Source: Paraglomus brasilianum (Eukaryota). From it: DNA of 45,369 nt. The DNA lies in the NCBI GenBank assembly GCA_910592345.1, contig CAJVPI010000178.1, positions 1 to 45,369 of the forward strand. The letters are read 5' to 3'. Both the position numbers and the translations under genes were made by a program. The notes under the pieces were generated by a model. That model made no database searches, was not told the origin of the DNA, and saw nothing but the letters and a program-made list of their open reading frames with translations. This document shows positions 1-45,369 of the stretch, one piece after another. The number at the start of each line of letters is the position of its first letter. Position 1 is the first letter of the stretch.

Positions 1-125
1 TGCAATAGAGTTTTTTTTCAGGAGAAACTCAAACTCGCACTTTATTTTCATTGGCTTAAAATTTTTTTACAAAATTTTCTTTTTGAGTAAAAAGTAGACG
101 ATCAAAACTTTTCAACCGCCCCACG
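1..125. mobile_element. Right end (TIR) of a mariner-family element running off the left edge of the window
   Basis: 98-125 ACGATCAAAACTTTTCAACCGCCCCACG is followed by TA (126-127). Its reverse complement matches the TIR-like ends at 5071 and 5470 (CGTGGGGTGATCGAAAA(G/T)TTTTGATCGT), which lie next to mariner transposase relics. Confidence 0.6.
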
Positions 126-1980
126 TATTATCTTCCCCTTTCTTGGTTGATTCATCATTGAATTGCTTCAAAGTTGGTTTTTGAGGATTTACTTTCTAAT
201 AATGCCATTTGTTAAGAGTAAGTTTTGTATTACTCGCATATTGTGGACACCGTTGCTTTGTTTTTTCACACATCATTACGCGAGATACAGAAAACGTACC
301 TCGACTTTGTTGAAGCCGACGTCATCGATTCGCATTTAAAATATGCAAAGCATCCAGAATGTCAGTGTAATAGGCGGACACTCAAAATTGCGCAAAAGAA
401 AGAGCACAAAATTAAGTTCGTGCGGCCTATCTCTTATATAAACGCATAGCTAGGTTGTGTTGTTGTGTCGTGTTGGTAATGTTATAAGATATTGAGTTGT
501 AATGTTCTTAATCCATTTTAAATAAAACACTACGATCACGTATCAAATTTGTCGTTGCAATTACAAATTGAACTCTTTTAGTGGGAGCGACAAGGACGAA
601 TATAAGGATATTATTAAACAGACGCGTCGAAATTTATCGCCACTTGTACCGTTATGACGTAATAATTCGAATGCTGAAGCCCTTTGGAGTTTTGCGTTCT
701 TACACCTACGATTGATGTACCGCTGAAGCCCTTTGGTGTTGTTAGGTTTACGTGTATTTTCTCTTATATTTTTCATGCAAGACCTCAAATATTTATAGTT
801 AGTATTTATATAAACAAATTCGTTCAGCCCTCTATTATAACCTGTCTAATTATATGCGGTGCCATCATATAGTATACAGTTTATTCTGTGATCCAAGGGT
901 CAAAAACCACGGGTATGTACAATAATAGTTAGCATGTTTGGCGTATTACAGTATTACAATATTACCGGTAGATGTTACACAACAACACGGATTTTTGCGA
1001 CATAAGCTACTGTTATCACGTGTCCATATTCTGGCACGGTTTAAGTTATTGCCTATAAAAAGCGATGCGAATTCGACAAAAATAGCGATCAATTGAAAAA
1101 GAATAGAAAGTATTAGCTCAATTAAATTATTTACTGCGGTTGAAACTATGAAATCTCCAAGGTGGTACGTTTGCTCATGTGAAAAAGCAACATTAAAAAC
1201 ATGTAACGTGTGCTGCTAAAACTGGCCCATACCAACCATAAACAAGTGAATTCAACACACCGTATTAGGAGTTGTGACTATAACAATAATATTGGTCAAA
1301 TTTATATGCCAGCCAATAAAGTCACAAGATTGGGTCGCGATCTATTCCGCTTTGGCTTACCCCTGTTATATTTTTTTTTTTTTCGGTGACGTTACTTCAA
1401 ACCTAATACTAAGCCACTTTATTGCAACACGACCATATAATGCATTATTAATGAATGTATTCCCATTTCCATTTATACTTGAAATCTGTTGAATATCAAC
1501 TTTTGCGCGACTTCCCTGTACCCCATGCTATTCCTAAACGAGTTGCAGACTTGTGATTTTATTACACAATCCAAAGCCCATCACAAACAATCTACTATTC
1601 TACAAAACCCTCCCTGCCCAATTGCCAGCCTCTCCTATTCATATCCCCCCCCTTATCATCAATTTTTTAAACACTCGTCCAGGTTTTATTTAACCTCCAT
1701 AACATTCTACCTACCATTTGGTTGATACTCACAATTACGAAAATCGAAAGTAACAAAGAATTACGAAAATAGAATAAGGTTAGTTCATATGCAGTTTAAG
1801 TTTGTATAAAGAGCACACTGTTCAATGGGTGAACGAGAAAACCCGGTTGCTGACCATAGAATGATACAACTCTTTTAAACCGATATAGCGAGAATAAACC
1901 TTCCAAACTGTCAGACTGTACAATATTCGTTGACATATCAGGTTCAGAGACATATATAAATTTCAAACATTCCTATACAA

Positions 1981-2700
1981 ATGGCACCACGGACGGGCTC
2001 TTCGTCGCCACCGCCTTCTCACAACCCGTACGACGACATAGATATTGACAACCAACCTGATAGTTCTCCAGACTGTCCTTCATCCCATTTCTCATCCACG
2101 CACTTGGCCGCACCGTCCAAACGACAAGACATTACAGGTTCGAGTCGGACAGCACGAGCTAATAGCACACGCCGAAATGCATTCTCCATACTCGGCCAAC
2201 TAAATATTTCTCGCAAAGTCTTCTCTTCGACTACTATACAGACAGCAGCACTCGTTGCCGTCTACACCATCTGTATAACAACCCTATGGGTTATCTTTTG
2301 CGCATCGTATATTCTAACGTTCTACGACGATACTAAAAAACTCGTACGCACTTCTCGAGTATGGGCTCGAGTGAAGCATGGGGTACGTGAGAGATTGTCT
2401 ATGATGGGGGAAGACTGGGAAGGATTAGCAAAAAAGTATTTTGACCAGCCGTGGACAGAATTCAATCCCAATGCCGATGCTGCTAACAAGAACGCACATT
2501 TGAACGATCAACAAAGGAATACTAATTCTGGATCTACGAAAACCCCACAGAAAGAGTGGGAAGAGTGGTTGAAGACAATGATGTACAAGTTTGTGTCGGG
2601 TGTTGCTGGGCAGGAAACTAGTAACAAGTTTTACCAGTATGGGGGAGCAAGGTTTAGACCTTCAGCTCAAGCTGGTGGCTCTAACGATGGACATCGTTGA
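1981..2700 (+). CDS. Hypothetical single-pass membrane protein (239 aa; S/P/D-rich disordered N-terminus, hydrophobic segment ~aa 88-115)
   Basis: Uninterrupted 720-nt ORF in AT-rich DNA with higher GC than its flanks. TATATAAA at ~1953, ACAA-ATG context, AATAAA at ~2720. No family recognised. Confidence 0.65.
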   Translation: MAPRTGSSSPPPSHNPYDDIDIDNQPDSSPDCPSSHFSSTHLAAPSKRQDITGSSRTARANSTRRNAFSILGQLNISRKVFSSTTIQTAALVAVYTICITTLWVIFCASYILTFYDDTKKLVRTSRVWARVKHGVRERLSMMGEDWEGLAKKYFDQPWTEFNPNADAANKNAHLNDQQRNTNSGSTKTPQKEWEEWLKTMMYKFVSGVAGQETSNKFYQYGGARFRPSAQAGGSNDGHR

Positions 2701-4363
2701 TTATTGACATATTGTAATCAATAAATATATACAAACAATATATATAATTGATAACAAAAGTATAAGTACGTAGGGATGAGTTGATTTGCTTTGTACTTTT
2801 TTTCTTCTGTTGTTACATACATTTAATCCCTTTCCTTAGTTGAATAATCGGATACAGTAATAAGTAATAGTTGGCCTTGTTGAATGCAACATGGGTACAG
2901 AACATCGTCGCTACACATTGTATGAAATCTAAAAAGGAATTATTTATAAAAATATAGTAAATATCGACCAAGAGTTAGCTGTCTACACTCAAATTCTTAC
3001 TCTCGATTGTCATCAATCCTTCACCGTATGCATCAAACCGTATCTTCTTTGCCGATGCGTTTGCTGATGTGCGTGTTGATCCTGACATTTTAAGTCGGTG
3101 AATGCAAGGCGTGCTGATATTCAGCGTCTTGTTGTTTCGCAGATTGTTGTATCAATATTATTGTATGAAATCACACCATTGGGTCAACGTTCTGTCAGTG
3201 CGTTTATCTTATGCATTGTGGCAGTCAGCTCATGCACAATCAGCTGGGTATTAGGCTATCTTACGAATCATGAGTTGGATCCTCCCCCACGACAAACGTG
3301 AAAAAAAAAATTTTTTTTTCGTACAGCCACGGGTATGACAATCTTAATTGTCATGAGCTTTACGCCGTTCGAAAGGAATTTGGAAAACAAGCGATAACAT
3401 GCTGACGACAATCTTACTCAAAAGAAACGTGTTACCCCGGAGTCTGTCCAAGGAGAACCCTTTATCAAATATTGCACAGGGTAGAAATTTGGTTAGCTCA
3501 ATAATCGTTGGCGCAACTTATTTATACTAATATATCATTGTAACTCGTTGTGCATAAATCGCAGTTCGGAATCGGTCGGCCATTCATAACACGTGGTTGG
3601 ACAGAGTGCAAGTAGTCAACTTCGTAACTACATTATTACAGAAGAGAAAGCCCCAGAGTAATTGCATGGAAGGAATACTCGAATCTAAAGCCATTAATGA
3701 ATATACCCGTTTTTTGTCACTGTACAATCTAAGATTACTATCTTAATTATCACAATAATAATAATATTATTATTATCGTTGTTATTAAATATTTTACCTA
3801 CATTTTTATTATCTTCCCTGTCTGTTGCGTGATGCGGGTATACAGTCAGCCTCTCTCTATATTCACACTATTGTTTGTGGGATTATAGATACAGACATTG
3901 GTCATGTGATTAAATTTGTCATTAATTTTTATCGATTCCTTTTATTGCAATTGACCGCAATGGCATATTATTGAAGTTAAGTAGAATGGATTGGATCAAT
4001 ATTGTTTGAAAAAGTTGGTTGCTTTTCCTCCTCAACTTTTAAAGCAGCATGTCTGATTGCACCTGTTATACCAATTTAAACGGTCGACATCTAGGTCAGA
4101 CGTTTCCATCAACCTCTGGCAGAACAGCCAGTTGATCACGTTTGTATAAACATCCTGCCTTTTAGTTTCTAACGAAAAGTCACCTTTCGCTTACCAATAT
4201 TAGTTTTTTGGTAGGAATACTTACAACTTAATTGTCGTGTTTCACGTTTATTTAATCTTTAGAAACGAAAACTAAATAAAGACATGTGATTATACGTGAC
4301 TATAGACAGCGGTCAATACTTGTATCTGTTCAGAGTTTTTGTAATAGGGACTATATTGTCACG

Positions 4364-4464
4364 GCTGATGCTGAAATCCGAGACCATGACCTTTCATTGG
4401 TTGATCAAATTTTATTCTCTAACCCATTGGTTGGTTGCAGCTTCAGCCGGATTTCAGCATCAGC
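4364..4464. repeat. 101-bp foldback element with perfect 17-bp inverted repeats (possible MITE)
   Basis: GCTGATGCTGAAATCCG (4364-4380) pairs with CGGATTTCAGCATCAGC (4448-4464). No TSD seen. Confidence 0.55.
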
Positions 4465-5070
4465 TCCCACATTTATTAATAAATGTGACTATATAAACAA
4501 GGGTCGATTGTATATTAAACAATTTACTTTGGGAGATCCATCGATTAACAATAACCGGACAAAGATAGTTATAAAAAAAGACCAGGACTAGCTTGTTCTC
4601 TCTATTCAATGTTCACTGGACATTCCCCGGACATGTTTTCTAGGATTCAACTGATGTCTATATACGTGTTGGGATAATATAAATAACCAACTAATAATCT
4701 TAATTTGTAACTTGGAAATTACTATGTCGATGACTGTTATGCTATCGCAGGCAATGAAAAATCAACGGTATAATATTCCCGTTTACAATATCAGCTCTTC
4801 ATCATTCAGTAAGCGATTGCCAGCCATAAACTTATGTCTTGCCCGTTATGAAACCAATAATTTCTATTATAACACTACTGATTATGATCGATATTTACCA
4901 TTCCATTTAAAGACAAGTATTTAAAAGACGAGTCTGTCAGAACATCTAAAAAGGAAATTGTTATGATAATCAACTCAAATAAATTAATACCAAGTCTATT
5001 CTATTATTATTATGGTCTGGGCATATTAATCTCCATACCATTGTTGTTGTTATTATTAGTATTATTATTA

Positions 5071-5436
5071 CATGTGGGGTGATCGAAAAGTTTTGATCGT
5101 GTGACTTTATTATAATTCACAAACGTACATAATAATTTACAAATATAATTTTCTTGAATCTCTCTCTATCAGCCGTCTCTTCCAATCCTCGAAGAATTTG
5201 TAATAATTCTCTTTTGGATTGCTCTCAACAACTGATCATCTAGACAGCCAACATCATTATAACTCTTTCTAAAAAGTTACCGGGGGGACACTTAATATTA
5301 ACAATTTCATAATCGAGTGCATCATGTGGCAGCACATTATTAATTATCACAACAAAGCATAACATTTGCGCCTTTTTCTGCCATTGATTTTTGAAGACAT
5401 TGGATAATATTTATTACTCTATCGTAACTAACTCCT
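5071..5436 (-). pseudogene. Decayed tandem duplicate of the mariner 3' end
   Basis: Colinear with 5470-5890, with the same TIR and flanking (TAT)n. The minus strand retains FFEDWKRRL. Confidence 0.6.
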
Positions 5437-5469
5437 ACACTGTTCTCTTGATTAGTATTATTATTATTA

Positions 5470-6070
5470 CGTGGGGTGATCGAAAATTTTTGATCGTGGG
5501 ACTTTTATTATAATTAACAGACGTACATAATAATTTACAAACAATTATGCAAGTCCTTCAAAATAGTTTGAATCCTATACAAAGTTTCAGCCGTCTCGAG
5601 GAATTTGTTATAATTCTCTTTTGCATTGCTCTCAACAACTGCTTGAACACCAAGATCTAGACAACTAACATCGTTATAGCTCTTTCTGCCTGCTCTTGGA
5701 AATAAGAAAAAAGTTACGGTGGGGGGGGGAGGACAAATATGATAGGAAGGGTGATACACGTGCTCTGATGTAAACTGAGTGCACTCATGTGGCAGCACAT
5801 TCACAACAAAGCATAACATTTACACCGTTTTTCTCCCTTGATTTTGGAGAAATTTGGATAATGTTTATTACTCTATTGTGACTAATTCCTGTTATATGAG
5901 GGGCTTTGTTGACTACTTCTTCATTTGTATCAATATTTTTCTGATTACAGGCAGCCTCATTGGGTTTTCTGAGCAATGTCTTTTCCTCCACTATCAAATC
6001 TATTAATTCACCATCTAACTGGGCTTTGAAAATCAATGTTTTGTTGCAAAAATGTCTATTACTGTGTGGA
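5470..6070 (-). mobile_element. Mariner-family transposase relic with terminal TIR
   Basis: TA followed by the TIR CGTGGGGTGATCGAAAA at 5470. Minus-strand fragments VML..NVLPH, FFLFPR, VQAVVES..KENY and YFEGL match the mariner C-terminus (LHHDNA.PH, SPCDFFLFP, GDYFE) and the copy at 9741-10700. Frameshifted. Confidence 0.6.
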
Positions 6071-7340
6071 TCTAGCAGATCTAGTTTCCATATAAATAAA
6101 TAAAATAAATTTTCGTACCTTAATCATCACACTAATTATTGTATATGTAATTGCGTATCCTGGTGACGATGAAAACCATTTATATGCAAAGTGTGAGGAC
6201 TAAGTAGTGAGCCAATCCGGAGATGGTAGCACGAATGTCAGTAAATACGCGACTAGCAAATGACCAGACAGCAAGATACGGAGCGTTGATTTATATTACT
6301 GCTGGAGAAATACCAGAAAGACTTATAGAATTGCTAGCAAAGTGTATTTTCCGATTAAACCCATGTTTAAGCTCTTTCGAAGAACGAGCTCTTAGGAACA
6401 ATAGTAAAGTAGATTTTAAGTACGTTAATTAACACATACTTTGGTAATCGTACCGACTGAGCTGGGAAACCGTTAATTTCTCTATTGGTAAGAGTGATCG
6501 ATACTTGCCCATCGATTTACTCCAACTTGGCAAATACAATTACTGTTTAATTCAGAACACGTGCTATGGTTGATACTCTTATACCCCAACTATAGAACAT
6601 TAATCTAATCCCGATGGTAGTAGGACTCGAGATTAAAACGTAAAGTCGGTAAAAATCTTTTGGGGTAAAAATGGAACGTTGTAATAAAATGCAAGATAGG
6701 TCCATTGTAATGGGTACGTTTTTGTAAAAACTGTCTTGGAATTAGTTTTGTTTTTATTTTCAGATGAACAAATGGTAGAATTAAGTCTCTCCCATCTTAC
6801 AGAAATCTCATTCGTTGTGCAATCTTAAACTGTAAATATAAAGTTTTTAATTCAAGATTTTCGTAACCGAACAGATAGTAATCAAGGTGAATTTGAGAAA
6901 GAAAAAAAAAGTTGGGATTGTCTGGTAACAAGGTACTCGAAGCTATTGTAGACCAAAATTTCTAACCAGTAACATAGAATGGAGATTGTCAAACAAAAAA
7001 CTCAAAACCCCAACGGCTGCCAAAACTTTGTGTAAATACGAGACTGGATGCTTTTCAGCAAGTGTTATCGAGCAATTTTTATGCAGCTTTAATGATAACA
7101 TGGCGATGAAAGAGGATGCCGTAGTATTAATCTAGATAATGAATAATTCCAAGGCATTAAATTGGTACAGAAATGTTAAAGTACAAGAGATATAGTTGGC
7201 TGCCAGTTGGGCATTTTGTGGCTGTATCTACTAATTGAGGTTTATTGTTCTTGTATGAAACCCAATCCAGTATTAAATCGCAAAGATTATTTTTATCCAA
7301 ACACCCTTATACAGCAAGATAAAGTATACGCTTACATATA

Positions 7341-8435
7341 CAGTGTATCAAAAAAACCCCCCGGAAAATTGTATACGTCACTAAAACGCGTCTAGCATGC
7401 CCAATTTGGAATCAATTTGCGATGCGTTTAATTCAAAATAAACACAAAGATATCTAGGGATCAATTTAACTCTCTTTTTTCATTGCATCTATACATAAAT
7501 TTTTGATACATTATTACACAATGTCTGCTACCAAGAAAGAATTACACGTAAAACTTTATTATATTTGTGGAACGAGGAAGTGTGTGATGCTTGCGAGCTA
7601 CATGCACGTACAAGCATACCACTCTCAACAATATATGACAATGTAAATAAACAGTAACTACTAAGCATGCTGGTGCCCGAAAAAAATCTTTCGAAAGCAC
7701 TCGGGCAATACATTCGGTGAGACACTTCCTTGTCAACACGAACTCTGGCAAAAAAGTAGGCGTAAGTGTGACGCAATGCAACAATTGCCGACTTTGAATA
7801 TAAAAAACCCTCCAAGAGCCACATCTATGCTTACTAACGCCCACAAGCAAAAACGTGTAGAATGGGCTCAAAAGCATCTTAACGACGATTGGAGTCGGAC
7901 TGTATTCTCAGATGAGACAGCATTCCAACTCTTTCGGAACACTGTAGAACGTTGGCATAAGGGTGTACGGCCAGTTCGTTGTGTGCCGAAAGATCGAACA
8001 AAAATTATGGCATGGGACGGATTTTGCATAAATGGAAAACGAATTTGTTTTGCTTTCGACAAATTATGGATGCCAGATTTCATGTCGAAATTTTACAGCA
8101 ACATTCCCCAAATGCTCGGGGTGGATAGATGGAAGTTTCAGCAAGACAATGACCCCAAGCATAATAGTCGTCTTACTAAAGCCTTTCTTGATGAGAATGC
8201 TCCAGAAGTCATGGACTGACCATCCAATAGTCTTGATTAAACCCTATTGAAAACTTATGGGCCATTGTGAAAGGTAATGTAGAGAAACGAATGCCTCAAA
8301 ATATCAATGAACTGGAGCAATTTATGATGAAGGAGTGGAGGATGTTCCAGATACTGTTGTAATAATCTCGTGGGCTCAATGAGACGCCGTTGTGAACTTG
8401 TTATAGAAAATGATGGAGAGAGAATCTCTTATTAA
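7341..8435 (+). mobile_element. Tc1-family (DD34E) DNA transposon; transposase pseudogene 7521-8435
   Basis: TA|CAGTGTATCAAAAAA left end. ATG at 7521 with an HTH-like region (SIPLSTIYDN), then WSRTVFSDET, QQDNDPKH, D*PSNS.D.NPIENLW (34 residues from D to E after correcting a 1-nt deletion) and RRCELVIENDGERISY*. Several frameshifts and stops. Right TIR not found. Confidence 0.9.
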
Positions 8436-8584
8436 TTACTGCTAATAAATCTGTTGGTTTTCAGCTTTTAAATAAGCTATAATCATGTAATTTGGTCCAT
8501 TCATTGTGACACAGTGAATGAAAAACTTATTCCGGGTCATATGAGTCAAAACCACTGAAAACAAAAATTGGAAGTGGACTTTCA

Positions 8585-9468
8585 ATCTTTCAACTGTTTT
8601 ACAACACAATTAAACATTGGTACAAATATAAAGGGCCAAGACCAATATGTCCAATGCCAAAGACCGAATTATGGCTGGATGATTTGCAAAGAAAGGGCGA
8701 GTCTCTTTGTTGCAAATTATACAGTGTAACAAAAAAAAAAAGATATTTTTCCGTTTTGTGAAAAACGCATACAACTTTTCCAATGGATGCAAACTTTTAT
8801 GTTGAAATTTTAGCTCCTCATTTTTCTGTAGTCAATCAGACTCTTGGTAAAAGGTGGAGGTTTTAGCAGGACATGACCTTAAGTATACAAGTAGAGATTT
8901 TGTTCAGAAAAATATTACACAAATTATGGATTAACTATCTAACAGTCCTTGATTAAATCCAATAGAAAATCTTTGGTGTATTGTTAAAAATAATGTCGAG
9001 AGAAGGATGTCAAAAAATTGTGAGGAGTTTAGCAATTTATGGAAGAGGAATGGCAAAATATTTCAGAAGCGACTCTTATTAATTTAGTAGACTTAATGGA
9101 ACGTAGACGTGAATTAATTATTGTGGCAGGCTAAAACAAAATCGGATTAAAATGAAATTTTCTCTATTTTAATATGAAAATTTAAAATTTTTTGGGGGCA
9201 ATTTTCTGGACTTTTTTTGGGGGATTTGGGTTGGATTTAGGGTAACTTTTGTTAATAGAAGAGTATTATGTGGGTTTCAGAGGTGTAAAGAGAATCCAAA
9301 AAGACTCCAAATTTCATTTTAATCTGATTTCGTTTTAATCTGCCACAATTATTGAGCGTAATGTTGAGCGCATCCCATAGTAAATAGATCTATGGGGTTT
9401 ATTCAAATCAGCAAGCATAAAAATTGACACAATGCTTATCAAGTAATAAAATTTTTGTTACACAATTG
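8585..9468 (+). mobile_element. Second, heavily deleted Tc1 relic with an internal TA|CAGTG end and a nested MITE
   Basis: Fragments FQLFYNTIKHWYK..PRPICPMPKDR, MDANFYVEIL, NPIENLWCIVKNNVERR and RRELI|IERNVERIP* (stop 9378-9380). TA|CAGTGTAACAAAAA at 8722 and a degenerate partner TTTTTGTTACAC(aat)TG|TA at 9452-9468. Confidence 0.75.
9122..9347. mobile_element. 226-bp MITE with TGT...ACA ends, ~39-bp TIR and 5-bp TSD ATTAT (Ginger-like termini)
   Basis: TGTGGCAGGCTAAAACAAAATCGGATTAAAATGAAATTT matches the reverse complement of the right end with 4 mismatches. ATTAT at 9117-9121 and 9348-9352. Removing the element and one TSD restores the Tc1 frame RELIIERNVERIP. Confidence 0.85.
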
Positions 9469-9740
9469 TAATTGTGAATGGTGTTAAATATTAAAACAGC
9501 GCTTTCAGAAGTAAGAAGACTGTTAGAGAACAGATGCTCCTTCAACAAGACAATAGTAGCTGTTGTGTGGCGAAGAATTTTCGAAACAGTTTTAAGACTA
9601 ACCCACCAACAGGCATCTTAATCCTTTGGAATACACGTATAGTCAAAACAAATGTATAGAGGCGTGAACAAAACAACAATTGGAACATTTATATCGAAGA
9701 ATAAAATTCAAATATATCACGGTTAATTTACTAGATTCTA

Positions 9741-10700
9741 TAGGGGAAAGGGGGGGCTAAAAGTTTGCCGTCGATTCTTAATTCTAAATACAATTGTTCA
9801 AAAAACCATTGATTCCTTCAAAGTAGTCTCCTTAACATCTGTGCAAACAATTCTGCCAACTTCTCATAGTCAGCTTTTGGGGGTGGTGTCAACAACTGGC
9901 TGAACGGCCCTTGCCAAATTTTCAACACTAATAAAACTTTGTTCCTTTAGTCTTTTCGTGGTTTGAAGAAATAAGAAAAAATTATGAGAAAGATCTGGGC
10001 TATATGGAAGATTGAGAAGAAGTGCTACCTGTTACTTGTGAAGATATTCAGTTACGATTGCTGACTTATGCGGTGTAACATGTCATAGTGAAGCATGACA
10101 TCGGAACAGAAAATATTTCTGACAGTATACTATGTGCATAAAGCTTTCATGTAGTAGTATGCGAGTCAGTTTTTTATAAAGTCGTCGACTTTGGCAATAT
10201 TTTTCTGACATAACTGCTTTGCAAGGGCGCCATAACGAGCTTTGTCAAGAATGCTTTCATCTCTATCCCTTGAATGTATGAATCCAGCTTTAAACTGTGC
10301 GAAGAGATAGTGCTTGTTCTCCTTCTGCATTGACCAGCTCGTTGCGAACTTGAGTTGGTCCCGACATGAAACAAAAATGTATTATCGTTATCGTTTATGG
10401 CCTATTTTGTCCAATTGTTTCGGTATGGGTTTTTCAAAAAACAGTTTCTCTAGAATGGCGAAATAAATTTTTGAAATCCAACGCAGGCGACAAAACATTT
10501 TAGCACCCCCACGTGCCTCATCAAAATTGACGGTGATGCGAAGAAATCCGTGCGAACGGATATTTTAAATTTGATCACTGGTAATCGCTCCTCTAAAGTT
10601 TAAAAAATCATTTATTTGGAGGACGAGATACCGCGGGACACAAATTGGCTGTGTATGACCAGAAAAAAAAACCACTACAATATAAGAGATTATTGGCGCT
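9741..10700 (-). mobile_element. Mariner (DD34D-type) transposase pseudogene
   Basis: Minus strand reads VMLHYD..TPHKSAIVTEYL, LPYSPDLS.NFFLF, ENLARAVQ and GDYFEGI, with an upstream C.LRWI (WVP-like). TA followed by a TAGGGG...AAAAGTTT TIR-like end at 9741. The 5' boundary is uncertain. Confidence 0.8.
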
Positions 10701-11313
10701 GTACGCAGATGTCTTTATCTAGCCCATAGCAAAGTCTTTACAGCCCTAATCAGGAAACTGTTTAAGGAGTACTATTAATACATCAATATAAATAAAGTAA
10801 TCTATTTTTCTTAAGAATTAGAGTCTCGTAGACTAAGAAGATCGCCCAAATAAGTAGCCTAAGTAGCTTCGCCGTTGTGTGGCCCGACATCGTCTGTTAC
10901 AAGAATTTTGCAACCAACTTTTGTACAAAAGGTCACGTCGCCTGTAGCTGTCAAACTATGTGTTGACAAGTAGTCCTATACTTTCAAGTGAATGTATGCT
11001 AATATGCCATTGTTAATATCGTTGACATTCTCCCATTTTCCTATTCTTGAATCGCCTTTTCCCCCATTGGTTTTCTGCCGGTTAAAGTTAAATACGTCCG
11101 ATAACGTTTTTCCCTCCCATAATCATAATTTGGAGATGCAAATGGCCTCACTTTGTTAAATGAAAACTTTAACTCTTGCTCAAATTCCCCTAGTGAATAG
11201 ATTTTTTTTTCTACAACTTTTAAACAGTTCCAACGTTTTCGACAATTTTACTCGGTGATTTGCGTTAATCTTTACAAGCTTGGTTGCTTGAACCATCACT
11301 TCGAAGCTGGTTA

Positions 11314-11514
11314 CATAGTGAAACCCGTTAAGCCGAAGTGGGTCGGGAACACAGGTGGGAAATGCTAAGAAATTCGGTTTAACAGAGTTCAATTAGTAAA
11401 TTCGGTTGATCGGGGTAAATATTTAATATAGAGGTTTAGAACTTACCTTCGGTTTAGCGGGATTTTACTTAGTCCTTCGGTTTATCCATCTTTGGATTAA
11501 CGGGGTTGACTGTG
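11314..11514. mobile_element. Pogo/Tigger-like MITE with TA flanks and subterminal TTCGGTTTA repeats
   Basis: TA|CATAGTGAAACCCGTTAAGCCGA pairs with TTGGATTAACGGGGTTGACTGTG|TA (~20/25). Several internal TTCGGTT(T/G)A motifs. Confidence 0.7.
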
Positions 11515-12484
11515 TATGTGTTTTATGATATAGTAATAGTCAGACTAATATAAATAGCCCCACGAGAGGTCAATGAATAGTGAGCACTTTTGGAGTGGTT
11601 TACTAGTTTGAAATAATGAAAAACATGGCGAGTGTAAAACAAATTTGCAAGCGCTCATCGATTTTAAACCCCAAACTGTGAGCATAACCTATATCGATAT
11701 GACAATGTTCAAAAGCTTGAAGATTGCGTGGGAACATTTTGGATTAAGAATTCCATCGCGCTGCCGTAGTGTTGTTGGGTCGCATTAACACAGTTTTGAA
11801 CCAACTTTTGTGGTCCGGGATGCAAATTTGCTTACCACCGTCTCCATTGAATGCGCCTTTTGGTAGCATTTATGTAATGCGAGCATTCAGTCTTTCTTTC
11901 CTAGCCACACCAGCCTCGTTTGTAGCACGTGGTAAAATGGTTTTTATTTTGTTACAGTTTGTTACATTATCAATAACGTAAACCATACAGCAACGGACAA
12001 TAATACTACCGGTGACACAATCAATATATTCTTACCCTTTTTGCTTAAACCTTTTTTATCTTTATTTACACTGGCTCGCCCGTAACCTATTATCCTCTGC
12101 TTTCTTTCTTTACTGCGCAATTATTCCGCTATTATATAACATATAAATACTACTTGAAAGAAAGGATATTAAGCAAAATCCAATATCCTGTCATTGTTCA
12201 ACCTTCGTTCTCCTTATTGTTCCTTTGTCTACAACAGTATATAAAGGAGAACACAAAAAACTCCGTTACGACAAGAGGATAAAGACTATCTAGATAATTG
12301 GATATCGTTTCTCAATAAATATCATACATATCCCAACTCCCACACACACACACATTACATTATAATTGACCTCGCTCTCTCCTCATCCCAAAAGTATCAA
12401 AAGAATATCCAACACTAATAATACACACAAAACTTATATCTACTTAGTCACTCTTCATACTATATTAATACAAACTAATACAAA

Positions 12485-13975
12485 ATGGGTTGTTGTATGA
12501 GCCAAGAAGAAAAGGAAGGCAGACGCAAGAACGATGAGATTGAAAGTCAACTTAGGCGAGACAAGATGTTAATGCGAAATGAGGTCAAAATGCTTTTGCT
12601 TGGTATGTTTAATTGCTGGGAACAGATGAAGAGGGAGGTGGTAGAAGAACGAAAGCGTAGGAGAGTGTAGGTGTTTCGGGAATAATGAACTCGAGACATG
12701 CAAGAATAAAAAGTGATATATAGCGTACAGTTTAGCATTATGTAAGAACAATAGACCCCAAACTCCATCAAAACTCCTTCATACTTTAAACCTTTGTATT
12801 TATTCATAGTATTATGCTTAACTATTATCTCTTTGGAGAAAACATTAGCTCCCAACTTAAACGCCAACTAACTTATTCACCTTCTTTGATTTGCTTCCAT
12901 GTTCGGTTTATAGGCGCCGGCGAATCAGGCAAATCTACCATTCTTAAACAAATGAAGCTAATTCATGACGGTGGTTATTCCGTAGAGGAAAAGGAATCCT
13001 TCAAAGAAATTATCTTCTCCAATACTGTTCAATCAATGCGAGTAATTCTCGAAGCCATGGAAACAAAGGGCATTCCGCTCCGCAACGATTCTAACAAGCA
13101 CCATGCAGCAGTCATCCTCAACCTTCCATCCCAGATCGAAGGCGACCACCTTCCGCCCGATGTCTCTGCCGCAATAAAAACACTATGGACGGATGCTGGT
13201 GTCCAGTCATGCTTTGGTCGTAGTCGGGAATACCAATTGAACGACTCGGCAAAATATTATTTTGATAGTATCGATAGGATCGCTCAACCGGATTACATGC
13301 CGACCGATCAGGATGTATTACGATCTCGTGTCAAAACTACAGGTATCACAGAGACAACATTTATAATTGGAGAGTTGACATACAGAATGTTTGATGTCGG
13401 TGGTCAAAGAAGCGAGAGGAAAAAGTGGATCCATTGTTTCGAAAACGTCACGGCTATTGTATTCTTGGTTGCCATTTCGGAATATGATCAATTGCTTTTG
13501 GAAGATGAGACTGTGGTATGTGTTATGAAGGGAGATTGGCAGTCGTAAGGATGGATAAGGCGTTAAAAATCTGTACCGTCATGTCGAGTCATTTCAGGTT
13601 ACTCATTAATATATCCCTTTTCTTCTTTTGCAGAACCGTATGCAAGAAGCATTAACGCTCTTTGACTCAATTTGCAACTCCCGGTGGTTTGTAAAAACAT
13701 CAATCATTCTCTTCCTTAACAAGATTGACCGCTTCAGAGAAAAACTTCCCATATCCCCCATGAACAAATATTTCCCCGACTACGAGGGTGGTAATAACTA
13801 TGATCTTGCATGCGAGTATATTCTCAACCGATTTGTGTCGTTGAACCAGAGCGACGTTAAGCAAATTTATACACACTTTACCTGTGCCACGGATACTCAG
13901 CAGATCAAGTTTGTTATGGCCGCAGTAAATGATATTATTATCCAGGCCAACTTAAGAGATTGTGGTTTATTATAA
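12485..13975 (+). CDS. fadA: Heterotrimeric G-protein alpha subunit, fungal group I (FadA/GNA-1 type), 353 aa
   Basis: Exons 12485-12602, 12914-13515 and 13634-13975 (1062 nt, GT-AG introns). MGCCMS myristoylation/palmitoylation site; [30 protein letters not shown] and TCAT motifs; C-terminal DCGLL. Confidence 0.97.
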
Positions 13976-16723
13976 AAAGCGGGGTACACATTAGTTTGAA
14001 AAGGATGGGATGGGTGGGTGGTGAGGAGTTGAAAAGTGGGAGATAGAGACGGTGTTGAATATTTTAAGTTTAGAGACACTCTGACTTTTTTAAATGCGAT
14101 CATTGAACTGGGCTTTCGATTCGATCTTTTCCATTTATTTATCTTCTAGAGATTGAACTTGATCACTGGATTATTACTCACGGTAGTTTTGTAATTAAGC
14201 AACTTGTCTAATGTTTTCTCGCTTATCATAATATGTGCTTTCTCTTTTTTTCCCTTCTCTGGAAAAACTTTGAATGCTATCTCTACAACAATAAGAATGA
14301 CCGAATTTCTCGGTCAATTGTCGTTAATCGCGATCAACAGATAACTAATCTTGTTCTAGATTAGATTTGCCCGACTGGCTGGTTACCGTTTAATATCTTA
14401 TCTGTTGCGATTAGCGTAATTTTTTTTCTATTTTTTCCTATTTATCCTATTTGATATTTCCATTAATTCCATCTTGTACTCAAAAGTACTTTCTTTTGTC
14501 CCTTCCTTCTTGTGTATTATTAGTTTACTATTTCTTCTGCCGATCAATGAAAATAAAATGTATGGTATCAACAGAAGATTGCAAAAAGAGATTGAATGAC
14601 AATAGAATATGGCAAAAGAGTTCTCTCTACAATTGTCCCGCTTCTATCTATAACAATATATTCAGTTTTAGTTAGCTCGTAATCCTACTTACAATATCTT
14701 ATTAGGTATTATTCTGAACTTCCATCGGGGTATCCGTTTTAGGTTCGTCTGATGATCCCTCCTATATATTAAAAAGGGATAGGCTGCAACAAAATGAGCT
14801 CGTTGTGTACCAACTTGGTATGACAGATTGTACAATTACACAATAAGGATACCAACATTCTCAATACGACTACTTATTTTTGCTGTAACGCAAAATAAAT
14901 TAAAGATTATGATGACTTTGCACACATGCGTTCATTTGATGACAAACTGTATTAAATATGGCAACTCTTGGCAGGTAAGATTGTCCCAAAATTTGGAAAT
15001 GTGTGTGTAAATAATGTTCTTTGACAAGCTAAATCGGTACAAGATTGCAAAAGATAGTTATCGTTTTCAATAGCCGATAATGGACTCTCTTCACAAGTCC
15101 AGCGGCAAATCTTCACTCTGGGGGGGGGGGGGCTCTTATGCAAGCCAGTTTACCGACAATCGGTCTTGTGAAAACATAAAGATTTGTTGCTGTTCTCATA
15201 CTGAGGACAGAATAACAAGTTTGCTTGACAGGCGCAGTTATAGCAATCAATGTAATATAAACGAATCTTTTGTATACGCCTTGATTCAAAGACAATTACA
15301 TAGCTTTGTCAAGAAACTTGTTTCGAACCGGTAGAATTTACTTGAAACATCTGATAAAATAATGGGTTTACCACATGTACATTTAGACAATCGATAATGA
15401 AAAACGCAAATGGCATTAACAAATGATTAAATTTATTAATGGTTGCCATTAAAATTTAAAAAATAAGTTTCATTTATAACCATTACGGAATTTTGTAGTC
15501 TGAACCCAATAAATAACATTCTATTCATTTTCGCACTGTACAATACCAACGATGACGGTGATCTCCTTTGTTTCATCTTTAAACTTAATTAATTAATTAA
15601 TACGCTTGAGCCATCCATATTAATATTTCTATTGATCGCCAAAGCTGTGCAGTTCCCCGTGCTCAATTATATTTCGTGTTAAAAAAAAACCTATCTATGT
15701 GGAACGAACGTCTGCGTAGTGGTGTATACAGAAAGAGAATACTCTTACTTGTTCGACTGTTGATGGGTCAAATGTGTTTCGATGTACTGTAACGTAAATT
15801 TAAATCCGGTGTATTTCAATCAACAGGGAAATCGGAAATCATATGGCTTCCCTTTTTGATATGATTAATTAAAAGAAGGTACTACCCGTCAAATGAGATA
15901 TTGTGTTGCGGAATAGCTTGGAACATCAGGATTATCCTAACCCACCGAAAATGCCAAACATCGATGGACTGAAACACCCAGTTTTTTCGGTAGGAATGTT
16001 CCGCGGAAATATCATTTCTGTCATTAATATTGGTATCTACTCGCCAAGTCGTCGAATACGCCACGATTGCCATGCGCAACAAATATACGTTATCATCGAT
16101 GAGCGGAAAATTATAATGTGATAAACGCTTTGCTACAAGCGTTCAATCCAAGATAGAAGAAAGAACTTTTTTAGAAGCTCGATGAATTCTTTTAGTAATA
16201 AGAACGATCTTTCTTACCATAAGGGTTTTGGACCCTGGCAGTGTGTTAATAGTATTGGTTAAGTGAACAATATAGTTTTCTGGTTCACATGGTTACCATG
16301 TGACGTACAAAAATCAATACATGGCATATTAAAACAATTTAATTATAAACAAAGTTCCAATAATTGTGATTAGGGTTTAACAATGTCACCTAAGAAATGC
16401 GAGAAAAAAACAACAACAAACAAATAGTAATTTAGTGATTATTACTTGGACAGATATGCGCTCTCCCTACCAAAAGTCTATGGCAGCTCAATGCTAGCGA
16501 ATAAGTCCCTATTAAATGCACTGGTTAAACGGCTGATTGGATATCAATATTTGGGTAAGAGTTAATATGAGAGAGTGTCTTTAAAGCACAACTCGCAGAT
16601 GTACCTCTCATTTAGTACAGATCTGGTCGAACGTCAAAGCGTTTGTTTTATTCACTGAAGAGCGGGAAGAACGTGTAGTTCAGTTATTTGATGGTGCCAA
16701 GTGCGCAAATCACAGAATAAAAC

Positions 16724-16869
16724 TGTTGTACCTCAGTTGGGGACCTGTCTCAGTTTTGGAAGGCAACTGAGTTCTGGACTGAGTGCCTGGGTTCGGAACT
16801 GAGACAACTGGGTTCTGGACTGAGCGACTGGGTTTAGAACTGAGACAGGTCCCGAATTCAGACGCAACA
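16724..16869. mobile_element. TGTTG...CAACA MITE, family A, copy 1 (internal ~21-bp tandem repeats)
   Basis: Imperfect ~33-bp TIR with core GGGACCTGTCTCAGTT / AACTGAGACAGGTCCC and internal CTG(A/G)GTTCTGGACTGAG units. Related copies at 21902 and 35272. Confidence 0.75.
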
Positions 16870-18284
16870 GTGTGGTCGTAATTTATTTAACTCCATAAAG
16901 ATTTAATTAGCTCAGGTTGCTTGGGAAAATAAACTAAACAAATATAACAGATACATTCTTCAACGTACCAAGTTTCTTTAGCATTTGGAATCCATTTTTG
17001 TCAGATATCATAATTTGTTTGCGCGCATATGTGTGTAACTGATATTTGATAATATGCAACAACAAGAAGAAAAATGTAAGGTCGATATGCTATAATAATA
17101 ATAAGGCGTTGCGAATAGCGTTCTAATTAATTGTGAAAGAATAAATTATTAATTTTATATCGATAAAATCTTTGAGTACAAGTCAGTTTATTTAACCATT
17201 ATTTTTTCATTTATCGGGTTAGAATTTTATTTAGAACAAGAATTAGAAAATTCATTTCAGACATCAAGCCGGACAGCCTGCATATTTGTACCCAATGCAT
17301 TAATTGAGAACCTAATAATAAGCTTTATTAAAAACGCGAAAGAAATCATTAACCTATCGCTATGTCGGGTCACATGTCAAGAGGCAAGTTGAATAAATTA
17401 ATGTTACGGATCAAGTATAAATACGTATGCTATTGATAATTTCTTGTAAAATGATAAACCATAGAGTTTGCATCGATTAATTATCATGCTACGACGATAG
17501 CGATAAAAACCAAAATTAAGTATTTTTTGGAAGAAGTTTTCGTCATAAATATATATTATGAATATAAAAGTTTTTTTGAGTTATTTTTTGTGATTGTGGT
17601 ATGCCTTTTATCCTAATTGGTAGTTATTTTAATTTGGGTGTTTACACTTCGAGAAACGAAAAGGTGGAAACAAGCGATTACAGATAAACACACATTATTA
17701 CGACTAAGTAACTACGTTTTTTTAACAGACGTCCATTAATCAGCAAAATCTTAGTGAAGACTTGTGTTGGCGAATATTATTACCTGAATCCATTCATTTG
17801 AGGTGTTTTCGTTTTCGTTTTCAAAAAAAAAAGGTTTGTTTGATAAATTTACAATCTACTATAATGTCTAATAGTAATATAAATGTTTCGAACTTAGAGC
17901 TGCGAAATGACCATCATCCTGAATTACTCTATCTCAGTACTGCTGTTGTTGTCTGTTCATCTAGTAATAACAAAGAAATATGAGTATTGCATTATCATAA
18001 TTGACCATTGAAGAACGTTCACAGCAGGCCGTCTATCGTGCGTCAGGGATACCTCAGAAGCGCTTTTAATTCAAATGGTCAAGGAAGGAAGTCGAACTTC
18101 CAAACCAAACCAACCAGCACCAATGTACTGGCATTTTGGCACAGTAACAGCAAATTGTTCGTAAATATACGACTTAGCCTGCCCCAAAATACGACGTGGC
18201 TCGACCGATCTTTATTCAGTTACTTAACAACCACTCAGCCTCAATCTAAGAGCCCAAAATCCTCTTCAAAGATTCTTAGGAATA

Positions 18285-18540
18285 GTGCGGAATACGGAGT
18301 GGCGACAAACGGTTGTTCGCTGTATATTTGAGTGACGTTATATTTGCGCTTTGAAAGCGAACGTGCGACAAAGTCTGTTGCGTCGTATATTTAGAACTCT
18401 TTCGTCGGTTATGTGTCGACAAACCGTGTCGTTTTCAAAAACTTGTTCGTGAGTTGTAGCAAAGTGTCGTACGTATGTGCGTAATATGGGGTGGCGACAA
18501 GGTTTGTTGCATGTGTATTTATAACATTGTATTTGTGCTA
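18285..18540. repeat. Degenerate repeat cluster (GTGCGTAATATGG..GCGACAAA motif), partly duplicated at 19241-19336
   Basis: Four (G/T)CGACAA(A/G) units. TGTTCGTGAGTTGT...ATGTGCGTAATATGG occurs at 18444 and again at 19241. Confidence 0.55.
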
Positions 18541-19390
18541 TATGTATGAGTAGACGCGTTAGACATCATTCCAATGATATTATTATACTTGTGCAGTAAG
18601 AAGATTATCGATAGCAGAACGTACCTTAAGAGTAATGTATTTACTGAGCGAATTAATACTTATTAACGACTTGGTCGTTTCATAACGAGGCCAAGTATCA
18701 TGTGATTACCCGCATGGCTCCTAAATAATATCTAGAGACAAGGAGAGTTATACTAATTACTTATAATAGCAAGTTACCCCAAAATAATAAATCCAATCAG
18801 ACAGTCAACTAGTTTAGTCTATGCAGACTAAAAGAGTTAAAAACATGCAATCATACAATCTTATCAACGACAGTCATTCGATAGAAGGAAGTCAACATAT
18901 ATCAAAGTACTAATCATAGCCCAACTGCCCGCATCGCAATGTGTACGTACAATACAGAGGCTTTGCAAGCAGAAAAAGTAGAGAAAATACCCGTTTTACA
19001 TTGCAGACTGACCACACGGCTACAGAACAAGCTGAAGTGAAGGCAATACATTACTCTCCAGAAAGCAGAGCGTTGTATTATGTCATTGCAGAGATATTCT
19101 CATTTAATTAATCTAAACCCACCCTAATATCAATTAGCACACACCCGCCTTTGGAAAAACACGCGAGGATTTCTGAGTATGATAGCCATTATTGCCCTTC
19201 TTTTTATGTGGAGCATTCTTGTACGCTCTCCAGATCGTTCTGTTCGTGAGTTGTGGCAACTGTCATATGTGCGTAATATGGTGTAGTAGCAGCAAAGGGC
19301 GTGATAAACTGTCGTATGTGCGTAATATGGAGTAGTAAGCTCAACACACTTCTATTTGCTGAAACAAATTAGCGTTTGATATATGAGAAG

Positions 19391-20238
19391 TGTCGAGCCA
19401 AATGTCACGGGAGAGCGGAATGACACGTGACTCGTAAGGATTTAACTTTCTTCGAACGGAGCGTAGCGCTTCCTACTATAAGTTTAACCAGACTGAGCAG
19501 TTAGTAACCTTTCGTTTAGGCTTTTACGCTGACGGCACCTCCATTTGCCGGATCGCGACACTAAATCCTAGATAGTTAATTGCACTCGAGATAATTAGTA
19601 ACGACTATCTGCCGATGGATTCTTTCGACAGCCTGTCCGTTATAAAATACACCTAGTTATTAACGCGTTATACTCAACAATTAATTATCTTAATTCGCTA
19701 CTTAGATAATCGAAGGACAAGAATCGATTATCCTTTTCCGATATAGGGATTAGTGATTTAACTATATCGAATAATTTAGGGATATTGGTATACGTAAATT
19801 AGTTTATGATCAGAGTAAATGCGATACTCGTTTATTGATAAGATATTAAAGGAATCGGATAATAATATTAAATGGAACTTTTAAACATTCAAAACACGGA
19901 AACACACTGAAACTAGCCGACTCCTACGCTGCTTTTATATCTTCTGAGCTATTAATTGTCCCATTTTTAGCAACGTTATTCTGAGCTACGATTATTGGTT
20001 TGTTAAATTTCTCACTAAGTAATCGCCTTCAGCTATTAAATTTTTAACAGCATGTTTAAAATTTAACACTGTTACGCCAAGGATCTGCGTTAGAAGTTTA
20101 ACACATTGTTGTACAGTTGTGCTTGTTGAAAAATTAACACTTTGTAGTAGTAGGCTGTGCCACACATGTCGATCGGTTACCATCGGAGTTGCGCAGAAAT
20201 CTAGGAGGAATACGTCACTAAAATTCGCCGTTACGACA
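19391..20238 (-). mobile_element. Solo LTR (848 bp), Ty3/Gypsy-like, 4-bp TSD GAAG
   Basis: TGTCG...CGACA termini; GAAG at 19387-19390 and 20239-20242. Minus-strand TATAAAAG (~19939) followed by AATAAA (~19836). No coding capacity seen. Confidence 0.8.
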
Positions 20239-20268
20239 GAAGCATGAAATTGAGTATATGATACATTA

Positions 20269-20606
20269 GGGTCCGGTTCATTTCATCGACAATCATTTCG
20301 CCGACAGTACGTTTCACCGACATAAATTTCATCGAAAACCAATGATAAGTGCGATAAACAATGTGTCACGTGAAATGACTGTCGGTGAAGTGTACTGTCG
20401 ATGAAATGATTGTCGATGAAATAAATGCCTCCCGATACATTATGGTTAACGTATATGCATGCATTATTATAGTCTTGATAATAAATAATAAAATACGTTG
20501 CCTTCATTAATTATTCAATTCCAATTTGACATATGTCAATTCTAGATTGACATAAATTCCAAATTGACATACAATAAAGTGATTGTCAGGGAAATGAACG
20601 GATCCC
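20269..20606. mobile_element. GGG-ended Mutator/hAT-like MITE (family B) with subterminal CATTTC..CGAC repeats
   Basis: GGGTCCGGTTCATTTC left end and GAAATGAACGGATCCC right end, with inverted subterminal arrays. Contains a (TTGACATA)n segment shared with 35947-36045. Confidence 0.75.
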
Positions 20607-21901
20607 AAACTAACTCTAATTTTTTCTTCCTTCCCTTTCTTTCTTCCTTGGTGGAGTTTCTGGGTAATCAAATCCAATTGGACGCTTGATGGATGTGGAA
20701 AGGTCTGAGGTACCGATTTGGTAGCCTCTTAGCTATTTGTGAAGAAACTGATGCACACCAGTTTGGATGCAATAGTTGTTGTTGTTTATCTATCGTTTAT
20801 TTATATGTCTATTTGTTTATCTAATGTAAATACTGTAATTTACCTAATTATAATGTAACAGTATTTGCTGCTACAGTAATTTGTACTTAATTTATGATAG
20901 TGTATTATGGTATTTAAATGTAATTCAATTGATAATATTGAGACGTTACAAAAAATTGAAAAGAATAAGCTGAGAGAAAAGAGCTGGCAAAATTTTTTTT
21001 TTACTTATATTAAGTTACTATTGTTAAATTCAGTATGCTCTTAAAATTAATAAATTTTTTATTTGCTAAGAGTCAAACACGACTCTGAACGTAGTATACA
21101 ACGCAGTGTGTTTTACCAAAGGCTTGCTCTAACGTTGAAAAAACAATTACAGAGGCAGACTGGAATAAGTCGGCTGCTTTCTGATGCCTTATTGCGTTGA
21201 TCAACTTATCGTAAATTACATAATTAATATTAGTATTATAAGAGCACGAACCTCTCCAATACAGTTATTGTCGAGCCGACCGAAAGACTCAATTCGTATT
21301 AATATTGCAAAGCGATATTCAATGAATATAGCCTCTCCGTAAAAGACTTTAAGTATTGTAAATATTACAGATAAATTGAAACACTAAAACACGTCGGGTA
21401 AACAATAAGATGCTACGATTTCAAATCGCATATTTATTTGCTAGTTTTTCGACATTATCACAATATACTGTATATGATCGTGCAACGTCAATTGGACAAA
21501 AAAATATAACATTTAAATCTTCTCCAAGGAATTGTTAAAGACTTAAATTGTTTCCATAATTTGTGCGCAAACTAAATGATCTTTGTTGAAGAACTATCTT
21601 CGATACTTGATCTCTAGTCAGACTACTCGGACTGGCAAATTTTGTCAACTGTTTGCTTCTTTACAGAAAGAATTTACTAAATATATCCCAATATCATATC
21701 CCCCAGCTAAAACAATTTAAAGTTTTTAGTCGATATAAATGTTACTACTGCCGTGTCATGTAGTAAAGTAAGTAGTGTAAACCAAATTGTCATCCTGTAT
21801 AATCAATGTCTTTATCACGTATAATTTAAGCAAGGAATGAGTCTTATGGTCCAGTCTTAAAGTAAAAATAACCTCTAAAAAAATATATGATTGCTAGCAT
21901 G

Positions 21902-22043
21902 TGTTGTACCTCAGTTCGGGACTTGTCCCAGTTCTGGACCGAGACACCTGAAATGTCTGAGTTCTGGACTGAGACAACTGAGTTCCGGACTGAGATGATT
22001 GAGTTCTAGATTGAGATGGTCCCGAACAGATCATTACACAACA
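21902..22043. mobile_element. TGTTG...CAACA MITE, family A, copy 2
   Basis: The start TGTTGTACCTCAGTT is identical to 16724, with the same GAGTTCTGGACTGAGA tandem units. Confidence 0.75.
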
Positions 22044-22477
22044 TTTTTGCATGACCGATAACATACGTATGTATACAGCGTGTCACAAGCTATTGGATAG
22101 TCGTTTTATACCAAACCATCGTAACAGGTCAGCCAAAAATGTCAATCTGTTAATTGCTTGGTGCCTATCGAAAAGAAAATAAACCGTATACTCAAGTCCA
22201 TACAGCAAATATAGCTACTAGTTAGTTTAAAAAGCGCAAGAGATGCATATACATGAACCGGTACAAAAATGGCGAAATCGATCGCTATTACTGTCGCATC
22301 AAAGTTGTGTGCAACTCTAATCCCACCTTTTTTTCCCATAAAACATACTTGTGATCGGGGTTTGTTTATTTAGTAAAACTTTTGGGATTGGCTGACATTT
22401 AGGGGCATTATCTTTTTGCAGATGGGGATTTGAAAATGCTTGGCGTTTTTGTGAAACAAACGCTATAGGCGTAGATA

Positions 22478-23047
22478 CAGTGTGGGACAAAAAAATCCGG
22501 AATTACAAAATTACGCATTACGCAAGAATTTGAAAGCTGAAAACCAGCGTTCACCGTCACTTTCTATGACAAGCTCATGTCGGCGTTTCATTGATCGTAC
22601 TAACCCAATTAGGGTTGATTGTGGAATATCACCCCACTCATTATCGCTTTTCTTTTCTACGATACTCCTCAAGATTCTCTTGGATTTAGGTCAGGACTGT
22701 TAGAAGGCCATTCTATTACCTCAGGAATTTATCCCGAAGAAAGTTTTTTTGCGAGGTGGCTAGTATGTTGTCTTGTTGAAAACGCCATTCGTCTCCTAAC
22801 AAGGATTCAATTTCTGGAAGTTGTCTCCGGAGTATGTCAACATAGAATGTTGCATCCATTATTTCGGAGAAGCAAAGAGCTTTGTTGGACCCTTTTAGTG
22901 CAAAATTAGCAGTTCGCCGAATAAATATAAATTCTTTATCTGACAATCATTTTACAATTTCCATTGTTTAAATTGACCCAAAATTGCGGAGATATGCACG
23001 ATTGAATCTTACAGCAAAAAATTCCGTTTTTTTTTTGTCCCACACTG
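22478..23047 (-). mobile_element. Internally deleted (non-autonomous) Tc1 element, 570 bp, both TIRs and TA TSD intact
   Basis: TA|CAGTGTGGGACAAAAAAA ... TTTTTTTGTCCCACACTG|TA (18-bp perfect TIR). Minus-strand MDATFYVDIL, WRFQQDN, EWPSNSPDLNP and SMKRRHELVIESDGER. Confidence 0.92.
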
Positions 23048-23290
23048 TATATGCTCTCGGAAATAAAGTTTGAGAATAAAGTTTGAGATTTTGGTATAGT
23101 CTATATCAAATACAATGGATGTAAATCACGAATCCGCAACGTGTGAAACTATAATGTACTGGTGTCCTTTTAACGTTAACGCCCGCTTAGTAGGAGAAGT
23201 ACCACCCTAACTATATAGGAGCAAATGATATCGTTATTTTTATCAAAATTCATATACTTGCAAGAGCCGCATGTTGCTGCAAATAGACGG

Positions 23291-23853
23291 TATTACGGGG
23301 GGCTCAAGCAATATATTGTACGTGATGTGAGTACGCCCTACTTACTCATAGAAAGACATCGTGTAATATTGCATAACAGACATGTTTGCTTCAGCCGCAA
23401 TGTTGAGTTATCAAATGAGATGTCGGCACATTGATAAACCTAAATCTACCTTGTAGAACGTCCACTTTATACCATGTTGACTCCGTTTTATTGATAGAGA
23501 CTTGTACCAGGCATTTTCCTAGACAGGTTAATTTTAAAGAATAGAGACGGTTTTTTTACGAAATGTCTTATAGTGTGAGAGATAAAGCTACCAAACGAAT
23601 TAAAACTATAAACTCGATAAAAATGTCAGTGTTAATTTTTTTATAAACTAAAGCCACGAATTTGTTGTAATCAGTTGTCTTAAAATTTTTGCGAGGCTTT
23701 TAATGAACCCTCGTTGATATACAAACCATAGTACAAACTGTCTTATTTATGACAGATAAGATTCTTCGGGTACCCAATATTTCGATATTTTAAATTATCT
23801 TTATTAGTGATAAATAACATTCACCAAAACGACGTAACAGAGCCCCCGTAACA
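23291..23853. mobile_element. 563-bp element with ~14-bp TIR, T(G>A)TTAC...GTAACA ends and 4-bp TSD ACGG (solo LTR or Ginger-type MITE)
   Basis: TATTACGGGGGGCTC pairs with GAGCCCCCGTAACA; ACGG at 23287-23290 and 23854-23857. Confidence 0.7.
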
Positions 23854-25179
23854 ACGGAGAAAAAATGTCTAGATTTAGACATAGATTCACATGGATCACA
23901 AAAAAAATATTAGGTTGATGAATTAAATAGCTGTACAAAAGCACGTTGTACAGCGTATCGGAAAGAACCTTCGAAATAATAGGCGTTTATTCACGTTTGT
24001 ATTTGATACAAAGGGATCTTACCCTTTTTTTGCATAATGCTTGATGATGCAAAATCTTGGACCACAGCCTCAGTGAGCAAATATGGAATACGAAATGGGA
24101 CGTTTAAGTTTCTGTATAATTTAAAGTACTATTATTAAGTTGTTTTGCTTGAATTGTATGTAACGAGGCGCTCAATACTATTTGTCAAAGTCAATTTAAA
24201 AGTAAAGCCACTTGGACTATTTCTAACGGTAATAGCAGCATGATAGTACATACCTTGATTTGAAAAGCTAAATAGTTGATTTGTGACTGCTACATTATAA
24301 ATTGATGTTAATATTACGATCGCCATTTGTAGTCATTCGTGTAAAATTATTACTTGATAACATATCAAATAGTAGGAATCTTAAAATTTATTGTATACCT
24401 AGTTTGGGTTTCACCGGAATTTTTTTTCAATCGTTACGTTAATAATTAGTGTGCAGCAGCACACCAAGGGTCCAATGTTCCATTCGTGTAGCAAGAATTT
24501 ATTTCTATAATCTTTTTGCAGGGTACGTCAAGTTGCATAGACGGTGAGACATTAGGAACAGACTCTTTGCATTTGTTCTTCGAACGAATTTATTCAAATA
24601 GCTGGATAGTCTAAATTTAACTTGAGAAAATTGCAGGAGGCTTATGTATAAATCTCGAGGCATTTTTGTATAATGGTGATGCATTTCAAAGTCGCAAAGT
24701 AAGAAAACTGCTGATAGTAAGTTGCTACTAAAAAAAACAAGCTGTAAATCTAATGTTGTTCTCGCAAACTGATTATCATTTAACAAGATTGAAAGCTTGT
24801 ATAATTCGCGATGTATTGTAGATCGCATCTTTCTCATTTCAGGAAGACATAAATGGAGCGTGCTTTTTTTTCTTTCGATCTGGTGATTTATCCGCATCGA
24901 CAACGGGTGTATTAAAAATGGAAATGAAGCATTGTAAGTAAGGTTTATACTAACCCCTGAAAGCGACTATCTGCATCAAATTATAATTTAGCATTTATAA
25001 AACCATCTTTGACCACTCGCATCGTTTGTATCACATCTCACAAAACGAACCTTACATTTGCATATTCCTTAGCGCAGTCCATTATTTTGGAAGTTGCACA
25101 CAAAAAATCTACGCATTGCATTCCCTATATAAAGAGACAATAAACATTTCACATTTATTCCCATCGTTTTTTATACGAC

Positions 25180-26660
25180 ATGTCGTTAACCTCGCTGATC
25201 ATATCACTTTCATTCTGGGACGCTCTGACTATTCTTTGGTCTTTTGCTCTCATTTACACCATCAAATTCTACCTCTTGTATTTTACCCGCGAAAATCCAC
25301 TGCCTGGTCCACTCCCACTCCCCTTAGTAGGAAATCTCCTGCAATTAGCCACAGCTGGCGATACAAGTAGATGGGCTTTACAATGTCAAGCCAAATACGG
25401 CGACATGTGGGAAGTGTATATTGGAAGCAGCAAATACATTTGGGTGGCAAGAGCCGATTTGACTGAGAAAATTATGGATACGTCAAAAACCAGTAATTAT
25501 TTTATTCGGACGTCATCCAACAGTGGGATAGACATGTTGGGAATCTCATCAAGTGGCCTGGCATTCAATGAAGACAAAGAAAAATGGTTTTTCAATAGAA
25601 AAATTGTCGCTCAGGCTATTACCAATACAAAGTTCATAAAACAGATCACAGAATGGATTCAACAAGAGTTTGTCGAAATGGAGGGATACTTAATGGAACT
25701 CGGTTTCGACGAGAAGGCTTTTAACTGTTCTGATTGGATTAGAAGATTAGTTACGGATACAATTTTTGTAGCATCAATGAACAAGTACGCATGTACTTTG
25801 GCTTCCCTGTACAATTCTCACAACCCATCGAAACCAGCTCCGTATTCACGAGAAACAGTTGCCGAATCCGACAATTTTGTTCACGCCCTGAGGACATATT
25901 TTAGTACACTCGACTTCTTCCTGTTCATGCCTGACCTTATTCGTACCAAGACACCGTTTGGACGTCGACAAACTAAAATATACATGAACAATTTGTATTG
26001 GTTGCATGAGGCTCTGATGAAAATTATTAAAGGAAAGAAAGAGGAAATTAAGAACGAGCAGTCCGAGTTGAGGCCCGATCTCTTGACATTGTTGGCTACT
26101 GTGAACACCCCAAGAGACATGACACAAAAAATAAAAAGTACTGTCGAGGGACCCCTGACCGTTGAGGAAATTAGGACCTGCCTTCTTGATTTGCTGGTTG
26201 CAGGTATCGACACGGTATGACAATAATAATATTTAATATCAGATCTTATCGGTTTTTGTGCCACGATTCCGTATAAATGGCTTACCACAAACCCCTTTAC
26301 AAATTACAGACGTCCAACTTGATTTGTTACATACTTTATTATGTAATTAAGAATCCAGAAGTCAAGAAGCGCCTCCAAAATGAACTCGATACCATCTACG
26401 GAGCTGATCCTATTCGTCCAATAACACATGAAGATTTGAATAAATTTGTGTATATAGAAGCTGTCATCAAAGAAACTTCTCGAATATTGCCTGCTACTGC
26501 TTTAAATATTCGAACGGCCGAGAGAGATGATACCATAGGTGGATATCCGATCAAGGTGAGTCTTTATGTCTCTCATTCCATGTATGCAATAAGAGTAACA
26601 CAGTATGGCATGCATTCTTTCGTACGATATTTTATCCTTTTGTTCTCAACTTTTAACTGG

Positions 26661-26697
<37 letters not shown>

Positions 26698-27035
26698 AGG
26701 GCGGCCAACAAATAATAGTAAGCTTTGCTGGAATTCAACATCACCCTAAACATTGGCCTAACCCCAAACAATTCAACCCGGATCGCTTCCTAGAACCCAA
26801 CGCTTCTAAAATTGAGAAACATGCGCTTCCAATGTTTGGCGGTGGGTTGCGCATCTGTCCTGGTAGACACATGGCAATGGCAGAACTGAAAGTGGTTATT
26901 GCCATGATATTCCGTAAATATGATCTTGAATTGGCTACAGCAGACACTGAACTAAAGTTTAAGTGCGACTTGGTGAATCATTGTTCCGAATTAATGTTAA
27001 GATTTAAACCTAGGACGAAAAAAGCCGTCCACTAA
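25180..27035 (+). CDS. Cytochrome P450 monooxygenase, 538 aa
   Basis: Exons 25180-26214, 26310-26555 and 26700-27035 (1617 nt). N-terminal anchor, PLPGPLPLPLVGN hinge, I-helix AGIDT|T, ETSR (ExxR), PDRF and the heme motif FGGGLRICPG. Confidence 0.96.
26664..26696 (+). repeat. (TTA)11 microsatellite directly upstream of the P450 intron 2 acceptor
   Basis: Read directly; followed by CAG|G. Confidence 0.95.
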
Positions 27036-27532
27036 ATGGGTGAAACCATTTGCAATATCCATGGAAAGAATGGGGTTTATTGTATATTATAGATTAAGGT
27101 TTTGGTCCATTCTCTTCCCTTGTCCGAGTTGTAAATTTGTTATTTAGTTAAATATATTTGGGTTATACATAGGGGAAAGTGGTGCAAATAACAAACATTC
27201 TATTAATATTATATGCTGTTTGAGCAGATCGGGAAATTGCAATCGGAATTTCCTTTGTACATGTATATTTAGTGATTGGTTTCTTCGTCGAGGAATAAAG
27301 ATGTTAATATATATATATAATATTCGAGTGCCCAAACTTGCAGAAAATTGTTACCGCAAAACGTCTAAACGTTTCCGTACAATATTGAAACAAAGTCTTT
27401 GGACAGCAAACTATGCTAACTGCAATTAGAAATCACAGTTCGGGGCGTCAGTGAGGTATATATTAAGCTTAAAATTTGCAATTTTCGTGTATGACAAAAT
27501 ATATTAATTTATCAGGGGATCAAAGCGCTGCA

Positions 27533-27587
27533 TAAAAGATATCTGACAATATAAAGATATCTGGCAACATAAGGATATCTGGCAATA
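27533..27587. repeat. 3 x ~18-bp tandem repeat (TAAAGATATCTGGCAA(C/T)A)
   Basis: Read directly. Confidence 0.8.
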
Positions 27588-30037
27588 AAATAGCGATCAG
27601 ATCAACAAAGCTCTGGACCGAGACCATATTTACAGTCTAATTTATCTAGCAACTTTCTTGAACCTGTCTTTATTGATTACCATGAATATTCAATAGAGCT
27701 TTTGTCGAATGATATGATGCAGTAATTTGTACAAACAAACAAACAAACACATATAATCTGTGTGCCATTACCTCAATGTTTGCCCCCCCCAATGTGGATC
27801 TTCGGTCTGCTTTATCATTTAATCAAAATAAAAAACTGGTTAACTACGCCGAGATCGTTTGATATCCTAAATGATATTAACGGCTTGTCTCAAAAAAATT
27901 ATATTTAATAACGTTGCACCTCTCTATTCAAAGATCGTCGCTTGCCATTCAAAGTTTATCTATTAGTGGATACGGAATATATTTACTAGCGTTAGTCAAA
28001 AGGGAGTAAAAATGTCAGTTATGGTTAAAAGTATTCTTTTACGGCAAATATGAGTTGTCAGTAAGACAATTTGAGTATGGGCAACGCATATTTTGTGTCG
28101 CAAGTATCGATCAACTTCTACCTTCGTTTGTTCCTAGTACTAAATGTTTGGTACAGAATCTTCCTTGAGATTTGTGACAAGATCATTGTTTCTAGATGCG
28201 TAAATTGGGGGGAAAATATTTGATTTGTGTACTATGAATATTGCAGCTTTTATTCTCATTGGTGTAATTTGGCTTGTAATAATTTATTGCACATGTCCCT
28301 TTGTTCTGCGATTGTTTTTTTTTATCCTATCGATATCTTGTTAGCATATATTTTAATGATGATGCAGGCGTGCCAATAGTTTTATTACACTTGACAAGTG
28401 CCAAGCTTTATTGGCACGCACTTTATTGATCCAGGCAGCCTATGGATAATGGACGACAAAACACATCATTACTTGATTGAATTAACAAATTGCTAAAGGT
28501 TAATATAAGAACGATAGTCATAATAAGAAATTGATAACCATAAAGAGTAGGTTAGTGTTAGCAGTATAAATAACGAATAGGTAATACTGTCTGCTGCCAA
28601 GGGAAAGAAAAACGCACATCTATGTAATTACAGGTCTGCTGTTGAATTATATGCAGGAATCATCGATCGTGAGCCTTTGCCAGCAAGATCGGAATAACTA
28701 CAACTATTATATAACTGATAATACACAGTATTTTGGCAATCAGTTATTGGAATATTCTAAAGTGTTGTGGGTGGTAGTGTTCCCGTGCTGGCACGTTTTG
28801 AGTAACGTCTTGTCCCGCACATGTGATACAGTGTGAGACGCGGAAATAGCAAACGACCTGATACCCAAATATAACTGAAGTCTGACATAATTAACTAAAT
28901 ATAGCATGAGTATAAAATTGGTAGCAAAGTAGAAACTATCCTCACTTCCATTACATTCAAAATAATTCGATGCTCCGAATTATCGGAATAAATGATTAAA
29001 CAAATTTCTATGCATTTTGAAAAAAGTTATTCTATAATCTGATAAAGAATCAACAAAGCCAATACGACATTACGGAGACCTTATTATTGTCCCTTGCCAA
29101 TCCTTTTTTTTTATTATTTAAAAGTAGAGTCAACACAAGCCAAATGAAATAAGGCGATGGAATAAACGTTATTTGGAACAGCGACTTGCCACCTTTTTTT
29201 GGTGAAAATCAAGCGTATTATAATGTAGATACAGTAATAATTTACATTACGGGCATGGGTTGCAATAAAGTCAGGATATTTACATTGGCAACGAAGCTCT
29301 TTAATGTTATTGAAAAAGTTATCTAATGGGAGAATGAGCATATAAGCCCGATTTATTGTAATCGTCAGCAAAGACATTCGGCGTAATTTGCCAATGATCG
29401 AAGAGAATCTTCTCAGAGTTAAAGCTGGGAATAAAGCTAAATTTTAGCCTAGCAACCGGAATTATGATGGTAACTGACATGGTGTTTTTACCAAAGTTTT
29501 TCTTAACCATAAAAATTTGTAAATGCTTCGAGTTATAGTAATAGTAATTGATAAATAGAGCAAATTATAGGATTGATAGAATTAAATATTTTAAAAAATA
29601 TTAGATTTTTTCAATTACAATTAATTAGTCTAAGGCTTTTACAAATCCAACTTTTATGACTTATTTGCTTTCATGCTTTTATTAAAGTTATCAATATTAA
29701 CCGTGCCTCGTAATGGTTTATTTCTGCTAAATACATATCAATAGACTATAAACTGCTGAAACATTGTTTACAACTTGGGAAACTTGGTTGTCACCTCACT
29801 ACTGAATGATCAAATTTTACTAATTTGATAATTACAACTATATAGCTCTCAACAAGTCTTATTTAACATATTGTCTAACAGGTATATTATAACCTTCCCA
29901 GTCTTTTAAAATACGTAATTTTCGTTGCTATCTGACCTGTTACAGGGTCATAATTTATCGTGCAGTCCCCGGCAGAAATAATGGGTGACAATCGGTTTAT
30001 AGCCTCCATAAAAATCTAATAGAAAAATTGGTTTATC

Positions 30038-30040
<3 letters not shown>

Positions 30041-30106
<66 letters not shown>
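30041..30106. repeat. (AAT)22 microsatellite
   Basis: Read directly. Confidence 0.98.
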
Positions 30107-30107
<1 letters not shown>

Positions 30108-30618
30108 TGTAAACGCGTCATTTTTTTTTATTACTAATACGTCAGAGCGGATTAATAACATCCTTACATTTTATTCTCAGTTTAATTTGGATACATTATA
30201 AGCTTATGATAACTGTCTCGAAATCTGCTATAAAATGTTCGTGTTTTCAGTTCCTCCTCAGATCAATCTCTCAATTCTTTATTATTATTCCTTATAACAT
30301 ATAGACACTTACATCCTCTTATTCCACATTGACCTGCTCCCTCTCAAATAACTACCATTATCTTATATCTCATTAGAATTCTTTCATGTATGGCCTTCCT
30401 GCTGGCCACTTCTTTGTTTCACCTCTGACTCTGTCATGTGGGGCAGACTGCAACAAACCCAGACAAAGTGAACATGACATAAATAAGAGGCTGGTGAGGC
30501 TAAAAGTTAACTAATTTGACTAATAAATTTTGATCATTCACAACATAAATTACAGTTTTAAATTATATTATTATTATGCCAAAATGTAACTTTATTAAGT
30601 AATCTTCTATATAAAATT

Positions 30619-30719
30619 GATATAGGGTTATCTCTACATAAAAATATAAATATGAAACTAATTTTACCATAAACCCTAAAAATTACAGCTCAATTAGAAG
30701 TATTCTAAAGAAAAAACAA
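30619..30719 (+). repeat. Dispersed repeat, second copy at ~39692-39802
   Basis: ATATAGGGTTATCTCTA..AAAATAT.AATATGAAACTAATTT...AATTACAGC...AGAAG.ATTCTAAAGAAA.AACAA is shared by both loci. Confidence 0.8.
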
Positions 30720-31058
30720 GGAGAAAAAATTGCGCCTTATGTTTTTAAAATCAATGACATCCAAACTCTCCAGGAATATCTGGATAAAGAAAAAATTACT
30801 TATGAAATTTACCAAGAACGAAAAATCAAACAAAAAAACGAACATTTTAAATTTTCTGCAAGACTTCTTCAATCTGCTGCCATATGGACCATATGGACAG
30901 ATTATACCTCCTTTGCTTTTGGCTATTCTCCTCCTTTTCCCAATAATTCACTAAACTCTCTCCTTGCCACCCTTACAAATTATAGACACCTAATCTCCTC
31001 ATCCCCAACGTGGCCTTCTCACTCTAGACTAAATTACACTCCACATATATAATTGATC

Positions 31059-31272
31059 TTCCCATTTGACCACTTCTTTATTACATATCTGTACAACATG
31101 TTAAAACCAGATTTAGCGGGTATCCGTAGCTTTGGTAATAAAGTAAATTTAGCTTATCTCATTTTTCACTAATAATATTACATATACAATTGGTTTTCCC
31201 ATTTGACCACTTCTACACCTCTGTACATGTTAAAACTAGCTTCAGCTAGTATCCGTAGCTTGGTAATAAAGT
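31059..31272. repeat. Local direct duplication (~80 bp; 31059-31144 and 31196-31272)
   Basis: TTCCCATTTGACCACTTCT...CATGTTAAAAC...GTATCCGTAGCTT(T)GGTAATAAAGT occurs twice. Confidence 0.8.
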
Positions 31273-33173
31273 CGTACAAATATCGTATCTTAAATTTAGT
31301 TACCAGGTTTATGATGTTCGCTCTACTTATTTATTTCAGTCATACGATTGATATTAAATACGCAAATATATTTTGGGAAAGTATATCTTATCATTAACGA
31401 GAGTTTATATATATGTTTTTTAATTTAGTCTTTCGACGTACCTTCAACTATTGATCAATAAAATTGCTCAACAACAAATCAACAGGGTGATATTAATATA
31501 GAAACAAATTACGGTAAATTTAAAGCCTTTCGTGTATTGAAGAGAAATTGCATAGTATAAAACACAAATGTATTATAATTAAATTAAAAGTATGAAAACC
31601 ATTGCGCAAAATACATGAAATAGAATAGATTCATTTGTAACTGAGTAGTCAACTCTTTTACTATATTCACGTATTCATTGTTTGTAAATTGAGGTAAAAA
31701 TACTATTTAATAATAACAAATATTGCTTGACCCCTTAGACTTATCGAACAGCAGAAACCGTATATAATACGGTATAAACCACGCTAGGGCCAGTCCAAAA
31801 ACGCAAGGGTATATTTTTTTGCACGAGCTGGACCATTTGACTTGATTTTATTTTCATGTTATGATATTAGTCTTGAATTAAAATTAATAAAAACAAAATT
31901 AATTATTTAAAAAAATATATATACTAGTCCTACTCAAGTATGCATTGTGAAATTTTAAAGATTAAGTTACTTGAATGTCATAGAGAATTGGATTGATAAA
32001 GTACTCGGGCTGTCAGTTAGTAAAAACAATGTATATGCGTATGTAACGTTATCAGATTACATACTTTGACATGTAGCTGAGATGGTATGGAAAAGTATAC
32101 AGTACATGTAAATAATAAACTTAAAAGAGTATATGTTAACATATTTTACATCACTATAAAACTTTGGTAAATACTATTCGAAACACCGGATTCAAACAAT
32201 ATACTGTATTCCCAATTATGCAAGACTGAGTTGAAGACTAATTTTGTGACTTCGCAAGAGGATTATTATTGATTATTACTGACCGCCCAACCGATGCTAG
32301 CTGGTGATATTGATATGTTACGTACATAATAAGCGGGGAAGAAAACGATATACAAGTATGTTTAGAAGCAAATAATCTTAAACTTGTTTGATAGATATAC
32401 GGCACAGTAAATCGTATAAACTTGCATATGCTGTGTTGCACACAGGTTGTTTTTTTTTTTTAATCATTTCGTTTGTTCAGATAACACATATGACATTATT
32501 CAAGACTATATATACGTAACTATACATCAAAAGCTAAGATACGAATGTGATACAGTCATGGGGGCAACTCTCGTTCTCTAAGTAGTTTGATAACTTTAGG
32601 ACCGCAAATTTTGCTCTCTGCCCGCTACTTTTATTTCAAAATGATATGATACATATCCACACGCTTGGTAAAGGCAATTACACGTAATTATATCTCATAG
32701 CAATAGACTTTATTTGATGCGTTAAATTAGTTTACCTTGCTATGATAACAGTTTAGAAGCATGCATTCTATTTGCGCTAGTACTAGTAAACTGCTGATGA
32801 TAAATAAAACTATTATAATTGTTATATATTACGAATTAGGCTCTATTGAATCGTCATAATTATTTGAAAGAATGCTTGAATGCATAAAAATATCGTAATT
32901 TGTAAGCATAAGTTTCAATCATGCAAAAAATTCTAATTTCTAATCGTTCTTTTTTTCGAACAGAATTAAATGGTAAAAATAAAAAACAAAGCTGTTAGGA
33001 GAAAAAAATGGTAGGTGTGTAAAAAAAGTCACATAACTGCCGCCGTCGACAGTCTAGTAAAGGAAAAGAAGAATCTCGTGTGATTTGATTGCTAAACCAG
33101 AGCAATGTTATCGTCATTTTGGCTACGAGTTGTGTGATTATGCGTCATTACGTCATCACCATATTGTGTCACG

Positions 33174-33729
33174 TTAACCCGACACTGACCTCCCTCGCCT
33201 TGTAGTGGAATAATAATAATTTCTAACTTGTAGTCTTGTACGGTCTGATAATTCCTTGGAAATTTTCTTCCATTTTTTACCATGAATAGCGTACAAGCGC
33301 ATAATAAGGTCTTTTTCCCTCTGTGAGAGCGGATTTCTGTTTACTATAAGCAAAGCAAGATGCTATAAGTACTTGTGTAATGAGTGAGACGCTATCTGCA
33401 TATTTCATAATGTAGAAAACTTACTACTAGGTGACAAATGACAAGTCCACCTAAACATAAAAAAGATGTGAGTACGTAAAACATTAATCACACGCTCTAT
33501 TTTAACTCAAGTCGTCTCACCTATCTTCAATCTGATTCGGTTTTCGACCAGGAACGTGGAGAGCTATTTTACTCCAGCGTCTACCAAAAACTACACGGAG
33601 ATCTCGAAGCAAATCATCTTCCTGCTCGAGTAATCGATTATGAGTGCCACTATTATAGTTATATAAATTGTGTTTACAAATTACGAAAGACGAATAACAC
33701 ACCTCTTGGGTCCAATGCTGTCTCTTCAT
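33174..33729 (-). CDS. Small two-repeat (R2R3-like) Myb DNA-binding protein, 107 aa
   Basis: Exons 33729-33703, 33621-33521, 33450-33425 and 33343-33174 (324 nt; GT-AG introns of 81, 70 and 81 nt). Protein: MKRQHWTQEEDDLLRDLRVVFGRRWSKIALHVPGRKPNQIEDRWTCHLSPSINRNPLSQREKDLIMRLYAIHGKKWKKISKELSDRTRLQVRNYYYSTTRRGRSVSG. Confidence 0.88.
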
Positions 33730-35222
33730 AGCAAAGTAGTAATGATAGTGCGTTAATAGTAATAATTTGTAAAGACTGTGATGAATTTCTTATAGATATA
33801 AGAGAAGTCTATAGTAAAGATAGAGGCAGAGCCGAAGGCAAGTGAAGCAGCCTTTTATGAGTTTATGACTACTATGAACAATTACAATAAATTAACACAC
33901 TGACCATGCTAGTCTTATTCGATTCGTTCAAACGTTATATTATGATGCAGGGACTGTTTGTTTGTTATGTATCATTACCATCGATTGGTATTGCGACTAC
34001 AACAAAAATATCACGAGTTTTGACGACTTTTCTTCCAAATTATGAACCACTTATATCTGAACTGCTTGCTTTACTTCTCGTTAAAGACAATGGCCCCGAT
34101 ATACGTGATTGTTTTATTCTCAATTAGCTGTCATCAAAGTCGTCATACTTTGTGACAAAGGGAAACGGTTTCTGAATATAATTTCAATGACATCATTTCG
34201 TCGACAATCCTTGCCGGACTGCATCGCCGGCAATGCATATTTGGTATGTTTGTATTGATCAACTTTCCATTGTGTTCAATGATCACAATTAGAAGTCATA
34301 AACAATGGAAAAAAAATGCAACCAATAATATAACTAATTTGAAATGGCTTTAAAAGGGATTTATTTGAATGGGATAATGGTTACGATTATGGTTGTGATT
34401 GACAATCCGAAGCCCACCACCCCAACATTTCATTAATAACCAATTCAATAGGTAACCAATATGTTTTCGCCAAATACAGACTGTTAAATAAAATTTTTTA
34501 ATATTCAAGAAAGCGTTTTGGTTAAATATTTCTGGTCAAAGGGAAGAAAAGGCTCTAACATTTCGTCCTAATCCTCGATTTACTTCTTTTAAGCCTGTAA
34601 ACGTTCCCCCTTTTGCACAGCTCCAATATATTGCATTGTAATCATATTGTTTATTACTATTACATCATTCCTCAATTTTTTATCCCCTTTTTATTTATTA
34701 TCGCTGACAAATTTAATTTCCCTTGCAACACAGTGCAGCAGTGGAGTGGTTGACACGTATCCACGTGACATAACACAATGGACTACCTAATCAAAGGTTA
34801 TCATGTGAGACGATTAACAGTCATAACAAGTTGGTTGATTTGGGCATTATAGACCGGCCAAAATTCCATCGAAGAATAAAATCAAGCCTTTTTGATCAAA
34901 CGTTAAGAATATTCAAAATTGAAAAAGTGCTCTAGTCAACTTTTGAGACGCAACTATGAATAATGCAAAGTGTTTTTAAATTTAGTCTTAACAGAATCGC
35001 TGACTTGCCTTATTGTGCATTAAAAGTTAGAAACCAACTAACCAGAAAGAGAAGTCTCAATTTCACAAGCTTTGCGCTGGATTTGAATTTACACACAGTC
35101 AAGTGAAGTTGGTTTTGTTTTGTTTTTTGCGTTACCTGGATTATTTACTTACGAATTTACGTTCTAATCTCCAAAAAACTCTGTAAAGTGAAAGAAAAGT
35201 AATACCAATATGTGCTTTACAG

Positions 35223-35463
35223 GGGGGTCCGGTTCATTTCCCCGACAATTATTTCCCGAAAAGTTATCTTTTGTCGGTATTTGATTTGGACCTGTCTCAG
35301 TTCTGGACTAAAACAGGTCTCAAACTGAGGTACAACAGACTCTGGTAGCAAATTTAAGCGTTTTGATAAGCATTAACAGATTAGTGTCAAAATGATTGTC
35401 GAAGTGATTGTCGGAGAAATAAGCTGCCGGGGAAGTAATTTTCGGAGAAATAAACGGCTCCCT
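35223..35463. mobile_element. Family B MITE, copy 2, 8-bp TSD CTTTACAG, with a nested family A element
   Basis: GGGGGTCCGGTTCATTTCCCCGAC ... GAAATAAACGGCTCCCT; CTTTACAG at 35215-35222 and 35464-35471. Confidence 0.8.
35272..35337. mobile_element. Short family A MITE (copy 3, reverse orientation) nested in family B
   Basis: GGACCTGTCTCAGTTCTGGACT...AACTGAGGTACAACA is the reverse complement of the family A start. Confidence 0.7.
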
Positions 35464-35946
35464 CTTTACAGCGAGTGTTGACGAGACTCGTAATATGTAG
35501 CAGGATTATCCTTTCTACGTGAAGAGACCTCTAACTATATAAAACAGATTGTCTTCAGTCACAACTTACAGGTAATAAAAGTTGGCCTATCTCTACAACC
35601 CTGCTTTTTTTTTGGAAGAGAAATTATAAACCTACAGATAGCAAATAAATAAACAAATAAGAATAAACGATAACATATATATTAGCTGTGAATATAGCGA
35701 TCTCAACTAATTATAATGTTTTTTCAATTTTTTTCTAGATTTTGTAATTGGAATGCCATTATCATAAACATAAAAATGGGTAACTTGGCTCAATTTTTTT
35801 TACTTTGAGTAATTGGTTAAATTATAATGCGAAACACAAAAAAAATTATTTTATGGCTCACGACAAAAACATATATATGTACATTGCCAATAATAGATAA
35901 ATAAGACTACTCATGGTTTATCTTATTACCATTATTTAATTATCTT

Positions 35947-36400
35947 TGTTGTATATCAGATCGGAATTTATGTCAATTCGGAACTGGCATGTGTCAGATC
36001 AGAATTTATGTCCGTTCGAAATTGACATATGTCAGATCGGAATAATACAGAGCATCAGTAACAATAAGAAGGTAACATACTTCAACATTAACAATATTAC
36101 CTTGGCTGCTCTATATAACTAATTAATATTCATACTATAAACTGCTCGATGCTTAATTTTATATGGCTTTTAATGAAACAATCAATAGATCATTGTGAAA
36201 TGAGATTATATAACCCCATGACATTTGAAATTGTGGTTTATAATATGTAACTAAACACTCGTCAATGGATGTGTCTCTTGTACAGTTAGATAAATACTGT
36301 GAGACATGTCCAAGAACTTGACACAGTAATTAGACAAGACTGAAGTAGAATGCAAACTGTATTCATGCATTATGCTATAATTCCGATCTGACATACAACA
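35947..36400. mobile_element. TGTTG...CAACA element, family C, 22-bp TIR
   Basis: TGTTGTATATCAGATCGGAATT pairs with AATTCCGATCTGACATACAACA (1 mismatch). Subterminal TATGTCA repeats; no TSD seen. Confidence 0.7.
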
Positions 36401-38120
36401 GTACCAATGCATTAGAAATGCCATGTTTTTATACTATTTATAACATCTGTGACAATGCATTTTATTCTCATTATTTTTTTACGCACAAGGAGGTAGAATA
36501 GCTTTATTAAGCAAACTGAGATATATTTATCACAAACATCGTAAGTTCTCATACACGTATATCATAATAATATTATTATCCAAATGGGCGGGAAGAAAAA
36601 AGTATTATCCCAAATTAAATCATGTACCTCTTTTATTAGTGGCCAAGTTTTCTATACATGTTAATTCAACAATTACATACGATCTTATTTCTGGCATATT
36701 AGATGCATTGCTTATAACTTATTATTCCAAAAAGACAGGATTTAGCTATACATATGTTACATAGTGCGCGCCAACTAACACGGGGAGTATAATTAACAGG
36801 TCTTGAAATTTAGCCTTAATTCCAACGTTAACTTCAGAAAGTTGTCTCTTCGACAATTGATGTCTGCTACAGCTTTCTGACTTTGTATTTTAATACGCTG
36901 TCAACAATAATTCTGGATGCAATAAAAATTGGGCTCAAACAATTCGTCGCCTATTATCTGGAGGTTTTATGATAATAACAAGTGTTTATTAACGTCATTT
37001 TATTATAATAAAATTCTCTCAAACAGTAAGCAGGATAAGTATGTATTAGAAAGACTGACGATTCAAATATCTTCAGCAGGCTATAATATTGAGACTGGCA
37101 GATGTTTCTCGCATCGCTCTTGATAATGGCGAAGTACGTGGTACTAGTATGTGGGCATCACTCGCGGAATATGACAACCGTTATATTACAAATGTGGCAT
37201 CTACAACAACACGAAATCATCTTTAAAGCGCTTGGAGAAAGGACAAAACGCCCTCATTATTACTACTGAGGAGACGCTGAGGGAGTTTCAGTTGATATGG
37301 TGAGACGATTGGCCAGCAAATGCATATAGCCCTTTTGAACACAATTATCAGAGTCAGTATTTGGTAAGGTCATGTCAGGACCTTAATTCACATACTGTAA
37401 TTACACTTATTATGCCAATGGTCTTTAAAATAAAAATTCGTTTGAAAGACAGATTCCCATATGGCAGTATATATTACGAATAGAAAAATAGCCTCTATCG
37501 TAACATCCCAAGCATTAGATCTTATGAGTCTGGCCACCTTGAAGAGTTTGGCTGCAAAGTTTCGTATTGTCAATCTTTCATTGTCCGTATTGTCGGGTCA
37601 CCTGATTTGCGCATTATCTGCCACGTGAAAAAAAGACCAATCAAATTCTTTGAAATTTGATTCATTCATCATATCTTATTTATTCATTATCATGGGACGG
37701 TCAGTTTGCTAATTTTAAAAGCACTATTTGAGAATGAAGCATCTATGCTACGGATGTGATAAGTAGACCTGTTTAGATATCTTAACACACATCATAATAT
37801 CTACACTTATTTTTAACGTATTGGTTGTGGAAGGTACGATCCCTATCGTACAGTAATTCGGATGGTTCAAAAAGTTCTTGTTCAACAATGCTCCCATCAA
37901 GATTCTTTTTTGATTATTTCTTCAACGGGAATGTTTTGTTATAAGCTTAATTACTATATACTGGTGGTCAATGATATTACTCTATCTATTAATTGGGAGA
38001 TTTCGGCTGTAGAGGAGATTCACTAACTAACCAACCACCTCGGAATTATTCAACTGAAAAATATACTAGCTTCAGGCACACTTTGAGGATTTGAGAAAAT
38101 CGATTTAACGGAAATTTAAT

Positions 38121-38718
38121 TTACTGCTCATAAAGCTCAATTACGTCCATAATATTACTATCATTGCTAGTAATATCCGGCTTTTGCACCATGTCGTTGT
38201 ATTGACTGCAGCAAACAAATTTAAAAATAATATTAATATTCTTTCCACCAAGATACATTGTTACCGTGATAATAACACCAGCAACGCCAAGCAGTATCTT
38301 GTATATTAAACCGTATTCTTCAGGCATATCGTTGACGGGTGGGATAGTTAGCGGAGTTGTAATAGTTGTCGTGGCTGAACAACTTAAGAAAGTGTTTACA
38401 CTAGATAGAGAATAGCAGCTATTGCCTGCATATTACAATATCGTCTTATCACAGTTCAAACAAACGTTAAATACCTTTGGGTTACTGTTGACAGAGAACT
38501 CGTTCTTGTATGTGTCGATCGACCATGAAAAGTATAACTAAAAATATGAACATTTGTACGTAAGTAGCGCACATACGTTAATATCTTTGCCATATGTCAG
38601 ACGCCTACCAGCAAGTGCAGGGACGGTATGCATCCTCGGAATTATTTACAGCAACAGCGTAGCTTCCAATAACAATACAAAGGCCGAGGATAACTTTAGT
38701 AATGTGTCTTTTTATCAT
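38121..38718 (-). CDS. Small type I membrane protein (signal peptide, Cys-rich ectodomain, T/P stalk, TM helix), ~156 aa
   Basis: Proposed exons 38718-38609, 38537-38475 and 38418-38121 (471 nt; GT-AG introns of 71 and 56 nt). MIKRHITKVILGLCIVIGSYAVA...PCTCCYTF...SCYSL...LSCSATTTITTPLTIPP...ILLGVAGVIITVTMYLGG. TATAAA at 38823-38818. The second acceptor choice is uncertain. Confidence 0.65.
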
Positions 38719-39802
38719 TGAGAGAAGAGGCAAGTATAAAGAGAATTCTTCAATAGTTAAGCTTGTCAGGACGAGTATATAGGAATCTGTACTGTTATTT
38801 TGAAATGAAGCCTGATATTTATAGTTAATACTCATCGGTGTCGATAGTCATTTCACGTGACGTGACACATTGTTTATCGCACGAATATCTATATGGTAGG
38901 ACACGTGTCACGGTTAGTGGCATATATTATAGTATGTTATGAAGTAACGTACTAAGTTATAGAATACGTATTACAGGGAGTAAGCTTGCTCCAACTCTTA
39001 GACCAAGATTTTTCTGAACGAGAGAGAAAAAAACTCATGTGAAAGTTGGGGTTGCCATAAGCGCGATCGCACAAAATGTGACATGTCTACAACAGTTCAA
39101 CATAAGAAATACGAACACTTCCGTTATTCTTGTGCAAGTCTATAGTTTGTGCACATACATAGGAGGAATTTCTCATATTGTTGTGATTATTACTACGAAA
39201 ATTATCGTGAGCCTCAGGGGTACATTATGAGCCGTTGGTTATTGGTTAGTTACACGTGGCAATGTATTTGTTTGTTATTATGGCGGGCAAAAACTCTCGC
39301 ACACCAACTACTAAAAATGGCCGATTGATAATCAGCAAGAGACACATAGGGAAAACGAGTGAGATCTGGTTGCTTAGGTCAGTGTTTTTATTGTATTGTC
39401 CGATTCAACCCATTTCTCTTGCCTTTTACATTCAAACTGTAAAAAACCTGTTATCTAAATTTGATCGATTGGCTCAGCGACTGCCGTTCACTACTATTAA
39501 GATTATATATGGGGCATGCTGCAACAAAACCAGACAAAGTGAACATTTTATTATGTGAGGCTAATTATGATGTGGCTGTAAAATTGACCAGGGTGAATGA
39601 TGACGTTTTGAAAAGTAATAATGGTGCTTATGGACTTGTTAATGTTCACTTTATCATACCAGAATGTGATGAATAAACCATAACAAGATTAATATAGGGT
39701 TATCTCTATATAAAAAATATTAATATGAAACTAATTTACATTAAATCCACTATGGAACCAAAGAATTACAGCACTATCAGAAGCATTCTAAAGAAAGAAC
39801 AA

Positions 39803-40399
39803 TTACTTCCTTAATTTCAATCAGGGTCATTTCTTAGGCTCTTTAACCTCAATTTGAGCAACTTGACCATTTTGTTGCTCTTTTAGTAGTTTAATTTCTT
39901 GGGTTAATTTAATAATTTGTGCCTCTTGTTCTTTAATCTTATCCAATAATTCCTGTTTCTGCTTTTTGCTCCATTCTTCAGATTTCTCTTGAAATTTGAC
40001 TACTTCTTCCCTTTCAATGTTCAGCTCCTCCTTGGCAGCTTTCAATTCATTTTCAAGTTTCTTAGTTTTATTTGCTAAATGAGATTCAATAGTTTGGGAC
40101 ATCCCATCTTCTGTGGAGGACGTTCTGAATTTCCCATCTTTCAATAGATTGCAATAACAACCCATCCTATTTCTCTGTAGTCTACCACAAAGCTCACAAT
40201 AAGAGAGGTTATTGTTTTCAAAATCTTTTTTACAATCAGCACAAATAGAGCCAATATCTGCAGTAGAACCATCTTCATGATATGCCACTAATTCATGAGT
40301 AGCATTATCAAAAACTGGTTCATCACTAATCACACAGTAATTACAATATGGGACAGATAATTTGGTTCTTTCAAAAATTCTATATTCTAATTTCTTCAT
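39803..40399 (-). CDS. Endobacterial-type (Mollicutes-related) hypothetical protein: CxxC zinc-finger-like N-terminus plus coiled coil; 198 aa in code 4 (190 aa in standard code, stop at 39827)
   Basis: Intronless. Motifs CNYC, CADC, CELC and CYC. Ends QVAQIEVKEPKK-TGA-P-TGA-LKLRK-TAA. Starts 2 nt after the stop of the upstream gene. Confidence 0.75.
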
Positions 40400-40401
40400 A
40401 A

Positions 40402-41397
40402 CTAATTACTGTGTAAGATATAAGTATCAAACTTTTGCTTGACATCTCCTTTAATCAAATTAACTTTCTCTTTGAGCTTTTGAATTCTTTCACTAACTTT
40501 TGTTTTTGCTTTCTTTGTCAATCTCTCAATTTGCTTTATTTTATCTTTTTTCTCATAAGCATCTAGTTTCTTTTTCAATTGGTCATTCTCTATTCTTTGT
40601 TCAATAATAGTACAATCTCTTTTCATGTTCTCTACAAAAACTCTTCTATCATGTCATTCTTTGGACTTGTCTAGTGCTTTTAAGTTCATTTCAACTTCAA
40701 TTTCTACTCTTTCTTCCAACTCTTCTACTCTTATTTCCAATTCTTCTTGTTTGACTTCTAACTGTTGAATTTTTTCTTCATTTTCTCGATTTTGTTTAAC
40801 CACTTTATCAAAAATTCCCTTAACTTTAAAAGTTAACTCATTCCAACTACTAATTAACTCATCTAAAGAAAGATGTCTAAGGTCTAAATAAGAATAACAA
40901 CTTTTTCAATCCTCTTCATACCCATTTTCTAATATTCTTTGAGTTGTGATTGTGTCTTCTAATTTGCTTTCACTTATTCACTTTCTAAATAACCCCTTGC
41001 TTTCTTCAGAATTTAGTTTGATAAGGTTGATAAGGATGTGATATCTAGCATCATTCCTTTCACTGTAAAGTTTTCCTGTGAGATTTCAGTAATGATTAAA
41101 CTTGTAAGTATAGAAAATCATATTTCTACGAATTGCTTCAGTAGGATTCCACTCACAAAACTTAGATCAACATTCTTGGTTGCAATGATACATTACTGCA
41201 TCAATTGCCTTTGCATCCATATCAGAAGCACTGTAATCATTAATTAGAATACTAATTATTCATTGTCTAATTTCTTCATTATTCAACTGTTTAAATTCTT
41301 GGTCTTTTTCTTTATCAGCCAATTTCTTTTCTAGGTCAGCAATCTTGTTTAGCAACTCTTGGTTTTGTTGCTGTTGTATTTTTAAAATATTTACCAT
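40402..41397 (-). CDS. Endobacterial-type coiled-coil hypothetical protein, 331 aa, open only with TGA=Trp (code 4); a pseudogene under the fungal nuclear code
   Basis: One frame from ATG 41397 to TAG 40404-40402 with no internal TAA/TAG, frameshift or intron, but six in-frame TGA (41262, 41169, 41088, 40980, 40908, 40656). The ORF track shows only its last 74 aa. Confidence 0.8.
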
Positions 41398-41546
41398 TTT
41401 TATTTTTTTAATATACTTATAGGGCTATATTAAGTATATAATTATTTTACTATTCTTTTTATTTAAACTTTAAAAATTGTAAAGTGGGAATATTAGATAG
41501 AGAATTTAACGTGGTGAGGAAATTAATGAATTTTAGTCTAAATATT

Positions 41547-43259
41547 TTATTCATTTCTGGTATAGGTTGGGCTTGGGCAAGTAATGTCTTTGAATTCATC
41601 TCTAACAAATGGGCGAATATTATGGTGAAGATATTCCTGTCTTTTATAATCCAAAGAAGGAGGAGTCAGTACCAGTATAGAAAAGGATTTAATTTCTCCA
41701 GTAATTTCGGAAACACTTGCTTTTCTAGTTTTCAATAAATTAAGTTCAGTAAACACACCATTAGCAACCAGCTGAGCTTTGACAATTCCAGGATTAGTTG
41801 CTTCAAAAACAAAATGCTGATACTTTTGTAAACCATTCAATTTCTTAAAGAAAATTCCCAACACGGAATTAAGATCCAAATATTGAAAGCCTTTCCCATT
41901 GTCATAATGTTGAGCCTTGTTTAATCCAGCTGTACTTGATTTTTTCACAACCTCAACAATATGATCTACGCAATCTACAGTCGTTTTGCGATATAATTTC
42001 TTAATCAGTCCAAAACTACCATCACACTTGAATTTAGTATGTCCAGGTATCATGAAATTTAATTCGATACTTTCATAATAACCGCAAATTACTAAATAGA
42101 GGTAAAATCAAATAGTGGCATTATTTTTATTCTGACCACCAGCATTATCACAAGTAATCTTTAAACGCTTTTCGCTTTTATTCAATTTCTTAATCCCATC
42201 GAATACCAGGCTTAGTGTGCCATTAGGGCCTTTGCCGATAATTTCGCCTTCGTCGAGAACATAATTAATTTGTTCGCGTACTGCTTCATCTTGAATACCA
42301 AATAAATGTACTTTACGTGGACTGAGATAATAAATTTTACTTACTTGTTGGTCGGAATGGGGAACGTGAACATTTTGTGCTCAATCATAACTGTAATGAG
42401 CAGTCGCGTCTACACTACAATAATTAGCTTTACGACTTGTTATAAAATGCTCGTCTACTAATTTTCTCGGTTTTAGCTTTAACTAGATGTTCTTTGAATT
42501 TTTTCAATAAATCTTTCGCTTCTTCTTCCTTGCGAGCATTATACTGCAAGCCATTCCGAAAATGTTGGCACGTGTCACATAAATCCGTTCTTGGACTCAT
42601 AATTTGAATATAAGGTGTCATAACTTGCGGAATGCGTCATATTTTAACAATTTCAACGGGCTATCATTTTCGAGACCTGCAATAAAATCACGATAGACCG
42701 ATTTATAACTCGTTTCAGCTGGCAATAGTGTAAGCGATTGAGTAATGCGACTGACATTTCTACCAGGACTTGGTAGTCCGTGAATTTCAGCATAATTTTC
42801 GAGAAAATTCTTCACGATGGTAGCAACGGTTATATCGATGGTTTTTTTGGTTTTTTATCGCGGCATTCGTTTAATGTTACCGTGAATGCGCGGTATTATA
42901 CCATTCGTTGCCGGATGATTTCGGACGTTCTCGAAGTGAGTGCGGCCAATTCCTAACATATTGAGATACGTTTTCTGACAAAGTGGCGTATTGCGATCTC
43001 AATAATAAAATGTTCGCTTATTAGTACGCGTTTTCTTTCTGAGACGTCAGCTGGTGGTTATTTCTCCACCATTCATTGCTTTCAACTGGGCCATTAAAAA
43101 TATATCTTGCTCAGATCTAGAGAGAGCTTGAAACGCCTCACGTAAGTCGGCAAACCTCTCTCTCGGAATCATTTTCGAGCAACCACATTTGCAACCTATC
43201 TCTAAGAAACGGATTGCTTTTTCGTATTCGGCGGAGCCATTATAATTAGAATTTCTCAT
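41547..43259 (-). pseudogene. Sola1-like DDD DNA transposase pseudogene
   Basis: Motifs CKCGC, PLCQKTYL, PRIHGN, HGLPSPGR, PRTDLCDTC, HYSYD*AQNVHVP, CDNAGGQNKNN and MIPGHTKFKCDGSFG. At least 5 premature stops and 2 deletion frameshifts. TIR pair not found; the superfamily call rests on remembered motifs. Confidence 0.75.
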
Positions 43260-43634
43260 ATATGGGTAATCCTATATATTAATTTTTATTGCTTTGTCAT
43301 TTTTATGATTGTCTCAACAATGTACTTTTGAATATAGAAATCATGCGTGATGCTGAGTGACCTGCATTTTAATCGAATTCAAGCACATTCTATAATTGTC
43401 TGCTTCGAAAAATTTAACCTCCAGCATATCCTTCTGCGGTAATAGTAAAAGTAAAAGAGATAAGCACGTGTTATTATTATTCCCAAAACGTATGAATATG
43501 ATAGGAGGGCTTTCAGTTTTAAGTTTTGTTCGTATAACCTGAGGATTCATTTATTAATATGAAGCAAATTATATTCAATATGCACAGCTTATTTTCACTA
43601 TTGATTTTTCATGACTTCGTCTCTGACTAATATA

Positions 43635-45105
43635 CTAACTTATCATTTGACCCAAGTATCTAGATTTCAATGACTCTAACCAATAAATATCATGTTCACG
43701 ACTCAGTTTCTTCTGATCTTCAGCCCCTGGTGGCCAATTAATATGTCGATGGTTCATGAAAGATGGATAGCAATCAATTTCTTCTTTACCCGCCCAATCG
43801 AAATCTATTAACATTCCTTGATACTGACCTTGAGATTTGCTAACTAAAATGTTGGAATCATGGAGATCAGCAAAAACAATATTTTCTGTATGCAATTTGT
43901 CAATAGCTTCTTCAATGTCCATTAAAATCGCCTTGTATTCATCATGACTAAGTGAGCTGCAGTTATAAAGTGGCTCAGCCTCAACAAAATCCATCACAAC
44001 CATGTAAAAACCATCCACTATCTCTTTGTTAACATAGAGCAATTTTGGTGCTTTGCCAATTTCACTACACAGTTCATGTGCCTTCTGATTATACTGTGAT
44101 GCAAATTTAACAATGATTTTCCACCCATCTCTTGTTATGGCTTTCCAAAGAAGCTTGTCATCAACAAGTTTTCCTTCATATGTAAACTCTATGATTGTAT
44201 CTTGATGTCTGTATTGATTTGGATAGGGAAAAAATCGTTGTGAATTTTGTTGGTATATCTAGAGATCCATAATACTCCTTTAACCTATTGACTCCCAAGT
44301 GGAAGGCTTTGAATAATCGTGCCACTCACTCTGCATGGGCTTGATTGTTTGTAGGTATGAGAGGTATGAAGTCGGTCAAGGGATCTATAATGGGTTTCTC
44401 AATGTATACTGCCCCTAAAATGCACACCCATGGTCCAGCTAAGCATAAGATAAAAGACGGCCAGTTGCACTATTTGAGTATTTCACTATTTGTCTGTTGG
44501 GTATAATATTTTGCAAAAGAAGCTCCAGCCTGGACAGTCAGATCACAGCTACCAGTGCCAATTTCATTTTTAATCTCAACAAAGCAGTGTAAAACACTTC
44601 TTGAAAAGACATTAGATTCCAGTACTCCATCATTTGAAGAATTGTCTTCTAGATGAATTATCCTTAACTCTTCACCAAATAATTCACGAATTTTTTCTCT
44701 AAACACTTTGGAACGATCACTTTCACTGTGGTATAATTCTGCCATACCATGAATAATATCAAGGGTCCATTGATAATGTTCTCTCCTCATCTTTAGATCT
44801 TCATTATGGTAATCATGCAGGAACTGACTGAAAACATTGTGATAAACTTGTACTGGTGGACCAACACATTCTGGAGGGCGGTGAATAAGTAACTGCTTGT
44901 CCTTAATCTGGTAACCAATAAGATTACTGAGAAGTGCAAAAGATGATGGTGAAGGATAACTCCGAATCTTCTTTACATTTCTTTGCTGTTCTGTAAAGTG
45001 GAGAAATTGGTTATGACAAAAATTCTACCAATGCACAATATATACAACTAACCTTCTTCATAATTATCCAAGTTGGAAGAATGTTGCTTACTAGCTGACA
45101 AAGAT
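43635..45105 (-). pseudogene. Crinkler-like restriction-endonuclease-fold + protein-kinase-like gene, decayed, 5' part beyond the LTR insertion
   Basis: SNDG...FVEIKNEIG (PD-(D/E)xK-like), IIVKF, KAPKL, VVMDF, IVFADLHDSNIL and LIDFDWAG. GT-AG intron ~45052-44991. Stops at 44472 and 44328 and a frameshift at ~44255. Confidence 0.8.
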
Positions 45106-45137
45106 CTGCATTGTAAAGCATTATTAGTTATATATAT

Positions 45138-45369
45138 TGTTACGGTCGGGAATTTAAATTGGGATTTTTGGGAGAGCGATTTATCTTTTGTGTAGGTGTG
45201 TTCGCCGACCGGGGGATGTTACCAGGCTTAGCTTGTACTATCGCCCTTACTACGATAGTCGTGCAATTAAGACTGAATTAAGCCTCAAGTGACTATTTTA
45301 ATTATGCGCGCTTTTTCACTCCCTATCCGAGTTTCAAACACTCGTGAATACAAATAAGGGTACCTCTAA
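45138..45369. mobile_element. Probable LTR end (TGTTACG...) inserted in an intron of the kinase gene, truncated by the window edge
   Basis: Abrupt switch at TGTTACGG from CpG-poor gene sequence to CpG-rich non-coding sequence resembling the solo LTR at 19391. The other end is not visible. Confidence 0.5.

Follow-up and report, generated by a model that had tools for sequence, protein, structure and literature searches.

Symbiont-coded DNA occurs in host chromosomes as Wolbachia-type, NUMT-like insertions. According to the literature on the closest described systems, AWWT is a hallmark of Sola1 transposons (PMC3845634), and Sola1 has been reported in Rhizophagus (PMC5751038). Mollicutes-related endobacteria carry fungal-type genes (kinases, LRR, MGMT) that are annotated under table 4 (PMC10507103), and 1-8% of their non-orphan genes are transposases (PMC4916391). 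The same literature reports that mycorrhizal assemblies contain endobacterial contigs (PMC10507103), that the Crinklers (CRNs) of R. irregularis have kinase, NTPase, and REase C-terminal domains (PMC6131194), and that repeats are CpG-methylated (PMC13443276). In PMC5982333, the bacterial donors to R. irregularis are not known endobacteria.

Here, we find that two small genes written in genetic code 4 (TGA = Trp) are carried by the right arm of a transposon-like element, and that the transposase of this element is in code 4 as well. Since the transposase shares the code of its cargo, a fungal-type transposon is likely to have moved into an endobacterium and likely keeps returning copies to fungal chromosomes. 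The features of the window (the whole stretch of 45,369 nucleotides analyzed) are as follows:

30436..30846, plus strand: second arm, older, of the same family, with a GGGGC end, ACAT outside it, and a decayed gene 3
39507..39510, no strand: ATAT just beyond the terminus; could be one half of a 4-bp AWWT target duplication, or else belong to the terminus itself
39511..39546, plus strand: terminal repeat beginning GGGGC (GCCCC read from the arm side), where homology among copies ends abruptly
39547..39802, no strand: rest of the right arm, conserved and non-coding, with a TATATAG..CCCTATA motif near 39698-39716
39725..39802, plus strand: remnant of gene 3, a small arm-encoded gene, about 100 bases of which are lost in the window
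39803..40399, minus strand: gene 2, code 4, 198 aa, with a Cys-pair (likely zinc-binding) N-domain, a long helix at 96-183, and a Trp/Lys-rich tail
40402..41397, minus strand: gene 1, code 4, 331 aa, with an all-helical domain and a long coiled coil
41418..41432, minus strand: putative motif TAATATAGCCCTATA, preceding gene 1 and akin to motifs ahead of the transposase and gene 3
41547..43259, minus strand: DUF7869 (Sola1-like) transposase, decayed, with TGA at Trp 87, 310, and 401
43264..43290, minus strand: motif ATATATAGGATTACCC, the upstream homology limit among five copies, 15 nt before the transposase start
43635..45024, minus strand: protein-kinase gene, standard-code, broken, on the transposase strand; candidate host-derived cargo
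45190..45369, no strand: high-depth repeat at the window end; the unique contig ends at 45189

Elsewhere, the window contains a weak Tc3-type HTH match (7542-8240), a tandem duplication (69%) of some 450 bases (5039-5890), and a 150-base palindrome (20277-20425).

Genes 1 and 2 are genuine, and TGA stands for tryptophan in both. Gene 1 (41397-40402, minus strand) encodes 331 aa followed by TAG, with six TGA codons (W46, W77, W104, W140, W164, and W248), two TGG, and 19 CAA/CAG codons. Gene 2 (40399-39803) starts 2 nt later and encodes 198 aa followed by TAA, with two TGA (W191 and W193). In the standard code, translation ends after 45 aa in gene 1 and yields 190 aa for gene 2. These two open frames had been proposed in an initial annotation made from the letters of the DNA, and translation confirms them: the longest frame without TAA or TAG in the shuffled window spanned 221 codons, and none of 100 base shuffles reached 331. 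The cassette is CpG-poor (CpG o/e 0.08).

Because protein relatives may have been predicted under code 4, we checked tryptophan codons in DNA, counting codons and element parts in the best 80 of 131 confirmed related loci, 71 of which contain gene 1. At the Trp columns of gene 2, we find 191 TGA, 38 TGG, 19 other codons, and no TAA or TAG (248 sites, 80 loci). The corresponding counts for gene 1 are 95 TGA, 63 TGG, one TAG, and 45 others (204 sites, 71 loci). At both gene 2 sites and at two gene 1 sites, the window has TGA where at least one relative has TGG. Decay from CGA or TGG does not produce such alternation. The reading of TGA as tryptophan thus stands in DNA from 80 loci, and the arginine that CGA decay predicts is nearly absent: CGA lies opposite a gene 2 Trp at only 1 of the 248 sites. 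The alignment, noted initially, of a KSKEW segment in gene 1 with KSEEW in gene 2 is weak in pairwise comparison (BLASTP E 0.14) and is retained between the family profiles (E 6e-5, probability 65%).

Gene 1 has no match in Pfam, PHROG, or NCBIfam, and gene 2 has just sub-threshold matches to zinc-finger and coiled-coil families. Structure prediction gives a helical domain and coiled coil for gene 1 (pLDDT 85, pTM 0.40) and a Cys-rich head and coiled coil for gene 2 (pLDDT 80, pTM 0.42). The gene 1 model matches generic coiled coils alone (Z ≤ 8.2), in a comparison that barely covers its N-domain, and the gene 2 model has no Foldseek match at E ≤ 0.001. Judging by these models, the likeliest role of the two genes is that of a coiled-coil protein pair at work in the bacterium, in which gene 2 would have a metal-binding head and a membrane-binding tail. 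Scans for sigma-70 promoters and terminators scored at or below chance. A 39-nt inverted pair flanking genes 1 and 2 was considered as the element ends and rejected, as it is the gene-start motif. In a separate observation, W143 of gene 2 is TGG in the window and in the metagenome contig L001, and TGA in 11 other copies compared. Read in the host code, gene 2 would therefore yield 190 of its 198 residues (39827-40399, minus strand) and lack the Trp-rich tail alone; such a host-readable protein is a possible route to domestication.

The transposase has also evolved in code 4. Its profile matches PF25273 above cut-off and PF07592 weakly; DUF7869 and a DNxxGQNKN motif are what we take to link it to Sola transposases. 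A PDB search with it returned no match. The window copy is 85% identical to an intact code-4 copy in locus L075 and is decayed, with extra stops at codons 71 and 135 (codon 71 through one CGA>TGA change) and two deletions, of 10 and 44 bases, that shift the frame. Intact relatives of 584-587 aa are present in L034, L036, L038, and L075. All eight long transposase frames carry two to four TGA at Trp columns, with TGA at W311 in every one, and distant fungal relatives keep Trp at this position in 12 of 12 cases. Across 23 loci, each of 25 in-frame TGA faces a Trp. In all 21 pairs of seven frames, dN/dS is 0.075-0.134 at dS 0.25-1.7, with TGA/TGG swaps. Thus, the transposase long evolved, under purifying selection, where TGA means tryptophan. 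Its cargo is constrained more weakly (dN/dS 0.29-0.40 for gene 1, and 0.06-0.30 for gene 2 where computable). Three conserved acidic residues, D310 (65/67 alignment rows), D389 (69/69), and D431 (75/75), are probably the catalytic residues of an RNase H-like transposase.

Two further patterns were seen among the transposases. One subclade (L028, L030, L038, and L078) has a CpG o/e of about 0.1 and the other (L034, L036, L075, and the window) of 1.2-1.3; they also differ in arginine codons, AGA versus CGN, and both use TGA for Trp. Additionally, a cluster of 33 proteins (including P0159 and P0160), on contigs of 2-236 kb, reads through the W214, W311, and W402 columns. Many of its members are 454 aa long and start at reference residue 139. 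This cluster is a candidate host-readable sub-lineage.

The initial annotation placed the cassette at 39803..41440, which misses most of the unit. Element homology across loci runs from 39507 to about 43290, and the unit itself from 39511 to at least 43290. In the best 80 of 131 loci, the arm is present in 42, the transposase lies directly upstream in 23, and some element part occurs in 50; an IS630-like gene takes the place of element parts in eight, no locus has both, and 22, mostly short, have neither. Among 25 ends (18 loci and the window), we find 20 distinct flanks; the count uses 18 of 24 end-bearing loci, as the other 6 have variant or cut ends. AWWT lies directly outside the terminus in 19 of these 20 flanks of metagenome relatives (ATAT 17, AAAT 1, ATTT 1; the remaining flank has ACAT). 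None of the loci examined holds a copy with both ends, so the AWWT duplication and the left terminal repeat remain candidates. Two termini face each other back to back, in inverted orientation, in L034-L036 and in L080, and the outer end of L075 interrupts a Tc1-like frame. The L080 termini (1016-1099) are separated by a 16-nt AT-only spacer, and this junction is a candidate for either adjacent insertions or a circle. miRNA matches on L080 were discarded as the terminal palindrome. At the second arm of the window, a contig in run X1 skips 30432-31226, possibly an empty or variant site.

Gene 3 has a Trp-free core and lies on the strand opposite to genes 1 and 2. Sixteen readings, taken from the 13 loci checked, give it 47-88 aa, and the long forms end in a basic tail that resembles an NLS. 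Its relatives (120 representatives at E ≤ 0.001) all have uninformative names, as does its single Atlas match, at 0.79.

Protein relatives of gene 1 (33) and gene 2 (191) are nearly all unnamed and on metagenome contigs of 1-8 kb; those with names are broken models from mycorrhizal fungal assemblies. The protein searches gave no named Moeniiplasma match for either gene. Exact-word scans of GTDB species genomes and viral contigs found neither gene, nor the transposase or terminal motif, and a plasmid scan had no match. Of 83 transposase matches, the close ones are in Ambispora, Geosiphon, Diversispora, Gigaspora, Glomus, and Funneliformis assemblies, on contigs of up to 1.19 Mb in Geosiphon. 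Some of the element-bearing fungal contigs could be bacterial contamination (compare PMC10507103). Among close mycorrhizal-fungus gene models spanning W311, 15 of 17 skip this column, as expected if annotators bridge a TGA with an intron. One match is from a Ca. Moeniiplasma metagenome-assembled genome (MAG) (329 aa, 53% identity), and full-length Rhizophagus relatives are 32-45% identical. In a quick, midpoint-rooted tree of 59 rows (8 loci and 51 proteins, most spliced fragments omitted), the code-4 transposases are sister to a clade containing the Ca. Moeniiplasma protein (SH-aLRT 98), and standard-code Rhizophagus and Gigaspora proteins fall outside both clades.

Genes 1 and 2 also occur in contigs that are themselves in code 4, beside cmk (L019, above the NCBIfam cut-off), an AIG1-LRR gene with nine TGA (L008), and IS630-like genes (L044 and L066). 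These neighborhoods support the bacterial provenance claimed initially, and homologs are not confined to intron-bearing fungal genes. In a FastTree phylogeny, gene 2 from nine bacterial-context loci falls at seven separate places among element-borne copies. Thus, the module of genes 1 and 2 moves between bacterial neighborhoods and the element. The Mollicutes-related donor is named by inference, as it is the sister clade of the transposase alone that has the Moeniiplasma match. No element end lies within clearly bacterial DNA among the loci examined, and the eight IS630 loci lack any element part. Median CpG o/e of gene 2 is 0.16 in element-borne copies (n = 50) versus 0.43 in bacterial contexts (n = 9); a methylating bacterium would explain this difference as well as a long stay in the nucleus would. 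In L044, L050, L051, L064, and L066, two small Cys-rich code-4 genes precede genes 1 and 2, and an IS630-like transposase follows; by its layout, this arrangement appears to be an undescribed endobacterial mobile cassette.

The window itself is eukaryotic nuclear DNA, since its G-alpha and P450 genes carry GT..AG introns. It is described as fungal because the named relatives closest to the element, which are from Glomeromycotina, suggest such a host. The nuclear setting, like code 4 and the bacterial provenance, is supported as initially described; the proposed transfer of a free two-gene piece is not, as the genes are cargo of a transposon whose family is found again in many fungal assemblies.

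We consider it probable that a fungal Sola1-type cut-and-paste transposon was recoded in Mollicutes-related endobacteria and repeatedly re-enters host nuclei, where it decays. A fungal element would have entered the endobacteria and been recoded there, so that its transposase would be made in the bacterium, where TGA is tryptophan. Genes 1 and 2 would be an accessory module, variable and exchanged with bacterial IS630 neighborhoods. Element DNA, or transposase-DNA complexes, freed in the shared cytoplasm might then reach a nucleus and be joined at an AT-rich 4-mer. Once nuclear, code-4 genes could not be read through and would drift. Synonymous-to-replacement ratios of 8:3 among shared variants versus 2:7 among private ones lean toward selection before insertion and drift after, although the difference is not significant (P = 0.07). 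A broader version of this account, which we offer tentatively and with some doubt, is a shuttle across kingdoms with a two-code cycle. In such a cycle, the endobacterium alone could read the transposase and bacterial cargo, the fungus alone would read well the host genes on the left, and DNA would be ferried both ways, with many copies seeded in the nuclei of several mycorrhizal genera.

In five of five copies, a standard-code gene on the transposase strand terminates 130-680 bases upstream of the transposase. This gene encodes a kinase in three of them (the window, L034, and L038) and a related P-loop protein in L036 and L075, where it is intact with nine TGG and no TGA. Such genes are presumably Crinkler-like; a search of them found the kinase domain and no Crinkler Pfam domain. 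Among the close gene models of named fungi, 24 in all, eight carry 265-566 residues of unrelated sequence fused to the front of the transposase, including two kinases and two relatives of the L036/L075 protein. The second end of L034, 1.9 kb on, leads to DNA 93.6% like the start of the L036 upstream gene. This suggests an 8.6-kb layout of end, gene 3, host gene, transposase, gene 1, gene 2, gene 3, and end, which may be an assembly collapse. Beyond this second end, L034 6582-6660 is 80% like window 3647-3721. The repeat at 45190-45369 matches none of the loci examined; it may represent the inner part of the left arm, or else a different element.

These standard-code genes raise the possibility, which we regard as unlikely, that the element multiplies mainly in the fungal nucleus, carries standard-code host genes, and is mobilized in trans by an endobacterial transposase, a TGG-only sibling, or unusual UGA decoding. 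Summed depth (which is not copy number) is compatible with such a life: in X1, it reaches 44,000-91,000 on the transposase and arm against mostly 34-97 on the flanks, and in X3, 900-1,500 against 1-4. It points to a large element family in which the cargo of genes 1 and 2 is a rare variant, as these genes lack the high depth (about 245 in X1 and 11-15 in X3). CpG loss, the Trp-free gene 3 with its NLS-like tail, and the cluster that reads through W214, W311, and W402 also favor nuclear multiplication. However, genes 1 and 2 do not share this depth, selection kept TGA rather than TGG over dS > 1 in every copy with DNA examined, and no tRNA (suppressor) or known RNA was detected in the window or 28 loci; the L034/L036 link, moreover, is possibly a collapsed assembly. 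The lack of ends with bacterial flanks, the blank GTDB scans, the unrecoded upstream genes, and the low CpG keep this mainly nuclear, in-trans reading alive.

Capture of endosymbiont DNA is common, and a piece of endobacterial DNA carrying the element might have been captured once, by DNA repair. The missing left end and the decay of the copy would fit a single capture. Yet the join falls exactly at the family terminus, as it does in the 20 flanks, no bacterial DNA lies beyond it, and a second arm is present 9 kb away. We therefore regard one passive capture as quite unlikely.

Very unlikely is an artifact, in which an assembly chimera or bacterial contamination was joined to the window through a repeat. 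The arm is indeed a high-depth repeat, and endobacterial contigs are known from mycorrhizal assemblies. However, the independent metagenome contig L001 matches 41780-39341 at 98.9% and continues to 39309, so that it crosses the terminus by about 200 bases into the window flank and spans the right junction, one of the two for which the initial annotation had asked for spanning reads. The left junction was not recognized and may lie beyond the window. L001 has this flank, yet also 11 variants in common with another copy seen in X1, which speaks for an artifact. Four X1 contigs match the window flanks with no differences. In X2, the depth of genes 1 and 2 (388-828, with two or three differences) matches that of the flanks (319-782). 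X1 and X2 are one sample, possibly the source of the window, and their contigs reach past the right junction by 23-24 letters, below the 31 required. Furthermore, the transposase copy is pseudogenized, which is what a nuclear location would lead one to expect.

Many fungal mitochondria use table 4, the cassette is CpG-poor, and transposase codon 71 is a CGA>TGA change, but the idea that a fungal gene acquired its TGAs by mutational decay, or that the DNA is mitochondrial, is largely refuted and carries hardly any weight, as TGA swaps with TGG and almost never with CGA or TAG, and relatives adjoin cmk, IS630, and AIG1-LRR genes.

We thus return to a Sola1-type transposon recoded in endobacteria. 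We found no report of a code-4 Sola element in the literature searched, which lies mostly outside subscription journals. If our reading is true, the element would be a concrete vehicle for the long-noted exchange of genes between Mollicutes-related endobacteria and their mycorrhizal hosts, and its use of TGA for Trp a built-in record of where each copy last evolved. It would also represent a class of nuclear repeat that standard annotation mangles through invented introns. Strains that no longer have the bacterium could keep a record of past infections in their nuclear copies, and an active copy might be developed into a means of delivering DNA to two partners for which genetics is lacking.

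The element resembles Sola1 of Rhizophagus and animals in its DUF7869 DDE-type transposase of about 590 aa, 32-45% identical to Rhizophagus proteins, and in a terminus of about 36 nt that starts with GG and has AWWT beside the end (PMC3845634 and PMC5751038). Unlike Sola1, it is coded in table 4 under selection, has bacterial cargo and long arms with a small gene, and has a sister lineage in an endobacterium. As in host-to-endobacterium transfer in Ca. Moeniiplasma, a fungal-type gene is found in table-4 bacteria; here, however, what was transferred is a transposase gene, and the DNA turns up again, many times over, in host nuclear surroundings. The upstream genes recall Crinklers in being kinases or P-loop proteins, but lack a Crinkler Pfam match. 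Finally, the element is like Wolbachia-type insertions in that symbiont-coded DNA decays in a host chromosome, and unlike them in that the join coincides with a defined end of a transposon, not with a random break, and element DNA alone is seen.
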